This document shows positions 1 through 64,000 of a stretch of 64,000 nucleotides of DNA, one piece after another (the first letter of the stretch is position 1; each line of letters starts with the position of its first letter). The position numbers were made by a program, and so were the translations under genes. The stretch comes from Pseudolysinimonas sp. (GTDB lineage Bacteria; Actinomycetota; Actinomycetes; Actinomycetales; Microbacteriaceae): positions 246,522 through 310,521 of the forward strand of contig NZ_JBDSPJ010000022.1 of NCBI RefSeq assembly GCF_039912695.1, written 5' to 3'. Under the pieces are notes generated by a model, which was not told where the DNA came from, did no database searches, and saw only the letters and a list, made by a program, of their open reading frames with translations.

Positions 1-1590
1 GTGAAAGGCGCGCGCCGCATCCCGGCCCCACTCGGTGCCGCGATGCCACTGCGGGATCATGGTGGCGGGAATCGTGTCGACGATACTCACCGGTGCTGGT
101 CGGGTGCGGGCGATCAGATCGCGGGTGCGTCGAAACCATTCCTCCTGCTCGTTGACGAGGTCGAGTACCTCGCGCAGACGAGCGGGGTCGAGCGTCCGGC
201 CTGAGATGCGTTCCAGTTCGGTGACGCTCGACGTGAGTTGGGCCGCGAGCAGGTCAAGCCGCTCCGGCTCAATGACTTCCTCCCACCCGTCGGCCATCAG
301 ATCCCACCACTCCAGCGGAAACTCCGCGCGTGACTCGATGGTTCGATCGAAAAGCAAAACTTCGGCGCCGGTGCGTTCGGCCCATTGTTCGAAGATGCCG
401 GCGACAGCATCCTCAGCCCGCATCGCCGAGAGGATCGCGGGGCGCGGAAGCCCCTCCCAGGGCAGAGGTTCCCCGACTCCGATCGCCTCGGCGAGCCCCT
501 GACTGTTGTAGGCCTGCTCTCGTGCGGGGAGGCCGGCGCGGGCGAGCGCTGCTTGATACGCGGCGGTGCTGCCTTTGGCTGCGACGATCGATGCCCACCA
601 CTGATTCACGACGAACGGGATGTCGAGCGCCCGGAGCACCTCCTGCGGTGCGTCGGCATTCACCACCGCGAACGGTTCGCCGCTCAGCGCCCGTTGCCGG
701 ATGCCGGCGAACCACTCCCTCTGATACTGCGAAAAACCGTCAGCAAAGGAGAGCAATTTGCGGGCACGCGGCCGCTCGGCGGGAGTGTCGGGCGACGGCT
801 TCGTGACCACCGTGGGCGTGCTCTCGCCGAGCGTGACGATCTGGAATTGATCGCCGAGTCGCAGGCGCAGCACCGAACGGAACCACACTGCCGAGTCAGA
901 GACGTCGCCCGCATCGAGCAGGATGACGGCGACCCCCGCCGCATGCGCGTGCTCGGCGATCGCCGCCACCCGAAGCTCGAGCGAGGCGCGCGAAGTCGTT
1001 GCAGCTCGCACCGCGTGGCGTTGGGCCATCGCTTCCCACGGGTCGCCGTTGTTATCGAGCGCGGGGGCGGGCGCTGCGCCGTAGCCTTGCTCGAGTTCTC
1101 TCCAGCGAATCGTGAAGGTGGCGGGCTCTGGAAGATCACGCGCGGGCCCGTCGAGCCCGACCAGTGCAGCCACCGGCCCATCAGCGATGGATGCCGCTGG
1201 CGCGGCCTCGGGATGCGCCAGTTCGGCCCGTAACCGATCGTCGGTGACCTCGAACCCGGAGATCTTCGCGAGTCGTTCAGCGAGGCTCCGCAACCGAGCC
1301 ACCGCGTACCTGTGCTGAGCCTCGCCATCCGATGCGGGCAAGTCGAGGAAGAGCAGCGCGGTCTCGCCCGCCCCCGCTCGGTAGCGGAGCCGATGGTAGG
1401 CCTGAGCGTCACTGTCGCGAAGGTGCGAAAAGACGATTGCCGCAACCGATGGATCGGTGCTTCGCCTTTCCGCGTCCGCGACCGTCACGTGCTCGGGTTC
1501 GAACCCCGCGGCCCGGATGAGCGCGACCGGGATGTCAACGCCCGTGACCAGAACCGTGACGCGCGCGCCCCGCGGCTCAGACGACTCCAT
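1..1590 (-). CDS. 2-hydroxyacyl-CoA dehydratase/BcrC/BadD/HgdB (HGD-D)-like protein, two tandem modules, no Cys; 3' end outside window
   Basis: Absent from the supplied ORF track because it runs off the window edge. Hand translation of the minus strand (codons at 3k+1..3k+3) has no stop from nt 1 to ATG 1590-1588, 530 codons. It reads MESSEPRGARVTVLVTGVDIPVALIRAAGFEPEHV...EPFAVVNADAPQEVLRALDIPFVVNQWWASIVAAK...IVDTIPATMIPQWHRGTEWGRDAARAFH. Third positions are G/C-rich. The start overlaps the CoA-transferase stop by 14 nt. The family call is from memory of HGD-D proteins. Confidence 0.5.
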   Translation of the reverse strand, partial: MESSEPRGARVTVLVTGVDIPVALIRAAGFEPEHVTVADAERRSTDPSVAAIVFSHLRDSDAQAYHRLRYRAGAGETALLFLDLPASDGEAQHRYAVARLRSLAERLAKISGFEVTDDRLRAELAHPEAAPAASIADGPVAALVGLDGPARDLPEPATFTIRWRELEQGYGAAPAPALDNNGDPWEAMAQRHAVRAATTSRASLELRVAAIAEHAHAAGVAVILLDAGDVSDSAVWFRSVLRLRLGDQFQIVTLGESTPTVVTKPSPDTPAERPRARKLLSFADGFSQYQREWFAGIRQRALSGEPFAVVNADAPQEVLRALDIPFVVNQWWASIVAAKGSTAAYQAALARAGLPAREQAYNSQGLAEAIGVGEPLPWEGLPRPAILSAMRAEDAVAGIFEQWAERTGAEVLLFDRTIESRAEFPLEWWDLMADGWEEVIEPERLDLLAAQLTSSVTELERISGRTLDPARLREVLDLVNEQEEWFRRTRDLIARTRPAPVSIVDTIPATMIPQWHRGTEWGRDAARAFH

Positions 1591-2809
1591 CACGCCGCAG
1601 CTCATCCGTCTGCGACGGGGAGTACCCCAGCAGACCCTGCAGAACGGTGTCGGTGTGGGCTCCCAGCGGGGCTGCCGGGATATCGAGCCCAGCCTTGCTT
1701 TCGCTGAAATGAATGGGCAGCCCCGACCCGAAGAGCTCGGTGTCGGTGTGGTACGACGGATGCTCAAGCTGCACAACGTCGCCGCGCCGGAGCACCTGGG
1801 GGTCGCGCACGGCCTCCGCCACGGAGCGGACGGGAGCCGCCGGCGCACCTTCGCGGGTGAAATCCGCCACCGCTTCCGTGACCGTTCGCCCGAGTGCCCA
1901 GCGCGCGATCATCCGGTGCAGTTCGTCGGCGTTCGCGACGCGCGCGTCTCGCGTCTGGAATCGAGCATCCACGCCCAGGTCGGGGCGGCCGATTGCCGCG
2001 AACACGGCGGCCGCGAACTGGTCGGTCGGGCCGCAGAGAGCGAACCAGCCGTCGGAGGCCCGGAAGGTGCCGAATGGCGCGAGCCGCGGCACCCAGTCTC
2101 CGGTGCGGATCGGCAACCCGAGTTCCTCGAACGCGTCGAAAGGTTCGCACGCGACGATGGAGGTGAGAGCGCCGAGCATGGAGACATCCACGTGCTGGCC
2201 TTGGCCCGAGCGCTGCACCTCGAGCAACGCCGACAGCACACCGATCACCGAGAACAGCGGGGCGGAGAGATCGCCGATGGGAAGTCCGAACCGAATCGGC
2301 GCGTCGCCCGGCTCACCCGCGGTCATCATGACCCCGCTCAGCGCCTGCACGATGGTGTCCATCGCTTTCCCGCCGTCGCTGTCGGTGCCGAAACCGGTGA
2401 TCGAGGCGTAGACAAGGCGCGGATTGACCGTCCGCAGCGAGCCATAGTCGATGCCGAGACGGCGCGTCACCCCGTCGCTGTAGTTTTCGACCAGCACGTC
2501 GGCGTGCTGCACGAGTTCATGAAGAATCTCAACGCCAGCGACCGTCTTCAGGTCGAGCGTCATGCTCTCCTTGTTACGGCCGCGCAACATCATCGATACC
2601 GACAGGTCCGACGGATCGAGCCGGGTCGCCGAAAGTCCGTCACGCGTGAGGAACGGCGAGTTCCCGCGCGAGCTGTCTCCGCCCCGGTGTGGGTTCTCGA
2701 TCTTGATCACCCGCGCCCCGAGCCCGCCGAGCAACAGGGTCGCGTATGGTCCCGCGAGCGCGGTGGTGAGGTCGAGGACCGTGATGCCCTCGAGCGGCTT
2801 GCCGGTCAT
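1577..2809 (-). CDS. Family III CoA-transferase (CaiB/BaiF/Frc type)
   Basis: 410-aa ORF. The N-terminus MTGKPLEGITVLDLTTALAGPYATLLLGGLGARVIKIENP and the length are typical of family III CoA-transferases. It overlaps both neighbouring genes. Confidence 0.85.
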   Translation of the reverse strand: MTGKPLEGITVLDLTTALAGPYATLLLGGLGARVIKIENPHRGGDSSRGNSPFLTRDGLSATRLDPSDLSVSMMLRGRNKESMTLDLKTVAGVEILHELVQHADVLVENYSDGVTRRLGIDYGSLRTVNPRLVYASITGFGTDSDGGKAMDTIVQALSGVMMTAGEPGDAPIRFGLPIGDLSAPLFSVIGVLSALLEVQRSGQGQHVDVSMLGALTSIVACEPFDAFEELGLPIRTGDWVPRLAPFGTFRASDGWFALCGPTDQFAAAVFAAIGRPDLGVDARFQTRDARVANADELHRMIARWALGRTVTEAVADFTREGAPAAPVRSVAEAVRDPQVLRRGDVVQLEHPSYHTDTELFGSGLPIHFSESKAGLDIPAAPLGAHTDTVLQGLLGYSPSQTDELRRDGVV

Positions 2810-3345
2810 CGCGTGCCCGCTCCCGGAGCCTTGGGAACGTCGCCGGCTCCGCGGCCCGCGCGATGTTCGGCCGCGAGCGCCTCAGCGTCGATATCGCCGA
2901 ACCAGCCACCTTGAATCGTCTCCGCAATCGTCGTGAGTGCCTCCTCGAAACGCACCCGGTCGTGGAATGTCAACCTCGACGTCGCCCGGTCCTGCAGCGC
3001 GTGCAGCGCCTGCCGCGCGTTGTGCAGGATGTCCCACCCGGCGTCGGTGAGCGACACGAGGCGAACCCGATCGTCGGTCGGATGCGGTTGCGACTCCACC
3101 ACACCGCGCGCGAGAAGTCCGGTCACCAGTTGGTGACTCGCTTGAGGAGTCATGAACGCACGGCGGGCGACCTGAGCCGACGACAGGGGTACGCCTTCGC
3201 CGAGCACCAGAAGCACGTTGAACTCCGCAACGGTGATCCCGGTCTCCCAGGCGATGTCCTCTCCTGCTCGCCCGAGTGCTCGGGCCAGACGCATGACGAC
3301 GTGGTAGAACTCCCGGCTGGCCGGGCCTGCGGCTTCCTGGCTCAT
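2806..3345 (-). CDS. MarR-family transcriptional regulator
   Basis: 179-aa ORF with a winged-helix segment: ITVAEFNVLLVLGEGVPLSSAQVARRAFMTPQASHQLVTGLLARGVVES...DDRVRLVSLTDAG. It has 4-nt overlaps on both sides. Confidence 0.85.
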   Translation of the reverse strand: MSQEAAGPASREFYHVVMRLARALGRAGEDIAWETGITVAEFNVLLVLGEGVPLSSAQVARRAFMTPQASHQLVTGLLARGVVESQPHPTDDRVRLVSLTDAGWDILHNARQALHALQDRATSRLTFHDRVRFEEALTTIAETIQGGWFGDIDAEALAAEHRAGRGAGDVPKAPGAGTR

Positions 3346-4217
3346 GATGAGTACACCTCCGAGACGATGCCGTCCGCCGGATCGGCGGTGCCTTCCTGCT
3401 CGGACAACCAGAGGCCGACCTCGCGGGCCAGCCGGGCCGGGCTCTCCCCCGCGATCATGTGCCCCTCATCCTCCCAAAACACGGCCTTCGCCCGGGGCAC
3501 ATTGACGATTCCGCGCAGCGACGAGAGGGGGCTGATCACCCCGTCGCGCATCCCCGCGAGAATGAGCGTCGGCACGTCGACAGTACGCAGAATCGCTGCG
3601 AGCTCCTCGTCGGTCGTCGCCTCGGGGAACGGTTTGCCCTGGTTGATCGCAGCCTCGGATTCGTCCTGTGCTGCCATTCGGGCGGCAACGTGCGCGTACA
3701 TGTGTTCTCGGCCTTCGAGTCGCGTCGGATCGTCAGTCCACCCCGCGAGAATCTCGAACTGCTGGCGGATCACCGCGGGATCGTGGCGGTTGGCCTGAAC
3801 GATCGCCCGGCCCGCCGAACTGGCGGTCCCGCCTTCCCGGTCGTGCGGAGTGCCGACCACCGAGATGAACCCCGCGAGTCGCTCCGGGTGACGCAGGGCG
3901 ATGTACCACCCGATGCCGCCGCCGTGCGAGACACCCGTGTAGTAGAAGCGTTCGACGCCGAGCGCGTCGGCAACCCGGCAGACGTCGTCGGCCCAGAGCG
4001 CGAGCCAGCCCTCGGGAGGGGTCTCGGTCACGCGGCTGGAGCGACCGTAGCCGCGCGCCTGCACCTGCACGACGCGGCGGGATGTCGGCGAGCTCGCCAG
4101 GATCTCGGGATAGCCGCCGCCCTCGAATCCCATCGCGCTCGAGAACATCGGGAGTCGCTCGTCTTCCCCGAAGGAGTCGTACCAGACTCGTGCACCGTCA
4201 ATTTCACAGGTGGGCAT
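3342..4217 (-). CDS. Alpha/beta-fold hydrolase
   Basis: ORF 3342..4277 trimmed to ATG 4217 (MPTCEIDGARVWYDSFG), because the upstream codons overlap the ATPase gene. Nucleophile elbow GVSHGG is followed by ALRHPERL. Confidence 0.8.
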   Translation of the reverse strand: MPTCEIDGARVWYDSFGEDERLPMFSSAMGFEGGGYPEILASSPTSRRVVQVQARGYGRSSRVTETPPEGWLALWADDVCRVADALGVERFYYTGVSHGGGIGWYIALRHPERLAGFISVVGTPHDREGGTASSAGRAIVQANRHDPAVIRQQFEILAGWTDDPTRLEGREHMYAHVAARMAAQDESEAAINQGKPFPEATTDEELAAILRTVDVPTLILAGMRDGVISPLSSLRGIVNVPRAKAVFWEDEGHMIAGESPARLAREVGLWLSEQEGTADPADGIVSEVYSS

Positions 4218-5022
4218 TGCTGGCCCCTTCCGTCTCGGGAGTGGTCGACGCTCGGCGATCGAGCCGTGGGGCGGCATCGATCAGGCGTCGGGTATACGGG
4301 TTAGTCGGGTCCGTGAGGATGGTCTCGGCCGGGCCACGCTCGACGATGCGGCCGTGCTGCAGAACGACGATCTCGTCGGAGATCTGGCGCACGACCGCGA
4401 GATCGTGGGAGACGAACAGCATCGCGAGGCCAAGTTCACGTTGCAACGAGGTCAGCAGGTTCATCACTTCGGCCTGTACCGACAGGTCAAGTGCGCTCAC
4501 CGGCTCGTCACACACGAGGAACCGCGGTGAGCTCATCAGCGCACGTGCCACGGCGATCCGTTGACGCTGTCCCCCCGAGAACTGTGCGGGATATCTCAGG
4601 GCGGCCACGGCATCCAGCCCCACCCGGGCGAGCAGCTCGAAGGCCCGAGTGCGGGCCGCGGCGCGGTCCATCCCGTGGGCGCGGGCCGGCTCGAGCAAGC
4701 TGTACCCGACGGTCTTTGTCGGGTCGAGCGAGCTGTACGGGTCTTGGAAGACCACTTGACGCTCTCGTCCCAGAGCCCGACGCTCGCGGGCACGCAGGTT
4801 GGCGATGACGTTGCCGTCGAACTCGACGGAGCCTTCCGCGGCGGGGACCAGGCCGAGCACCGCCATCCCGATCGTCGTCTTTCCGGAGCCCGACTCTCCG
4901 ACGAGCGCGAGAGTCCGTCCCGGGAAGATCTCGAACGACACCCCCTCGATGACCCGGCGACGGGTGCGGCCGGACCCGAAGTCCACGGCAAGGTCGGTGA
5001 CAGCGACAATGGGGGCGCTCAC
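4204..5022 (-). CDS. Peptide/nickel-type ABC transporter ATP-binding protein (DppF/OppF-like)
   Basis: ORF 4204..5124 trimmed to GTG 5022 (GTGA overlap with the upstream stop at 5019). Walker [10 protein letters not shown], signature FSGGQRQR, Walker B LVCDEPVSALD. Confidence 0.85.
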   Translation of the reverse strand: MSAPIVAVTDLAVDFGSGRTRRRVIEGVSFEIFPGRTLALVGESGSGKTTIGMAVLGLVPAAEGSVEFDGNVIANLRARERRALGRERQVVFQDPYSSLDPTKTVGYSLLEPARAHGMDRAAARTRAFELLARVGLDAVAALRYPAQFSGGQRQRIAVARALMSSPRFLVCDEPVSALDLSVQAEVMNLLTSLQRELGLAMLFVSHDLAVVRQISDEIVVLQHGRIVERGPAETILTDPTNPYTRRLIDAAPRLDRRASTTPETEGASNAHL

Positions 5023-6953
5023 GGTCGGCCACCTGCGGTGTCGGTGATGAGGGCGTCGATCCGGATGCATCGGCTGGTTCGTGCGGGACCGGCCTCGATG
5101 AGCGGAATGGGCGCCGCGCGGCACTCATCCACTGCCAGCGGGCAGCGAGCTGCGAAACGGCACCCGACCGGCCAGTCGGCAGGTGACGGCACGGTGCCGC
5201 CGATCGTCGGCAGCGTCTCGCCGCGGCGCGCACCGTGCGGGTTCGAGGCGAGAAGGGCTCGCGTGTAGGGATGCCTCGGCCGATCGAGCAGATCGTCGAC
5301 GCCCGCGGACTCGACGATTTGGCCGGCGTACATGACGAGGGCGCGACTGCACGTTTCTGCGACGACACCCCAGTCGTGAGTCACGAGCAGGATCGCCATT
5401 CCGGTTTCTTGCTGAACGGTACGAAGAAGAGTGAGCACCTCGGCTTGCACGGTGACGTCGAGAGCGGTCGTCGGTTCGTCGGCGATCAGCAACCGCGGCC
5501 GACCCGCGAGAGCGCGCGCGATGATGACCCGTTGCGCCATACCGCCAGAGATCTCGTGCGGGTAGCTGCGCAATACCCGTTCCGGTTCGCGAATCTTGAC
5601 CGCGGCGAGCAGCTCCAGGGCACGGCGGCGGGCCACTGCGCGGGAGCACCGATCGTGGTGGCGCACCGCCTCGATGAGCTGGCTGCCGACCCGGAATGTC
5701 GGGTCGAGGGAGGTGATGGGCTCCTGGGACACGTAGCCGATCCCCGACCCTCGGGTCGCGGCGAGGGCGCGAAGATCGCCAACCAGCTCGAGCCCGTCGA
5801 AGGTAATCGAGCCGCGGGTGATCCGGCCAGTCCCCCCGAGCAGACCGAGCACCGCGAGCGCAGTGACCGTCTTTCCGCTGCCCGACTCGCCGACCAGCCC
5901 GACAATCTCGCCGGGCGCAATGTCGAATGACACCGCATCCACGACGGTGAGCCCGGAATGCTCGCCGAAACCGATGCTCAGGTCGCGGACCGAAAGTAGC
6001 GGGCTGGCCACCGTCGGCACGACCGAGTCGACGGCGGCCGGCTTCTGAAACAGGTCGCGCGTTCGGATTGGCGCGGTGAAGCGTTCGGCGTTCGCGTCGC
6101 GGATGCCGTCGCCGAGCAGGCCCAGGGCGAGTGTGGCGACTGCGATCACGCCGCCGGTGGGGACGAACATCCACGGGTGGGTTGCGAGCACCTTCGAGGC
6201 GTCGGCGACCATCCCGCCCCAGGTCGGAGCTGGCGGGGGAGGACCGAACGCGAGGAACGACAGGCCCGTTTGGATGCCGAGCGTTGCTGCCGCGAACAGC
6301 GAGGTCTGCACCAGCACGACACCGGTCGCGTGCGGCAAGACGTGACGGGTCAAGATCTGGAACGGTCGCAGACCGGTGACCGTTGCGGCAGAGACGAAAA
6401 GTTCTTTCCGGGTCGCGAGCACCGCGCTTCTGAAAATACGGGCGAATGCCGCAGACGCCAGGACGCCGACGGTGATCATTGCTGCCGTCATACTGTTGGC
6501 GAAGATCGCCAGGGCGGCAAAGGTGATGATGATCGTCGGGACCGACATGACGATGTCGATGATCGACATGATCACGCGGTCGACCCGACCTCCCGCGTAC
6601 GCGGTGGTGATGCCCACCGGAAGCGCGATCACGAGCATGACAGCCACCGCCAGCGCGACGCCGCCGAGCGAGTCCCTGCCACCCCAGATGAGACGGCTGA
6701 GTAGGTCGCGCCCGAGAGAGTCTGTCCCGAGAAGGTGAACCCAGCTCGGACCCTGGCGGGTCGCCGCGGTGTCCTGGACGATTGGATCGTAGGGAGCGAT
6801 GAGCGGAGCGGCGATGGCGGCGACGACGAGCACGATCAGCACGACGAGTGCCGCGATCGCGACGGGCTTACGCAGCAGGGCCGCGGTAAACCCGGTGGAC
6901 GTGCGTCGGGCCGGGACAGCGAACGACCCGGTCTGCGCAGCAGCGGCTCTCAT
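5019..6953 (-). CDS. Fused ABC permease (DppC-like) and ATP-binding (DppD-like) protein
   Basis: ORF 5019..7520 trimmed to ATG 6953 (ATGA overlap with the upstream stop at 6950). The N-terminal half is a polytopic permease. The C-terminal half has Walker [10 protein letters not shown], signature ISGGMAQR and Walker [12 protein letters not shown]. Confidence 0.85.
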
Positions 6954-7894
6954 GAGACGACTCGCGCTTTCGGGTTGAGTACCCCGTAGGCAAGGTCGAC
7001 GAGCAAGTTGATGACAATCACAATCACGGCGAACACGACCCCTACGCCGAGCACGATGGGCAGGTCGTGCCGAAGGGTCGCCGAGGTCACCAGGGAGCCC
7101 AGCCCCGGGAGCACGAAAACGTTCTCGATGAACACCGCACCACTCAGAACGCTGACCGCGGTTAACCCCAACAGCGTCGTGGTCGGGACGGCCGCGTTGC
7201 GCAGCACGTGCAGCAGCAGGATGCGACGTTCCGAGAGCCCCGTCGCGCGCAGCACGCGGATGTAATCCCGAGCCAGGACGTCGCGTGCTGAGTCGCGCAT
7301 CTGCTTGGCGATGATGGTGATGCCGCCGATCGACAGGGCGATCACCGGCAGCACGAGAGAGAGAAGCCACCCGGTCGGCGAGACCGTGGGCGGAACGTAG
7401 CCGGTGGCCGGGAACACGCGCAGGGTGACGGCGAAGATGGCGACGAGCACAATCGCGATCCAGAAACCGGGGAGGGCGAAGCCCAGGAGGGACACGGCGT
7501 CGACCACCCGTCCGACCCATCCTTCCCTCACCGCGCTGAGCAGTCCCAAGGCGACGCCGAACACCGCGATGACGACGACTGACCCCACCATGAGCGAGAC
7601 CGTCACCCCGACGCGCAACCCGATGAGTTTCGCGACGGGTTCACCGCTGAAGATGGAGGTGCCCAGGTCTCCCCGGATGAGTCCGAACAGCCAATCGCCG
7701 TACTGCTCGTAGAGCGGGCGATTGAGGCCCAGCGACTCCCGGAGGCGTTGAAGCGCCTCCGGGGTCGCATGTTCACCGAGGATGGTCAACGCCGGGTCGC
7801 CCGGGACAAAGGACATCAGAACGAAGATCGCGAGGCTTGACACCACGATCAGCACCACTGACATCACTGCGCGGCGCGCTATGAGGATCAGCAT
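6950..7894 (-). CDS. ABC transporter permease (DppB-like)
   Basis: 314-aa polytopic ORF with the usual binding-protein-dependent permease layout (…ARDYIRVLRATGLSERRILLLHVLRNA…). Confidence 0.9.
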   Translation of the reverse strand: MLILIARRAVMSVVLIVVSSLAIFVLMSFVPGDPALTILGEHATPEALQRLRESLGLNRPLYEQYGDWLFGLIRGDLGTSIFSGEPVAKLIGLRVGVTVSLMVGSVVVIAVFGVALGLLSAVREGWVGRVVDAVSLLGFALPGFWIAIVLVAIFAVTLRVFPATGYVPPTVSPTGWLLSLVLPVIALSIGGITIIAKQMRDSARDVLARDYIRVLRATGLSERRILLLHVLRNAAVPTTTLLGLTAVSVLSGAVFIENVFVLPGLGSLVTSATLRHDLPIVLGVGVVFAVIVIVINLLVDLAYGVLNPKARVVS

Positions 7895-7940
7895 CCGTTG
7901 TCCTTATCTCTGGGCGACCCGGCGACGACGTTTCACCCGA

Positions 7941-9512
7941 TCAGCGCACCGGGTGCCAGGCGTGGTCGGCGTCAGGGCCGATCGGCATGGGCTGCGAGTT
8001 GATCGCCGAAATGGTGACGTTCGCGACCTTCGAGGACACCATGTAGACCGAGTCGGTCGCGACGATCGGGATGAAGAACCCGATCTCGTTCGAGCGCTTC
8101 GTGATGGCCTCTTGTGCCGCAAGGCGATCCTGGTCTGACCCGACGTTCGAGTCCTTGATGAGCGAGGCGAGTTGGTCATCCCCGACCTGGAACGCGTTGA
8201 GGAATCCGGGCCCGGTGATGTTGCTGGCCGGCTCCGACGCGCGCTGACCGACGATCGGCCACAGGGCGGCAGCGTACGACTTCGAGCCCGCGCTTCCGAT
8301 AAACGTGGGCACGGCCGCCTCTACCTGCAGCTGCACATCGATACCGATCTCGGAAAGGTGGGCGATCGCGGTCTGGGCAATCGTCGACTGAGAGTCGAGG
8401 ATGCTTTCCGACAGCAAGGTCATCGAGAAACCGTTCGGGAACGCCGACTTCGCCATGAGATCCTTGGCCTTCGCGAGATCGAAGTCGAACCCGTAGCCGT
8501 CAATGTATCCGGGTACGCCCGTGTTCGCGATCTGACCGCTCGCGTGGCTGTAGTCCGCACCGAGTGCGTTCACAACCGCGTCGCGGTCGATGGCGTAGCC
8601 GATCGCCTGGCGCACATTCTCGTCGGCGAGCGCCGGCACGAGGGTGCCATCCCGATCGAGGATCGTGATGCCCCAGTTGAAGAACGGCGCCTGGAGGATC
8701 TGCAGCCCCGCATCCGCCGCGGTCTTTGCGGTGTCGGGGTTCGCCGAGGCGAAGTCAACCTGACCTGTGGTCGCAGCAGAGACCACGGCCGTTGGATCCC
8801 CGATGACCTGCACGTCGATGCGTTCGTACTGCTGCGCGTCGGGATTCCAGTAGTCGGGGTTGCGGTCGTACACGTAGGTCGATTCAGCGACCGTCTCATC
8901 GGCGTTATAGATGTACTGACCCGTACCGTTCGGCTTGGTCAGCAGCGAACCCGGGTTGGCGACGCCCGCCGGCGCGATGATCAGGCCGATCATGTTGTAC
9001 TGCCCGAGCTTTTCGGGACCGGTCGGGAACGGGGTCGAATAGGTAACGACGACGGTCTGGGCATCCTTCGCCTCGACCGACGCGATGGGACCTGCATCGG
9101 CGAGCGAGGGCCCGCCCGCGGAGAGGAAGTACTTCATCGATCCGACGACGGCAGCGGCATCGAGATCGGTGCCGTCCTGGAATTTGACGCCGTCGCGAAT
9201 GGTGAGCTCGAGCTGCGTGTTGTTGTCGTCGATGAACTTCCAGTCTGTGGCGAGGTCAGGAAGGAGGTCACCGTTGCCCGCGGTGTAGATCAGCGGGTCG
9301 TAAGCGAGGTAGGTGAAAATGGTGCTTCCGCCCGTGCCGGCGAGCGCCGGGTTGAGGCTGATCGGAACGCCGCCGAACTGCGTCGTGAGCAAGGCTCCGC
9401 GCTCACTCGAGGGCGAGGGTGCTGGTGTTGTGCATGCTGATAGCGAGGTGAGGGCGATCGCGGCGGCCGCTACGGCGACAGCGAGCTTGACCACGCGAGA
9501 GGAATGTTTCAT
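7941..9512 (-). CDS. ABC transporter substrate-binding lipoprotein, family 5 (peptide/nickel type)
   Basis: ORF 7941..9530 trimmed to ATG 9512, which has AAGGAG 7 nt upstream. Signal peptide and lipobox: MKHSSRVVKLAVAVAAAAIALTSLSAC. The length fits family-5 binding proteins. Confidence 0.85.
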   Translation of the reverse strand: MKHSSRVVKLAVAVAAAAIALTSLSACTTPAPSPSSERGALLTTQFGGVPISLNPALAGTGGSTIFTYLAYDPLIYTAGNGDLLPDLATDWKFIDDNNTQLELTIRDGVKFQDGTDLDAAAVVGSMKYFLSAGGPSLADAGPIASVEAKDAQTVVVTYSTPFPTGPEKLGQYNMIGLIIAPAGVANPGSLLTKPNGTGQYIYNADETVAESTYVYDRNPDYWNPDAQQYERIDVQVIGDPTAVVSAATTGQVDFASANPDTAKTAADAGLQILQAPFFNWGITILDRDGTLVPALADENVRQAIGYAIDRDAVVNALGADYSHASGQIANTGVPGYIDGYGFDFDLAKAKDLMAKSAFPNGFSMTLLSESILDSQSTIAQTAIAHLSEIGIDVQLQVEAAVPTFIGSAGSKSYAAALWPIVGQRASEPASNITGPGFLNAFQVGDDQLASLIKDSNVGSDQDRLAAQEAITKRSNEIGFFIPIVATDSVYMVSSKVANVTISAINSQPMPIGPDADHAWHPVR

Positions 9513-9599
9513 GGGACTGCTCCTTTGCAAGAACCGAAATTTCCCGATTCACGGGCCGAGCGGCGGGGGTTGTAACTGCCGCTCGGTGACGAGGAACCT

Positions 9600-9614
9600 A
9601 TCAAGTAACCTGAT
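9600..9614. promoter_or_regulatory. Candidate operator ATCAAG-TAA-CCTGAT
   Basis: Inverted repeat in the divergent promoter region between the SBP gene (start 9512) and the 9647 gene. It matches the reverse complement of 13304-13318 at 14 of 15 positions. Confidence 0.45.
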
Positions 9615-9646
9615 AATCTGCAACTGACCCTCGGAAGAAGACAACG

Positions 9647-11128
9647 ATGACTTCGACTCCACCGCATCTGCGCGCATTCGACGCACCGACCGGAATGCCG
9701 TTTGGCTCGGCCGAGTTTCTCATTGGTGCGACTCCAACGCTCGGGGCGGCCGTCGATCTCGCGACGCACGGCTACATCGAGACCGAGTTCCTCGCCGCAG
9801 GGGAGGCCTCGACCTGGGCGGTTTCTGAGGTGCCCGGAGTGCCGACCGAAGTTGGACACCCTCATGCCTACGTGACGCGCCTACTCGTGCGCCGCCCGCT
9901 CGACCCTTCCCGCGCGAGCGGAACCGTGCACCTTGAGGTGCTTCACCCGATGCAGGAGGAGGCGCTTACCTGGGCGGCAGCTGGAGAGCACATCGTGCGT
10001 TCGGGAGATGCCTGGGTCGGAGTAACGGTATACGCGCATATGGCCACGTTTCTCCGCGAAGTCGTCGACCCCATCCGCTACGCGGAACTTGACATTCCGG
10101 CTGAGGGTCTCGAATGGGACATCCTCGGCGGTGTCGCCTCCGCGCTTCGCGATGGCGGCGTGCCCGTACTTCGCCCCGAACGCATCCTGTTGTCGGGCTG
10201 GTCCGCCACGGGCAGCTTCGTCCGCGTGTTCCTGCGCGAAGGTTTTGCCGGTCGTCACCCGAACTCCGTTGATGGCGCGGTCATCTTCATCTCATCCGGC
10301 GGCGCGGGCGATGCCGGATACCCCCCGCTGTCGGCAGCATCGGCGCCCTTGCCGCCCCTCGACCCGCGTCGGATGGTGCGCGACGTCGGCGTGCCGGTGT
10401 TCGAGGTGCTCAGTGAATGCGAATCCGAGACTCACTTTCATCAGCTGCGGGAGGACTCCGACCACATCGGCGACGCCTACCGGCTGTACCAGGTCGCCGG
10501 CACGGGTCACATCGAGGCGTGGTCGCACGGACGTCTGAGCAACAACGCACAGCTCGCCGCGATCGGCCAGGAAATGCCCGAGACGCCGATACTCGAGGAA
10601 GAGTCGGATGGACGGCTCGACCTCGTGGCGCGCGCGGTGCTGCAACGGATGGATGACTGGGTCGCCCAGCGACGCGTCCCGCCGCGCGCGGATCGCTTGA
10701 CGTTCGCCGAAGACCCCGAGGGTGTGGATCCCGACTCGCCCCCGGCGAAGGGCCGCGATCTCTCGCGCGACGCTGACGGCAACGTGACCGGGGGCGTACG
10801 CACACCCTGGATCGTCGCGCCACTCGGACGGTATTTTCCCCACGGCACCCCGGCACCCCGCACCCCCGCACCCGGCGCCGGCAAGCTGCCGGATTGGACG
10901 CCGTTCGGAGACCCCGCGATTGGGGCGTGGCTGCGCGCGACCGTCGAGCGATTCCCCGTCACACAGGTCCTCGAGCGATTTCCTCTCGAATCGGATTACC
11001 GCACCGCGTTTACCGCGGCGACGCGCCAGCTGACCGAGGCCGGGCTGCTGCTGACGACGGACGCTGAAGAACTGCTCGAGTCGGTCAACCCGCGGTGGGT
11101 TGCCGCGACGCGCGCGACTGACCGCTAG
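9647..11128 (+). CDS. Alpha/beta-hydrolase-like protein of unknown function
   Basis: 493-aa ORF with good G/C third-position bias. Possible nucleophile elbow GWSATG. It resembles uncharacterised alpha/beta-hydrolase-domain proteins; this is from memory and tentative. Confidence 0.6.
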   Translation: MTSTPPHLRAFDAPTGMPFGSAEFLIGATPTLGAAVDLATHGYIETEFLAAGEASTWAVSEVPGVPTEVGHPHAYVTRLLVRRPLDPSRASGTVHLEVLHPMQEEALTWAAAGEHIVRSGDAWVGVTVYAHMATFLREVVDPIRYAELDIPAEGLEWDILGGVASALRDGGVPVLRPERILLSGWSATGSFVRVFLREGFAGRHPNSVDGAVIFISSGGAGDAGYPPLSAASAPLPPLDPRRMVRDVGVPVFEVLSECESETHFHQLREDSDHIGDAYRLYQVAGTGHIEAWSHGRLSNNAQLAAIGQEMPETPILEEESDGRLDLVARAVLQRMDDWVAQRRVPPRADRLTFAEDPEGVDPDSPPAKGRDLSRDADGNVTGGVRTPWIVAPLGRYFPHGTPAPRTPAPGAGKLPDWTPFGDPAIGAWLRATVERFPVTQVLERFPLESDYRTAFTAATRQLTEAGLLLTTDAEELLESVNPRWVAATRATDR

Positions 11129-12282
11129 GTCGAGCGCTCCCCCACCCTGACGATGCCGTCCTGCCAGGTGAAGGTCGTGTCGAATCCTGCCTCACGCGAA
11201 ATGCGCGCGATGTAGGCGGTCACCGAAATCCCCCGATCGTCGTCGCCGTGGGGCACGGGCCGCGCGTCGTCGTCAATCCAACAGGGAATGAAGCCCGCCC
11301 GAAGCCCGTCGTCGTCGGCATCGAGAACGGCGATCATTGTGTTGCGGCTCTCCGGATGAAACGGGTAGACCGGCATCGCCGGATCGGGTTCGAACCCAAA
11401 CAGACGGCGACGCCGACGAGCCCATGCCTGCCGCTCGGGGCTATCGGCCTGACTGGTCGCGAGGGCGTTCGTGACGGTCACGAAGTTGCCGAGGCCATGA
11501 AAGATCGGCCTGCCTCGGTACATCTCGATTCCGCGCAGGATGTGCGCGTGATGCCCGATCACGGCGTGCGCTCCGGCATCTATCGCGGCATGTGCGACCT
11601 CGATCTCATAGTCGGCAACATCAACCGGGACGTGCCCGATGCCCTTGTGCAACGCGACGATGGGGATCTGCACTGTCGCGGCAAGGTCTTTGACATCAGC
11701 GACAAAGGAAGCGAGAGAGGTTCGGTCGGCAAACGTGTAGACCGACGGCGGGCCGCCAGGATTCGCGGTGTCGAGCTCGTAGTGCGTGATGACCCGCACG
11801 TACGCCGCGCCGGCCTTTGCGCTCGTCGCCCACGACTCGCGCGGCCCGACGCAGTTGTAGCTCACAACCCCGATGGAACGGCCGAGGCGTTCGACGATCG
11901 CCGGCTTTCGGGCTGCTGCGAGATGGGCGCCGGCTCCGGTCACCGTCATCCCCGCGCCCGTGGCTGTCGCGATTGTGTCGGAGATCCCTTGGGGGCCGCA
12001 GTCGTACACGTGGTTGCCGGCGAGTGTGCCGACCGCGAATCCGACCTCCGCTGCGGCGACCAGGTTGGCGGGATCGGCGGGTGGCGCGGGAACGTCGAGC
12101 GTCGCGACCTCGGTCGATGTCGAATGCGGCACTTCGATCTGACCGATCGCGAGGTGCGCGCTTCTGATCAGATCACGCGTCGGTTCGAACCAGCGGGCGA
12201 TGTCGGGTTGGTCGAGCACGAGATCGCCGACCGCGAGGATGCGGACGGTCGTCGAGCTCGTCGCCTCGATAGGGTTCATCAC
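11125..12282 (-). CDS. CapA-family (PGA_cap, metallophosphatase-like) protein
   Basis: 385-aa ORF with the motifs ILAVGDLVL, TLAGNHVYDCG and IGHHAHILRGIEMYRGRPIFHGLGNFV, which are typical of CapA family proteins. Confidence 0.75.
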   Translation of the reverse strand: MMNPIEATSSTTVRILAVGDLVLDQPDIARWFEPTRDLIRSAHLAIGQIEVPHSTSTEVATLDVPAPPADPANLVAAAEVGFAVGTLAGNHVYDCGPQGISDTIATATGAGMTVTGAGAHLAAARKPAIVERLGRSIGVVSYNCVGPRESWATSAKAGAAYVRVITHYELDTANPGGPPSVYTFADRTSLASFVADVKDLAATVQIPIVALHKGIGHVPVDVADYEIEVAHAAIDAGAHAVIGHHAHILRGIEMYRGRPIFHGLGNFVTVTNALATSQADSPERQAWARRRRRLFGFEPDPAMPVYPFHPESRNTMIAVLDADDDGLRAGFIPCWIDDDARPVPHGDDDRGISVTAYIARISREAGFDTTFTWQDGIVRVGERST

Positions 12283-12300
12283 GATTGTCCCCCGCCCGGC

Positions 12301-13242
12301 TCAGGCGGGAGTGACACTGCGGTCGAGCTCCGCCGGGAGCGCGGGGAAGGGTGGGTCACCAACGGTTTGGAGGTGATCGGAGAGTTCGACGGACAGGTCT
12401 TCCTGGATGTCGTCGGCCGACCAGCCGCCCTCATGGAAGTAGGACTCGAGCACCTCGGGGTGACGCCACAGCTGGAGCCGGTCTCCGCCCGCTCCGATGA
12501 CTTGTCCCGTGATCGCCGCGGCTTCGTCGGAGGCGAGCCAGACGACCAGGCCCGCGACATCCTCCGCAGTGCCGAATCCCAGATCGTGCCGGAAGAACGC
12601 CGGCATCGCCTCGCCCCGGTCAGCTGCCTCCACGGCCGCGGCGAAGTACGGGATCGTTGCCGTCATCGCCGTCGCCGCGACGGGAATGACCGCGTTCGCG
12701 GTGACGCCGGCCTTCTTCATCTCAATCGCCCAGGTTCGGATCATCCCGACCACTCCGGCCTTCGCCGCGGCGTAGTTGGTCTGGCCGAAGTTGCCCCGCT
12801 GCCCGGTCGGCGATCCGATCGCGATGATGCGGCCGGGCTTCTCGTGCTCTTTGAAATAGCCAAAGGCCGCCCGTGCGCAGGTGAAGGTGCCGCGCAGGTG
12901 CACACCGATGACGGCATCGAAGTCGTCATCGGTCATCTTCAGAAAGGACTTGTCGCGAAGGATTCCTGCGTTCGTCACGAGGATGTCGAGCGAGCCGAAC
13001 TCGGTCACGGCCGTGTCGACCAAGCTTTGTGCCACCCCAGAGGTGGCGACCGGTGCAACGAACGCGGTCGCCCTTCCCCCGTCCGCCACAATCCGCGCGA
13101 CGGTTCGGTCGGCAGCCTCAGCCGACACGTCGTTGATGACGACTGCCGCTCCCGCCCGCGCCAGGGCTGCCGCGTAGGCAGCCCCGAGTCCTGCTCCACT
13201 GCCCGTGACGATCGCGACTTTGCCGGTGAGCGAGATGGGCAT
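12301..13242 (-). CDS. SDR-family oxidoreductase (3-hydroxyacyl-CoA dehydrogenase-like) with C-terminal extension
   Basis: ORF 12301..13326 trimmed to ATG 13242, preceded by AAAGGAG. Rossmann motif TGSGAGLG and catalytic YAAAK. Confidence 0.8.
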   Translation of the reverse strand: MPISLTGKVAIVTGSGAGLGAAYAAALARAGAAVVINDVSAEAADRTVARIVADGGRATAFVAPVATSGVAQSLVDTAVTEFGSLDILVTNAGILRDKSFLKMTDDDFDAVIGVHLRGTFTCARAAFGYFKEHEKPGRIIAIGSPTGQRGNFGQTNYAAAKAGVVGMIRTWAIEMKKAGVTANAVIPVAATAMTATIPYFAAAVEAADRGEAMPAFFRHDLGFGTAEDVAGLVVWLASDEAAAITGQVIGAGGDRLQLWRHPEVLESYFHEGGWSADDIQEDLSVELSDHLQTVGDPPFPALPAELDRSVTPA

Positions 13243-13303
13243 ACGAGGCTCCTTTGGGTGCGTCGCCGCCCTGTCAGGCCGATCGAACAGCGTGCCTGAC
13301 TTT

Positions 13304-13327
13304 ATCAGGTTGCTTGATGATATCAAG
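13304..13327. promoter_or_regulatory. Candidate operator ATCAGG-TTG-CTTGAT overlapping CTTGAT-GAT-ATCAAG
   Basis: Lies 62 nt upstream of the SDR start. It has the same half-sites as the 9600-9614 site. Confidence 0.45.
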
Positions 13328-13423
13328 CCCTACCCCGGCGGCAACGAGACGCCTTCACGACCGCACACACCCACGCATCCGGCCTCGATTGCTCGACCGA
13401 ATTCAGGAGGCTAAGCCTCGGCG

Positions 13424-13618
13424 TCAGATCCCGATGTCGTCGCCGTTGTTCATCCGCTCGACCAACTCGGCATCGGCGGCCGACAACATGTCACCCGACG
13501 GGCCACCGGCTGCGACGACCTCGGCGCTGATCTCCGGCGGAATCGGTGTCTCCATGTTCTGCAAGAACCAGACCTTGGTGTCTTCGGACAACTTCGGGAA
13601 CCACTGTGTGAACTCCAT
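13424..13618 (-). CDS. Small hypothetical protein (64 aa)
   Basis: The ORF has a normal amino-acid composition (MEFTQWFPKLSEDTKVWFLQNMETPIPPEISAEVV…), unlike the R/S/P-rich shadow frames. I recognise no family. Confidence 0.45.
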   Translation of the reverse strand: MEFTQWFPKLSEDTKVWFLQNMETPIPPEISAEVVAAGGPSGDMLSAADAELVERMNNGDDIGI

Positions 13619-13693
13619 GACGTGATCCTTTCAGGTCCGGGTCGCATCGACAATTGCGCGAGAATATCGACAGGCGTGCAACAAGCGAACGGG

Positions 13694-15421
13694 ATGACGA
13701 TGTCCAACGATGGGCTGCGCAGCGACGAGTGGTACGCGGGCACCGACCGTAACTCCTACATCCACCGGGCTTGGATGCGGCGGGGCGTTCCGGGCAACGC
13801 GTTCGAGGGCCGGCCGCAGATCGCCATCGCGAACACCGCCTCCGACCTGACCCCGTGCAACTCCCACCTGACCGAGATCGCCCAGTCGGTGAAGAACGGC
13901 ATCTACGAGGCCGGCGGCATCCCGCTCGAGTTGCCGGTGGTGTCGATGGGTGAAACCCAAGTTCGGCCGACGGCGATGCTGTGGCGCAACATGGCCGCGA
14001 TGGCGACCGAAGAGATGCTGCGCGCCAACCCGATCGACGGAGTTGTGTTGCTCGGCGGCTGTGACAAGACGATCCCGGCGCTGCTGATGGCGGCGGCATC
14101 CGTCGATCTGCCGGCCGTCGTCGTGCCGGGCGGGCCGATGCTGACCGGACACTTCCGCGGTGAAGCTCTCGGCTGCGGAACGGATGTCTGGCGCCTGAGC
14201 GAAGAGGTTCGTGCGGGCACCCTGTCGAACGAGTCGTTCCTGCAGTCGGAGGGCGCGACGATCCGCAGCGCGGGCCACTGCAACACGATGGGCACGGCGT
14301 CGACGATGGCGCTGGTCGCGGAAGCGCTCGGCACGGTCATCCCCGGGCTCGCCGGAACGCCCGCGCCCGACAACCGCCTCAAGCAGGCTGCACACGAGAC
14401 CGGGCGCCTTGCCGTCGAGCTAGTGCGAAAAGACCGTCGGCCCAGCACGTTTCTGACGAAGGCGTCATTCCACAACGCGATCGTCGCCCTCGCCGCGATC
14501 GGCGGTTCGACCAACGCCGTCGTGCACCTGCTCGCGATCGCCGGACGCCTCGGCATCGAGTTGAGCATCGACGACTTCGACCGCATCGGGGCGAACGTTC
14601 CGCTGCTGGTCAACCTCCAGCCGGCCGGCCAGTACCTGATGGATGACCTCTACCGCGCGGGCGGCTTCCTCGCCGTGCTGCGCGAGGTGAAAGACCTGCT
14701 CGACCCGTCGGCACTGACTATCACCGGCAAGCCGCTCGTCGACTACCTCGACGATGCCCAGATCTGGGATGCCGACGTCATCACTCCACGCGACGCCCCC
14801 CTGCTGCCGTCGGCCGGAATCGCCGTACTGCGTGGCACCCTCGCTCCCGGTGGGGCGATCATCAAGCCGGCCGCGGCATCCCCCCATCTGTTGAAGCACC
14901 GCGGCAAGGCGGTCGTGTTTGACTCGATCGAAGACTTCCGCGCCCGCATCGATGACCCCGAACTGGATGTCGACGCCAACTCGGTTCTCGTGCTGCGGGG
15001 CTGCGGTCCCGTCGGCTACCCCGGAATGCCTGAGGTCGCGAACATGCCGCTGCCGACGAAGTTGCTCGAGCAGGGGGTGCGCGACATGGTGCGCATCTGC
15101 GACGGCCGGATGAGCGGTACCGCCTACGGCACCGTCGTGCTGCACGTCACGCCCGAGTCCGCCGCCGGAGGGCCGCTCTCGCTCGTGCAAACCGGCGACT
15201 GGATTTCGCTCGACGTGCGGGGCAAGAAACTCGACCTTGAGGTCTCGGCCGAAGAACTCGCTCTGCGCCAACCGAACGCCGCCACCGTCGCGGGATACGC
15301 GAAACCGCGCCGTGGCTGGGAGAGGCTGTACGTCGACCACGTCATGCAGGCCGACACCGGCGCCGACCTCGACTTTCTGGTCGGATCGTCGGGCTCGGTC
15401 GTCAGTCGCGAATCCCACTGA
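13694..15421 (+). CDS. IlvD/Edd-family sugar-acid dehydratase
   Basis: ORF 13622..15421 trimmed to ATG 13694 (MTMSNDGLRSDEWYAGTDRNSYIHRAWMRRG…). The length and conserved blocks (IAIANTASDLTPCNSHL, GGCDKTIPA) fit the IlvD/Edd family. Confidence 0.85.
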   Translation: MTMSNDGLRSDEWYAGTDRNSYIHRAWMRRGVPGNAFEGRPQIAIANTASDLTPCNSHLTEIAQSVKNGIYEAGGIPLELPVVSMGETQVRPTAMLWRNMAAMATEEMLRANPIDGVVLLGGCDKTIPALLMAAASVDLPAVVVPGGPMLTGHFRGEALGCGTDVWRLSEEVRAGTLSNESFLQSEGATIRSAGHCNTMGTASTMALVAEALGTVIPGLAGTPAPDNRLKQAAHETGRLAVELVRKDRRPSTFLTKASFHNAIVALAAIGGSTNAVVHLLAIAGRLGIELSIDDFDRIGANVPLLVNLQPAGQYLMDDLYRAGGFLAVLREVKDLLDPSALTITGKPLVDYLDDAQIWDADVITPRDAPLLPSAGIAVLRGTLAPGGAIIKPAAASPHLLKHRGKAVVFDSIEDFRARIDDPELDVDANSVLVLRGCGPVGYPGMPEVANMPLPTKLLEQGVRDMVRICDGRMSGTAYGTVVLHVTPESAAGGPLSLVQTGDWISLDVRGKKLDLEVSAEELALRQPNAATVAGYAKPRRGWERLYVDHVMQADTGADLDFLVGSSGSVVSRESH

Positions 15422-15478
15422 CCCGAATTTCACTGACTCGAATCACACCGCCGCGAATCACCCCGAACGGAGCCCCGG

Positions 15479-16222
15479 ATGCCTGAGATGACCGAGAAAC
15501 TCGTCGCAATCGTGACCGGCGGCGCGGGCGGAATCGGCCAGCGCACGGTTGCGCTCCTGCGCGAACGCGGCTTCGAAGCGGTCATTTTCGATCGCGACAT
15601 CTCGGCCGCGCCTGACGGCATCCCGGCCTTCCTCTGCGACATCACCGACGACGACGCGGTGAAGGACGCCGTGGATGCGGTGGTCGCGCGCTTCGGACGA
15701 CTCGATGTGGTCGTCAACAACGCGGGCATCGGCGCGACCGGAGACGTGACCGCGAACGACGCTGCCGAATGGCACCGGGTCTTCGACGTCAACGTCGTGT
15801 CGATCGCGCGGATGAGTGTGGCGGCTCTCCCCCACCTGCGCAGGTCGCCGCATCCCGTGATCGTCAACGTCTCGTCGATCGTCGAGACCGTCGGCGTCGT
15901 CAACCGTGCCCTCTACAGCGCTACGAAGGGCGCAGTCTCAGCACTCACCCTCGCAATGGCGGCGGATCATCTGAAGGACGGCATCCGGGTCAACGCTGTC
16001 GCGCCCGGCACCGTCGACACGGCCTGGGTCGGGCGGCTGATCGGCGCCGCCGATGACCCGGTCGCCGCGGCCGAGGCGCTGCGTAAGCGTCAGCCGATCG
16101 GGCGCCTGGTCACCCCCGACGAGGTCGCCCTCGCGATCGCCTACCTCGTCGACCCGGCCGCTGGTTCGACCACCGGACTGGTGTTGCTCGTCGACGGCGG
16201 CATGGGAGCGCTGCGGGTATGA
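15479..16222 (+). CDS. SDR-family oxidoreductase
   Basis: 247 aa with VTGGAGGIG, NNAG and YSATKGAV motifs. It has a 4-nt overlap with the next gene. Confidence 0.85.
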   Translation: MPEMTEKLVAIVTGGAGGIGQRTVALLRERGFEAVIFDRDISAAPDGIPAFLCDITDDDAVKDAVDAVVARFGRLDVVVNNAGIGATGDVTANDAAEWHRVFDVNVVSIARMSVAALPHLRRSPHPVIVNVSSIVETVGVVNRALYSATKGAVSALTLAMAADHLKDGIRVNAVAPGTVDTAWVGRLIGAADDPVAAAEALRKRQPIGRLVTPDEVALAIAYLVDPAAGSTTGLVLLVDGGMGALRV

Positions 16223-17103
16223 CGCTGGTCGTCGCGACGGGGGAAAGTTTCGACCTCGCGGAAGGTCCGCTCTGGGATCCGATCCGCGGGGTGTTGCTCT
16301 GGGTCGACATCCGCACGGGCACGGTTCTGTCGGGCACGCTCAATGCAAACGGCACGATCACGACGCTCGACCGGGTCGCGTTTCCCGGTACTACCGGTGC
16401 AGTCGCGGTTTCTGAGGCGGGCGACTGGATCGTCGCCGGCGCCGAGGAGATCCTGGTGCACCAGCCGAGCGGCGAGATCGTGACCGGTCCGCGGATCGTC
16501 CCTCCGGCATCCGGTCGTCGCCTGAACGAGGGGAAGGTCGACCCGCTGGGCCGGTTCCTGGTCGGAACCTGCCGCCCCGACGACGGACCCACGGTGATCG
16601 AGACGCTCTCGGTGGTGCATTCCGACGGTCGCGTCGAGGTGCTCGACGACGACCTGACCCTCTCGAATGGACTCGGCTGGTCGCCCGACGCCTCGACGAT
16701 GTACAGCATCGATACCGTCGCGCGGATTGTGAACTCTCGACCATTCGATCCGGTCACCGGGGCCCTCGGACCGCGCGAGGTATTTCTCACGCTCGACGAG
16801 GGCTACCCCGACGGCATGTGTGTGGATGTCGAAGGTCACGTCTGGATCGCGATCTGGAGCCTCGGCCAGGTGCGTCGCTACTCCCCCGCTGCCGAACTGG
16901 TGCAGGTGATCGACGTGCCCGCCCCGAACACCTCGTGCGTCGCGTTCGCCGGACCCGACCTCGCCACCCTGGTCATCACGACCGCAACCAAAGACCTCGC
17001 GCCCGAAGCGCTCGCGCAGTACCCGCTGTCGGGCCACCTGTTCACCCTCGATCCGGGAGTGCGCGGCCTGCCCGCGAACCTCTGGTCGGGGCTCCCCGCC
17101 TAA
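16219..17103 (+). CDS. SMP-30/gluconolactonase/LRE-family lactonase
   Basis: 294 aa. The N-terminal LAEGPLWDPIRGVLLWVDI and repeated beta-propeller-like blocks (NGLGWSPD, PDGMCVD) fit this family. Confidence 0.8.
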   Translation: MTLVVATGESFDLAEGPLWDPIRGVLLWVDIRTGTVLSGTLNANGTITTLDRVAFPGTTGAVAVSEAGDWIVAGAEEILVHQPSGEIVTGPRIVPPASGRRLNEGKVDPLGRFLVGTCRPDDGPTVIETLSVVHSDGRVEVLDDDLTLSNGLGWSPDASTMYSIDTVARIVNSRPFDPVTGALGPREVFLTLDEGYPDGMCVDVEGHVWIAIWSLGQVRRYSPAAELVQVIDVPAPNTSCVAFAGPDLATLVITTATKDLAPEALAQYPLSGHLFTLDPGVRGLPANLWSGLPA

Positions 17104-17125
17104 TCACCCCAACGAAGAGGAACAC

Positions 17126-18031
17126 ATGAAGCTCTTGCGCGTCGGCCCTGTGGGGTCGGAAAAGCCCGCCGCTCTGGTCTCTGATGGCACAGTCTCGGAA
17201 AGCACGTACGTCGACCTGTCAGATGTGGTGGATGACTTCAACGAGGAATTCTTCGGAAGCGGCGGGCTCGACCGCATCCGGCCGATCGTCGCCGAGCGGA
17301 TCGCATCCGGGACGCCCCTGTCGCTCGAAGGCGTGCGGGTCGGTGCGCCATTCACGCGGCCGCACCAGATTCTGTGCATCGGACTGAACTACAGCGACCA
17401 CGCCGCCGAAACCGGCGCCGAGGTGCCGAGCGAGCCCATCCTGTTCACCAAGTCGCCGAACACCCTGATCGGGCCCAACGACGACGTGCGCATCCCGCGC
17501 GGCTCGACCAAGCCCGACTGGGAGGTCGAACTGGGCATCGTGATCAGCAAGCGCACCTCGTACCTGAACTCGATCGAGGAGGCACGCGACCACGTCGCCG
17601 GGTTCACTGTCGTCAACGACGTCAGCGAGCGCGCCTTCCAAATTGAACGCCTCGGCCAGTGGAGCAAAGGCAAGTCGGCCGAGACCTTCAACCCGGCAGG
17701 CCCATGGCTGGTCACCCCCGACGAGATTCCCGACGTTCTCAATCTCGGGATGTGGCTCGACATCAACGGCGCGCGCCGGCAGACCGGCTCGACCTCGACG
17801 ATGGTCTTCGATCCCTATTTCATCGTGCACTACCTCAGCCAGTTCCTCGTGCTCGAGCCCGGCGATCTGATCAACACCGGCACCCCGCCCGGCGTCGGCA
17901 TGGGCATGAAGCCGCAAGTCTGGCTGCAACCCGGGGATGTCATGGAACTCGGTATTGACGGACTCGGCAGTCAGCGGCAGAACGTCATCGCGCCGAGGGT
18001 CTCGGCTCCAGGGGCTTCGGCGACGGAATGA
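17126..18031 (+). CDS. Fumarylacetoacetate hydrolase (FAH)-family protein
   Basis: 301 aa with GLNYSDHAAE, FTKSPNTLIGP and GDLINTGTPPGVG blocks, which are typical of the FAH fold. Confidence 0.85.
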   Translation: MKLLRVGPVGSEKPAALVSDGTVSESTYVDLSDVVDDFNEEFFGSGGLDRIRPIVAERIASGTPLSLEGVRVGAPFTRPHQILCIGLNYSDHAAETGAEVPSEPILFTKSPNTLIGPNDDVRIPRGSTKPDWEVELGIVISKRTSYLNSIEEARDHVAGFTVVNDVSERAFQIERLGQWSKGKSAETFNPAGPWLVTPDEIPDVLNLGMWLDINGARRQTGSTSTMVFDPYFIVHYLSQFLVLEPGDLINTGTPPGVGMGMKPQVWLQPGDVMELGIDGLGSQRQNVIAPRVSAPGASATE

Positions 18032-19038
18032 AAGCGTTCGTCGTCACCGGCCCGCACCAGGCCGGCGTGCAGGAGGTTGACCCTCCCGTCGCCGGGCCAG
18101 GTGAGGTCGTCGTCGACGTGCAGCGAGCGGGAGTCTGCGGCACCGACATCGAGTTCTTCACCGGCGAAATGCAGTACCTCCACGACGGGTTCGCGCACTA
18201 CCCGATGCGGCTGGGCCACGAATGGATGGGAACTGTCACCGCGCTCGGCGACGGCGTCAACCCCCGGTGGCTCGGCCGGCGCGTCACGGGCGACACGATG
18301 TTGGGATGCGGGGAGTGCCGCCGCTGCACCTCCGGGTATCAGCACGTCTGCGAGAACCGCACCGAAATCGGCATCAGGAACGGGCGACCGGGAGCGCTGG
18401 CCGAGCAGGTCGCGGTACCCGAGCGCGCTCTGCGCGAGTTACCGGATGGGGTGGATGACGCACTCGGCGCCCTCGTCGAACCCGGCGGCAACGCGCTGCG
18501 GTCGGTACAGGGCGCCGCACTTCGACCGGGGGATCGTGCCCTTGTGCTCGGACCCGGCACGATCGGCCTTCTCGTGGGGATGTTCGCACGGGCTGCCGGC
18601 GCCGAGGTGCACCTGATGGGTCGCGGCGACCGGTCACTCGCGTTCGCCCGCACCCTCGGCTTCGACGGGGTCTGGACCGAAGACGCCCTCCCCGAACTGC
18701 CGTGGGATGCCGTCATCGACGCGTCGAACGCCCCGGCACTCCCGGCCAAAGCGCTCGAACTCGTCGAGCCGGGCAAGCGGGTCGTCTACGTCGGACTCGC
18801 CGGATCGCAGAGTCTGATCGACACCCGCACCCTGGCCCTGAAAGACGTCACGGCGGTCGGCATCCTGAGTGCCTCTCCGGGTCTCAGCGCGACGATCGAC
18901 GCCTACGCCCGCGGCGACGTCGACCCGCGGCCCCTCATCGCGGCGACCGTCACCCTCGACGACCTCGCCCCGGTGCTCGCCGGTGAACGTCCCGACGGCG
19001 CCGGGCCCGGCCCGAAGTTCCACATCGGGATCGACTAG
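18028..19038 (+). CDS. Zinc-type (MDR) alcohol/sugar dehydrogenase
   Basis: 336 aa. Catalytic-zinc residues in VCGTD and GHEWMG. Structural zinc motif CGECRRCTSGYQHVC (C-x2-C-x2-C-x7-C). Rossmann motif GPGTIGLL. Confidence 0.85.
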   Translation: MKAFVVTGPHQAGVQEVDPPVAGPGEVVVDVQRAGVCGTDIEFFTGEMQYLHDGFAHYPMRLGHEWMGTVTALGDGVNPRWLGRRVTGDTMLGCGECRRCTSGYQHVCENRTEIGIRNGRPGALAEQVAVPERALRELPDGVDDALGALVEPGGNALRSVQGAALRPGDRALVLGPGTIGLLVGMFARAAGAEVHLMGRGDRSLAFARTLGFDGVWTEDALPELPWDAVIDASNAPALPAKALELVEPGKRVVYVGLAGSQSLIDTRTLALKDVTAVGILSASPGLSATIDAYARGDVDPRPLIAATVTLDDLAPVLAGERPDGAGPGPKFHIGID

Positions 19039-19046
19039 CGCGGTCG

Positions 19047-19799
19047 CTAGCCAGCGGGCGGCACGAGGTGCTCGCGGAAGAACGCGTCAATCCGCTGCCA
19101 GGCATCCGCCGCCGCGTCGGGATTCGGGCCGAACCCCGACACCCGCGCAAACGGGCGGAACACTGCCGGCCCGTTGACGGTGGTGTTCATGAACTGATGG
19201 CCCGCGCCCGGATACTCCTTGAGGTCGTGCGGGATGCCGTGACGGCTGAGGGTGGTCTCCAGCTTTGCGGCGGCGCCCTTCAGCGACCGATCGGCGCCCC
19301 CGTAGCTCCCGACGATCGGGCAGGCGTGCTCGAGTGCGGCATCCAGGTCGCGCGGAAGCAGGCCGTAGTTGCTCGCCGCCGCGTCGAAGCCGTGGTCGGC
19401 AGCGGTCATCAGTGCGAAGCCGCCACCCATGCAGAATCCGATGACACCCACCGAGCCGTTGGCATCCGGGCGTTCGAGCAGCAGGACCCGCGCTGACTCG
19501 ATGTCGGCGTAGGCGCGACCGGTGCCCGATCGAAGCGCGCGTGCCGTCGCAATGAGGCACTTGCGTGTGCCGCCCATCGAGTAGAGGTCGGGCATCAGGG
19601 TCAGGTAGCCGAGGCTCGTGAGCTTCGCCACCTGAAGCCGCATCTGCTCGTCGGCGCCGAATGCCTCGTGCATGACGACGACCGCCGGAAACGGACCCGT
19701 GCCTTCGGGAACCCCGAGTACGCCACGCAGTTCTGGGCTCCCACCCTCGGCACGACCAGGAATGTGGATGTCGCGAAGCTGCGTTGCTGAGACGGCCAT
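19047..19799 (-). CDS. Dienelactone hydrolase family protein
   Basis: 250 aa. FPAVVVMHEAFG and the nucleophile motif GVIGFCMGGGFAL fit this family. Confidence 0.8.
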   Translation of the reverse strand: MAVSATQLRDIHIPGRAEGGSPELRGVLGVPEGTGPFPAVVVMHEAFGADEQMRLQVAKLTSLGYLTLMPDLYSMGGTRKCLIATARALRSGTGRAYADIESARVLLLERPDANGSVGVIGFCMGGGFALMTAADHGFDAAASNYGLLPRDLDAALEHACPIVGSYGGADRSLKGAAAKLETTLSRHGIPHDLKEYPGAGHQFMNTTVNGPAVFRPFARVSGFGPNPDAAADAWQRIDAFFREHLVPPAG

Positions 19800-19810
19800 G
19801 GCCTATCTGA

Positions 19811-20527
19811 TCACGTCGCGGGCAGCGTCGGATGCTTCGGGAGCAACAGACGCAGAAGAACCACACCGATCACCCCGCCCATAACCTGCGCTGCCACGAA
19901 CCCGAGGGCCGACCCAGGCGCGATGCCGGCGAACGTGTCGGAGAACATGCGGCCAACTGTCACGGCCGGATTCGCGAAGGCCGTCGAGCTGGTGAAGAAG
20001 TAGCCGGCTCCGATGTAGGCCGCGACCGCCGGGGCGATCAACGCTTCGCGACCGAAGTTTTCGAGCAGGAACACGACCAACACGAGTCCTGCCGTGGCGA
20101 CGACTTCGGCGAGGGCGTGCGGCCAGCTCCACCGATCGTGGGTGCTGATCGCGACGGGGGCGAGCCCGAACATCAGGTTCGCCAGGATTGCCCCGATGAT
20201 GCCACCCGAAACCTGCGCGAGCAGATACGGCAGCACATCACGAAGCTTGCTCGACCCGAACGCAGCCGCGACCGCGGTGATCGCGGGATTGAGGTGAGCA
20301 CCCGAGAGGGGCGCAAACACCGCAATCAGCACGAACAACCCGAAGGCGGTCGCGAGCGCAGTTTCAAGCAACTGCAGTCCTGCGTCGCCCGGCGAGAGGG
20401 TTTGGGCGGCGATCCCTGACCCGACGACGATCGCGACGAGGAGCAGGGTGCCGAGGAACTCGGCGAGCAGCCGCCGCGGCAGCGGCAATACGTCGGGGAT
20501 CGGCAGGACAGCCATCCTCCGGGTCAC
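19811..20527 (-). CDS. MIP-family aquaglyceroporin (AqpS/GlpF-like)
   Basis: 238 aa with six predicted TM segments and two NPA boxes (HLNPAIT, FANPAVT). It has a 4-nt overlap with arsC. Confidence 0.85.
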   Translation of the reverse strand: MTRRMAVLPIPDVLPLPRRLLAEFLGTLLLVAIVVGSGIAAQTLSPGDAGLQLLETALATAFGLFVLIAVFAPLSGAHLNPAITAVAAAFGSSKLRDVLPYLLAQVSGGIIGAILANLMFGLAPVAISTHDRWSWPHALAEVVATAGLVLVVFLLENFGREALIAPAVAAYIGAGYFFTSSTAFANPAVTVGRMFSDTFAGIAPGSALGFVAAQVMGGVIGVVLLRLLLPKHPTLPAT

Positions 20528-20931
20528 TCCAGGCCGACGAGCAGCCGTTCGACGCGCATCCGGATGTCGTCGCGAATCACGCGTACCTCGTCGATTCCGA
20601 GCCCGGCAGGGTCAGTCAATTCCCAGTCCTCGTAGCGCTTCCCCGGGAAGATCGGGCAGGTGTCGCCGCAGCCCATCGTGATGACCACATCGGAGGCTCG
20701 CACGTCATCCGTCGCGAGAAGTGCCGGGCTCTCTCCGGCGATGTCGATGCCCTCCTCCGCCATCGCGGCGACGGCAACCGGGTTGAGGGATGCCGCGGGC
20801 TCCGACCCGGCGGATAGCACGCGCACGCGATCTCCGGCAAGCGACCGTAGGAAGCCGGCGGCCATCTGGGAGCGGCCCGCGTTGTGCACGCAGACAAACA
20901 GAACGGTGGGGGTCATGGGGGCCTCGCTCAT
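20524..20931 (-). CDS. arsC: Arsenate reductase, LMW-PTP type
   Basis: P-loop VLFVCVHNAGRSQMA (C-x5-R-S) and the downstream block TMGCGDTCP. The start is uncertain among TTG 20946, ATG 20931 and ATG 20916. Confidence 0.8.
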   Translation of the reverse strand: MSEAPMTPTVLFVCVHNAGRSQMAAGFLRSLAGDRVRVLSAGSEPAASLNPVAVAAMAEEGIDIAGESPALLATDDVRASDVVITMGCGDTCPIFPGKRYEDWELTDPAGLGIDEVRVIRDDIRMRVERLLVGLE

Positions 20932-20998
20932 GGTGAACAGTGTCAAGTCAAACAGGGATGGAGCCCGGCCGCCCGCGCGCGACGGCCGGACGGTGAAC

Positions 20999-21070
20999 TC
21001 AGCAGCAGTACGGCTCGCAGAGGTCTTCTGACCCCGGCGGGCAGGCGATCGGGTCGCAGCACTCGCTCAT
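20999..21070 (-). CDS. Unannotated 23-aa cysteine-rich peptide (MSECCDPIACPPGSEDLCEPYCC)
   Basis: ATG 21070 to TGA 20999, below the ORF-track size cutoff. A GGGAG core (within GGAAGGGAG) lies 6 nt upstream of the ATG. 21 of 23 codons end in G/C. It is in an operon-head position upstream of arsC. Confidence 0.4.
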   Translation of the reverse strand: MSECCDPIACPPGSEDLCEPYCC

Positions 21071-21084
21071 GGCGTTCTCCCTTC

Positions 21085-21102
21085 CATCGACGGGTGTCGA
21101 TG
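21085..21102. promoter_or_regulatory. Palindrome CATCGAC-GGGT-GTCGATG, candidate ArsR operator
   Basis: Perfect 7-4-7 inverted repeat in the arsR / mini-ORF divergent region. A third CATCGAT half-site lies at 21121-21127. Confidence 0.35.
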
Positions 21103-21155
21103 TAGTGAGCGTGGCTTAAACATCGATAGTTGTCAATATATGAGAGGATGTCGTC

Positions 21156-21521
21156 ATGCCCGTCGCCACTGCGCCAGCCATCGAGTTGATCCCGCTGCGC
21201 GATCTCGCCGCCTGCTGCGCCCCGCTCACCCGAGCGGCGATCAGCACACCGAATGCCGAGAGCCTGAGCCGCTCACTCAAAGCGCTCGCCGACCCGACGC
21301 GGCTGCGCATCCTGTCGATGGTCGCCGCTCACGACGACGCCGAAGCCTGCGTCTGCGACCTCACCGATCCGCTCGACATCGCGCAACCGACGGTCTCGCA
21401 CCACCTCAAAGTGCTTGTCGACGCCGGGTTTCTGACCCGCAGCAAGCGGGGAACCTGGGCGTACTACCGACTGATCCCCGGCTCGCTCGACACGGTCTCG
21501 GGGCTGCTCGCCTCGGTGTGA
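21156..21521 (+). CDS. arsR: ArsR/SmtB-family metalloregulator
   Basis: 121 aa with the EACVCDL metalloid-binding motif and the HTH segment IAQPTVSHHLKVLVDAGFL. Confidence 0.85.
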   Translation: MPVATAPAIELIPLRDLAACCAPLTRAAISTPNAESLSRSLKALADPTRLRILSMVAAHDDAEACVCDLTDPLDIAQPTVSHHLKVLVDAGFLTRSKRGTWAYYRLIPGSLDTVSGLLASV

Positions 21522-21530
21522 CCGCTTGGG

Positions 21531-22187
21531 TTAGCGCTGCAGCCAAGCCAGCACCGCGAGAACGCGCCGGTGGTCGATGCCGGAATCTTCGAGGCCAAGT
21601 TTGCCGAAGATTGCCGTGACGTTCTTCTCGACTGCGCCGACTCCGATGAACAGGGCCTCGGCGACCGCGACGTTGCTGCGCCCCTCCGCCATCAGCTGCA
21701 GCACCTCGCGCTCGCGCGGGGTCAGGGTCGCCAACGGATCGTGACGCCGCCCGATCAGTTGCGCCACCACCTCCGGGTCGAGCACCGTGCCCCCGTCGGC
21801 GATGCGGTCGATCGCGTCGACCAGTTCGGCGAGTGAGGCGACGCGATCCTTCAGCAGGTAGCCGACTCCACCGCTCCCGCTGCCGAGCAACTCCTGCGCG
21901 TAGGCGACTTCGACGTACTGCGACAGCAACAGGATGCCGGTGCGCGGCACCAGTGACCGCAACCGAATCGCGGCGCGCACCCCCTCATCCCGAAACGTCG
22001 GCGGCATCCGAACGTCGAGCACCGCGAGGTCGGGAGCGAGAGTCTCGACCTCGGCGAGGAGGGCGTCGGCATCCCCATAGGAGCCGACGACCTCGTGCCC
22101 CGCCTCGACCAGCACGCGCACCAACCCCTCGCGCAGCAACACCGAGTCGTCGGCTACCACCACGCGCAGTCCGGTCACCTGTTTCAT
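21531..22187 (-). CDS. NarL/LuxR-family response regulator
   Basis: 218 aa. Receiver domain (VVVADDSVLLREG…LAVLDVRMP) and C-terminal LuxR HTH (LTPREREVLQLMAEGRSNVAVAEAL). Confidence 0.9.
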   Translation of the reverse strand: MKQVTGLRVVVADDSVLLREGLVRVLVEAGHEVVGSYGDADALLAEVETLAPDLAVLDVRMPPTFRDEGVRAAIRLRSLVPRTGILLLSQYVEVAYAQELLGSGSGGVGYLLKDRVASLAELVDAIDRIADGGTVLDPEVVAQLIGRRHDPLATLTPREREVLQLMAEGRSNVAVAEALFIGVGAVEKNVTAIFGKLGLEDSGIDHRRVLAVLAWLQR

Positions 22188-22196
22188 CTTGCCGTT

Positions 22197-22295
22197 CTTT
22201 CCGTTTTCAGGAATCCATGTTGCTGGTGTCTACTGCTGTCCTGTTGTGAGTCCCGTTCCGTCGCAAAACCGCGGACTTTTCCTGAAAACGGAAAG
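22197..22295. repeat. Bipartite inverted-repeat element, copy A (17-bp perfect arms, 65-nt spacer)
   Basis: CTTTCCGTTTTCAGGAA (22197-22213) pairs perfectly with TTCCTGAAAACGGAAAG (22279-22295). The arms are near-identical to those at 56968-57076. The interior is visibly AT-richer than the flanks. Confidence 0.7.
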
Positions 22296-22316
22296 GGACT
22301 CTCGCAGCGAAACGGC

Positions 22317-23708
22317 TCACCCAGCGGATGCCGGGGTGGCGACCGCAACGGGAAGATGCGCGGTCAGCACCGTCGGCCCACCGGCAGGGCTCGACAGGTT
22401 GAGGGTTCCGCCGAGTCCGCGTACGCGCTCCTTGAGGCCGGCGATCCCGTGATCCGCCTTCACCTTCGCTCCGCCTTTGCCGTCGTCGGTGACTTCGATG
22501 TCGAGCCACGTGGCATCCGACTCCGACGCGGCACCAGCAACCTGCCGCAGCGACAGGCGCAGGTCGATCGCGGTCGAGCCGCTGTGCTTCACGGCGTTGG
22601 TGAGACCTTCGGCCGCGATGAAGTAGGCGTTGCGTTCCAGTTCGATCGGCAGGTCGGTACCCGCCGGCAGCGTCGACACCACCCGCACCGTCACCGCACT
22701 GCGCACGGCGAGCGACTCCAGTGCCGCGACCAGGCCGCGGTCGAGCAGGATCGGCGGCGCAAATCCCCGCGACAGCGCACGCAGCTCTTCGAGGGCGTCG
22801 CGCGACTGCTGCGTGGCTTCCGCGATCAGCTTGCGGGCGGCATCCGGATCGGTGTCGAGTTGACGTTCGGCCGCGGCGAGATCCATCTGGAGTCGCACGA
22901 GACGCTGCTGCGGACCATCGTGGATGTCGCGCTCAAGCCGGCGAAGCGCGGTGCCTTCTGCGGCAACCGCAGCCGACCGAGATTCCGACAGATCGGCAAC
23001 CTCACGTTGGAGAGCCTCCGTGCGGAACGCACCGAGCATCCCGCGGGCGATACCCCAGTGCATCCAGGTCAGCCCGCGCAGCACCACCGGCAGCGTCGCC
23101 GTGAACAGCACGCCGAGCACAACGTAGATCGCGAGATCGGCTGTGCGCCCGTCGACCTGCGTGCCGTTGTGCAGCACGACGTCGACAACCCACTGGGAGA
23201 GGGAAAAATCGCGGTCTTGGTTCGGGATGAAGGGGCTCCAGATCCACGCCGTCACTCCACCCAACGCGGTCGCGAACCAGGTGACCGCGATTGTGAACGA
23301 GAACGTCGCGACGATGAAGTTCACGATCGTCGTCCAGACCAGGGAGAGCCAGTAGTGAGCGTTGGCGAACAATGCGCGCAGCCAGGCAAAGAAGCCGGTC
23401 TTCGCGGTGCGGTCGTTCCATTCCGGGAGGCGGATCGCGGGGCGCCCGATCCAGCGCAGCAGTGCGAGGTCCAGCGTGCCCGCGATCCGCGCGAGGTACA
23501 GCGCACCGACCAGGAACACGATGCCCAAGAAGAAGGTCGCGATCGTTCCCGCCGCCGCCGAAACGAAGGTGATCGACAGGCTGAAGGTGACGCAGGCGAT
23601 CGGGAACGCGATCAGCAGGTACGCCAAATCTTTAGGGAGGCCCGCCCAGAGCCGCCAGTAGTGCGGAAGGGTGCGAGGCGGGGTGACTGTGGTCATGGTC
23701 AGCTCCAT
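22317..23708 (-). CDS. Sensor histidine kinase (HisKA_3 type) with N-terminal membrane domain
   Basis: 463 aa. H-box ERDIHDGPQQRLV, N-box AEGLTNAVKHS, G-box region DDGKGG…HGIAGLKERV, and several N-terminal TM segments. Confidence 0.85.
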   Translation of the reverse strand: MELTMTTVTPPRTLPHYWRLWAGLPKDLAYLLIAFPIACVTFSLSITFVSAAAGTIATFFLGIVFLVGALYLARIAGTLDLALLRWIGRPAIRLPEWNDRTAKTGFFAWLRALFANAHYWLSLVWTTIVNFIVATFSFTIAVTWFATALGGVTAWIWSPFIPNQDRDFSLSQWVVDVVLHNGTQVDGRTADLAIYVVLGVLFTATLPVVLRGLTWMHWGIARGMLGAFRTEALQREVADLSESRSAAVAAEGTALRRLERDIHDGPQQRLVRLQMDLAAAERQLDTDPDAARKLIAEATQQSRDALEELRALSRGFAPPILLDRGLVAALESLAVRSAVTVRVVSTLPAGTDLPIELERNAYFIAAEGLTNAVKHSGSTAIDLRLSLRQVAGAASESDATWLDIEVTDDGKGGAKVKADHGIAGLKERVRGLGGTLNLSSPAGGPTVLTAHLPVAVATPASAG

Positions 23709-23873
23709 TGTGGGGTGCAGAAGGCTCCCGCGATCGGGATGCCTTCAGCATCGCGACAACGCGTCGAGACCGGCATGGTGCCCACATCCCGAACGCGGTG
23801 GGGCTAACCCCCGGCTGTTGCGACTGCCGACCGCCGTTACGCTGAAAAGCGTGTGCACCGCGGAGGATCGCTG

Positions 23874-24326
23874 ATGTCGAAACTGCGCGCCCTCACCTAC
23901 GGAGTCGGCGGAGGTATCCAACGCTCGGTGCCCAGCAAGCTGCTCGAGTGGACTGACGGCGACGACATCGTGCTCCACACCTCGCACCAGGTGGGGCCGA
24001 GTGGCTGGGACGTGCCGATCGGCGATCTCAAGCGCATCGGCGGATTCACGTCGTCCCTGACTTTCACGCCGAAAGACGGTGACGCCATCCGGGTGTGGTT
24101 TGCCGACCCGAACTACGGCCCGATGGCCGACAGCATCGAGTACGACGAACTGATCGCGCGGTCGGGAATTACGACGTGGGTAGCCGCTCTGCGGAAAACC
24201 GGCATCCGCTCGTTCTATGTCTCGACGAAGATGACCTACCTCATCGCGTTCGCGGTCGTGCCCGCGATCGTCGTGATCGTCGGAATCATCGTCGCGATTG
24301 CTCAGCGCGTTACGGCGAACGGTTAA
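23874..24326 (+). CDS. Hypothetical protein with C-terminal membrane anchor
   Basis: ORF 23853..24326 trimmed to ATG 23874, preceded by GGAGGA. It has a C-terminal hydrophobic stretch (MTYLIAFAVVPAIVVIVGIIVAIA). Confidence 0.55.
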   Translation: MSKLRALTYGVGGGIQRSVPSKLLEWTDGDDIVLHTSHQVGPSGWDVPIGDLKRIGGFTSSLTFTPKDGDAIRVWFADPNYGPMADSIEYDELIARSGITTWVAALRKTGIRSFYVSTKMTYLIAFAVVPAIVVIVGIIVAIAQRVTANG

Positions 24327-24373
24327 ACGAAAAGTCCACTTCCCGTCGCCCAAAGCGGCCCGGAAGGAAGCGG

Positions 24374-25255
24374 TCAGTCGTGAGTGGTGCGACGACGGCG
24401 CAGAACCATGAGCAGGATGCCAGCGGCGAGAGCCGTGGCGCCGAGCGTTGCCGCCGGGAGCGCCAACTCGGAGCCCGTTGCCGCGAGGGATGGGCCGGTC
24501 GCGGGAGGTGCAGGCGCGAAACGGAGGATGACGAGTCCGGCCGACCCGTTGCCCGCGCCATCGGCGCTCACGTCGCCACCGGTTCCCGCGACTGGGTTCG
24601 CACCGGGGACACCGGTGACCTCGGCTGCGTTGCCGCCGTTGCCGTAGACGTCGGTGCCGTCGGCCGCAGGCGGGAAGAGTGTCGCGTCAGCGGTCGGGAT
24701 CTCGGAAAGGGCGTAGCCGACGCCGGGGACGCAATCCGGGCTCTCCTGCGCCAACGTCTGTGACCCGTCGCCGAAGTACAGATTCCAATCGGCGCCCGAG
24801 CATGGGTTGGCGCTGCCGCCCCAGCCGCCGCCGTGCGCGATCGTCGCATCGAGACTGGTGTCGTCGCCGCCGGTTGCGGAGCCATCGCCGCCCACGCCGC
24901 CGAGGCCGACCACGACGACGAGATCGGCACCGAGGGTCACACTGTCGATGTACACCACCTCGCCGCCATTGCCCGCGTACAGCCCGCCAAAGGTGACGTC
25001 ATGATTGCCGCCGCCGCCAGCCGCGATCAGAACCGCAGAGAGCTTGGTGATTCCGGGGGGCGGAGTGAACGTTCCATCGGCCGTGATCCGCACTTCGCAG
25101 ACTCCGTCGGCGACGAGCGTGGCAGCTGGGACAGTCGTGGGGCAGGTGCCCGTGAACGCGAGGGCGGGAGCCGCGAAGCCGACGACGAGTCCACCCGTTC
25201 CGAGGCCGACGGCCCCGATCGCGGCAATTCCACGGGCGAGTTCACGACGGTGCAC
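24374..25255 (-). CDS. Secreted glycine-rich surface protein with LAxTG-type sortase signal
   Basis: 293 aa. N-terminal signal (…GFAAPALA). Gly-rich repeats (AAGGGGN, GLGGVGGDG, HGGGWGG). C-terminal LAATG, then a hydrophobic segment and an RRRR tail. Confidence 0.65.
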   Translation of the reverse strand: MHRRELARGIAAIGAVGLGTGGLVVGFAAPALAFTGTCPTTVPAATLVADGVCEVRITADGTFTPPPGITKLSAVLIAAGGGGNHDVTFGGLYAGNGGEVVYIDSVTLGADLVVVVGLGGVGGDGSATGGDDTSLDATIAHGGGWGGSANPCSGADWNLYFGDGSQTLAQESPDCVPGVGYALSEIPTADATLFPPAADGTDVYGNGGNAAEVTGVPGANPVAGTGGDVSADGAGNGSAGLVILRFAPAPPATGPSLAATGSELALPAATLGATALAAGILLMVLRRRRTTHD

Positions 25256-25320
25256 GGATACTCCTCGAGGGGGTAGACAGCTCGGACTAAGCCTTGCGCC
25301 GAGAGTAGCACCGCAAAGGA

Positions 25321-26760
25321 TCAGAACTCGATCGCGCGCCCAAGTCGCGCACGCAGATCGGCCGCTACTTCGAGCCGACGAGCCTTGCCACTCACCGTTC
25401 TCGGCACGACTGCGATTCGTTCGAGCACCCGTGGCGCAGCGTCGCCGAGTTCGCGCACAAGTGCTGCGCGCAGCTCGGCCAGGTCGACCGCGGAATCCGC
25501 TACTACGGCCAGCGCCACGACAGAGACGCCGCGGGCATCCTCGACCCCCACCGCAACTGCGTCGCCCACCCCGGGAAACCGCAGCGCTACCCGCTCGACG
25601 CGTTCCGGGTCGACCTTGATCCCGGCCGCGTTGATCAGTTCGTCGCGGCGTCCGACCACGATTAGGTGCCCGTCAGCGATCCTGCCGACATCTCCAGGGA
25701 AGAACCATCCGTCGCGGAAGGTCGCGTCGTCGAGCATCCCGCGGAACGACCCGCGCGCCTGTCGAGGTCGTCGAACCCGGATGAGACCCTCCTCACCGTC
25801 GGCCACCGGTTCGCCCTCCGCACCGACGGCCTCGATCGTCGCGAACGGCAGGATCGCGCCGACATCGCCCGGCGCGATCGGCGCACCGCGACGCAGGGTC
25901 ACGCCACCCACCTCCGTCGAGCCGTAAATGATCTCGATCTCGGCACCGAACCGCCGGACCAGGCGCGCCGCGAGCTCCTCCGACAGCACGCCCCCAACCG
26001 ACTGAACGATTCGCAACCCCGGAAGGTCGGCATCCGTACGACCGGCCGCGCTCAGCAGGTCGGAGAGCTGGATCGGCGAGCCGTGCACGAGGGGAACCCC
26101 GGTCTTCGCCAAGACCGCGACGTTTTCGGCCGACGTGCCTCCAACCAGGTACGGGATACCGCCCTCGAGCGCCGCGAAAAACGTCGCCGATCCGCTGACG
26201 GCCCCGATCCCGAGAATCGTGAGGAACGGGCCGGTGGGCATCCAGAACTCGCGTCCGCGATTGACGCGTTCCTCAAGGTCGGCGACCGTAAACGCGATGG
26301 GCTTCGGCGCGCCCGTCGTACCGCTTGAGAAGACCACCCGCGCGATGTCGTTGTCGGCCCACTGGAACGGTTCGACGGTCGGGTCGAGTTCGGCCGACCG
26401 CATCAGCCAGGCGTCGTCAACCTGCATGAAACGCTCAGCAGGAAAACCCTCACGGCGTGCGCGCCCCACCATGACATCCAGCACATCGCCCAGCTCCTCG
26501 CCACGACCGACCGGTGCAATCGCTCCGATCGCGCCGCGCATCCAGAGCGCCACCGCGAACACGGGCTGCAACAGGGGCGGCAGCTCGACCCCAACGACCG
26601 CTCCCGGTCCGATCCCCTCGGTAGCCAACAGCGCTGCACAGCGAGCCGCGGAATCCCACAGTTCGGAGACGGTGAGGCTCGACGTGGCGCTGATCAGCAC
26701 GTCCGCGTCGGGTTCGGTGTCGAGGCGTCGCCGAAGCCCCGCGATCGGATCGAAGGTCAC
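25321..26760 (-). CDS. AMP-dependent synthetase/ligase (acyl-CoA synthetase-like)
   Basis: ORF 25321..26937 trimmed to GTG 26760 (GTGA overlap with the upstream stop at 26757). AMP-binding motif FSSGTTGAPK and the later block GDVGRIADGHLIVVGRRDELINAAGIKV. Confidence 0.8.
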   Translation of the reverse strand: MTFDPIAGLRRRLDTEPDADVLISATSSLTVSELWDSAARCAALLATEGIGPGAVVGVELPPLLQPVFAVALWMRGAIGAIAPVGRGEELGDVLDVMVGRARREGFPAERFMQVDDAWLMRSAELDPTVEPFQWADNDIARVVFSSGTTGAPKPIAFTVADLEERVNRGREFWMPTGPFLTILGIGAVSGSATFFAALEGGIPYLVGGTSAENVAVLAKTGVPLVHGSPIQLSDLLSAAGRTDADLPGLRIVQSVGGVLSEELAARLVRRFGAEIEIIYGSTEVGGVTLRRGAPIAPGDVGAILPFATIEAVGAEGEPVADGEEGLIRVRRPRQARGSFRGMLDDATFRDGWFFPGDVGRIADGHLIVVGRRDELINAAGIKVDPERVERVALRFPGVGDAVAVGVEDARGVSVVALAVVADSAVDLAELRAALVRELGDAAPRVLERIAVVPRTVSGKARRLEVAADLRARLGRAIEF

Positions 26761-28196
26761 CGGTCGGCCCACGGCCCGTGAGTCCAGATACCGGCGACCA
26801 TCGTCGCGTGCACCGGCATGTCGCGCAGGTTCGTCGCCTCGAACGGGTCGCTCTCGACGATGACGAGATCGCCGAGCTGGTCGTGACTCGATGCGGCGAG
26901 CGCCGCGGCAAAGGTCAAAGCCTGTTCGGGATGCCACGGCTCACGCCCGTCGCGGGACCTGGTGACGGCGGCGGCCATCGTGATCCACGGGTCGAGCGGA
27001 GCCACCGGGGCGTCCGAACCGAGTGCAAGTTCGGCGCCAGCCGCAAGCAGGGATCGGTAGGCGAACGATCGACCGGTGCGTCCGGCCCAATACCGTTCGG
27101 CGACATCCCGATCGTCCATCGCATGCTCAGGCTGGACCGACGCCCGCACCCCGAGCGCGGCGAACCGCGGGAGGTCGGCATCCTCGATCAGTTGCACGTG
27201 TTCGATGCTGCCACCAACCACTGCAGCAGAGCCGCCCAACGCCTCGAAGACGTCGAGCGCTTCGGTCACCGCACGGTCGCCAATGGCATGGATGGCGGGG
27301 CTGAGCCCGCGGGCGACGCCAGCTCGGGCGGCGGCGAGCAGCTCACCGGGGCCGTAGGTCGGAAGGCCGTGGCCGTCCGTTCCCGGATAGGCGTGATCGC
27401 ACCACGCCGTGCGGGTGTTCAGCGACCCGTCCGTGAACAACTTGTACGGTCCGATCTCGAACAACGCAGACGCCACCGCGGGCAATTCGGGCGTGTGCGG
27501 ATACACGGCCGCCTTCACCCGGAGCCCTGAGAACCCTGCCCCGAACCGCCGAGCCCACGACCCCGGCGCATCCTCCATCTCAAAGTCAACGATCCCCGTC
27601 ACCCCACGTGCCGCCGCCGCCGCGGCCGCCTCGATGGCCCAGCGATCGAGCACTTCGGCGGGCACCGCGCTCAGCTCGCGATTGAGGTCGAACGCCGGTT
27701 GCTCACGCAGCCACCAGTCCGACTCGGGCCGCCCCAGCATCCGCAGCATCGCCCGATTAGTCCACAGAGAGTGCACGTCGCCCGACACCAGTGCGACCGG
27801 CACGTCACCGAACTCGAGCAGATCGATCGACGGCGCATCCGCCCACAACCCATCCCGAAACCCGGCGCCCAGCAGCACAGTCCCCGCCTCCGGCGGCGAG
27901 CTGGCGAGCCGCTCCCGCACGAGCGAAGCGACGTGTGCCGCAGACGACGCCGACGACAGATCCAGCCGTCGCGACGCCATCGCCCACTGCCCAAAGTGCA
28001 CATGATGGTCCCACAGCCCCGGCAGGACCCACCGCCCCTCAAGATCGACCTCCACATCCGAAGGACCGGGAACGGTGATATCCGAGAGAGGGATGCTGGA
28101 CGACATCCGCGAGTCAATCGGGGTAGGGGTCCCCGCTCTTGACTCGCGGATGTCGTCCAGTAGCCCGCGCAAGTCGCGACCATTACGAAGGATCAT
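26757..28196 (-). CDS. Amidohydrolase-family metallohydrolase (Amidohydro_3-like) carrying an in-frame palindromic insert
   Basis: 479 aa. Family-typical N-terminus MILRNGR and H-x-H metal motif PGLWDHHVHF. ATGA overlap with the paiB-like stop. Codons 13-34 are encoded by the palindrome at 28096-28160. Confidence 0.75.
   Translation of the reverse strand: MILRNGRDLRGLLDDIRESRAGTPTPIDSRMSSSIPLSDITVPGPSDVEVDLEGRWVLPGLWDHHVHFGQWAMASRRLDLSSASSAAHVASLVRERLASSPPEAGTVLLGAGFRDGLWADAPSIDLLEFGDVPVALVSGDVHSLWTNRAMLRMLGRPESDWWLREQPAFDLNRELSAVPAEVLDRWAIEAAAAAAARGVTGIVDFEMEDAPGSWARRFGAGFSGLRVKAAVYPHTPELPAVASALFEIGPYKLFTDGSLNTRTAWCDHAYPGTDGHGLPTYGPGELLAAARAGVARGLSPAIHAIGDRAVTEALDVFEALGGSAAVVGGSIEHVQLIEDADLPRFAALGVRASVQPEHAMDDRDVAERYWAGRTGRSFAYRSLLAAGAELALGSDAPVAPLDPWITMAAAVTRSRDGREPWHPEQALTFAAALAASSHDQLGDLVIVESDPFEATNLRDMPVHATMVAGIWTHGPWADR
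28096..28160. repeat. Palindromic element family 1, copy 1 (22-bp perfect arms, 21-nt loop) inside a CDS
   Basis: CTGGACGACATCCGCGAGTCAA-TCGGGGTAGGGGTCCCCGCTC-TTGACTCGCGGATGTCGTCCAG. The core and loop match 37681-37728 in inverted orientation. Confidence 0.8.
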
Positions 28197-28831
28197 GCGG
28201 GGTGAACCCGACGCATTTCGGCAGCGAGTTCCGCGGACGAGTAGGGGCCGGTGCCCTCTAGTGCGGTCATGATCGCTTCGCGGACTTCGGGGTCCTTGTT
28301 CTGCGAAAGTTTGGCGCGCGCGTCGAAGCGGGTGACGCGGATGCGCAACCCGACGGTGCCGCGGGCGATGCGTTCGGCTTTTGCGAGGTCGATGTCGAGC
28401 GAGACCGGAGTCGGCATCCGGGTCTCGAAGTGGTCGACGAGACGCTGCAGGATCGCGAAGTTCTCGTCGTCGCTGAGGATCTCGGGGGTGCCGTAGAGGT
28501 GGGCGGTGACGTGGTTCCAGGTGGGTACGAAGTCGCCTTCGGCGTACCAGTTGGGGGTGATGTAGCCGTGCGGTCCTTGCACGATGACGAGCACCTCGTG
28601 CGACCCGAGTTCGTGCGCCTGCTCGTCGGGGCGTCCGAAGTGGCTGACGATCACGATCTCATCGTCGCGCCCTGAGCCTGTCGAAGGGTCGGTCTCTTCG
28701 AGCAGGGTCGCGTAGTGCGAGGAGACCAATCCGTGGGAGGTCGGCGAGACGTAGGTCATCCACGGGTTATCGCGGATGAGTCGTTTCACCTCGGCCGGTT
28801 CGGTCACCAGGTACTGGGGGGTGTGGCGCAT
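28193..28831 (-). CDS. PaiB-family FMN-binding protein (putative regulator)
   Basis: ORF 28193..28951 trimmed to ATG 28831 (MRHTPQYLVTEPAEVKRLIRDNPWMTYVS…). Blocks HGYITPNWY and AKLSQNK are typical of PaiB-like proteins (from memory). Confidence 0.75.
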   Translation of the reverse strand: MRHTPQYLVTEPAEVKRLIRDNPWMTYVSPTSHGLVSSHYATLLEETDPSTGSGRDDEIVIVSHFGRPDEQAHELGSHEVLVIVQGPHGYITPNWYAEGDFVPTWNHVTAHLYGTPEILSDDENFAILQRLVDHFETRMPTPVSLDIDLAKAERIARGTVGLRIRVTRFDARAKLSQNKDPEVREAIMTALEGTGPYSSAELAAEMRRVHPA

Positions 28832-28832
28832 C

Positions 28833-29777
28833 TCAGACCTGATCTTTCGGGCACCAGTAGAGGTTGCGGGTGGCCATCTCGGCCATCGCAATGGGGGTTC
28901 CGCACACCCGGCAGGGCTCGCCGGTGCGGTGGTAAACCCAGTGCCGATCATCGCGGGATGCTTTCGCCCTCAGAAGTTCGTCGCCGTCGAGTCCGTCCAT
29001 CGTGAGCATCTGACCGGTCTCAACACCCACGGTCAGCAGGTGGGTCCAGTCCCGCCACAGCTCGCGGAGGAGTTCTTCGGGTACGTCTTTACCCAACCTG
29101 TACGGGTCGAGTCGGGCGCGGAACAGCAGTTCGGCCCGGTACACGTTGCCGATCCCGGCGACGACTTCTTGATCCATCAGCAGTTGCCCGATCGGCACGG
29201 CACGTTTGCGCACGTTGACCACGAAGTCCTCTTCGCCGCTCGGCCCATCGACCAGCGGGTCGGGTCCGAGTCTGGCGATAACGGCATCCACTTCTTCCAC
29301 GGTCTGCACGTCGCACGCCGTCGGACCCCGGAGGTCGGCCACCGCGACAGGGGTCAGCAACCGCACCCGCACCTGTCCGATCGGTTCGGGCGGCCAGACG
29401 TCGAGCGCGGGTTGCAGCTTTTCCGACTCGGCCATCCTGAGCCGAGTTCTGCGGGGGGCACCGATCGACCAGGGTGAGTCTTCGTTGGCGCCGACGACCC
29501 GCCCCCCACGCTCGGCTGGCGAGATCGGCCCCACCGCAATGTCTCCCGCGAAATCCCAGGCGCCATACATGCCCAGGTGTACCCGCAGCCAGAGGTGGTG
29601 GTCGAACTCGAGGAACATCTGCTTGCCCACGGCCCGCGACTGGATGATCGCGTGCCCGTCGAGTTGGGCGGCCCCGGCCGTAAACCGACCCTGCGGTGAG
29701 CTGACCTCGACGGGGGGACCCTGAAACGAGCGCTCGAACTGTCGCGCGATCCGATGGACGGAATGGCCTTCAGGCAT
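28833..29777 (-). CDS. nei: Fpg/Nei-family DNA glycosylase (endonuclease VIII-like)
   Basis: 314 aa with the N-terminal catalytic MPEGHSV. The C-terminal zinc-finger-like segment is CRVCG-x15-WCPKDQ, with Asp where the fourth Cys is expected. Confidence 0.8.
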   Translation of the reverse strand: MPEGHSVHRIARQFERSFQGPPVEVSSPQGRFTAGAAQLDGHAIIQSRAVGKQMFLEFDHHLWLRVHLGMYGAWDFAGDIAVGPISPAERGGRVVGANEDSPWSIGAPRRTRLRMAESEKLQPALDVWPPEPIGQVRVRLLTPVAVADLRGPTACDVQTVEEVDAVIARLGPDPLVDGPSGEEDFVVNVRKRAVPIGQLLMDQEVVAGIGNVYRAELLFRARLDPYRLGKDVPEELLRELWRDWTHLLTVGVETGQMLTMDGLDGDELLRAKASRDDRHWVYHRTGEPCRVCGTPIAMAEMATRNLYWCPKDQV

Positions 29778-30285
29778 ACCGAACCTCGGCTTGGGCCGCG
29801 GGGTCGATTGGATGACCGACGATTGCGCCGGTGGTTTCGTACTCCGCGATTTGTGCGATTCGACGCGAGTGTCGTTCTTCCCCTGAGAACGGAGTCGTCA
29901 GGAACGCGTCGATGAATTTCACGACCTCGGCGAACGAATGCTGCCGGGCGCCGATCGCAATGACGTTGGCATCGTTGTGCTCGCGGGCAAGTTCGGCCGT
30001 CGCCATGTTCCAGACCAGCGCGGCACGGATGCCGTGCACCTTGTTGGCTGCGATCTGTTCGCCGTTGCCCGATCCACCGAACACGATGCCGAGCGCCTCA
30101 ACGCCGGCCGCCTGGTCGCGGATAACTCCGAGCGCGGCATTGATGCAGAAACTCGGGTAGTCATCGAGTGCGTCGTAGTCGTCGGGGCCATGGTCGATGA
30201 CCTCATGGCCGGCATCCGCGAGATGGTGCTGAAGATCCGTGCTGAACTCAAGGCCGGCGTGATCAGTACCCAGATGGATGCGCAT
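29770..30285 (-). CDS. rpiB: Ribose-5-phosphate isomerase B
   Basis: 171 aa. MRIHLGTDHAGLEF…GIVFGGSGNGEQIAANKV is typical of RpiB/LacAB. Confidence 0.85.
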   Translation of the reverse strand: MRIHLGTDHAGLEFSTDLQHHLADAGHEVIDHGPDDYDALDDYPSFCINAALGVIRDQAAGVEALGIVFGGSGNGEQIAANKVHGIRAALVWNMATAELAREHNDANVIAIGARQHSFAEVVKFIDAFLTTPFSGEERHSRRIAQIAEYETTGAIVGHPIDPAAQAEVRYA

Positions 30286-30352
30286 GGTCCCGTCAGCTTA
30301 AGACCCCCGCCCAGCGTCCGCGGGGTCGACGAGTCACAATGGGTGCAGTCGG

Positions 30353-31030
30353 ATGGGAGCTCAGATGGACCTCGACCTGATACCGGATGGCATGCCCGCC
30401 CTGTCGCGCGGACGCCACCGTTCCGCGAAGTCGGGCGCCTGCTTTATGGAATTCGCCTCCTACCTCGCCGGTGAGCCGTGGAGCGACTCCCCGCAGTGCA
30501 CCGACCCGCTGCTGTCGCATCTCGCGCGTGCCGTCAACGATCAGCTCGGCGACACCCGCCGTGACGAGATCGCCGCCGACATCCCGCGGGTGATCGGCCT
30601 GCGGGGTGACCACCGCATCCTGGGTCCGGTCATCGCGCTGCGCGCCGCCGCCACCGCACTCCCGGTCGCCAACCTGAGCCGGCAGCACGCACTCGCCGTC
30701 GCCCTGCTGTCCCTCCCCGCACTTTTGCCGTCGGGCGTTGCACCGGCAATCCGTTCCGCGGTTCGAGACGCACTCGATGCTGCGCCAGAGGCCGACCTCT
30801 GGGCGCGTGAGCACCTCACCCGGCATCCGGTTAAGGAGCGCGACCTTCGTCGCACCGGATGTGCCGCCGCCATCCAACTGGCCATCGAAGGCATTGCCGA
30901 CGCCTGCATCGGCGACGCCGACGGGATGCTGGTGCAGGCGCTGCGCGACGCCATCACGGATGTCGAAGAGATCATCAGTACTCCCGACGAACCGGTGGCG
31001 ACGAGGGCGCGGGTTTCGCTGTTCGCCTGA
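30353..31030 (+). CDS. Hypothetical protein
   Basis: 225-aa ORF with normal composition and G/C third-position bias. I recognise no family. Confidence 0.5.
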   Translation: MGAQMDLDLIPDGMPALSRGRHRSAKSGACFMEFASYLAGEPWSDSPQCTDPLLSHLARAVNDQLGDTRRDEIAADIPRVIGLRGDHRILGPVIALRAAATALPVANLSRQHALAVALLSLPALLPSGVAPAIRSAVRDALDAAPEADLWAREHLTRHPVKERDLRRTGCAAAIQLAIEGIADACIGDADGMLVQALRDAITDVEEIISTPDEPVATRARVSLFA

Positions 31031-31094
31031 TCGTTCTTCGCGGATCGTTCTTCGCACGGAGCCGACCAGAACCGGCCCGGGCTATCGTGGTCGG

Positions 31095-33719
31095 ATGCCC
31101 GGAGAGAACCTGACTCGTGTCGAAGCCCAAGAGCGCAAGGCGCTCATTGCCGTGGAGTCGTACGACGTCCACCTCGATCTGACCACCGGGCCGGAGGTGT
31201 TCCGGTCGACGACGACGGTGATGTTCACCTCGAGTGGCGCCCCGACGTTTATCGACGCTGTGACCGCCAAGGTGCACTCGGTCACCCTGAATGGCCTCGA
31301 GCTCGACCCGGCCGACGTCGCCGACGGTGCCCGCATCCGGCTGGACGAGCTGCACGAGCACAACGAACTCGTCGTCGAGGCCGACTTCGCGTACACGAAC
31401 ACCGGCGAGGGGCTGCACCGCTTCGTCGACCCAGTCGACGGGGAGGTGTACCTCTACTCGCAGTTCGAGGTTCCCGACAGCCGGCGGGTCTACTCCGTCT
31501 TCGAACAGCCCGACCTGAAGGCCACCTTCACCTTCACCGTGACGGCTCCGGGCAGCTGGGTGGTCGTGTCGAACTCGCCGACCCCCAACCCGACCCTTCG
31601 ACAGGCTCAGGGAGCGGGGGCGGCTCAGGGAGCGGGGGCGGCTCAGGGAGCGGAAGAAGTGGGCGCCAAGACCTGGGCGTTCCCGACCACTCCGCGCATC
31701 TCGTCGTACATCACCGCGATCGTCGCCGGACCCTACGACTCCGTACACTCCGAACTCACCTCGTCGAGCGGCAAGAAGATCCCGCTCGGGGTCTACGCCC
31801 GCAAGTCGCTGATGGGCTTCATGGATGCCGACTACGTCTTCGACATCACCCGAAAGGGCTTCGCCTACTACGAGGAGAAGTTCGGCTACCCGTACCCGTT
31901 CGCGAAGTACGACCAGTTGTTCGTGCCCGAGTTCAATGCGGGAGCGATGGAGAACGCGGGTGCGGTCACCTTCACCGAGACCTACGTTTTCCGCTCCAAG
32001 GTCACTGACGCGATCAAGGAGCGCCGGGTCGTCACGATCCTGCACGAGTTGGCTCACATGTGGTTCGGCGACCTGGTCACCATGAAGTGGTGGAACGACC
32101 TCTGGCTCAACGAGTCGTTCGCCGAGTGGGCGTCGACGATCGCGACCGCTGAAGCCACCGAGTGGACCGAAGCCTGGGCGACCTTCCAGTCGATGGAGAA
32201 GAGCTGGGCGTACAAGCAAGACCAGCTGCCGAGCACGCATCCCATCGTCGCGACCATCAACGATCTCGAGGATGTTCAGGTCAACTTCGACGGCATCACC
32301 TACGCCAAAGGCGGGTCGGTGCTCAAGCAGCTCGCCGCCTGGGTCGGCATCGAGAACTTCTTTGCCGGCGTCGGGGCGTACTTCACCAAGCACGCGTGGG
32401 GCAACACCGAACTCTCTGACCTGCTGCACGAGCTCGAGATCACCTCCGGCCGAGACCTGTCAACGTGGAGCAAACTCTGGCTCGAAACCGCGGGCGTCAA
32501 CACCCTCAAGCCGCAGGTGTCGGTCGACGAGCACGGAGTCATCACGGCGTTCTCGATCGCGCAGACCGCGATCGCCGAGCAGCCCACGATCCGGCCGCAC
32601 CGCCTGGCGATTGGGTTCTACGACGTCGTGGATGGTTCGCCGAATGAGGGAGTCGAGGGCGACCTCTCCCCCAAGGTCGTGCGCACGCACCGCATCGAAC
32701 TCGACCTCGACGCTGACGCCTCGACCGACGTGCCCGAACTCGTCGGCCTGAAGCGCCCCGCGCTCATTCTGTTGAACGACGACGACCTCGCCTACGCGAA
32801 GATCCGCATGGATGAGCTGTCGTGGGAGTTCGCAATCGACAAGCTCGCCGACATCGAAGACCCGCTCGCGCGGGCGCTGGTGTGGGGTGCCGCCTGGGAC
32901 GCGACTCGGGATGCCGAGACAGCTCCCAGCGCCTACGTCGATCTGGTACTCGGCAACATTGCGACGGAAACCGAGTCGACGACCATTCGCCTGACGCTCA
33001 GCCAGTTGCTCACGGTCGCGCGCTTCTACGTCGCGCCGGAGAAGCGGGATGCCACCATCGAGCGAATCGGCGACGCGCTCTGGTCACTCGCCGAGACGGC
33101 CCAGGCAGGAAGCGACGCGCAGTTCCAGTTCGTGAAGTTCTTCGCCAACATCCCGTCGAGCTCGGCTCATGCGGCGACGTTGAAGGGACTTCTCGACGGC
33201 TCGGTCAAGCTGCCTGAACTCGAGATCGACGCCGACCTCACCTGGGAGGTGCTCGAAGGTCTCGTGCTGCTGGGCGAAGCGGGCGAAGCCGAGATCGCCG
33301 CGCAACTGGCGAAGGACAACACCGCGAACGGTCAGCAGGCCGCCGCCCGTGCCCGGGCGACCGGCGACAAGAAGGGCGCCCTCGACGCGGCACTCACCGA
33401 CGCGACCATTCCCAACGTCGTGCTGAGGTCGTCGGGGATGGGCTACCAGCACGTCAACGACCCGTCAGCGCTCGAGTCGCTTATCGCGCCCTACTTCGAC
33501 GCGCTCGATCGCATCTGGAAAGAGCGTTCGTACAAGATCGCCGAGTACGTCATCCTCGGCTTCTACCCGGCGCCTCTCGTGTCGCAGGAACTGGTGGACG
33601 CCACCAACGCCTGGCTCGACGCGCACCGCGACATCCCGGCGCTTCGTCGGCTCGTGGTCGAGAACCTCGCGGGCGTCGAGCGCGCCCTCACCGCTCAACA
33701 GCGCGACAGGTCAAACTGA
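31095..33719 (+). CDS. pepN: Aminopeptidase N (M1 family)
   Basis: ORF 30738..33719 trimmed to ATG 31095 (MPGENLTRVEAQERK). GAMEN motif and HELAHMWFGDLVTMKWWNDLWLNESFA (HExxH-x18-E). Confidence 0.9.
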   Translation: MPGENLTRVEAQERKALIAVESYDVHLDLTTGPEVFRSTTTVMFTSSGAPTFIDAVTAKVHSVTLNGLELDPADVADGARIRLDELHEHNELVVEADFAYTNTGEGLHRFVDPVDGEVYLYSQFEVPDSRRVYSVFEQPDLKATFTFTVTAPGSWVVVSNSPTPNPTLRQAQGAGAAQGAGAAQGAEEVGAKTWAFPTTPRISSYITAIVAGPYDSVHSELTSSSGKKIPLGVYARKSLMGFMDADYVFDITRKGFAYYEEKFGYPYPFAKYDQLFVPEFNAGAMENAGAVTFTETYVFRSKVTDAIKERRVVTILHELAHMWFGDLVTMKWWNDLWLNESFAEWASTIATAEATEWTEAWATFQSMEKSWAYKQDQLPSTHPIVATINDLEDVQVNFDGITYAKGGSVLKQLAAWVGIENFFAGVGAYFTKHAWGNTELSDLLHELEITSGRDLSTWSKLWLETAGVNTLKPQVSVDEHGVITAFSIAQTAIAEQPTIRPHRLAIGFYDVVDGSPNEGVEGDLSPKVVRTHRIELDLDADASTDVPELVGLKRPALILLNDDDLAYAKIRMDELSWEFAIDKLADIEDPLARALVWGAAWDATRDAETAPSAYVDLVLGNIATETESTTIRLTLSQLLTVARFYVAPEKRDATIERIGDALWSLAETAQAGSDAQFQFVKFFANIPSSSAHAATLKGLLDGSVKLPELEIDADLTWEVLEGLVLLGEAGEAEIAAQLAKDNTANGQQAAARARATGDKKGALDAALTDATIPNVVLRSSGMGYQHVNDPSALESLIAPYFDALDRIWKERSYKIAEYVILGFYPAPLVSQELVDATNAWLDAHRDIPALRRLVVENLAGVERALTAQQRDRSN
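31604..31653 (+). repeat. In-frame 18-nt tandem repeat (2.8 units) inside pepN
   Basis: GGCTCAGGGAGCGGGGGC occurs twice, followed by a 14-nt partial unit. It encodes AQGAGAAQGAGAAQGA. Confidence 0.85.
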
Positions 33720-33735
33720 GCTGTCGCACGAACGA

Positions 33736-33768
33736 CGAAGGCCGGGTGCGTGATGCACCCGGCCTTCG
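33736..33768. terminator. Bidirectional hairpin terminator between convergent genes
   Basis: Perfect 14-bp stem CGAAGGCCGGGTGC / GCACCCGGCCTTCG with a 5-nt loop. It lies between the pepN stop (33719) and the lipoprotein stop (33787). Confidence 0.7.
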
Positions 33769-33786
33769 TGATTGAGGTATTCAGAG

Positions 33787-34473
33787 TCACGGGATGAACA
33801 GCAACGGCTTACCGCTGAACGCGTCGTACGGGTTGTCGTCCTCGTATCCACCCGTGTAGGCCATTCCGCCGGGAGCGGCCGAGCCCTTCTTCACGGCGCC
33901 GATGTAGCACTGCGCGATCTCGGCGCCGCCGGTGTCGTAGTCCTCGGAGAAGCTCTGCGTGTCGCACCCATCCCAGCCGATGAGCGAGATGCTCTGGATG
34001 CGCTCGCCCTGAGCATCCACGACGTCGAAGAATGACCAGTCGTCGTTGTACTTCACGGTGGCGCCCGAGACCTTCTTCTCGGTCATCCGCAGAAGGTAGA
34101 TGTCGTAGGGGTCAAGCTTGTCGCCGAAGTTCGTGGTGAGCACAGCGAGCTCGTCCGCTGTAGCCGGCTCAATGCTGTCGAGCTTGGCCTTGAGCAGAGC
34201 GTCCTCTTTGTCGGTGGTGACATAGCTGTACGTCAGGTAGGTGTCGAAGCCCACCTTGGTTCCGGGGGGAGCGGCTTCGCCGTCGACGAGGACGGGCGTG
34301 TTACCGGCATCGGCGGTCGGGCTCGCGCTCGTGGCCGTGCCCGGGTCGGTAGCGGTGCCGGGGGAGATCGCCGGCGTAGCACAGCCCGCCAGCAGCAGGG
34401 CACCCAGCAGTGGGGCGGCAAAGAAAGTCTTCACAGGCAGTTTCAAGATGGTCCTCTCGTGGTGTTCTTTCAC
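33787..34473 (-). CDS. Hypothetical lipoprotein
   Basis: 228 aa with a signal peptide and lipobox (LLGALLLAGC). Confidence 0.6.
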   Translation of the reverse strand: MKEHHERTILKLPVKTFFAAPLLGALLLAGCATPAISPGTATDPGTATSASPTADAGNTPVLVDGEAAPPGTKVGFDTYLTYSYVTTDKEDALLKAKLDSIEPATADELAVLTTNFGDKLDPYDIYLLRMTEKKVSGATVKYNDDWSFFDVVDAQGERIQSISLIGWDGCDTQSFSEDYDTGGAEIAQCYIGAVKKGSAAPGGMAYTGGYEDDNPYDAFSGKPLLFIP

Positions 34474-34544
34474 AGTACGGGGCCGCAGGTTGAGGATTTA
34501 CCAACACTCGCACGCTCTCAGGCGAGCACTGGGAGGATGGTCGG

Positions 34545-35537
34545 GTGAGCGAATTCTGGGCACGAGTTGCGGCGTTTTTCGAGGGCCCCTGGGGCATCCC
34601 GCTGCGCGTGGTGCTCATCGTCGTCGTCGCTGCGCTGATCCGCCTGCTGCTGCAAGTGGTCATCCGCCGCATCGTCAACCGGGTGATCGTCGGGGTCAAG
34701 AAGAAGCAAAACGTCGAGGACACCGCCGCCCTGCAGTCCTCTCCGGTCGCCGCGCTGCGGATCGTTCAGCGCACCCGCGCGCTCGGCGGTCTGCTGTCGA
34801 GCACGGTGACAACCCTCGTCGTGGTGGTGGCCCTGGTGCTGATCGTCTCGGCGATCGACCCGAACGCGACGGGAGCGTTCTCGCTGATTACCGCGGCCCT
34901 CGGCGCCGGCCTGGGCTTTGGTGCGCAAAACGTCGTGCGCGACGTGCTCAACGGTCTCTTCATCGTCTCGGAAGACCAGTTGGGCGTCGGGGATGTCGTT
35001 GACCTCGGGCAGGCGACCGGCGTCGTCGAGGCGGTCGGCATCCGCATCACGACCGTTCGAGACGTCAAAGGCACCGTCTGGTACGTGCGCAACGGTGAGA
35101 TCCTGCGTATCGGCAACATGTCGCAAGGGTGGGCGCGCGTCATCCTCGACCTTCCGATTCCGTACGACGCCGACCTCGATGCGGTGAAGGAACGGATGCT
35201 GGAGACCGCAAACGACATGCGCAACGACCCGAAGTGGCGCCGCCTGATGACCGAAAGGCCCGAGATCTGGGGCATCGAGTCGGTCTCGGCCGAAGCCGTC
35301 ATCCTGCGTTTGGTGGCCAAAACGCGCACCGGAGGCAAAGACGAGGTCGCTCGAGAGCTGCGCAGCCGAATGAAAGCAACCCTCGACGGAATGGGTCTTC
35401 GCGTCGCGTCGCTGACCTCGGTCACCGATCGATCCCAGCCACCTTCGACCGGGCAGGCACGCTCGACCGGGCAGTCACGCGCGACCGGGCAGAAGGACTC
35501 CCCCGTCATCCCCGGCGTCGTGAAAGGTAAACCGTGA
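34545..35537 (+). CDS. Mechanosensitive ion channel (MscS family)
   Basis: 330 aa with N-terminal TM helices and the MscS core (FGAQNVVRDVLNGLFIVSEDQLGVGDVV…VRNGEILRIGNMSQGW). Confidence 0.85.
   Translation: MSEFWARVAAFFEGPWGIPLRVVLIVVVAALIRLLLQVVIRRIVNRVIVGVKKKQNVEDTAALQSSPVAALRIVQRTRALGGLLSSTVTTLVVVVALVLIVSAIDPNATGAFSLITAALGAGLGFGAQNVVRDVLNGLFIVSEDQLGVGDVVDLGQATGVVEAVGIRITTVRDVKGTVWYVRNGEILRIGNMSQGWARVILDLPIPYDADLDAVKERMLETANDMRNDPKWRRLMTERPEIWGIESVSAEAVILRLVAKTRTGGKDEVARELRSRMKATLDGMGLRVASLTSVTDRSQPPSTGQARSTGQSRATGQKDSPVIPGVVKGKP
35446..35492 (+). repeat. Imperfect in-frame 18-nt tandem repeat in the mscS-like C-terminus
   Basis: CGACCGGGCAGGCACGCT, CGACCGGGCAGTCACGCG, CGACCGGGCAG. It encodes STGQARSTGQSRATGQ. 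Confidence 0.7.
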
Positions 35538-35959
35538 ACGAGCGCCTCACCCTGCGCGCAGGCCAAGGCGGGGAGCCGGTCGGCGGCAACTTCTGGCGCG
35601 AAGTCGGAGGACGGCCGACGTTCGAGAAACTCGTGCGGGCGTTCTACGTCGGGGTCGCCGACGATCCGGTGTTGCGCCCGATGTACCCGGACGACGACCT
35701 TGAGGGGGCCATCCAGCGGCTGATCGGATTTCTCGAGCAGTACTGGGGAGGTCCGGCCACCTACAGCGAAGAGCGCGGCCACCCTCGCTTGCGCATCCGA
35801 CACGCCCCCTTCAAGGTGAACCCGGATGCCCGCGACCGCTGGCTGCTGCACATGCGAACCGCCGTGACCGGACTCGACCTCCCCCCGCTGTACGAAGGAC
35901 AGCTGTGGGACTACCTCGAACGCGCTGCGCACGCGATGGTGAACACCTTCGACGAGTGA
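35534..35959 (+). CDS. Group II truncated haemoglobin (GlbO-like)
   Basis: 141 aa. FEKLVRAFYVGVADDPVLRPMYP…FLEQYWGGPATYSEERGHPRLRIRHAPF is typical of trHbO. It has a 4-nt overlap with the previous gene. Confidence 0.8.
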   Translation: MNERLTLRAGQGGEPVGGNFWREVGGRPTFEKLVRAFYVGVADDPVLRPMYPDDDLEGAIQRLIGFLEQYWGGPATYSEERGHPRLRIRHAPFKVNPDARDRWLLHMRTAVTGLDLPPLYEGQLWDYLERAAHAMVNTFDE

Positions 35960-35999
35960 TCCGCTCGCGCGAGATACTGTCAAACCAGGGAGGAACACC

Positions 36000-37655
36000 A
36001 TGGCGGACACTGATGTCATCGTGATCGGCGCGGGTCTCGCGGGGCTCGTGGCGACGGCCGAACTCGTCGACGCGGGCAAGCGGGTCATCGTGCTCGAGCA
36101 GGAACCCGAGGCAAGCCTCGGCGGTCAGGCCTGGTGGTCGTTCGGCGGACTGTTTCTCGTAGACTCCCCCGAGCAGCGACGGATGGGCATCACCGACTCC
36201 CACGTTCTCGCGCGACAGGACTGGTATGCCAGCGCCGAATTCGACCGGGAAGAGGAAGACGCCTGGGGGCGGCAGTGGGCCGAGGCGTATCTCGCTTTCG
36301 CGTCCGAGGAGAAGCGCGACTGGCTCGCGGCGAAGGGCATCAAATTCTTCCCCGTCGTCGGTTGGGCCGAACGCGGTGGCTACACAGCAACCGGGCACGG
36401 TAACTCGGTACCCCGCTTTCACATCGTCTGGGGCACCGGTCCCGGGCTGCTCGAACCCTTCATCGCCACCGTGCGGGAGGGCGTCGAGAAGGGGCTCGTC
36501 GAGCTGCGCTTTCGGCACCGGGTCGACGAGCTAACCGTTTCGGATGGCGCGGTTACCGGCGCGTCGGGCAGCGTGCTGGCCGCCGATGACGCCGAACGCG
36601 GCACCGCGTCATCTCGCGAGGTGACGGGCACCTTCACTCTCACGGCATCCGCTGTCGTCGTCGCGAGTGGTGGCATCGGGGGCAACCCTGAGCTGGTTCG
36701 CCAGTTCTGGCCCGAGTACCTCGGCGCCCCGCCCGCGTCGATGCTCAGTGGCGTGCCCGAACATGTCGACGGCCGGATGCTCGCGATCTCTCAGGATGCC
36801 GGCGCCCGGCTGGTGAACAGCGACCGGATGTGGCACTACGTCGAAGGCATCCGCAACCACACCGCGGTCTGGAAAAGTCACGGCATCCGCATCCTGCCCG
36901 GTCCGTCGAGCCTGTGGTTCGACGCAACCGGTCGGCGACTTCCGGTGCCACTCTTCCCCGGTTTTGACACTCTCGGCACCCTCGAATACCTGCGCACGAC
37001 CGGGTACGACCACTCCTGGTTTGTGACCACGCAGTCGATCGTCGAGAAGGAGTTCGCGCTGTCGGGCAGTGAGCAAAACCCCGACCTCACCGGCAAGAGC
37101 GTGCGCAAACTCCTGAAGCAGCGGCTCGGCAAGGGCGCAACCCAGCCGGTCGAGAAATTCAAAGCCAAGGGGCCGGATTTCGTCGTCGCCGACAACCTCG
37201 ACGAACTGTTCTCGGGAATGCGGCGCCTCTCCCCCGACGTCGAGATCGACTTCACCGAAATGAAATACGAAATCGAGGCACGTGACCGCGAGCTCGACAA
37301 CTCGTTCTCGAAGGATGCCCAGCTCACCGCCATCCGGGGAGCACGCCGCTACCGGGGCGATCGCCTCATTCGGGTCGCTAAGCCGCACAAGATTCTCGAC
37401 CCGGCGCACGGTCCGCTGATCGCCGTGAAACTGCACATCCTCACCCGCAAGACCCTGGGCGGCATCCAAACCGATCTTTCGGGTCAGGCTCTGAGTGCCG
37501 ACGGCACCCCCATCCCCGGCCTCTACGCCGCGGGTGAAGTCGCCGGTTTCGGCGGCGGCGGGGTGCACGGCTACCGGTCCCTCGAAGGAACCTTCCTGGG
37601 CGGCTGCCTGTTCAGCGGTCGAGTCGTCGGTCGGGCTCTCGCCGAGTCGTTGTGA
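36000..37655 (+). CDS. FAD-binding dehydrogenase (fumarate reductase/KstD-like fold)
   Basis: 551 aa with the dinucleotide motif VIVIGAGLAGLVATAEL and the C-terminal block GLYAAGEVAGFGGGGVHG. Confidence 0.8.
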   Translation: MADTDVIVIGAGLAGLVATAELVDAGKRVIVLEQEPEASLGGQAWWSFGGLFLVDSPEQRRMGITDSHVLARQDWYASAEFDREEEDAWGRQWAEAYLAFASEEKRDWLAAKGIKFFPVVGWAERGGYTATGHGNSVPRFHIVWGTGPGLLEPFIATVREGVEKGLVELRFRHRVDELTVSDGAVTGASGSVLAADDAERGTASSREVTGTFTLTASAVVVASGGIGGNPELVRQFWPEYLGAPPASMLSGVPEHVDGRMLAISQDAGARLVNSDRMWHYVEGIRNHTAVWKSHGIRILPGPSSLWFDATGRRLPVPLFPGFDTLGTLEYLRTTGYDHSWFVTTQSIVEKEFALSGSEQNPDLTGKSVRKLLKQRLGKGATQPVEKFKAKGPDFVVADNLDELFSGMRRLSPDVEIDFTEMKYEIEARDRELDNSFSKDAQLTAIRGARRYRGDRLIRVAKPHKILDPAHGPLIAVKLHILTRKTLGGIQTDLSGQALSADGTPIPGLYAAGEVAGFGGGGVHGYRSLEGTFLGGCLFSGRVVGRALAESL

Positions 37656-37670
37656 GCGCTCCTCGCTGCG

Positions 37671-37738
37671 GCGAGTGACAATCCGCGAGTCAAGAAGCGG
37701 GGACCCCTACCCCGATTGACTCGCGGATTGTCACTCGC
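37671..37738. repeat. Palindromic element family 1, copy 2 (23-bp perfect arms, 22-nt loop) flanked by 10-bp direct repeats
   Basis: GCGAGTGACAATCCGCGAGTCAA-GAAGCGGGGACCCCTACCCCGA-TTGACTCGCGGATTGTCACTCGC. The flanks are CCTCGCTGCG (37661-37670) and CTTCGCTGCG (37739-37748). It lies between convergent genes. Confidence 0.8.
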
Positions 37739-37768
37739 CTTCGCTGCGCTCGGACGAACGTGCAACCT

Positions 37769-38428
37769 CTAGCGGAGGAGGTTCCAGGCCTTCCTTTTCA
37801 CCAGGACGTGACCTCTAGAGGTGCTGAGTCGTGCCCAGGGGCCGGACTCGTAGAGGCGGACCTGATCTTCGCCGAGGAAACCAAGGGCGAAGGCAGCGAA
37901 AGCTGCGGCGGCGACAACGTGGTCGGCGCCGGGGATGGGTTTGTTCCAGACCTCGGCGCGCACCTTGCGCACGATCGCCTCACCGGCCCCATCGGGTACG
38001 GCCGCCGCCACATCCTGGATGCCGGCACGGGCACTCTCATCGAGCACGGCTGCCGACACCTCGCCGACAGCCTGCCACCCGCCGCGCGGCGGAGAGATCG
38101 CCGCCCAGGTCGCCGTATTGACCTCCATCGGCATCCCGACGGTCGTGGTTTCTTCAGCCTGCGCACGTTCGATGCGCTGCAGGAGGGATCGCAACGGCAC
38201 AACGACATCGAAGGTGTCCGGGCCGTTCAGCGCGACCGTGCGAAGCCCCAGAATCGTCGGGCTCTCGTCGAGCAGACCGACCGGATAGAAGATCGCGGCG
38301 TACACGGCAAGCACGCCGGAGCCCGCGATCAGGCGCACCGAACCTTCCTCGACCCGCGCGGCACGCGACAGGAACACCTGCAGATCATCGAGGGACGGCG
38401 CATCGGCGAAAGTGAAGGAGCTGCTCAT
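37769..38428 (-). CDS. Hypothetical protein
   Basis: 219-aa ORF with normal composition, divergent from tesB. I recognise no family. Confidence 0.55.
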   Translation of the reverse strand: MSSSFTFADAPSLDDLQVFLSRAARVEEGSVRLIAGSGVLAVYAAIFYPVGLLDESPTILGLRTVALNGPDTFDVVVPLRSLLQRIERAQAEETTTVGMPMEVNTATWAAISPPRGGWQAVGEVSAAVLDESARAGIQDVAAAVPDGAGEAIVRKVRAEVWNKPIPGADHVVAAAAFAAFALGFLGEDQVRLYESGPWARLSTSRGHVLVKRKAWNLLR

Positions 38429-38449
38429 CTGGCTCCTAAACTACAACCC

Positions 38450-39322
38450 GTGAGCGATCCCTTGGCGGGGTTCCTGGCCGCCCTCGATTTGACCGACACC
38501 GGCGCGCGCACACGGGAAGACATCTTCACCGGGCCGAGCCAGTGGATGCCGACCGGTCGCGTCTTCGGCGGACAGGTTTTGGCGCAGTCGCTGATTGCCG
38601 CGATCCGCACCGTCGACCCGGATCGCCACGTGCACTCGATGCACGGCTACTTTCTGCGACCCGGGGATGTCGGCCAGACGATCACGTTCTCGGTGGACCG
38701 CATTCACGACGGTCGATCGTTCGCAACCCGCCGCACCCAGTGCTACCAAAATGGCGAGCCGATCCTCTCGATGATCGCGTCCTTCCAAGATGTCGACCCC
38801 GGTCTTGAGCACAGCGTCGAGATGCCGAAGGGGTTGCCCGACCCCGAGTCGCTGCCCAGCACTGCGGAAGCCCTCGGCGAGAACGACCATCCGGTCGCGA
38901 ACTTCTGGGCGACGCAGCGCGCGTTCGACATCCGTCATATCCAGCATCCGGTGTATTTCCCTGGCGAGGGTGAGCGCTCGACGAAGCAGGCTGTCTGGAT
39001 GAAGGCGATCGGCCGGCTGCCCGACGACCCGAACCTGCATCGTGCCGCTCTCGCGTACGCGAGCGACTACGCGATCCTCGAACCGATCCTGCGCGCACAC
39101 GGCATTTCGTGGGCGGCGCAGGGACTCAAAGCCGCGAGTCTCGACCACGCAATGTGGTGGCACCGCGACGGGAGGGTCGACGAAGACTGGCTGCTCTACG
39201 AACAGGAGTCGCCGGTCGCGGTCGGGGGTCGCGGGTTGTCGTTCGGGCGCATCTTCAGCCGGGACGGCTATCTGCTCGCCACCGTCGCCCAAGAGGGCAT
39301 GGTGCGCATCCCGACCCTCTAG
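38450..39322 (+). CDS. tesB: Acyl-CoA thioesterase II (double hotdog)
   Basis: The 3' part of ORF 37760..39322, taken from GTG 38450 (VSDPLAGFLAALDLTDTG…GRVFGGQVLAQSL…HSMHGYFLRPGD). The start codon choice is tentative. Confidence 0.8.
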   Translation: MSDPLAGFLAALDLTDTGARTREDIFTGPSQWMPTGRVFGGQVLAQSLIAAIRTVDPDRHVHSMHGYFLRPGDVGQTITFSVDRIHDGRSFATRRTQCYQNGEPILSMIASFQDVDPGLEHSVEMPKGLPDPESLPSTAEALGENDHPVANFWATQRAFDIRHIQHPVYFPGEGERSTKQAVWMKAIGRLPDDPNLHRAALAYASDYAILEPILRAHGISWAAQGLKAASLDHAMWWHRDGRVDEDWLLYEQESPVAVGGRGLSFGRIFSRDGYLLATVAQEGMVRIPTL

Positions 39323-40275
39323 GTGCGGGGAGTGCGGGCGGCTTTCACGAACCGATCGATACTCGCCCCGACCACGATCACGGCAATGGCGACCGCCGCG
39401 ACCAGGTTGCCGGCACCGCCGGGTGCCATCAGTGCATCCGCTCCGAACTCGGCGAAGAACGCCGGGTTGAGCAGGCGACCGCTCATCAGTAGCACGATGA
39501 TCGGGATGCCGGACGCGAGCTGGATGAGTGCATGGACGCCCGCGAGCGCGTAGGTCCAGCGCCCTCGGCGATACACGTAGACGGCGTGGATGAGTTGGGC
39601 GAGGGCGACCGCAATGAGGAACGGGAACCAAAACGACCACAGGTCGGGGTTGAGGACCGGGATCGCGGATCCATCGGCGGTCACGAAGATTCCGGGGTTC
39701 TGCTGCCAGAACAGCACCCCGATCGAGAGGATCACGTAGACGACCGTTGCGACGAGATCGGTGTTCTTGACGGCCTTGCTCACGGGCAGGGCGGGCAGAT
39801 GATCGGGGTCGAATGCGTTGAGCGGACGCCGGTTGCCGGTGCGCTCGAGGACCACGAAGAGAAGCGTCGTCCAGAAGCACATATGCACGCCCACAGTGAG
39901 GGTCGTGCCGATGACCGTGCCGACGGTTTGGCCGAACCCCGCGCCGGCGAAGATGCCGATGATGGCGAGCACCACAACGACGATCGGCAGCACGATCACC
40001 AGCAGCGTGCGCAGCAGCCGGACGTAGTCGACGTAGAGGTCTGGCCCAATGAGCGTCAGCGGACGGTTCGAGTACCCGGCGGCGAGTCGAGTCGGCTCCC
40101 CGAGGTCGAGCAGCACGGCGCGCTCGGCGGCCGACTCTGGCTCACCGTTCTCGGTACGTGCGTCGACGGCATCCGCGATGGATGCCCGCAGCTCGCGGTC
40201 GATGTCGGCGCGCTTGGCCTCGGGCAGCGCACGCTGAACGGCCCACACGTAGCGGTCGGTGAGGGTGGTCATCAT
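39319..40275 (-). CDS. Polytopic membrane protein co-transcribed with PadR
   Basis: ORF 39319..40611 trimmed to ATG 40275 (ATGA overlap with the PadR stop). An N-terminal soluble helical segment (MMTTLTDRYVWAVQRALPEAKRADIDRELRASI) is followed by multiple TM helices. Confidence 0.65.
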   Translation of the reverse strand: MMTTLTDRYVWAVQRALPEAKRADIDRELRASIADAVDARTENGEPESAAERAVLLDLGEPTRLAAGYSNRPLTLIGPDLYVDYVRLLRTLLVIVLPIVVVVLAIIGIFAGAGFGQTVGTVIGTTLTVGVHMCFWTTLLFVVLERTGNRRPLNAFDPDHLPALPVSKAVKNTDLVATVVYVILSIGVLFWQQNPGIFVTADGSAIPVLNPDLWSFWFPFLIAVALAQLIHAVYVYRRGRWTYALAGVHALIQLASGIPIIVLLMSGRLLNPAFFAEFGADALMAPGGAGNLVAAVAIAVIVVGASIDRFVKAARTPRT

Positions 40276-40604
40276 TTCCCCTTCCGGGAGATGCGGTCGA
40301 TGGAGGTGTGGAGGTTCTTCCAGTCGTCGAGGAGGACGGTCGCGAGGGCGTCCCCCGCGGGACTCGTGCGGTAGAACTTGCGTGGTCGCGACTCGTCGGT
40401 GTTCCACTCGCTGACGAGCAGACCCTGCGATTCGAGCCTCCGCAGCAGCGGGTAGAGCGTGTTGCCTTCGACCGGGATGCCAGCTGCCGCCAACTCTTCG
40501 AGGAGCGCGTAGCCGTACTGCGCGGTGCGCAGCATCAGAAGGCAGGCGAGCACGGCGGTGCCGCGTCGCAGTTCCTGGAGTTGTGCGTTGTCGCTCTCGG
40601 TCAC
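40272..40604 (-). CDS. PadR-family transcriptional regulator
   Basis: 110 aa. LACLLMLRTAQYGYALLEELAAAGIPVEGNTLYPLLRRLESQGLLVSEW is typical of PadR. Confidence 0.85.
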   Translation of the reverse strand: MTESDNAQLQELRRGTAVLACLLMLRTAQYGYALLEELAAAGIPVEGNTLYPLLRRLESQGLLVSEWNTDESRPRKFYRTSPAGDALATVLLDDWKNLHTSIDRISRKGK

Positions 40605-40608
40605 GAGT

Positions 40609-40624
40609 CACACGTTACTGTGTG
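40609..40624. promoter_or_regulatory. Palindrome CACAC-GTTACT-GTGTG upstream of padR
   Basis: Begins 5 nt upstream of the padR GTG. An outer AGTCAC (40606-40611) / GTGACT (40642-40647) repeat is also present. Possible autoregulatory site. Confidence 0.3.
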
Positions 40625-40670
40625 TCGCACACTATCGTCAAGTGACTGTATGCGATGTGACCCGACGTCG

Positions 40671-41141
40671 TCAGGAGCGCTTTGCGAAGACGATCGGGGC
40701 GTCGACGAAGGCGCTCCACGCCTCGCGTTCGGCATCCGTCATCCGCCGCGGCTTCTGGCTGACCGTGTCGACCAGAACGATCGTGGATGCCGCCCTCGCG
40801 AACACCACCACCGGGTCAACGCCTACGGGTGAGCACACTTCGTAGCAGACCTCGATGCTCGCCCCACCCAGGCGGCCGATCCACAGTTGCACGTCGAGCG
40901 GTTCGCGCAGATACGGGATCGGGGCGAGGTACTCGACCTCCTGCCGCGCGATCAGGGTGATCGTGTCGCCGCCCAGGCCGAACGCGGCATCGCTGAGTCC
41001 CTCGACGCCGAAACCGTCGCCGCCCCAAAACACCGAGATGCGCGACTCCTCCAAGAGGGTCAGCATCGCAGCATTGTTCACATGGCCGTAGGCGTCAAGG
41101 TCGTTCCACCGCAGTCCGATGGGAACGTGCAGCCGAGTCAC
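40671..41141 (-). CDS. Hotdog-fold acyl-CoA thioesterase (4HBT/YbgC-like)
   Basis: ORF 40671..41258 trimmed to GTG 41141, just after the ettA stop. Motif RWNDLDAYGHVNNAAMLTLLEE. Confidence 0.7.
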   Translation of the reverse strand: MTRLHVPIGLRWNDLDAYGHVNNAAMLTLLEESRISVFWGGDGFGVEGLSDAAFGLGGDTITLIARQEVEYLAPIPYLREPLDVQLWIGRLGGASIEVCYEVCSPVGVDPVVVFARAASTIVLVDTVSQKPRRMTDAEREAWSAFVDAPIVFAKRS

Positions 41142-41143
41142 CG

Positions 41144-42826
41144 TCAGTCTCTGGTTAGGCGGCGATGCGTCGCACGATGCGGAGCTGCGGCTTCGGGGCC
41201 GAGGCGTTCGATCTTGTTCTCTTCGTACGACTCGAAGTTGCCCTCGAACCAGTACCACTTGGCGGGATCTTCGTCGGTGCCCTCGTAGGCGAGGATGTGC
41301 GTCGCGATGCGGTCAAGGAACCACCGATCGTGGGTGATGACCACCGCGCAACCGGGAAATTCGAGCAGCGCATTCTCGAGGCTCGACAGTGTTTCGATGT
41401 CGAGGTCGTTGGTGGGCTCGTCGAGTAGCAGCAGGTTGCCGCCCTCCTTCAGCGTGAGCGCCAGGTTGAGGCGGTTGCGCTCGCCACCCGACAGCACACC
41501 GGCCTTCTTCTGCTGGTCGGGTCCCTTGAAGCCGAACTTCGATACGTAGGCACGCGACGGGATCTCGGTCTTGCCGATCGTGATGATGTCGAGGCCTTCA
41601 GAGACGACCTCCCACAGCGTCTTGTTCGGGTCGATGTTCGAGCGGGTCTGGTCGACGTAGCTGATCTTGACCGTCTCGCCGATCTTGAGGTCGCCGCCAT
41701 CGATGGGTTCGAGTCCGACGATCGTCTTGAACAGCGTGGTCTTGCCGACACCGTTCGGGCCGATCACGCCAACGATGCCGTTCGGCGGAAGCGTGAAGCT
41801 CAGGTTGCTGATCAGGTCGCGACCGTCAAAGCCCTTCTCCAGCTTCTTGGCCTCGATCACGATGGAGCCCAAACGCGGACCCGGCGGAATCGAGATCTCG
41901 TCGAAGTCGAGCTTCCGCGTGCGGTCAGCCTCGGAGGCCATCTCCTCGTAACGGGCGAGGCGCGCCTTCGACTTCGTCTGGCGACCCTTGGCGCTGCTGC
42001 GCACCCACTCGAGTTCTTCCTTCAGTCGCTTCGCGAGCTTCTGATCCTTCTTGCCCTGGATATTGAGCCGCTCGGCCTTCTTTTCCAGATAGGTCGTGTA
42101 GTTGCCCTCGTAGGGGTAGAGGTGGCCGCGGTCGACCTCAGCGATCCACTGCGCGACGTTGTCGAGGAAGTACCGATCGTGGGTAATTGCGATCACAGCG
42201 CCGGGATACGACTTCAGGTGCTGCTCAAGCCAGAGCACGCTCTCGGCGTCGAGGTGGTTAGTGGGCTCATCGAGCAGCAGCAGGTCGGGCTTCTGCAGCA
42301 GAAGTTTGGTGAGCGCCACGCGGCGCTTCTCGCCACCGGAGAGGTTGTTCACCCGAGCGTCGCCCGGCGGGGTGCGGAGCGCATCCATCGCCTGTTCGAG
42401 TTGCGAGTCGAGGTCCCACGCATCGGCGGCGTCGATGTCTTCCTGCAGTTTGCCCATCTCGGCCAACAGGGTGTCGAAATCGGCATCGGGGTCAGCCATC
42501 GCGGTCGAGATCTCGTTGAAGCGGTCGAGCTTCGCGATGATCGGGCCGACCCCCTCTTTGACGTTTTCGAGCACCGACTTCGACTCGTCGAGTTCGGGCT
42601 CCTGCATCAGGATGCCGACGGTGTACCCGTCGCTGAGCTTCGCTTCACCGTTCGACGGGGTGTCGAGCCCGGCCATGATTTTGATGATCGTCGACTTGCC
42701 GGCACCGTTCGGCCCGACCATCCCGATCTTCGCGCCGGGAAAGAACGACATGGTGACGTCGTCGAGGATGAGTTTTTCGCCGACCGCTTTGCGGGCGCGC
42801 ACCATCGAGTAGATGTATTCGGCCAT
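41144..42826 (-). CDS. ettA: Energy-dependent translational throttle protein EttA (ABC-F)
   Basis: 560 aa with two ABC domains (GPNGAGKST, LSGGEKRRVAL; GPNGVGKTT, LSGGERNRLNL). The N-terminus MAEYIYSMVRARKAVG is characteristic. Confidence 0.9.
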   Translation of the reverse strand: MAEYIYSMVRARKAVGEKLILDDVTMSFFPGAKIGMVGPNGAGKSTIIKIMAGLDTPSNGEAKLSDGYTVGILMQEPELDESKSVLENVKEGVGPIIAKLDRFNEISTAMADPDADFDTLLAEMGKLQEDIDAADAWDLDSQLEQAMDALRTPPGDARVNNLSGGEKRRVALTKLLLQKPDLLLLDEPTNHLDAESVLWLEQHLKSYPGAVIAITHDRYFLDNVAQWIAEVDRGHLYPYEGNYTTYLEKKAERLNIQGKKDQKLAKRLKEELEWVRSSAKGRQTKSKARLARYEEMASEADRTRKLDFDEISIPPGPRLGSIVIEAKKLEKGFDGRDLISNLSFTLPPNGIVGVIGPNGVGKTTLFKTIVGLEPIDGGDLKIGETVKISYVDQTRSNIDPNKTLWEVVSEGLDIITIGKTEIPSRAYVSKFGFKGPDQQKKAGVLSGGERNRLNLALTLKEGGNLLLLDEPTNDLDIETLSSLENALLEFPGCAVVITHDRWFLDRIATHILAYEGTDEDPAKWYWFEGNFESYEENKIERLGPEAAAPHRATHRRLTRD

Positions 42827-42898
42827 GGGCTCAAGCTTAGGAGCGGGCGGAAGCCTCGGCCGACGAAGCTACAGTCGGAGGGACGCGACGGAGGCCGC

Positions 42899-43144
42899 AT
42901 GGATGTCACGGGCTACAGCTACTTCATCGAGCGGCGCGAGAGCGACAAGCGCTGGCTCGCGACGGTTGAGGAGTTCCCCGACCTGAGCGCCGCATCGAAG
43001 ATTCACAACCGCGCGCTCAATGAGCTTCGGGATGCTGTCGCGGCCGAGATCACGCGACGCCGGAAGGCGGGCGAGGTGGTACCCGGTCCCACTCGACCGC
43101 CCACGGCGGTGTCGACGTTTCTCAAGAACATCGGGCTGACCTGA
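42899..43144 (+). CDS. HicB-like antitoxin-domain protein (orphan)
   Basis: The last 81 codons of ORF 42122..43144, from ATG 42899, which is preceded by GGAGG. YSYFIERRESDKRWLATVEEFPDLSAASKIHNRALNELRDAV resembles the HicB/UPF0150 fold (tentative). Confidence 0.5.
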   Translation: MDVTGYSYFIERRESDKRWLATVEEFPDLSAASKIHNRALNELRDAVAAEITRRRKAGEVVPGPTRPPTAVSTFLKNIGLT

Positions 43145-43183
43145 GCTGACAGGCGCTCGCACGACACGACTACCCGAAGATGA

Positions 43184-43642
43184 CTACCAGTCGATCGTGC
43201 GCGTGGTGCCGATGAGGCAGCGGCCGGTCTCGAGGATCGCGCCGGTCGTCGAGTCGTAGCCGATGTTGCCGTACTGCCCAATGAGGCAGTTGCCGTTGAT
43301 CTTGATCGAGAACGAGATGTTGTCGGCCGGGCCGTTGATCGCCGTGCGATCCGAGGTGACCTCCATGACGTTGATGGCATAGCCGGCAGCGACCAGATTG
43401 TCGATGAACGCGCGGCCGTCAAGGGTGCCGCCGGCAGCAATCAGCCGCTCGTTGACGAGATCGAAGTACGCCTTGTTGCTCGTGGCCGAACCCTCAAGGT
43501 GGATCTCGGGAGTTGCCGCGGGTGCCGGAGACGCGCTCGGCTGTCCGCCCGAGGTCTGCGTCGGGGTGGGAGTCGCCGCACCGCAGCCAGCGAGCAGGAG
43601 CACCGCGGCGAGCGCGGCGAGTCCCGCGTGCGCGATCCGCAT
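43184..43642 (-). CDS. Hypothetical lipoprotein
   Basis: ORF 43184..43921 trimmed to ATG 43642 (MRIAHAGLAALAAVLLLAGC lipobox). Confidence 0.6.
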   Translation of the reverse strand: MRIAHAGLAALAAVLLLAGCGAATPTPTQTSGGQPSASPAPAATPEIHLEGSATSNKAYFDLVNERLIAAGGTLDGRAFIDNLVAAGYAINVMEVTSDRTAINGPADNISFSIKINGNCLIGQYGNIGYDSTTGAILETGRCLIGTTRTIDW

Positions 43643-43643
43643 C

Positions 43644-43683
43644 GAAAAACCCCATCCCGACTCGGCGGGATCACCGAGTCGGG
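43644..43683 (-). terminator. Rho-independent terminator downstream of ssb
   Basis: 10-bp stem CCCGACTCGG / CCGAGTCGGG with an 8-nt loop. On the minus strand it is followed by GGGGTTTTTCG. Confidence 0.65.
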
Positions 43684-43715
43684 ATGATTGTACGTGGGGC
43701 TCGGCGCGGGAATGC

Positions 43716-44216
43716 TCAGAACGGAACGGGCAACTCCATGGGCCGCTTCGACCGCGCTTCAGCGAGATCGTCGATGACGGGCTCCGGGGCATCAGGTCCC
43801 GCCGGAATCGATTCGGCCGCGGCGGCGCTCGCCTCGGTGTCGGCTTCAACGACGGCAGTCGCTGTCGACCGGGTGAACGCCGAGGTGCCGAACGTGAGGT
43901 CGTGGCCGAGAGAGTCGGCATCCACCTCGATCGTCGTGCCGGTCTTCTCGTCGGTCTGCCAGTCGCGGATGCGCAGGCGGCCCGTCACGACGACGCGCTG
44001 ACCCTTGAGCACCGATCCGATCGCATTGACGGCGAGCTGGCGAAACGCGGTAATCGTGTACCAGTTGGTGTCAGCATCCACCCACTTCTGTTCGGATCGG
44101 TCGAACTTGCGCTGGGTGGAGGCGAGGCGGAACGAGGTGATCTGAAGCCCCTCGCTCGTGACGATGTGCTTGGGCGGCGTGGCGACCAGGCCGGTAAGAG
44201 TGATCGTGTCGGTCAT
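43716..44216 (-). CDS. ssb: Single-stranded DNA-binding protein (paralogue type)
   Basis: ORF trimmed to ATG 44216, preceded by GAGGAG. OB-fold N-terminus (ITLTGLVATPPKHIVTSEGLQITSFRLA…WYTITAFRQLA). Low-complexity tail ending in LPVPF. Confidence 0.85.
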   Translation of the reverse strand: MTDTITLTGLVATPPKHIVTSEGLQITSFRLASTQRKFDRSEQKWVDADTNWYTITAFRQLAVNAIGSVLKGQRVVVTGRLRIRDWQTDEKTGTTIEVDADSLGHDLTFGTSAFTRSTATAVVEADTEASAAAAESIPAGPDAPEPVIDDLAEARSKRPMELPVPF

Positions 44217-44327
44217 GGGACTGCTCCTCATCTGGATGGAATGGCCCGGATGCCGGCAACCCGCTCGTGCCTAGAAGTGGTGCCGACATCCGGTTTCCCC
44301 ATCGTTCGACGTCAGCCCAGACGCAGC

Positions 44328-44366
44328 GACGCCCGGCACGTGTTCTGCGGAACACGGCCGGGCGTC
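44328..44366 (-). terminator. Hairpin downstream of the 44391 small ORF
   Basis: GACGCCCGGCACGTGTTC-TGCG-GAACACGGCCGGGCGTC (about 17 bp with one bulge). There is no U-tract. Confidence 0.45.
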
Positions 44367-44390
44367 GGCGGTTGGGGAGGAGCGGCGAGG

Positions 44391-44603
44391 TCAGTGCTCG
44401 CGGAACTCCGGCCACTCGGAGCCGGTGGGGAGCGTCGCGTGCAACGCGCTCTTCGCGACCTCAAGCGACGGGAAGTCGCGGGCCGGCGAATCGTCGAGCA
44501 GCCGCACACTGAATCCGTCTGCGGTGCGATGGATGGAGCCGAGGGCTCCGGCCGGACCGAAAGCGATCCAGCGCTGACCTGTCATCATCGTGTTTTCAGC
44601 CAT
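44391..44603 (-). CDS. Small hypothetical protein (70 aa)
   Basis: Normal composition and its own downstream hairpin. It shares a sequence pattern with the 51332 ORF. Confidence 0.45.
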   Translation of the reverse strand: MAENTMMTGQRWIAFGPAGALGSIHRTADGFSVRLLDDSPARDFPSLEVAKSALHATLPTGSEWPEFREH

Positions 44604-44899
44604 GGTTCGAAGGTATCCCCGAACGCCTGGCGAGGCGGCGAATGCCCAGCAGTCCCCCAGCTCGCCCCCCGTTCGGGGCGAAACACGGGATTTCGTTCGG
44701 GATCACGAACATCGTGCGCCGCGCCCGATTGCCCTGGGGGCAGGGACTGGGCATCATCAGTTTTGGGACAAGCGCTTAAACGGTTCGGGGGAATCGTATT
44801 GGGTCCATGTTTACGGGTAACTCGGATCCAGCGCTCGGGCCGGTTCAGGTAGCTTCACAGCACCGGAACCGGCCCGATCCTGTTCTCAAGGAGGCACAG

Positions 44900-46264
44900 G
44901 TGGTTACGACCGCTCAGGCCTTCTCCGGTCGGTGGGCGGCAAATCGGCGTAGCTGGCTGTTGACCTTCATCCCGATTTCGCTTCTGGTCGTCTTCCAGGA
45001 GCTCTCCAGCTCGTTTCCCACGTTCGGCTGGATCGTGCTGTCGGCCCTCCTCCAGTCGATCGCGATGGCGGTCTGGGCGCTCACCGTGGCAGCCATCTCA
45101 CGCGCACTGACCGGGCGGGTCACGCTGATCGCATCCGGCATCATGTGGACCGGAATCGGGGTTGCCCGCGGTGTCGTAGGCGCCCTCGTCGCGCTCGCTG
45201 CGGGCGTCGACCCAGACTGGGTCTACCGGATCTGCTTTTGGATCGCGGTGGCCTGGGCTCTGGTGCCGATCGTGACCTATGTTCTGGCAAAGGCTGACGA
45301 AAGCCGCGGCCTGCTCAGTCAACGAGACGCTGCAAAGCGTTCGCTCGCCGCGCTGGAGGCGAGCCACATCGAGTCCGGAGACGCCCGGGCAGAACGCATG
45401 GCCGAGGCCCTCGACGACAGTGTCAGACCCGCCCTCGAGGAAATCCGCGCCGGCCTCGCGACCGGGGTGCACTCCCCCAGCGATTTCGACGAGCTGCGCG
45501 CTCGATTGGACACGCTCACTGAGCTCACTTCGTCGTTCTCGGTCACGCCGCAGGTCGCATCCCAACCGCACCTGCGCCGGGTGTCGCTGCTGCGAGCGCT
45601 GACCGGTTTCGAGCTGCGACGGCCCGTCTACGCCGCGCTCATCACCGGGGTCATGACCTCGATGCTGCTTCTTCCCGACGCGATCAGGTTCGGCGGGTGG
45701 ATGCGGGCAACCGAGATCGCCCTCGCGGTCGCGGTTGCCGTGGCAGTGGCCATCGCAGGGGGATTCCTATTGAGGCGTTTTCGTTCCCGTACGTGGCTAC
45801 GAACTCTGCTGGGAAGAGGATCCGGGCTGGTCGCGGGCACCGCGGGCGCGGCCTTTCTCGTCCTGCTGCCCGGTTACCGTCTGGGTGCTCAAGAAATTGC
45901 CCTGCTTGTCCTGCTCCCGATTCTCTTCGCTGGCGCATCAACAGTGCTCGCCTTGGCCGTCGGGTTGTGGAGTTCCAACGGCGAGCTCGCTCTCGCGCTC
46001 GAAGCGGATCAGCGCGCGCTCGATCGGCGGCGAGACGAGCTGCGCGCAGCCGATGATGCCGCCGCGCAAAGCCTGCTCGCTCTCGTGCGGGGCGATCTCA
46101 ACGGACGGTTAGCCGCGTCAGCGATGGCGCTGGCATTTCTCGCCGACGGATCGGTCGATGATGCGCGTCGTCCGGCGATCCTTGCGGGCGTGCGCGCGCA
46201 TCTTGAGGGCGCGGCGGCGGAACTCGATGCGCTTCACGTCCCAGATGGGGGGCTGCTGCGATGA
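44900..46264 (+). CDS. Polytopic membrane protein with two histidine-less H-box-like segments
   Basis: ORF 44807..46264 trimmed to GTG 44900, preceded by AAGGAGG with a 5-nt spacer. It has two TM bundles, each followed by a helical segment resembling a HisKA_3 H-box (ERMAEALDDSVRPAL; VRGDLNGRLAASAMAL). ATGA overlap with the next gene. Confidence 0.6.
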   Translation: MVTTAQAFSGRWAANRRSWLLTFIPISLLVVFQELSSSFPTFGWIVLSALLQSIAMAVWALTVAAISRALTGRVTLIASGIMWTGIGVARGVVGALVALAAGVDPDWVYRICFWIAVAWALVPIVTYVLAKADESRGLLSQRDAAKRSLAALEASHIESGDARAERMAEALDDSVRPALEEIRAGLATGVHSPSDFDELRARLDTLTELTSSFSVTPQVASQPHLRRVSLLRALTGFELRRPVYAALITGVMTSMLLLPDAIRFGGWMRATEIALAVAVAVAVAIAGGFLLRRFRSRTWLRTLLGRGSGLVAGTAGAAFLVLLPGYRLGAQEIALLVLLPILFAGASTVLALAVGLWSSNGELALALEADQRALDRRRDELRAADDAAAQSLLALVRGDLNGRLAASAMALAFLADGSVDDARRPAILAGVRAHLEGAAAELDALHVPDGGLLR

Positions 46265-48630
46265 CGGCGCCACCCCTACACTCCAGGCATGGTGGTTCGC
46301 TGCCATCGGGCCAGGGGGGCGCGAATGATCAGATGCTTACGGGACTCGCTGCTTCCGCTGCAGTGCGCACTCCCCGCGCCGCGCCACCACGCGCGCGCCG
46401 ACTGATGGATTCCACGCGGAAGAAGGTCGGGGAGTGGAACGACTCTCTGGAACTTCTGGCGCTTCGAACCCTTTTTGAGAGCAAGCCCAGCGCGGTATAC
46501 GTTCTCGACACTGCAGGCCATTACCTCGCCGGCAACCCTGCACTCTCCCGGCGAACCGGAGTGCCGTGGGAGCGCCTGCGCGAGATGGATTTCAGACCGA
46601 CCGTCCACCCCGACGACATCGACTTGGTCGAGGCCGAGTTCCAGGCAGCCGTCTCCGGGGATGTCCGGCAGTATGTGAGCCGCGGAATCCGTCCCGATGG
46701 CTCGACGTTCACCGCCGACGTGGTCAACATCCCGGTCAGCTCCCAAGGCAAGGTCGTTGCGGTCGTCGGGATTTCCCACGACATCGACGAATTCGATCGG
46801 ATCCGCGCGTCGCTCGGGCACACCGAAGATGTGCTGCGCGTTGCCCTCGACGGCGTCGATGAGGCGATGATGTTCGTCGATCATGACTGGCGCGTCATTT
46901 TTGCGAATTCGAAGGCCGCCGCCGATCTCAACAAGACCATCGAAGAACTGGTCGGAGCAGACCTCTGGGAGGTCCGTCCGGTCGGCTCCGACCTCGAAGA
47001 CTCGCTTCGGATGACGATGCGCGACGGCAAGGGTCACGCTCGCCGCGTCTTCGATCCGTCGGTCGCCAAATGGTTCGAGATTTCAGCATTCCCTGCCGGT
47101 GAACTTCTCGGTCTCCACGCGCGCGACGTCACCGAGATCGAAGAAGCCCGTATCCAGCTCGACGAGAGCGATCGGCGGCAGGATGCCCTGAAGCTGCTTC
47201 TGGATGAGGCGTCGGACGCGATCCTGATGCGCGGCCTGGCCGGCTCGGTGGATTACGGCAACCACAGTGCGGGGGTATTGCTCGGCCGAACCGTCGAAGA
47301 ACTGAACGGACTGCCGGTGCGAGAACTGCTCGGCACCGGCAACCTGGCTGCCTACGACGTGGCGGAAGCCGAGCTGGGCCGCACCGGAAAGTGGGAAGGC
47401 GAACTGTTCGTCGTGCGGCCGGATGGCGAGCAACGGCTGACCCGTGCCCGTTGGCATCTCATCGCCGCGGTCGATGGCACTCCCGACGGGGTGTTCTGTG
47501 TACTCACCGATCTGACCGATCAACGCAAGCAGGATGAGCTCGCGTTTCGCGATCAACGGATGGAGAGCATCGGCACGCTCGCCAGCGGGATCTCGCACGA
47601 CCTCAACAACGTTCTCACCCCGCTCATGCTCTCGACCCAGCTGCTTGCAGACGGGGAGACTGACCCGAACCGCACCCGCATCCTCACCGGAATGCAGGCG
47701 ACGATCGAGCGTGGCGCAGCGATGATCAGGCAGGTGCTCACTTTCGCACGTGGAGTGGAAGGCGTTCGGGAGACCGTCGACATTGCCAAGGTCACCCGTC
47801 GCTTTGAAGATTTCTGTGCCGACATCCTGCCTAAAAACCTTGCGGTCTCGGTGAAGTCCGAAGACGATCTCTGGGTACTCGGAGACCCCACCCAGCTGCT
47901 GCAGGTGCTCATGAACCTCGCGACGAACGCACGCGACGCGATGCCCGAGGGGGGACACCTTCGGCTGACCGCGGCGCGAGCCGGCGATCTGGTCGTCATC
48001 GAAGTTGCCGATGACGGACCGGGCATGCCCGCCGCGGTCGTGGAACGGATCTTCGAACCGTTCTTCACAACGAAGGGGATCGGTCACGGGACGGGCCTCG
48101 GGCTGGCGGTGTCGCAGGCTATCGCGCGCACGCACGGTGGCTCCCTCGAAGTGTCGAGCTCACCCGGCCACGGAACCACCTTCCGAATGGAATTGCCGCG
48201 TATCGAGAACGACGACCTCGACGCCCCGCAGCTCGAGGAAGCACCCGCGCTCCCTTCTCTCGACGGAGCCCGCATCCTGATCGTCGATGATGACGATGCC
48301 ATTGCGGAGGTCGCATCCCTCGTCATCGCCGCGGCGGGTGGCATCCCCGTCAAAGCGCGGGACGCGGCCGCGGGACAGCGCGCCCTAGAGGAGCCACCCA
48401 TCGATGTCGTGCTCACTGACCTCGTCATGCCCGGCACATCCGGACGCCAGTTTCTCGACTGGCTCGCCAAGCACCACCCCGCTCTGCCCGTCGTAACGAT
48501 GTCGGGCGTGCCCATCCAGGTCGGAGCATCCCTCGCTCGCCGCAACGTGGTCGCGAGTCTCGACAAGCCCTTCTCGTCTCTTGACCTTCTGGACGCTGTC
48601 CGGGTCGCGATGGCGGGGCGCCCGGAATGA
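46261..48630 (+). CDS. Soluble multi-PAS hybrid sensor histidine kinase with C-terminal receiver
   Basis: 789 aa. Three PAS-like regions. H-box LASGISHDLNNVLTPL. N/G boxes (NLATNARDAMPEG, DDGPGM, GHGTGLGLAVS). Receiver (ILIVDDDD…VVLTDLVMPG). No TM segments. Confidence 0.85.
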   Translation: MTAPPLHSRHGGSLPSGQGGANDQMLTGLAASAAVRTPRAAPPRARRLMDSTRKKVGEWNDSLELLALRTLFESKPSAVYVLDTAGHYLAGNPALSRRTGVPWERLREMDFRPTVHPDDIDLVEAEFQAAVSGDVRQYVSRGIRPDGSTFTADVVNIPVSSQGKVVAVVGISHDIDEFDRIRASLGHTEDVLRVALDGVDEAMMFVDHDWRVIFANSKAAADLNKTIEELVGADLWEVRPVGSDLEDSLRMTMRDGKGHARRVFDPSVAKWFEISAFPAGELLGLHARDVTEIEEARIQLDESDRRQDALKLLLDEASDAILMRGLAGSVDYGNHSAGVLLGRTVEELNGLPVRELLGTGNLAAYDVAEAELGRTGKWEGELFVVRPDGEQRLTRARWHLIAAVDGTPDGVFCVLTDLTDQRKQDELAFRDQRMESIGTLASGISHDLNNVLTPLMLSTQLLADGETDPNRTRILTGMQATIERGAAMIRQVLTFARGVEGVRETVDIAKVTRRFEDFCADILPKNLAVSVKSEDDLWVLGDPTQLLQVLMNLATNARDAMPEGGHLRLTAARAGDLVVIEVADDGPGMPAAVVERIFEPFFTTKGIGHGTGLGLAVSQAIARTHGGSLEVSSSPGHGTTFRMELPRIENDDLDAPQLEEAPALPSLDGARILIVDDDDAIAEVASLVIAAAGGIPVKARDAAAGQRALEEPPIDVVLTDLVMPGTSGRQFLDWLAKHHPALPVVTMSGVPIQVGASLARRNVVASLDKPFSSLDLLDAVRVAMAGRPE

Positions 48631-49268
48631 CCGACGACTCCCGTGCCATCCACGTCGTGGTCGCTGAGGACGACGACTTCACCCGTTCACTCGTCGCCGA
48701 CGGCTTGCGTGCCGAGGGGTTCGAGGTGGCCGAGGCGCGACTTCCCGATGAGGCGTGGGATTTGGTGGGCGAAGGAGCTCACGTTCTGTTGAGCGATCTG
48801 GATTTCGGCCACGGCATCTCGGCGGGTCCGTTGCTTCGGCGGATGGCCGAGGAACGACCGTGGATTCCCCTGGTCGTGCTCACGTCGCACATGTCGCCGG
48901 AACTTGCCGTCAGCGCCGCAGACGCGCTGCCGCGTGACCTCGTCTACGTCGTCAAATCCCGGTTGCGCCGGATGCAGGACATCGCGGAAGCGATCCGAGA
49001 CGCGCTCGCCGGGCGAGGCACCGGACGACAGGCCGACAGTGACTCACCGACCCTTACCGTGACGGCGGCGCAAGCCGGGATGCTGCGGATGTTGGCGAGC
49101 GGCCTCACGACGAAGGCGATTGCGGAGCAGCGCGGAACCACCCTGCGCGCGGCAGAAGGGATGATCTCACGCCTCTACGCGGCGCTCGGGGTCGACGACG
49201 ACGAGTCGACTTCCCCGCGCATCTCGGCAATCAGGCTGTGGCAGCAGGGGCGGATCCGCGTCAACTGA
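48627..49268 (+). CDS. LuxR-type response regulator
   Basis: 213 aa. Receiver (VVVAEDDDFTRS…LLSDLDFG) and a C-terminal LuxR-like HTH (LTVTAAQAGMLRMLASGLTTKAIAEQRG). It has a 4-nt overlap with the kinase gene. Confidence 0.8.
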   Translation: MTDDSRAIHVVVAEDDDFTRSLVADGLRAEGFEVAEARLPDEAWDLVGEGAHVLLSDLDFGHGISAGPLLRRMAEERPWIPLVVLTSHMSPELAVSAADALPRDLVYVVKSRLRRMQDIAEAIRDALAGRGTGRQADSDSPTLTVTAAQAGMLRMLASGLTTKAIAEQRGTTLRAAEGMISRLYAALGVDDDESTSPRISAIRLWQQGRIRVN

Positions 49269-49315
49269 CGTCCCGTCTGCCCGCGACCCGGTCGCGCCGC
49301 TCTTAGGCTGGGTGC

Positions 49316-50332
49316 GTGCCTGAACCGATCGCCGTCTACGCCGCTGCCCCCGACCGATACGAGCGGATGTCGTACCAGCGGGTCGGTCGAAGCGGCCTCA
49401 AACTGCCCGAGATTTCGCTCGGGCTGTGGAACAACTTCGGCGACGATCATCCGATCGCGACGCAGCGCGCGATCCTGCGTCGGGCGTTCGACCTCGGCGT
49501 CACCCACTTCGACATCGCCAACAACTACGGCCCGCCGGAAGGTGCCGCCGAGAAGAACTTCGGTCGTATCTTCGCCGAGGACTTTCGCGCGCACCGCGAC
49601 GAGCTGATCGTGTCGTCCAAGGCCGGCTACGAGATGTTTGACGGCCCGTACGGCAACTGGGGGTCGCGCAAGTACCTGCTGGCTTCCCTCGACGCGTCGC
49701 TCGCGCGCACCGGGCTGGACTATTTCGACATCTTCTACTCGCACCGACCCGATCGCGAGACGCCGATCGAAGAGACCATGGGCGCCCTCGCCCACGCTGT
49801 TCGCAGCGGCAAGGCGCTCTACGTCGGCATCTCGAATTACGACCCTGAGCAGACGCGGGCCGCCGCGGCCGCGCTCAAGGCCGACGGCGTCCCGCTGCTC
49901 ATCCACCAGCCGCGATACAACATGTTCGACCGCCACATCGAAGACGGCCTGTTCCCGGTGCTCGACGAGATCGGCGCCGGCAGCATCGTGTTCTCGCCGC
50001 TCGCGCAGGGCATGCTGACCGACCGCTACCTGGACGGCATCCCGTCGGATTCGCGCGCCGCGGAAGGTCGTTGGATCAGCGAGAAGAACATCTCGCCGAC
50101 GTACCTCGGGCACGCTCGCGCCCTCAACGAGATTGCGAAGGGTCGCGGGCAGACTCTCGCCCAACTCGCGCTGACCTGGGTGCTGCGTCACCCGCAGGTG
50201 ACCAGCGCGCTGATCGGAGCGTCGAGCGTGCGGCAACTCGAGTCGAGCGTCGGAGCCCTCGAGGCCCCGAAACTGACGGATGCCGAACTCGCCGCCATCG
50301 AACCGCACGCCCTGGCCAACGGCGGCAACTAG
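49316..50332 (+). CDS. Aldo/keto reductase (YghZ/Kv-beta-like)
   Basis: 338 aa with GLWNNFG, FDIANNYGPPEG and VGISNY blocks. Confidence 0.85.
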   Translation: MPEPIAVYAAAPDRYERMSYQRVGRSGLKLPEISLGLWNNFGDDHPIATQRAILRRAFDLGVTHFDIANNYGPPEGAAEKNFGRIFAEDFRAHRDELIVSSKAGYEMFDGPYGNWGSRKYLLASLDASLARTGLDYFDIFYSHRPDRETPIEETMGALAHAVRSGKALYVGISNYDPEQTRAAAAALKADGVPLLIHQPRYNMFDRHIEDGLFPVLDEIGAGSIVFSPLAQGMLTDRYLDGIPSDSRAAEGRWISEKNISPTYLGHARALNEIAKGRGQTLAQLALTWVLRHPQVTSALIGASSVRQLESSVGALEAPKLTDAELAAIEPHALANGGN

Positions 50333-50338
50333 CGACCC

Positions 50339-51322
50339 GTGGGATACCTCTACGCCCTCCTCGGGGCTCTGCTGTTCGGCGCGAACGGCAGTCTCGCGAA
50401 ACTGCTCGTCAACGGCGGCCTGAGTGCGACGCAGCTCACCCTGTTCCGTAGCCTGGGCACCGCGCTGCTGGCCGGGCTCATCCTGCTGATCACCGATCGC
50501 GCGCAGTTCCGTTTGGCGCCGCGGCAGCTCGCAGTCATGGCTGTGCTCGGTATTGCCGGCGTCGCGCTGCTGCAATCGAGCTACGCCGCCGCGCTCGGCC
50601 TGCTCCCGGTCGGCATCACCCTCCTGATCGAGTACACAGCCGTGCTGATGGTGGCGGTCGTCGCGTTCATCTTCTTCAAGGAACGCGTCAGAGCCCGCCT
50701 CTGGGTCGCGATCGGCCTCGTTCTGCTGGGCCTCACCGCGGTCGCGCGGCCGTGGGAGGCGAGGCTCGACCCCCTCGGCGTTGTGTTTGCCCTCGTCGCC
50801 GCCGTCACACTCGCCCTCTACTTCATCGTCGGCGAACGTCAGGTCGGCCGCACCTCGCCGCTCGCCGTCGCGTTCTGGACGATGCTGTTCGCGAGCGCGT
50901 TCTGGGCGCTGTTCAGCGGCTGGTGGACCCTCGATCCCGGGATCTTCTCAAAACCTCTGGATGTCGGCGGCCAGTGGGGTTCATGGGTGCTGCCGCTCGG
51001 CATCCCGTTGCTCGTGACCGTCGTCGCGGGATCGTTCGCGCCGTTCATGCTCTCGCTCTCGGCACTCAAACGCCTCAGTGCGACGGCAGCCGGAATCACG
51101 GCGTCGGCGGAAGTCATCTTCGCCTTCGCTGTCGCCTGGGTCTGGCTCGGCGAATCGGTCGATAGCTTCGGCATCATCGGTGCCTCGATCGTCGTGATCG
51201 GCATCGTGCTGGCTCAGACCGCCCGCGCCAACAAGGTGGTGGATGCTGACCTCGTGCTGCCAGCGCACCCCCTGCCCGCACAACACCGCGGGGCCGAGCC
51301 CAGTGTCGGTGGTCGAACATAG
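50339..51322 (+). CDS. EamA/DMT-family transporter
   Basis: 327 aa with ten predicted TM helices in a two-repeat layout. Confidence 0.8.
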   Translation: MGYLYALLGALLFGANGSLAKLLVNGGLSATQLTLFRSLGTALLAGLILLITDRAQFRLAPRQLAVMAVLGIAGVALLQSSYAAALGLLPVGITLLIEYTAVLMVAVVAFIFFKERVRARLWVAIGLVLLGLTAVARPWEARLDPLGVVFALVAAVTLALYFIVGERQVGRTSPLAVAFWTMLFASAFWALFSGWWTLDPGIFSKPLDVGGQWGSWVLPLGIPLLVTVVAGSFAPFMLSLSALKRLSATAAGITASAEVIFAFAVAWVWLGESVDSFGIIGASIVVIGIVLAQTARANKVVDADLVLPAHPLPAQHRGAEPSVGGRT

Positions 51323-51331
51323 TTTCGGGGT

Positions 51332-51580
51332 GTGAACCTCCTCACCCCCGCTGCTCCGCTTGACGTCTCGACCCCGGGCGTCAGCGTCGTCGCGCTCGCA
51401 GGCGGAAGATGGCGAGTGACCTCGCGCCAGGGAGCCATGCTCGGCCACCTCGAAGTCGTCGATACCGAAGCGGGGCAGGCCTTTCGGGCGATGAGGTTCA
51501 GCGTGCGCGAGCGCGGATTCCGGATGCTGGGCGAATTTCGCACCGCGACCGCCGCTACCGACGCCCTGCGTTTCGGGTGA
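51332..51580 (+). CDS. Small hypothetical protein (82 aa)
   Basis: GTG start 10 nt after the EamA stop. Normal composition. Its pattern is shared with the 44391 ORF. Confidence 0.4.
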   Translation: MNLLTPAAPLDVSTPGVSVVALAGGRWRVTSRQGAMLGHLEVVDTEAGQAFRAMRFSVRERGFRMLGEFRTATAATDALRFG

Positions 51581-51632
51581 GTCAGCGCGTCAGATGACTG
51601 ACTTCCGCATGGGCACAGGGTAGGGTCCGGGC

Positions 51633-52193
51633 ATGCAGTGGTGGAATGACATCGTCAGGTGGTTCACGTCCGACGACGGGTGGCGCATCACATCCGGTGC
51701 GATCATTCCGTTCGTCTCGATCGTGCTCGCCGGCATTATTGGCGCCGGTATCGGGCGCTCGGGCGTCAAGCGTTTAGTCGACCAGCGCGACCATGAGACG
51801 CGTGTCGCGGCGGTCTCCGCACTGGTCACCGCGGGGCACAATGCCGTGCGCTGGCAGAGCCAAGGACCTGACGCTCGCGAACATTCGCAGCAAGTCGCAA
51901 CCGAGGCGGACGTGTCGGTGCGGCTGCTGCCGGTGGTCGGCGCCGACCTTGCCGCCGACTGGGCCGCGCACCAGCTCGAAGCGATGCGCGTCAACTCGGC
52001 GAACTTCGGCCTGCAGTCCGACGACAGTCTTGCCGAGTACCAGAACCGTCTCGTGAGCTGGCTGCGGCATCCCAAGCGGGCGAAGAAGCTGTTCACCTCC
52101 GACCTCGACAAGTGGGACTACGACAACATCCCGGTCGACGAGTTGCAGAAGCCAGCCGCCCCGGCAACCGAGACAACGACACCGACCAGCTAG
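51633..52193 (+). CDS. Hypothetical membrane-anchored protein
   Basis: 186 aa with one N-terminal TM helix (GAIIPFVSIVLAGIIGAGIG). Confidence 0.5.
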   Translation: MQWWNDIVRWFTSDDGWRITSGAIIPFVSIVLAGIIGAGIGRSGVKRLVDQRDHETRVAAVSALVTAGHNAVRWQSQGPDAREHSQQVATEADVSVRLLPVVGADLAADWAAHQLEAMRVNSANFGLQSDDSLAEYQNRLVSWLRHPKRAKKLFTSDLDKWDYDNIPVDELQKPAAPATETTTPTS

Positions 52194-52585
52194 TTGATCG
52201 CGATGATCTTGGCGCTCCACGGGCAGTACTGATCGCTCGTCACGGTCCGGTCTTCGACGTAGGACGGCAGTCCGTCGCAGACCTCGATCGTGGAGTCGGC
52301 GAATTCAAGCGTCGCGGGGTCGATGTGCCACGACCACGGGGCGTTGGGACCTGGGTCGTCGCGCACGACCGTGCCGTTGGGGATGGATGCGACATCCTTG
52401 CCGTCGAGCAGATCATGCGCGTGCTGCACCAGTTCGGGGGTGACGAGTTCGATCTTGTAGGTCTCCCCGACCACCTGGAACGTCGCAACCGGATTGTGCG
52501 CCGGCCCACAGCCCGCAAGCGCAACGATCCCGAGCGTGGCGGCTGCCGCCGCGAAGGTGACCCTTGACAGTGATGTGCGGATCAT
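52190..52585 (-). CDS. Hypothetical lipoprotein
   Basis: 131 aa. MIRTSLSRVTFAAAAATLGIVALAGC lipobox. The start codon lies 1 nt from the tRNA-Arg 3' end. Confidence 0.6.
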   Translation of the reverse strand: MIRTSLSRVTFAAAAATLGIVALAGCGPAHNPVATFQVVGETYKIELVTPELVQHAHDLLDGKDVASIPNGTVVRDDPGPNAPWSWHIDPATLEFADSTIEVCDGLPSYVEDRTVTSDQYCPWSAKIIAIN

Positions 52586-52586
52586 G

Positions 52587-52659
52587 TCCCCCTGGAGAGA
52601 TTCGAACTCCCGACAAGATGGGTAGAAACCACCTGCTCTATCCCCTGAGCTACAGGGGG
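52587..52659 (-). tRNA. tRNA-Arg (anticodon UCU)
   Basis: Hand-folded cloverleaf. Acceptor CCCCCTG/CAGGGGG. D arm GCTC-AGGGGATA-GAGC. Anticodon arm GGTGG-TTTCTAC-CCATC. T arm GGGAG-TTCGAAT-CTCTC. CCA is not encoded. Confidence 0.85.
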
Positions 52660-52693
52660 GCTGGCCCAGTCTAAAGGCGCACTCTGTATGCCT

Positions 52694-52707
52694 GTGTTAT
52701 ATAACAC
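52694..52707. promoter_or_regulatory. Perfect palindrome GTGTTATATAACAC, candidate MarR operator
   Basis: Lies 18 nt upstream of the marR-MFS operon start, in an AT-rich promoter region. Confidence 0.45.
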
Positions 52708-52724
52708 GCGCATATACTTTCCTC

Positions 52725-53156
52725 ATGAATGTCGATGTGATCGAATCTCTCGTGGTCGCCTCCCACCGCCTCACGCAACTCGCGGCGCAGGCGACCGGCG
52801 ACCGGACTCCCGCTGCGGTGTGGCGCACGCTCTCGGTACTGCAGCACGAAGGGCCGCTCCGCGTCGGCACTCTCGCGGCGCTGAGCCGGGTCACCCAGCC
52901 GGGCATCACCCGCTTGGTCGGCACAATGCATGACGACGGGTACGTCGAACGCATCTCGGATGCCACCGACTCGCGGGCGTCAGTGATCTCGGTCACCCGG
53001 GTCGGTGTTGCCGCGCTTGAGGAATGGCGTCACACGATCGCCCGCACGATGGAGCCGGCCTTCGGCTCCCTCGACGAGCAGGACTGGGCCGCGCTCTCCC
53101 GCGCCGCCGAGATCCTCGCCACCCGCACCGCGAGCGCCACGGCGGTGGCGTCATGA
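52725..53156 (+). CDS. MarR-family transcriptional regulator
   Basis: 143 aa. VWRTLSVLQHEGPLRVGTLAALSRVTQPGITRLVGTMHDDGYVER…DSRASVISVTRVG. Confidence 0.85.
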   Translation: MNVDVIESLVVASHRLTQLAAQATGDRTPAAVWRTLSVLQHEGPLRVGTLAALSRVTQPGITRLVGTMHDDGYVERISDATDSRASVISVTRVGVAALEEWRHTIARTMEPAFGSLDEQDWAALSRAAEILATRTASATAVAS

Positions 53157-54385
53157 GCGGGAAGGTCAGCATCCTGAAGCAGCCGCGTACCGTCTGGGCC
53201 GTCGCCTTCGCCTGCGTCGTCGCCTTCATGGGCATCGGCCTCGTCGACCCGATCCTGCCGGCAATCTCGGCACAACTCGACGCCACCCCCACCCAGGCCG
53301 AACTGCTGTTCACCAGCTACCTGTTCATCACCGGTTTGGCGATGCTGGTCACCAGTTTCATCTCGAGCCGCATCGGCGCCCGGCCGACCTTGCTGATCGG
53401 GCTGGCCCTCATTGTCGTGATGGCACTGTGCGCCGCCCTCGCGAACGATGTGGATGTCGTCATCGCATTCCGCGGAGGGTGGGGGCTCGGCAACGCCCTC
53501 TTCATCTCCACCGCACTCGCCACGATCGTCGGAGCGGCAGCCGGCGGAAGTGGCGCCGCGATCGTGCTCTACGAGGCCGCCCTCGGCCTCGGTATCGCGA
53601 TCGGTCCGCTGCTGGGTGGACTTCTGGGCACCGTGAGTTGGAAGGGACCGTTCTTCGGAGTCGCGACCCTGATGTGCGTGGCATTCGTCGCCATTTTGGT
53701 GTGGCTACCGAAGGAAACCGCCGAAGCCAAGGTCGCTCGGGTGCATCTGCCGCTCTCCGCGCCGCTGCGTGCGCTCGGCAACCCCGCCATCCTGGTTCTC
53801 GCAATCGCGGCCCTCTGGTACAACGTCGGCTTCTTCGTGCTGCTCGCCTACACGCCCTTCCCCCTGGGGTTTACGGCGATCGGACTCGGACTCACCTTCT
53901 TCGGCTGGGGAGTCGCGGTGGCCATCAGCAGCGTCTGGGGTGCGCCACTGCTGACCTCCCGATTCCGCAGAACGTCGGTGCTCACGGCGGTTCTTCCGCT
54001 CCTCGCGGCCGACCTGGTCGTCATGGGGGTGTTCATCTCGTCACCCGTCGCCCTCGTCTGCTGCGTCGTTGGCGGCGGGCTCCTGCTCGGCATCCTGAAC
54101 ACCGTGTTCACGGAGTCGGTGATGAACGCGACCGACCTGCCGCCACGCGTCGCGTCGTCGGCGTACTCCTCGGTTCGGTTCCTCGGCGGAGCGGCGGCTC
54201 CCCCGCTCGCCACGACGCTTGCCGCCCTGGCCGGCCCCGCCATCCCGTACTTCCTCGCCAGCGCGTTCGTGGTGGTGGCGGCACTCACGATCGCCATCGG
54301 CCGAAAGGCTCTGCACCGCATCGACGGCCCCGCGGTTCCCGAGTTGCTCGAAGCGGAAGCGATCGGGCTCGGCGATACGACCTGA
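53153..54385 (+). CDS. MFS transporter
   Basis: ORF 53024..54385 trimmed to ATG 53153 (ATGA overlap with the marR stop). 12 predicted TM helices. Confidence 0.85.
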   Translation: MSGKVSILKQPRTVWAVAFACVVAFMGIGLVDPILPAISAQLDATPTQAELLFTSYLFITGLAMLVTSFISSRIGARPTLLIGLALIVVMALCAALANDVDVVIAFRGGWGLGNALFISTALATIVGAAAGGSGAAIVLYEAALGLGIAIGPLLGGLLGTVSWKGPFFGVATLMCVAFVAILVWLPKETAEAKVARVHLPLSAPLRALGNPAILVLAIAALWYNVGFFVLLAYTPFPLGFTAIGLGLTFFGWGVAVAISSVWGAPLLTSRFRRTSVLTAVLPLLAADLVVMGVFISSPVALVCCVVGGGLLLGILNTVFTESVMNATDLPPRVASSAYSSVRFLGGAAAPPLATTLAALAGPAIPYFLASAFVVVAALTIAIGRKALHRIDGPAVPELLEAEAIGLGDTT

Positions 54386-54446
54386 CCTGACGACGACGCG
54401 TCAACGCCCGGAAGCGAGTGCCGCACCCCGCTTGTAGTCTGGGGGG

Positions 54447-55070
54447 ATGGCATCGAACCCGGATCGTCTGGTCTGGATCGACTGCGAAATGACCGGTCTC
54501 GACCTCAGCGTCGACCAACTTGTCGAAGTCGCCGTCGTGATCACGGACTACGACCTCGTCCCCGTCGACCCCGGGTTTCGGGTCGTCATCAAAGCCGACC
54601 AGTCGGCGCTCGACCAAATGAACGACGTCGTGGTCGGGATGCACACGACCTCGGGGTTGCTCGACGAGATCCCGAACGGCGTCACCCTCGCCGAGGCCGA
54701 GTACGAGGTCAACGAGTACATCCTGAAATTCGTTCCCGAGATCGGCACGGCGCCGCTCGCTGGCAACACGATCGGCACCGACCGCGCGTTCCTCGCCAAG
54801 TACATGCCGCGGGTTGATGCCCACCTTCACTACCGCAGCGTCGACGTGTCGAGCATCAAAGAACTCGCCCGACGCTGGTTTCCCCGGGTGTACTTCCAGT
54901 CGCCAACGAAGGCTGGCGGTCACCGGGCTCTGGCTGACATCCTCGAGTCGATCCGCGAACTCGACTACTACCGCAAAGCCCTCTTCATCGCGGTGCCCGG
55001 CCCGACCTCCGAACAGGCGCAGGCCGCTTCCGCCGCAACGGTGGAGGCGTGGCGGCGCTGGGTACCCTAG
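54447..55070 (+). CDS. orn: Oligoribonuclease
   Basis: 207 aa with DEDDh motifs (LVWIDCEMTGLD, GNTIGTDRAFL, HRALADI). Confidence 0.9.
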   Translation: MASNPDRLVWIDCEMTGLDLSVDQLVEVAVVITDYDLVPVDPGFRVVIKADQSALDQMNDVVVGMHTTSGLLDEIPNGVTLAEAEYEVNEYILKFVPEIGTAPLAGNTIGTDRAFLAKYMPRVDAHLHYRSVDVSSIKELARRWFPRVYFQSPTKAGGHRALADILESIRELDYYRKALFIAVPGPTSEQAQAASAATVEAWRRWVP

Positions 55071-55097
55071 AATCGTCAGGTTGCGTATGCAACGCAT

Positions 55098-55171
55098 GGC
55101 GGTCGTAGCTCAGTTGGTAGAGCGCTGGCTTGTGGTGCCGGATGCCGCGGGTTCGAGTCCCGTCGGTCGCC
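55098..55171 (+). tRNA. tRNA-His (anticodon GUG) with encoded G-1
   Basis: G-1, then acceptor GCGGTCG/CGGTCGC. D arm GCTC-AGTTGGTA-GAGC. Anticodon arm CTGGC-TTGTGGT-GCCGG. T arm GCGGG-TTCGAGT-CCCGT. Discriminator C. Confidence 0.85.
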
Positions 55172-55191
55172 CTCAGAACTCCCACGCAGAA

Positions 55192-55497
55192 GTGTCAGCC
55201 TCGTCCACGTCGGTCCCCGACGTAGACGAGGCGACTTCGCGGGAGTCGCTCGTTGCTCCCGACGTGCCGTGGGTGACGATCGTCTGGAACGACCCCGTCA
55301 ACCTGATGTCCTACGTCAGCCACGTCTTTCGGGGCTACTTCGGGTTCAGCCGCGAAGAGTCTGAACGCCTCATGATGCTGGTGCACACCGAGGGTCGCGC
55401 CGTCGTCGCGACCGGGCCGCGCGAAGAGATGGAACGGCACACCGAGGCGATGCACGAGTTCGGACTGTGGGCGACCGTCGCGAAAGCCGACGACTGA
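55192..55497 (+). CDS. clpS: ATP-dependent Clp protease adapter ClpS
   Basis: The 3' part of ORF 54814..55497. Core PWVTIVWNDPVNLMSYVSHVFRGYFGFSREESERLMMLVHTEGRAVV. The GTG 55192 start is tentative. Confidence 0.8.
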   Translation: MSASSTSVPDVDEATSRESLVAPDVPWVTIVWNDPVNLMSYVSHVFRGYFGFSREESERLMMLVHTEGRAVVATGPREEMERHTEAMHEFGLWATVAKADD

Positions 55498-55946
55498 TGC
55501 GCGTTTCACGCAGCCACGACGCGATCGTGCTGGAGTTCGCCGAAGGTGAGGCGGGGGTGTTGCGCTCGTTGATCGACCAGTACCTGGAAGTCGTCAGCGC
55601 GGATGCCGGATCAGACCCGGCACTCCCCCGGCTCTTTCCGCTGGCCTACAGCGACGATCAGGATGCCGCCGACGAGTTCGCGCAGTACACCCGCACCGGG
55701 CTCGTCGACCGCAAGGCGTCGAATGCCGCCCAGGTATCGCTCGCCCTTGACGAAGAGACCGTGCGTCTCACCCTCGCCGAAACAGAACGGTGGCTCCCGC
55801 TGCTCACCGACCTGCGGCTGGTGATCGCCGACCGCATCGGCATCCTGGTCGACTCCGATGCCATCCCGGAAACTCCTGCCGGTGAGGTGTACGAGTGGCT
55901 GGGGCGACTGCAGGGTTCGATGATCGACCTTCTGGAGGAGCCGTGA
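55497..55946 (+). CDS. DUF2017-like protein (commonly follows clpS in actinobacteria)
   Basis: ORF 55467..55946 trimmed to ATG 55497, whose first base is the last base of the clpS TGA. The family call is from memory. Confidence 0.6.
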   Translation: MRVSRSHDAIVLEFAEGEAGVLRSLIDQYLEVVSADAGSDPALPRLFPLAYSDDQDAADEFAQYTRTGLVDRKASNAAQVSLALDEETVRLTLAETERWLPLLTDLRLVIADRIGILVDSDAIPETPAGEVYEWLGRLQGSMIDLLEEP

Positions 55947-56296
55947 GTTTCGATCTCTCGCCCGAAGGCTTCGAGAAACTCGTGATCGACGAACTCGATG
56001 AACTTCCTGACGAGATGGTGGAGGGCCTCGAGAATCTCGTGTTCGTGACCGAGGACCGCCCGGCCGACGGAAGCCTCGATCTGCTGGGACTCTACGAGGG
56101 CACCGCCCTCACCGACCGCGACCACTACGGTTTTGGAGAACTGCCGGACCGCATCGTGCTCTATCGCGAGCCGCTCCTGGCGATCGTCGAGACCGAAGAT
56201 GAGCTGCGCGATGAGGTTCACGTGACTCTCGTGCACGAGATCGCTCACTACTACGGAATCGACGACGACGAGTTGCACCGACTCGGGTGGGGCTGA
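55943..56296 (+). CDS. Small metallopeptidase-like protein (HExxH)
   Basis: ORF 55895..56296 trimmed to GTG 55943 (GTGA overlap). Motif TLVHEIAHYYG. Confidence 0.7.
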   Translation: MSFDLSPEGFEKLVIDELDELPDEMVEGLENLVFVTEDRPADGSLDLLGLYEGTALTDRDHYGFGELPDRIVLYREPLLAIVETEDELRDEVHVTLVHEIAHYYGIDDDELHRLGWG

Positions 56297-56344
56297 ACTC
56301 CCACCCGCTGTCAACCTTCCGCGGGGCCCCGCACGTCGGTTAAC

Positions 56345-56950
56345 GTGACCATCATGCGCAACCGTCTCCTTCTCGCTGCCGGCCTCGCTGCCGCCTCACT
56401 CCTTGTTCTCGCCGGCTGTGGCGCCGGGGGGTCGGGTGGCGGCGGTGACACTCCCGGCGCCTCGGGCGGTGGGTCAGGCTCGGGCCTCGTGACCTGCCTT
56501 GCCGGTACCTGGAAACTCGACGGTCAGAACAACGCCGACCAGATGCAGGCCTATTTCACCGACCACGGCACTCCCGTCACCTCGACCACCGTCGACGGCG
56601 ATGTCACCCTCACCGTGACCGGCGCCAACATGACCTACACCTCGGCGATCACCTACACGATGACCGCGTCGCTCTCCGACGGACTCGACATGGTGATCGC
56701 ACAGAACCAGGCCGGCACGAGTAGCGGGCGGTGGTCGGCGACCGAGTCGAGTGTCGTCTACTCGAACTGGAGCGACGGCATCACGATCACGAACTCGGTC
56801 TCCATCGGCGGCCAAAATGCCGATATGCCTCTGGCGATCCCGGCATCGGGCGATGATGGCGTGCCGATGACGACGACGTGCAACGGCGACACCCTGACCA
56901 CGCATCCGGATGCCAGCCCGTTCACGAGCGTCTGGACGCGCGTCGGCTGA
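56345..56950 (+). CDS. Hypothetical lipoprotein
   Basis: 201 aa. LLVLAGC lipobox followed by a Gly/Ser-rich linker. Confidence 0.6.
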   Translation: MTIMRNRLLLAAGLAAASLLVLAGCGAGGSGGGGDTPGASGGGSGSGLVTCLAGTWKLDGQNNADQMQAYFTDHGTPVTSTTVDGDVTLTVTGANMTYTSAITYTMTASLSDGLDMVIAQNQAGTSSGRWSATESSVVYSNWSDGITITNSVSIGGQNADMPLAIPASGDDGVPMTTTCNGDTLTTHPDASPFTSVWTRVG

Positions 56951-56967
56951 CCTGTCACATCCGGTCG

Positions 56968-57076
56968 CTTTCGGTTTTCAGGAAGTTCTGTGGCAAAACG
57001 ATGAAGGAGTCTGCTTTCAGGACCCGAATCGTGATCACGACCAACTCCGTTAACAAGATTTCCTGAAAACGGAAGG
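56968..57076. repeat. Bipartite inverted-repeat element, copy B (15/17 arms, 75-nt spacer)
   Basis: CTTTCGGTTTTCAGGAA (56968-56984) and TTCCTGAAAACGGAAGG (57060-57076). Each arm matches the corresponding arm of copy A at 16 of 17 positions. It lies between convergent gene ends, and its interior is AT-richer than the flanks. Confidence 0.65.
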
Positions 57077-57080
57077 TGAC

Positions 57081-57716
57081 CTAGTCGGACGCGGGGACGT
57101 CAGCCGGAGGGGTTTCCGCCAGAGGGGCTTCCGCCGGAAGGTGGTCGGCGCGGAACTGGATTTCGCCGGTGCGCCCGTCGATGACGGCGTCGGCGAGCAG
57201 GTCGGGGCGTTCGCGTGCGAAGAATGCCTGCTCCTGCGACGCCCAGCGATCCCAGTGGGCGAGAAACTGCCCGCCGTCCCGATTCATCGCGCGGCGCTTG
57301 CGTTCCGTCTGGTCGAGGCGGATCCACACCGCGAACGTCGCGAGGTCGCGGTTCTCGCGGCTGAGGCATCCCGAGCCTTCGACCACAATGTCCCTTTTGG
57401 CGTTGACCTTCTGCCAGCCTGCGGGCTCGTTGCGCTTCCAGTCCCACTTACGAAAACCGGGGTTCGCCGAATCGAGTACGCCCTTGACCATCGCGCTGCC
57501 CACCTCGAGCCCGCCCCAGCCGGGGTAGAAGGCGTCGAGCCCGATGTGCTGCGCACCGATTGCATAGGCGAGTTCGTCGGCGAGGGTGGTCTTTCCGGCA
57601 CCAGAGTGGCCGTCGATCAGAACGACGGTGCGGGGCCAATTTTGCGACTTTGCGAGCGTGCGGATTCGCGTCGCCAATACCTCACTTGCGCGAGGACCCC
57701 CTCGTGCCATGGGCAC
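57081..57716 (-). CDS. P-loop NTPase / small-molecule kinase-like protein
   Basis: 211 aa. Walker A VVLIDGHSGAGKTTLADEL. The size and layout resemble uridine-kinase or nucleoside-kinase-like proteins. The start is GTG 57716 or ATG 57710. Confidence 0.7.
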   Translation of the reverse strand: MPMARGGPRASEVLATRIRTLAKSQNWPRTVVLIDGHSGAGKTTLADELAYAIGAQHIGLDAFYPGWGGLEVGSAMVKGVLDSANPGFRKWDWKRNEPAGWQKVNAKRDIVVEGSGCLSRENRDLATFAVWIRLDQTERKRRAMNRDGGQFLAHWDRWASQEQAFFARERPDLLADAVIDGRTGEIQFRADHLPAEAPLAETPPADVPASD

Positions 57717-57766
57717 ATCGTATCGGCAGACTCCGCAGCGATTCGAGTCCCCGGTTCGGGTGTCGA

Positions 57767-58468
57767 TCAGGACAAAAAGCGAGCGACGCGGTCATCAACG
57801 GGATGCGCGCGCAGCTCGGTCAGCGAGCCGACTTGAACGAGGCGTCCGGCTTCGAGGATGCCGATCCGGTCCGCGATGACGGCCGCCTCCTCATGGTCGT
57901 GCGTCACGACGATCGTCGTCACTCCCGCATCGTGCAGGATGTCGTGGAGATCCCCCGCGAGACGCTCACGTAGTTCTCGGTCGATCGACGACAGCGGCTC
58001 ATCGAGCAGCAGCAGCCGAGGCGTGGCCGCCAGGGAGCGGGCGAGCGCGACGCGTTGCTGTTCCCCTCCGGACAACTCGGTGACCCGGCGCGCGCCAAAT
58101 CCTGCCAGCCCGACCAGCGCGAGCAACTGCTCGACTCGGGCAGGGTCGCGGTGACCGGAGACCTTCAGCGAATACCCGACGTTGCCCGCGACATCGAGGT
58201 GCGGAAACAGTTGTCCGTCCTGAAACATCAGCACGAATCCGCGCCGATGCACGGGAATTTTCAGCACCGACTCGTCATCCCATCGGATGTCGCCGGTGCA
58301 CGGCTCGAGCCCGGCGATCGCCCGCAGCAGGCTCGACTTACCCGACCCCGACGGACCGATCAGCGCGAACACCTCGCCGGCCGGGATCTCGAGAGTCACC
58401 GCGTCGACCGCGCGCTTACCGTCGAACTCGACCGTCACATCCCGAAGTTGCAGGCCCGCGCTGCTCAT
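57767..58468 (-). CDS. thiQ: Thiamine-type ABC transporter ATP-binding protein
   Basis: 233 aa. Walker A GPSGSGKSS, signature LSGGEQQRVAL, Walker B LLLDEPLSSID. The thiamine assignment rests on the TPP riboswitch at the operon head. Confidence 0.7.
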   Translation of the reverse strand: MSSAGLQLRDVTVEFDGKRAVDAVTLEIPAGEVFALIGPSGSGKSSLLRAIAGLEPCTGDIRWDDESVLKIPVHRRGFVLMFQDGQLFPHLDVAGNVGYSLKVSGHRDPARVEQLLALVGLAGFGARRVTELSGGEQQRVALARSLAATPRLLLLDEPLSSIDRELRERLAGDLHDILHDAGVTTIVVTHDHEEAAVIADRIGILEAGRLVQVGSLTELRAHPVDDRVARFLS

Positions 58469-60108
58469 CAGAACGCTCCCGCAGAGTCGATGCGCAGGCG
58501 CTCGATCAGGGCGACGACCGCAACGGTCAACGCCGCGAGCACCACGGATGCTGCAATCGCCATGCCGGCATTGTCTCCCCCCGGCAGGCCGATCAGGCGA
58601 TAGATCACGACCGGGAGGGTCGCGTTCGAGGGGCGGGAAAGAAACGTCGTCGCGCCGAACTCACCGAGCGCGACCGTGAACGCGAGACCGGTCGCGGCCA
58701 GGGCCGCCCGCGCCGCAACCCCCAGGTCGATCGTCAGGATGACCCGCCACGGAGCAGCGCCGAGGGTGGCGGCCGCCTCGCGCATCCGGGATCCGACGCT
58801 GCGCAGCACCGGCAGCAGAGTGCGAACCACGAGCGGCGTCGCGACCAGAGCCTGTGCGATCGGGACCAGAATCGGCGAGGCCCGCAGGTCGAGCGGCGGG
58901 GCGTTGAGGGTGATCAGGAATCCGAAGCCGACCGTGACTGCCGAGACTCCGAGCGGCAACATGAGCGCGCCATCGAGCAGGTCGAGTCCGCGGCGGGCGG
59001 AGGGCGAACGCGGGCGACGAGAGAGCAGCACGCTCGTGACCAGTCCCAGCAGCATCGCGATGCCGGTCGCCGCGGCGGCGAAGCCGAGAGAGTTACCCAG
59101 CGCCGTCCACGGCGAAATCGCGAGCGCGTTACGGGAACCGGTCGTCGCAAGCGCGAGATAGTTGCCCAACCCCCAGTCGTCGCCGACCTGAAGGGAACGC
59201 CTCAACAGCGCGCCGAGCGGGATGACCAACGCCACCGCCACGAGGAACGTCACGATGACGACCGGACGATCTGCGCGACGCGGGCGCCGGGTAGCGAAGG
59301 ACCGACGCTGGAAGGTCGTGCGGCCCCGCACCCTCGCCGTCACCACCAGCAGGGCGACGACAACGAGGAGTTGCGTGATGCTCAGCACGCTCGCCGCACG
59401 AAGGTCGAGAAATTGGGTCGTGAGCAACCAGATTTCGGTCTCGATCGTCGAGTACTGCGCCCCACCGAGCACCAGCACGGTGCCGAACGCGGTCGAGCAG
59501 AACAGGAAGACGATGGATGCCGCCGCCGCCACGCTGGGACCCAGACGCCGCAGCGTGATCGTCACGAAAACCCTCACCGGGCCGGCACCCAATACCCGGG
59601 CGGCCTCCTCCTGCCGCGGGTCGAGCGACTCCCACGAGACGCCGACAGTTCGCACCACGACGGCGACGTTGAAGAACACCAGCGCCGCGAGGATGGCAAG
59701 CACCGAACCGTCGAGCGGTGTGCCCCGAAACAGCGTTCGAAATGCGATCCCCACGACGACGGTCGGCAGCACGAAGGGCACCAGCACGGCGGCGCGCAGC
59801 ACACCACGCCCCCGGAACCTCAACCTCGAGAGCGCGTAGGCGGCCGGCATCCCGAGCAGGAGCGTGATCGCTGTCGCGGCCGCGGCGAGGCCAACCGTGA
59901 AGCCGATGATCCGGATCGTGCGGGGGCGCGAGAGCACCTCGACGATTCCCGCGAGGTCGAGTGCACCGCTCGGGAAGAGACCCCGCGCCAGGATCGTCGC
60001 CACCGGCCACGCGAAAAACACTCCGATGAAGGCGACCGGAAGCGCGATCCCGAGAGTCCACGCCGCGATCGTCGCCGGGTGCGCGTTCAGGCGCGTGGAA
60101 GGCCTCAC
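58468..60108 (-). CDS. thiP: Thiamine-type ABC transporter permease (two fused permease domains)
   Basis: ORF 58468..60141 trimmed to GTG 60108 (GTGA overlap with the thiB stop). About 12 TM helices in two repeats. Confidence 0.7.
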   Translation of the reverse strand: MRPSTRLNAHPATIAAWTLGIALPVAFIGVFFAWPVATILARGLFPSGALDLAGIVEVLSRPRTIRIIGFTVGLAAAATAITLLLGMPAAYALSRLRFRGRGVLRAAVLVPFVLPTVVVGIAFRTLFRGTPLDGSVLAILAALVFFNVAVVVRTVGVSWESLDPRQEEAARVLGAGPVRVFVTITLRRLGPSVAAAASIVFLFCSTAFGTVLVLGGAQYSTIETEIWLLTTQFLDLRAASVLSITQLLVVVALLVVTARVRGRTTFQRRSFATRRPRRADRPVVIVTFLVAVALVIPLGALLRRSLQVGDDWGLGNYLALATTGSRNALAISPWTALGNSLGFAAAATGIAMLLGLVTSVLLSRRPRSPSARRGLDLLDGALMLPLGVSAVTVGFGFLITLNAPPLDLRASPILVPIAQALVATPLVVRTLLPVLRSVGSRMREAAATLGAAPWRVILTIDLGVAARAALAATGLAFTVALGEFGATTFLSRPSNATLPVVIYRLIGLPGGDNAGMAIAASVVLAALTVAVVALIERLRIDSAGAF

Positions 60109-61163
60109 GGCGTCGCGATCGCGGCCCACTCGGCGATCCACTTCTCACGGTTCGCGTCGATCCGTGCCGGGTCGAGGTTGTACGGGTTAGTCGCACGTTC
60201 CGCGAACTTCGCCCACGCCTCGGGCAGCACGGCATCCGGATTCACCGGAAAGACGTACATGTTGTCGGGGATGTCGTTCTGCACGGTCGTGGAATGCAAG
60301 AAGTCGACCAGCTCCTTCGCCTCGACGGGATGCGCCGTGCCGGCGATCACTCCCGCGTACTCCGTCTGGCGGAAGCAGGTGTCCAGCAGCGCGCCCGTCG
60401 GTGCGACGGTGCCGCCCTCGGGAACCTCGAAAGGAGGCGATGAGGCATACGACACGACGAGGGGGCGGTCGCCGGAGCTCGATGGTCCCGAGAAGTCGAC
60501 CTCATACGCGTCACTCCAGGAGGCGTCGATCTTCACGCCGTTCGCAACCAGAGAGGCCCAGTACCCCTGCCACCCGGTGTCGCCGTAGGCGGCGATCGTC
60601 GCCAGCAGGAAGGCGAGTCCCGGCGACGAGGAATTCGCCGCCTCGACCACGAGCAACCCCTGGTAGGTCGGGTCGATCAGGTCGTTGAGAGTCTTCGGCT
60701 CCGGGATGCCCGCCTGGGCGAACCACTCGTGATCAACATTGACGCAGACGTCCCCCGAGTCGATCGGCGTGAGGTACTCCCCGCCGGAGCCGGCTGGCAG
60801 CAGATACTGCCCCTCGGCATCCGTCACGTCTGCCGAGACGTAGGGTTCGAGCACCCCGCCTGACGCCGCCCGGCTCGCGAAGGTGTTGTCGATCCCGTAC
60901 ACGACGTCGCCGAGCGGAGAATCCTTGGTGAGCACCAGTTTGTTCACCAGTTCGCCGGCATCACCGGCCGCCTGAACCTGGACCCGGATGCCGGTTGCTT
61001 GGGTGAACTGATCCAGCGTTCCCTCGCTCAACGCGAACGAGTCGTGCGTGACCAGCGTCAGGGTGACCGGTGCGTTGGACGCGGGAGCGCATCCGACGAG
61101 AACCAGAATGGATGCGGCGAGAGCAGCGGCTGACGCCAATACCCGATGAGTTGAGTGGTGCAC
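60105..61163 (-). CDS. thiB: Thiamine-type ABC transporter substrate-binding lipoprotein
   Basis: 352 aa from GTG 61163, with lipobox LVLVGC. It is the first gene after the TPP riboswitch. Confidence 0.7.
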   Translation of the reverse strand: MHHSTHRVLASAAALAASILVLVGCAPASNAPVTLTLVTHDSFALSEGTLDQFTQATGIRVQVQAAGDAGELVNKLVLTKDSPLGDVVYGIDNTFASRAASGGVLEPYVSADVTDAEGQYLLPAGSGGEYLTPIDSGDVCVNVDHEWFAQAGIPEPKTLNDLIDPTYQGLLVVEAANSSSPGLAFLLATIAAYGDTGWQGYWASLVANGVKIDASWSDAYEVDFSGPSSSGDRPLVVSYASSPPFEVPEGGTVAPTGALLDTCFRQTEYAGVIAGTAHPVEAKELVDFLHSTTVQNDIPDNMYVFPVNPDAVLPEAWAKFAERATNPYNLDPARIDANREKWIAEWAAIATP

Positions 61164-61209
61164 TGTCGTGCCCTTTCCGTTGAAGGGGCACGGGTCGGCA
61201 GCTGCCGAA

Positions 61210-61305
61210 GAGATAGCCTCCCTGCGCCGGCATGATCCGGATCAGGTTCGACGGTCGAAGCGTGGATCGCTTCCTCTCAGCCCGGCACACCGGACTCCCG
61301 TGTTC
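61210..61305 (-). promoter_or_regulatory. TPP (THI-box) riboswitch
   Basis: The minus strand reads CACGGGAGUCCGGUGUGCCGGGCUGAGAGGAAGCG…CGAACCUGAUCCGGAUCAUGCCGGCGCAGGGAGGC, with the conserved CUGAGA and ACCUGAUCCGGAUCAUGCCGGCG…GGGA blocks. A downstream hairpin GUGCCC…GGGCAC covers the GAAAGGG Shine-Dalgarno of thiB. Confidence 0.85.
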
Positions 61306-61355
61306 GTCACCGAGCATAACCCCGCCGCGCCGCCGGCTGCGTCTATGCTGACGCC

Positions 61356-61892
61356 GTGAGTCAGCCCGCCCTCATCGCCGAGGCACACCGTCCCGCCATT
61401 GCGAACCTCCCCCTGCGTCAGCGTCCGATCGACATCGTGTTCGCGGTTTTCTTCACGCTGTTCATCGTGACCTCGTGCATCGCGGACATGCTGCCGACCG
61501 TCGGGATCGACTTCACGCACCCCACCGGATCTTTCTTGGTCGACTCCAACTACTGGTACGCCCACGACGCCGATCCACTCTTCATGAATCCGCCGGTGTG
61601 GATGCGCATGGTGACCGGTCTGTCGGCTTTCGTGTACCTGGCCTTCTACCTCGTGCTCGTGCCGTCGCTGATCCGCGGCTGGAACCGGATCCAACTCCCC
61701 GCCGTCATCTACGCCACGATGATTGCGGGAATCACCGGAATCGTCGTTTTTGGGGTCGAATTCTTCGGCGAGCCTGAATTTCAGACCCAGAACCCGGTGA
61801 AGTTCCTGGCGTTCAACCTGCCGTACGTGATCGTGCCGCTGCTCCTGCTGGTCAGGATGCGCAAGCCGCTCCCTTTCACGAGAAGGTTCTGA
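61356..61892 (+). CDS. EXPERA-domain (TMEM97/sigma-2 receptor, EBP-like) membrane protein
   Basis: 178 aa with 4 TM helices. By eye it aligns with human TMEM97 blocks: WYAHDADPLFMNPPVWM vs WYAKEFKDPLLQEPPAWF; IQLPAVIYATM vs IRTPAIIYSVH; NLPYVIVPLLLLVRMRK vs YAPYLLIPFILLIFMLR. The alignment is from memory. Confidence 0.55.
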   Translation: MSQPALIAEAHRPAIANLPLRQRPIDIVFAVFFTLFIVTSCIADMLPTVGIDFTHPTGSFLVDSNYWYAHDADPLFMNPPVWMRMVTGLSAFVYLAFYLVLVPSLIRGWNRIQLPAVIYATMIAGITGIVVFGVEFFGEPEFQTQNPVKFLAFNLPYVIVPLLLLVRMRKPLPFTRRF

Positions 61893-62081
61893 CGACGTCC
61901 CGCGGTAAGGCCCGGGCGACACCGCAAGAACGGCCTCCCTCGATCATCGACACCACCCATTTCCCCACGGTCTACGGAGACCCGCGGTGAAATTCGTGGG
62001 CTCCGGCGACGTAACTCTGGGGAATCGGCACCCTCATCGACGTATTGCGCACGAGGGCACCGATTTCCAAGAGTTAGGGAC

Positions 62082-62915
62082 GTGGCGATGAAGCGCCGCA
62101 CCCTGATTGCCGGAATAGCGGCCCTCAGCGCGGGGGCTGCCGCCGGAGCGGTCGGCGGAGGGTTCGCCTACGCGGAAACGCCGAAGGCACCCGCGCTTCC
62201 CCGCGCCGTCGATCATGCTCGGGTCGTGCCGCACGTGAAAGGAGCACCGACGCTGATGCCAGCGTATTTTCCGATCCCGCACCTCACGAAGATTCCGATC
62301 CCGGGCGGGATGATTCACGGGCTTCCCGGCGAGGGCAACCTCATCGCGTTCACGGTTGACGACGGGGTCTCCAGCGACGTCGTCGGCGCGTATGCCGAGT
62401 TCGCACGCACGACCGGGATGCGCATCACCTTTTTTGTCACCGCGAGCTACCCGGCATGGAGGGACCACGCGGATGCTCTGCGCCCGATGGTCGAGTCGGG
62501 TCAGATCCAGCTGGCGAACCACACCTGGAACCATCCCGACTTCACGAAGATCAGCGACGGCGAGATCCGTTCCCAGCTCGAACGGTGCGGAGATTTCATC
62601 CGCACGACTTTCGGGGTTGAGGCAGCGCCGTACTTCCGCCCGCCGTACGGCAACGCGGACGCCCGGGTGCTAGCTGCCGCGCGCGCCGCCGGTTACCCGC
62701 AGGCCGTGCACTGGTACGGCTCGATTGGTGACTCCGGCCCGATCTCCGACGAGAACATGTCGATGCTGATCGACCGCTGGGTCACGGCACAGCGCATCGT
62801 GATCGGCCACGCCAACCAGCCGACGATCCTCGGGCACTTCGACGAACTGGTGAAGACGATTCGTGATCGCGGCCTTCAGCCGGTCACCTTCGACGATGTG
62901 TTCCTGAGGCCCTAA
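62082..62915 (+). CDS. Polysaccharide deacetylase (NodB domain), Tat/Sec-exported
   Basis: 277 aa. KRRTLIAGIAALSAGAAAG signal. NodB motifs FTVDDG and HTWNHP. Confidence 0.8.
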   Translation: MAMKRRTLIAGIAALSAGAAAGAVGGGFAYAETPKAPALPRAVDHARVVPHVKGAPTLMPAYFPIPHLTKIPIPGGMIHGLPGEGNLIAFTVDDGVSSDVVGAYAEFARTTGMRITFFVTASYPAWRDHADALRPMVESGQIQLANHTWNHPDFTKISDGEIRSQLERCGDFIRTTFGVEAAPYFRPPYGNADARVLAAARAAGYPQAVHWYGSIGDSGPISDENMSMLIDRWVTAQRIVIGHANQPTILGHFDELVKTIRDRGLQPVTFDDVFLRP

Positions 62916-62924
62916 CGGCCTTCG

Positions 62925-63410
62925 TCAGACGTCTCTAGGCGCGAAGGCGCCGATCGACGTGAAGAAGGCGCCGAGCGCCTTGGTGCCCTTGATGTAATTC
63001 GCGGTCGCGAAGACTTGGTCGGCAGCCCCGGCGACGGCGTCCAGCGCGGTGCCCGCAACCCCGCCGACCACGGCGCCCACTCCGCCAGCCGCCGACACGG
63101 CGACCCCTGCGGCCGAAGGAGACTCCGAAGTCTGTCGCAGATACTCGAGCAGCGCTGCGCTCGGCTCAGGAGCGGTCGAGCCGCCGGACGGGGTCAAAAA
63201 TGCAACCCGTTCACCATCGACGGACACCGTGAAGATGCCGAGGCCCTTCTTCACCGTCACCGACGACAGCGGACCGCTGAACACGGTAGCCAGCGCGTTG
63301 TCGAGACAGGTCAGAGTCGTGCCGTCCGAGATCAGAGCTGCCGGACGAGCGACTCCGAAGAGGTAGTTCTTGCGCCAATAGGCAAGTGTCTTCATCTGGT
63401 CACCCTTCAT
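62925..63410 (-). CDS. Hypothetical protein
   Basis: ORF 62925..63449 trimmed to ATG 63410 (alternative start 63395). It has a Gly/Ala-rich C-terminal half and no family I recognise. Confidence 0.45.
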   Translation of the reverse strand: MKGDQMKTLAYWRKNYLFGVARPAALISDGTTLTCLDNALATVFSGPLSSVTVKKGLGIFTVSVDGERVAFLTPSGGSTAPEPSAALLEYLRQTSESPSAAGVAVSAAGGVGAVVGGVAGTALDAVAGAADQVFATANYIKGTKALGAFFTSIGAFAPRDV

Positions 63411-63414
63411 GTGC

Positions 63415-64000
63415 TCACCCGGCCCAGGCGGATGGGCCGACCCCGCCATCCTTCGTGACCCGCCGCAGATGCTGCTTGCGTACCTCGCGCAGCACCGGGT
63501 AGATCGCTGAGAACACCACCATCGGAGCCCGGAGCGCCGGGTTGAAGATCTTGTGGTGGTCGTAGGTGCGCTCCCACCGAAGGATGTAGTTCAGGTACTG
63601 CTTCGGCGGTGCCTCGAGTCGACGGGCCGACATGCCTGCGACCATCTTCGACCCGTAGGCGATCTTGTGGCCCAACTCGAAGAGGTGGATGCCGAGGTCG
63701 ACATCCTCGTGCATCTCGTCTTTCTCGTCGGCGCAGGTCGAATCGCGGACGTCCCGCCAGGCGGTCGCCCTGATTGCCATGTTGCTGCCGAACACGAAGT
63801 GATATTCGCGCGTCAGCTTCAGCAGCGCGCGACGCATGTTGTCGTCGGCCCGGGCGCCGAACCGCCGCAGCGGCATGTCGTAGTAGATCATCGGGCCCGT
63901 CGCGGCATCCACGATTGGGTCGAGGAAGATCGCGGTGACCTGCTCAACCCAGTCGGGTTCGAGGATGGAGTCGGAGTCGATGCGGCCGATGATGTCGCCG
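63415..64000 (-). CDS. Family 2 glycosyltransferase-like protein, 5' end outside window
   Basis: The frame stays open from the listed ORF (63415..63912) to the window edge (…GDIIGRIDSDSILEPDWVEQVTAIFLDPIVDAATGPMIYYD…FGSNMAIRATAW). The D-x-D-like IDSDS and the downstream blocks suggest GT2. Confidence 0.65.
   Translation of the reverse strand, partial: GDIIGRIDSDSILEPDWVEQVTAIFLDPIVDAATGPMIYYDMPLRRFGARADDNMRRALLKLTREYHFVFGSNMAIRATAWRDVRDSTCADEKDEMHEDVDLGIHLFELGHKIAYGSKMVAGMSARRLEAPPKQYLNYILRWERTYDHHKIFNPALRAPMVVFSAIYPVLREVRKQHLRRVTKDGGVGPSAWAG

What the first reader, a model, noticed from the sequence alone, without database searches (positions are those of the whole stretch)
20999..21070. 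Unannotated 23-codon, six-cysteine ORF at the head of the arsC-aquaporin unit (ArsD-like CC-x4-C motif)
A 72-nt minus-strand ORF lies between arsC and the divergent arsR, below the ORF-track cutoff. It runs from ATG 21070 to TGA 20999 and encodes MSECCDPIACPPGSEDLCEPYCC.

Evidence that it is translated:
- A GGGAG core within GGAAGGGAG lies 6 nt upstream of the ATG.
- 21 of 23 codons end in G/C, as in real genes here.
- It sits directly after the candidate ArsR operator (21085-21102).
- It lies 53 to 83 nt upstream of arsC, depending on the arsC start.

Cys4-Cys5-x4-Cys10 has exactly the spacing of the As(III)-binding Cys12-Cys13-Cys18 triad of the ArsD metallochaperone. The C-terminus is a near mirror image (Cys18-x3-Cys22-Cys23).

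A GC hairpin (CCGGCCG-N11-CGGCCGG, 20965-20989) follows the stop.

Possible roles:
- A minimal metalloid-binding or chaperone peptide.
- A metallothionein-like buffer.
- A Cys-rich leader peptide that couples arsC/aqp expression to thiol or Cys-tRNA status through the hairpin.

I know of no described ars component of this size.
Basis: partly seen in the sequence, partly recalled or inferred. Interest (0 to 1): 0.7.

Follow-up and report, generated by a model that had tools for sequence, protein, structure and literature searches.

The report
ArsR-controlled cysteine-rich micro-peptide gene
The 23-codon ORF is a real, conserved and so far unannotated small gene found next to arsenic-sensing repressor genes in many Actinobacteria; its product most likely traps arsenite on paired cysteines, which would add a new part to bacterial arsenic resistance.

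Summary
ATG 21070 to TGA 20999 (minus strand) encodes MSECCDPIACPPGSEDLCEPYCC. It has a strong Shine-Dalgarno site, sits just after a double ArsR operator, and is followed by a GC hairpin.

The ORF is not a chance ORF. I found 19 further short ORFs of the same kind (11-30 codons) in ars loci of Microbacteriaceae, Nocardioidaceae and Actinoplanes. They are acidic, carry 4-8 Cys, and always end Cys-Cys-TGA. Typically the two operators lie at fixed distances (-67 and -30/31) from the ATG.

- **Frequency:** of 12 ArsR relatives looked up, 9 carry an intact copy, 1 a frameshifted copy and 2 none.
- **Selection:** Cys codons never change, substitutions cluster at third codon positions, and length differences are whole codons.
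- **Annotation:** none of these ORFs is annotated in any library searched, and I found no paper describing them.

In at least 4 loci the ORF is monocistronic, and in 2 it has no hairpin. It stays with arsR, not with arsC. This argues against a leader-peptide attenuator and for a functional peptide.

The best reading is an ArsR-derepressed As(III)-binding peptide, a micro-metallothionein or chaperone. The arrangement parallels smtB/smtA. Binding and translation are inferred, not shown. The ArsD-like CC-x4-C spacing holds only in the closest subfamily, and there is no homology to ArsD.

The parts
20999..21070 (-). Small ORF, 23 codons plus TGA: MSECCDPIACPPGSEDLCEPYCC. It is an acidic peptide with six Cys and a Cys-Cys C-terminus.
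   Evidence: Searches give the sequence. Homologues lie at the same position in 19 other loci. Alignment A1 has C4, C5, C22 and C23 invariant. Substitutions show a third-position excess.
21077..21085 (-). Shine-Dalgarno sequence GGAAGGGAG, 6 nt before the ATG.
   Evidence: A GGAGG-like core lies 2-8 nt upstream of the start in all 20 family members.
21085..21102 (.). Proximal ArsR operator, the inverted repeat CATCGAC-N4-GTCGATG. It lies about 30 nt before the ATG and probably overlaps the transcription start.
   Evidence: It sits at a fixed -30/31 from the ATG in 15 of 20 loci. Binding by ArsR is inferred.
21122..21137 (.). Distal ArsR operator ATTGAC-N4-ATCGAT. It contains a TTGACA -35-like hexamer (21136-21131, minus strand) for the sORF promoter.
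   Evidence: fixed at -66 to -68 from the ATG in most loci. The promoter assignment is inferred; the simple sigma-70 scan found no canonical promoter.
20963..20991 (-). GC-rich hairpin, 11-bp stem and 7-nt loop, starting 7-9 nt after the stop codon. It has no U tract. It is probably a terminator, partial terminator or mRNA 3' stabiliser.
   Evidence: about -25 kcal/mol, with hairpins in the first 10 loci examined; hairpins in all but L204 and L215 of the 19 loci where the flank is held (L207's contig ends 11 nt after the stop); 11 consensus pairs, 5 of them with compensatory changes, in 10 homologous loci. It lacks a T tail.
21156..21521 (+). arsR, a divergently transcribed ArsR/SmtB-family repressor of 121 aa with an N-terminal Cys-Cys and a CVC motif.
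   Evidence: HTH_5 1e-16, metalloregulator ArsR/SmtB 3.7e-27. It is the gene that the sORF always accompanies.
20524..20916 (-). arsC, a low-molecular-weight phosphatase-type arsenate reductase. ATG 20916 is the likely start.
   Evidence: LMWPc 3e-20. The start is inferred from alignment with L201.
19811..20527 (-). MIP-family channel (AqpS-like). Its start overlaps the arsC stop by 4 nt.
   Evidence: MIP 1e-27.

Best explanation
The ORF is a real, translated small gene. It is one member of a previously unannotated family of 11-30-residue acidic, cysteine-rich peptides that end in Cys-Cys.

**Regulation.** The gene is transcribed divergently from arsR. Its promoter is covered by two ArsR operators, so it is repressed without metalloid and switched on when As(III) releases ArsR.

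**Proposed function.** The peptide most likely binds As(III), and probably Sb(III), through its vicinal thiols. As(III) takes three thiolates, so six Cys could hold up to two As(III) per peptide. It would act as a micro-metallothionein: a cytosolic buffer, or a hand-off chaperone, for arsenite made by ArsC or entering through the MIP channel. This is the arsenic counterpart of the smtB/smtA repressor-metallothionein pair.

**Hairpin.** The GC hairpin after the stop ends or stabilises a short, abundant sORF transcript. It lets a fraction of transcription read through into arsC-MIP where those genes follow.

**Shown here:**
- the ORF, its Shine-Dalgarno site, operators and hairpin;
- their conservation;
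- purifying selection on the reading frame and the Cys codons;
- linkage to arsR and independence from downstream genes.

**Inferred:** translation, ArsR control, As(III) binding, and the physiological role.
For: **1. A conserved family.** There are 20 sORFs in all.
- Every one has an ATG or GTG start, a TGA stop, a Shine-Dalgarno core 2-8 nt upstream, 4-8 Cys and a net negative charge, and ends Cys-Cys-stop.
- In 15 of 20, operators lie at fixed -67 and -30/31 from the ATG.

**2. Selection on coding.**
- Window versus L201 differs at codon positions 1/2/3 by 1/2/6. L028 versus L204 differs by 3/4/10.
- In L202, L203 and L208 the 36-nt ORF is 34/36 invariant while the flanking spacer and the loop diverge.
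- L019 keeps E-C-C through GAA/TGT/TGT synonymous codons.
- Length differences are whole codons. C4, C5, C22 and C23 are invariant.

**3. Linkage to arsR, not to cargo.** Of 12 ArsR relatives (72-93% identity) looked up blind, 9 have an intact sORF. What lies downstream varies:

| Downstream of the sORF | Loci |
|---|---|
| arsC | 10 loci |
| a convergent gene, so the sORF is monocistronic | L120, L101, L208 |
| an arsC remnant, then a convergent gene | L206 |
| not ars genes: GlpD-type oxidase, alkane hydroxylase-rubredoxin, SMR pumps, a 55-aa ORF | L034, L049, L202, L203 |

**4. The same double-operator region drives ACR3, arsC or a flavoprotein directly in other loci** (L031, L044, L051, L078, L042). 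It is therefore an As-responsive control region, and the sORF is an optional first gene behind it.

**5. Chemistry.**
- A 10-residue peptide with CC-x5-C from AfArsR forms a defined 1:1 AsS3 complex (PMC11212059).
- ArsD uses C12-C13-C18.
- Larger proteins in these same loci carry C-terminal CC tails.

**6. Precedent.** The metallothionein gene smtA is divergently transcribed from, and repressed by, the ArsR-family protein SmtB (PMC4307280).

**7. Hairpin.** It is structurally conserved, with compensatory changes in 5 of 11 pairs.
Against: - There is no direct evidence of translation, of a stable peptide, or of As(III) binding.
- Peptides of 11-23 residues are usually degraded quickly.
- An intracellular sink combined with a passive MIP channel could increase arsenic uptake rather than lower it.
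- The sORF is dispensable. Close arsR<>arsC loci lack it (L001, L004, L009, L078, L214) and one copy is frameshifted (L213).
- Non-Cys positions vary widely, which is also what a codon-sensing leader would show.
- The association with MIP channels (5 of 6 against 22 of 74, Fisher p = 0.015) is weak and not corrected for phylogeny.
- ArsR/SmtB repressors sense many metals, so the ligand could be another thiophilic ion.
Confidence: 0.55

Rival explanations
1. Cysteine-codon leader peptide (attenuator). Ribosomes pausing at the Cys-Cys codons when Cys-tRNA or thiol pools are depleted by arsenite would prevent or allow formation of the downstream hairpin. This would tune read-through or translation of arsC-MIP.
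For: - The sORF is the first cistron, has consecutive Cys codons at both ends, and its non-Cys residues vary.
- A conserved hairpin starts 0-11 nt after the stop, within reach of a terminating ribosome.
- There is a precedent: polycysteine sORF attenuators in mycobacteria (bioRxiv 10.1101/834739).
Against: - Four loci have no co-directional downstream gene: L120, L101, L208 and L206.
- Four have downstream genes that are not ars genes.
- L204/L205 and L215 have no hairpin, and arsC starts 20-26 nt after the stop.
- The whole leader folds no better than shuffled sequence (z = -0.62), and the arsC Shine-Dalgarno site is unpaired in the minimum-energy fold.
- No alternative antiterminator pairing was seen.
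- The hairpin has no U tract.
- The sORF is led by a Shine-Dalgarno site, not leaderless.
- The cargo is not cysteine metabolism.
Confidence: 0.12
2. Functional Cys-rich peptide with a different job. It could be a metallothionein for another thiophilic metal (Cd, Zn, Cu, Hg). It could be a thiol or redox partner that supplies reducing equivalents to the LMW-phosphatase-type ArsC. Or it could be a feedback modulator that competes with ArsR for As(III).
For: - The evidence that the peptide is the selected product is the same as for the main explanation.
- ArsR/SmtB repressors sense diverse metals.
- In the Leifsonia-type loci (L206, L213) arsC is lost, and a His-rich EamA transporter lies beside arsR.
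- In L202 the sORF precedes SMR pumps.
Against: - Half of the loci pair the sORF with arsC, and most also carry an AqpS-like MIP.
- The ArsR proteins carry the N-terminal Cys-Cys typical of As(III) sensors (the family knowledge is from memory).
- Vicinal Cys-Cys pairs are the hallmark of As(III) sites in ArsD, ArsR and other ars proteins.
Confidence: 0.15
3. Nascent-peptide metalloid sensor. As(III) would bind the Cys pairs of the nascent chain and arrest the ribosome at the invariable Cys-Cys-UGA end, much as TnaC arrests at its stop codon. The arrested ribosome would mask the hairpin and control transcript fate.
For: All 20 members have an invariant Cys-Cys-TGA terminus, with the hairpin immediately downstream in most.
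Against: - The objections to cis regulation are the same as for the attenuator rival: monocistronic loci and loci without a hairpin.
- TGA is simply the common stop in high-GC genomes.
- There is no conserved arrest motif apart from Cys.
- The idea is purely speculative.
Confidence: 0.05
4. Not a gene. The conserved DNA would be only the operator-promoter plus a terminator for arsR-side transcription, and the ORF would be incidental.
For: - No gene caller or database lists it.
- It is absent from some close relatives.
- One copy is frameshifted.
Against: - The frame, the ATG, the Shine-Dalgarno spacing, the Cys codons and the CC-TGA end are kept across three actinobacterial families, while sequence and length between the Cys residues change by whole codons.
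- Substitutions are enriched at third positions.
- The ORF is more conserved than its immediate flanks.
- It is unique in 64 kb.
Confidence: 0.05

Closest known systems
smtB/smtA locus of Synechococcus PCC 7942: an ArsR/SmtB-family repressor with a divergently transcribed metallothionein gene
   Same: A small Cys-rich metal-binding product is encoded divergently from an ArsR-family repressor, and is repressed by it through operators in the shared intergenic region (PMC4307280). The architecture is the same here.
   Different: - SmtA is 56 aa (from memory) with a folded Zn/Cd cluster, and has its own Pfam family.
- The peptides here are 11-30 aa, match no Pfam or NCBIfam model, sit in ars loci, and have vicinal Cys-Cys pairs suited to As(III).
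ArsD arsenic metallochaperone
   Same: Both have vicinal cysteines. The CC-x4-C spacing of ArsD C12-C13-C18 (PDB 3MWH) recurs in the CCDPxxCPP subfamily, which includes the window peptide. ArsD also has C-terminal Cys-Cys pairs (from memory).
   Different: - ArsD is a protein of about 120 aa with a thioredoxin fold that partners with the ArsA ATPase.
- The peptide shows no homology to it, and there is no arsA next to the sORF in the window.
- The spacing is not conserved across the family.
As(III)-binding segment of AfArsR (CC-x5-C) and its 10-residue model peptide
   Same: A short unstructured peptide with a Cys-Cys pair plus one more Cys binds As(III) 1:1 as AsS3 and becomes ordered (PMC11212059). 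This is the chemistry proposed for the sORF peptides.
   Different: That segment is part of a repressor protein, not a free gene product. The model peptide is synthetic.
Polycysteine leaderless sORF attenuators of mycobacteria (Canestrari et al., bioRxiv 10.1101/834739)
   Same: Both are unannotated actinobacterial sORFs with consecutive Cys codons, placed as the first cistron.
   Different: - Those are leaderless, constitutively transcribed, control cysteine and mycothiol genes in cis, and need an RBS-sequestering duplex.
- These are led by a Shine-Dalgarno site, sit behind ArsR operators, are often monocistronic, and show no sequestering duplex.
Phytochelatins, (gamma-Glu-Cys)n-Gly
   Same: Both are short acidic Cys-rich peptides. 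Phytochelatins chelate As(III) in plants and fungi (from memory). Compositions such as DEECGCICC and ECCDPECCDPDCC resemble them.
   Different: Phytochelatins are made enzymatically from glutathione with gamma-linkages. These peptides are ribosomally encoded.
MymT, the small copper metallothionein of mycobacteria
   Same: It is a small Cys-rich actinobacterial metal-binding protein that annotation overlooked (mentioned in PMC11672702; details from memory).
   Different: It is 53 aa (from memory), binds Cu(I), is not in ars loci, and has no sequence similarity.

Membership tests
ArsD metallochaperone (Pfam ArsD family) | Sequence or fold homology to the ~120-aa thioredoxin-like ArsD domain | tested here: not met
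   There is no Pfam or NCBIfam hit at E<=1 and no PDB sequence hit at E<=10. The peptide is only 23 aa.
ArsD metallochaperone (Pfam ArsD family) | Cys12-Cys13-Cys18 As(III) site (CC-x4-C) | tested here: inconclusive
   The spacing is present in the window peptide and 7 relatives. Other members have x3, x5 or CCxCC. The ArsD motif was verified on 3MWH. A shared spacing is not evidence of homology.
ArsD metallochaperone (Pfam ArsD family) | Genetic pairing with arsA | tested here: not met
   The genes flanking the window sORF are arsR, arsC, a MIP channel and a dienelactone hydrolase. No ArsA lies adjacent to the sORF in the window.
Polycysteine leader-sORF attenuators (Cys 'ribulon') | At least two consecutive Cys codons in a short ORF at the 5' end of the transcript | tested here: met
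   All 20 members have at least one Cys-Cys pair and lie directly behind the promoter-operator region.
Polycysteine leader-sORF attenuators (Cys 'ribulon') | Leaderless mRNA (transcript starts at the RUG start codon) | tested here: not met
   A GGAGG-type Shine-Dalgarno site lies 2-8 nt upstream in all 20 members, and an operator lies between the -35-like element and the ATG. The transcription start itself has not been mapped.
Polycysteine leader-sORF attenuators (Cys 'ribulon') | Controls co-directional downstream operon genes (cysteine or mycothiol metabolism) in cis | tested here: not met
   There is no downstream co-directional gene in L120, L101, L208 and L206. Neighbours are not ars genes in L034, L049, L202 and L203. 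The cargo elsewhere is arsC, not cysteine metabolism.
Polycysteine leader-sORF attenuators (Cys 'ribulon') | RNA duplex that sequesters the downstream ribosome-binding site unless a ribosome stalls in the sORF | tested here: not met
   The minimum-energy fold of the window leader leaves the arsC Shine-Dalgarno region unpaired. The fold is no better than shuffled sequence, z = -0.62. L204 and L215 have no hairpin at all.
Bacterial metallothioneins (SmtA/BmtA type, MymT) | Sequence membership of a described metallothionein family | tested here: not met
   No Pfam or NCBIfam model matches. No PDB sequence matches.
Bacterial metallothioneins (SmtA/BmtA type, MymT) | Small, Cys-rich, few or no aromatic or basic residues | tested here: met
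   Members are 11-30 aa, 13-54% Cys and net charge -1 to -7.
Bacterial metallothioneins (SmtA/BmtA type, MymT) | Expression controlled by a metal-sensing ArsR/SmtB repressor from a divergent promoter | tested here: inconclusive
   The architecture is present: divergent arsR, with two inverted-repeat operators at fixed distance in 15 of 20 loci. Actual repression and induction cannot be tested here.
Bacterial metallothioneins (SmtA/BmtA type, MymT) | Binds metal or metalloid ions through thiolate clusters | not testable with these tools
   This needs peptide chemistry (UV, ITC, EXAFS). The only support is by analogy, from the AfArsR model peptide.
Canonical intrinsic terminator | GC-rich stem-loop followed by a U tract | tested here: not met
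   The stem-loop is present and conserved, but no T run follows it, and the terminator scan finds nothing.
RiPP precursor peptide | Adjacent maturation enzymes (radical SAM, cyclodehydratase, lanthipeptide synthetase, protease or exporter) | tested here: not met
   The neighbours are arsR, arsC, MIP and unrelated housekeeping genes. No modifying enzyme recurs.

The most novel reading that the evidence does not exclude
Actinobacteria encode a widespread, entirely unannotated class of ribosomally made, phytochelatin-like micro-peptides of 11-30 aa that end in Cys-Cys. An arsenite-sensing ArsR switches them on, and they chelate or chaperone As(III). They would be the smallest gene-encoded metallothioneins known and a new component of arsenic resistance. 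The class would be a module (operators, Shine-Dalgarno site, sORF, hairpin) that moves with arsR independently of arsC or any pump.
Probability: 0.5. Interest if true: 0.8.

Novelty: new variant of a known kind. Interest (0 to 1): 0.7.

Why it matters
If the peptide is made and binds arsenite, ars loci contain a component that twenty-five years of annotation have missed because it is below gene-caller length limits.

- **A native arsenic metallothionein.** It would be the first native bacterial "arsenic metallothionein". It would show how cells with only a passive MIP channel might cope with arsenite produced by ArsC.
- **A testable small-protein case.** It would give a clean example in small-protein biology, where the central question is whether the peptide or the act of translation is the function. 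Natural monocistronic variants already exist to address that.
- **Practical uses.** It would provide naturally evolved 11-23-residue As(III)-binding tags for biosensors and bioremediation.

Cultured carriers make the idea directly testable: Leifsonia bigeumensis, Gryllotalpicola koreensis JCM 17591 and Nocardioides sp. Root240.

Tried and rejected
**Database searches that found nothing**
- Pfam and NCBIfam on the peptide: no hit.
- The search for homologous proteins refuses queries under 40 aa. A concatenation of four family members found no candidate in 5.8 billion clusters.
- Exact look-up of 10 peptide variants among 15 billion proteins: none present.
- tblastn against 72,556 plasmids: no match. 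The low-complexity filter may contribute to this.
- PDB sequence search: none.
- Rfam on 20800-21300: none.
- Consensus sigma-70 promoter and terminator scan: nothing. This is expected for a high-GC actinobacterium.

**Analyses that gave weak or negative results**
- Folding the whole leader: not more stable than shuffled sequence. I therefore dropped the idea of an elaborate riboregulator.
- MIP association: suggestive only (p = 0.015).

**Literature**
- Six literature searches ran, one aimed at the mycobacterial polycysteine sORF precedent and four at any description of such a peptide in ars loci. I also read an ars-gene review. None describes such a peptide. One search failed on syntax.

**Candidates from the scans that I set aside**
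- Many 'CC' hits in the six-frame scans are C-termini of larger proteins or arginine-rich alternative frames.
- The metagenome pattern scan returned mostly unrelated hits. Only L101, L120 and L136 (plus the L075-type copies L170, L182 and L185) were genuine.

**Hypotheses rejected**
- RiPP precursor: no maturation genes nearby.
- ArsD homologue: no homology.
Full report
**1. The observation**

On the minus strand, ATG 21070 to TGA 20999 encodes MSECCDPIACPPGSEDLCEPYCC.
- GGAAGGGAG (21085-21077) lies 6 nt before the ATG.
- 21 of 23 codons end in G or C.
- The inverted repeat CATCGAC-N4-GTCGATG occupies 21102-21085. A second related site, ATTGAC-N4-ATCGAT, occupies 21137-21122.
- The degenerate operator pattern occurs only at these two places in 64 kb, against 0.05 expected.
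- A GC hairpin follows the stop. The core is 20989-20965, and RNAfold gives an 11-bp stem at 20991-20963 of about -25 kcal/mol.

- a divergent ArsR-family gene (21156-21521, +);
- an LMW-phosphatase-type arsC (minus strand; ATG 20916 is the best start by comparison with L201);
- a MIP channel whose start overlaps the arsC stop;
- a dienelactone hydrolase 11 nt further on.

The ORF is the only stop-to-stop segment of at least 20 codons in the window that ends in Cys-Cys. It is also the only short acidic ORF with 4 or more Cys.

**2. It is a conserved gene, not a chance ORF**

I collected related loci by three independent routes.

*Route a: 80 genomes carrying close ArsC homologues.*
- L019, L028 and L002 (all Microbacteriaceae) have an ORF at exactly the same place.
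- The layout is operator, Shine-Dalgarno site, ATG, Cys-rich ORF ending TGC-TGC-TGA, hairpin, arsC.
- L034 and L049 (Nocardioidaceae) have shorter versions divergent from an arsR-MIP-arsC operon.
- L075 (Actinoplanes) has an 8-Cys version behind a MerR-family gene.

*Route b: a metagenome scan for GAGTGCTGCGA-N15-45-TGCTGCTGA.*
- The hits were mostly irrelevant, but three new operator-linked sORFs emerged: L101, L120 and L136.
- The scan also found three more copies of the L075 type: L170, L182 and L185.

*Route c: twelve ArsR proteins, 72-93% identical to the window's, looked up blind for their genomic context.*
- 9 have an intact sORF divergent from arsR.
- 1 has the same sORF with a 1-nt deletion (L213).
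- 2 have none (L209, L214).

The 20 sORFs in the table share these features:
- an ATG start (GTG in one) and a TGA stop;
- a GGAGG-type Shine-Dalgarno site 2-8 nt upstream;
- 11-30 codons with 4-8 Cys;
- a net negative charge;
- an invariable Cys-Cys-stop end.

In 15 of them the two operators lie at -66 to -74 and -28 to -35 from the ATG, most often at -67 and -30/31.

**3. Evidence that the reading frame is under selection**

- Window versus L201 (ArsR 93% identical): differences at codon positions 1/2/3 are 1/2/6, with 4 synonymous codon changes and 3 replacements.
- L028 versus L204: 3/4/10.
- L202, L203 and L208: the 36-nt ORF is 34/36 invariant, while the SD-ATG spacer, the post-stop spacer and the hairpin loop diverge.
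- L019 keeps Glu-Cys-Cys with GAA-TGT-TGT where the others use GAG-TGC-TGC.
- In the alignment of 11 members, C4, C5, C22 and C23 are invariant, and D6 and C10 nearly so. All length differences are whole codons.
- No Cys codon differs in any close pair.

**4. Peptide or leader?**

The loci themselves help decide it, because the sORF stays with arsR and not with what lies downstream.

| What follows the sORF | Loci |
|---|---|
| arsC | window, L201, L216, L028, L136, L204, L211, L019, L215, L002 |
| Hairpin, then a convergent gene (sORF is monocistronic) | L120 (convergent arsC-MIP), L101 (YchF-like GTPase), L208 |
| Truncated arsC remnant, then a convergent gene; the sORF is intact | L206 (Leifsonia bigeumensis) |
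| Not ars genes | L034 (GlpD-type oxidase), L049 (alkane hydroxylase-rubredoxin), L202 (two SMR pumps), L203 (a 55-aa ORF) |

- L204/L205 and L215 have no hairpin, and arsC starts 20-26 nt after the stop.
- The window leader as a whole folds no better than shuffled sequence (z = -0.62), and its minimum-energy fold leaves the arsC Shine-Dalgarno site free.
- I saw no alternative pairing, and Rfam has no match.

A cis-acting attenuator that has nothing to attenuate in a fifth of its occurrences is unlikely. A small gene whose product is the point explains all the arrangements.

Where present, the hairpin is itself conserved. In 10 homologous loci there are 11 consensus pairs, 5 of them with compensatory double changes, and the loops are free to vary. 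It has no U tract. I read it as a factor-assisted or partial terminator, or a 3' stabiliser, that yields a short abundant transcript. That reading is an inference.

**5. What the peptide most likely does**

The control region is a standard As-responsive one. The same pair of operators drives ACR3, arsC or a flavoprotein directly in L031, L044, L051, L078 and L042.

The ArsR proteins have the N-terminal Cys-Cys typical of actinobacterial As(III) sensors. The sequence is; the family knowledge is from memory.

The peptides are little more than acidic residues and vicinal cysteines (ECCD, DEECGCICC, CCDPECCDPDCC).

As(III) binds three thiolates:
- a synthetic 10-mer with CC-x5-C from AfArsR forms a defined 1:1 AsS3 complex (PMC11212059);
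- ArsD uses C12-C13-C18;
- several larger proteins in these loci end in similar CC tails.

The regulatory layout duplicates smtB/smtA, where an ArsR-family repressor controls a divergent metallothionein gene (PMC4307280).

I therefore propose an ArsR-derepressed As(III)-binding micro-metallothionein or chaperone. It would hold up to two As(III) per six-Cys peptide and buffer arsenite produced by ArsC, or entering through the MIP channel, until it leaves the cell.

The sORF loci are enriched for MIP channels (5 of 6 against 22 of 74, p = 0.015). This is weak and not corrected for phylogeny.

Translation, ArsR control and binding have not been shown.

**6. Points against, and limits**

- The module is optional. 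Close arsR<>arsC loci lack it as a whole (L001, L004, L009, L078, L214).
- One copy is frameshifted, in a lineage that has also lost arsC (L213).
- Very small peptides are usually unstable.
- A cytosolic sink combined with a passive channel could raise arsenic load.
- The ligand might be another thiophilic metal.
- The variable non-Cys residues would also suit a codon-sensing leader.

**7. Comparison with what is known**

- **ArsD:** not a homologue. There is no Pfam or PDB similarity. The CC-x4-C spacing is right for the window peptide and its closest subfamily but is not conserved family-wide.
- **Mycobacterial polycysteine attenuators:** fails their defining features. It is led by a Shine-Dalgarno site, is operator-controlled, is often monocistronic, and has no sequestering duplex.
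- **Metallothioneins:** works like one under SmtB-type control but belongs to no described metallothionein family.

None of ten peptide variants exists in a 15-billion-protein collection. A composite query found nothing among 5.8 billion clusters. Four literature searches for such a peptide and an ars-gene review mention nothing like it. These searches cover open-access text only.

**8. Verdict**

I rate the finding as a new variant of a known kind, namely a repressor-coupled Cys-rich metal-binding peptide. It is well supported as a real gene family and is directly testable in cultured strains. Interest is 0.7.

Noticed in passing
L213 2767-2913 (minus strand), compared with L206 2848-2913: L213 carries the Leifsonia-type sORF with a single-base deletion (ACC TGT becomes AC TGT). 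This turns it into a 48-aa read-through ORF, which the gene caller did call. In both L213 and L206 arsC is missing or reduced to a remnant. This is either decay of the unit in that lineage or an assembly error.
   Followed up: partly
L009 3405-4718; L087, L107, L115, L160 and L198 (C-termini); L104 about 1135-1194: Larger proteins carry Cys-Cys C-terminal tails that resemble the sORF peptides. One is a pyridine-nucleotide-disulfide oxidoreductase beside arsC that ends ...VLPETGVCSTDLATAASCC. The others come from the metagenome pattern scan: a ~300-aa membrane protein ending ...RECCDATAPRVECC, and a protein, possibly ArsI-like, ending ...ECCEG...ACC. The micro-peptides may be free-standing versions of such metalloid-binding tails.
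   Followed up: partly
L075 3402-5397; also L170, L182, L185: In Actinoplanes a MerR-family gene is followed by a 29-32-codon, 8-Cys sORF (..RCCDPECCDPDCCDSDCC). After it come an ArsR-LMW-phosphatase fusion, a second LMW phosphatase and a pyridine-nucleotide-disulfide oxidoreductase. This is a different regulatory context for the same kind of peptide.
   Followed up: partly
window 19047-20527 and 21531-23708: The arsC stop overlaps the MIP start (ATGA at 20524-20527). A dienelactone-hydrolase gene starts 11 nt after the MIP stop, so it may belong to the same operon. The GerE-type response regulator and HisKA_3 kinase to the right of arsR are syntenic with L202, L203 and L208. There the sORF is the 11-codon M[NY]DEECGCICC form and arsC-MIP are absent.
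   Followed up: partly
L083 (minus strand, oriented about 1150-1242): A metagenome contig has a 28-codon ORF, MSVKCDCPDCDCTECCECCDCCKEKCCC (12 Cys). It could be another unannotated metallothionein-like micro-ORF. Its context was not examined.
   Followed up: no
L109, L119, L141, L161, L132, L194, L197, L184: Several metagenome contigs contain tandem GAGTGCTGC-type repeats that read as (ECC)n in one frame. They look like simple-sequence DNA rather than genes, and they account for many of the pattern-scan hits.
   Followed up: no
L206 3930-4976 and L213 4003-5049 (minus strand): An EamA-family transporter lies beside arsR in the Leifsonia-type loci. Its C-terminus is strikingly His-rich (...HTHDEHHQHDH...HEHAHEALTHTHEHYPDAHHRHGH). 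This hints that this ArsR-sORF pair may respond to metals other than arsenic in that lineage.
   Followed up: no
L209 about 2929-3000 (arsR upstream): This locus has no sORF. The 72-nt arsR-acetyltransferase spacer reads ...TTGACAGGTATCGATGTCTTGAACAGACTGCTGCTGAACAG.... The -10-like CAGACT runs straight into GCTGCTGA. This may be the scar of a deletion that removed the sORF body.
   Followed up: no
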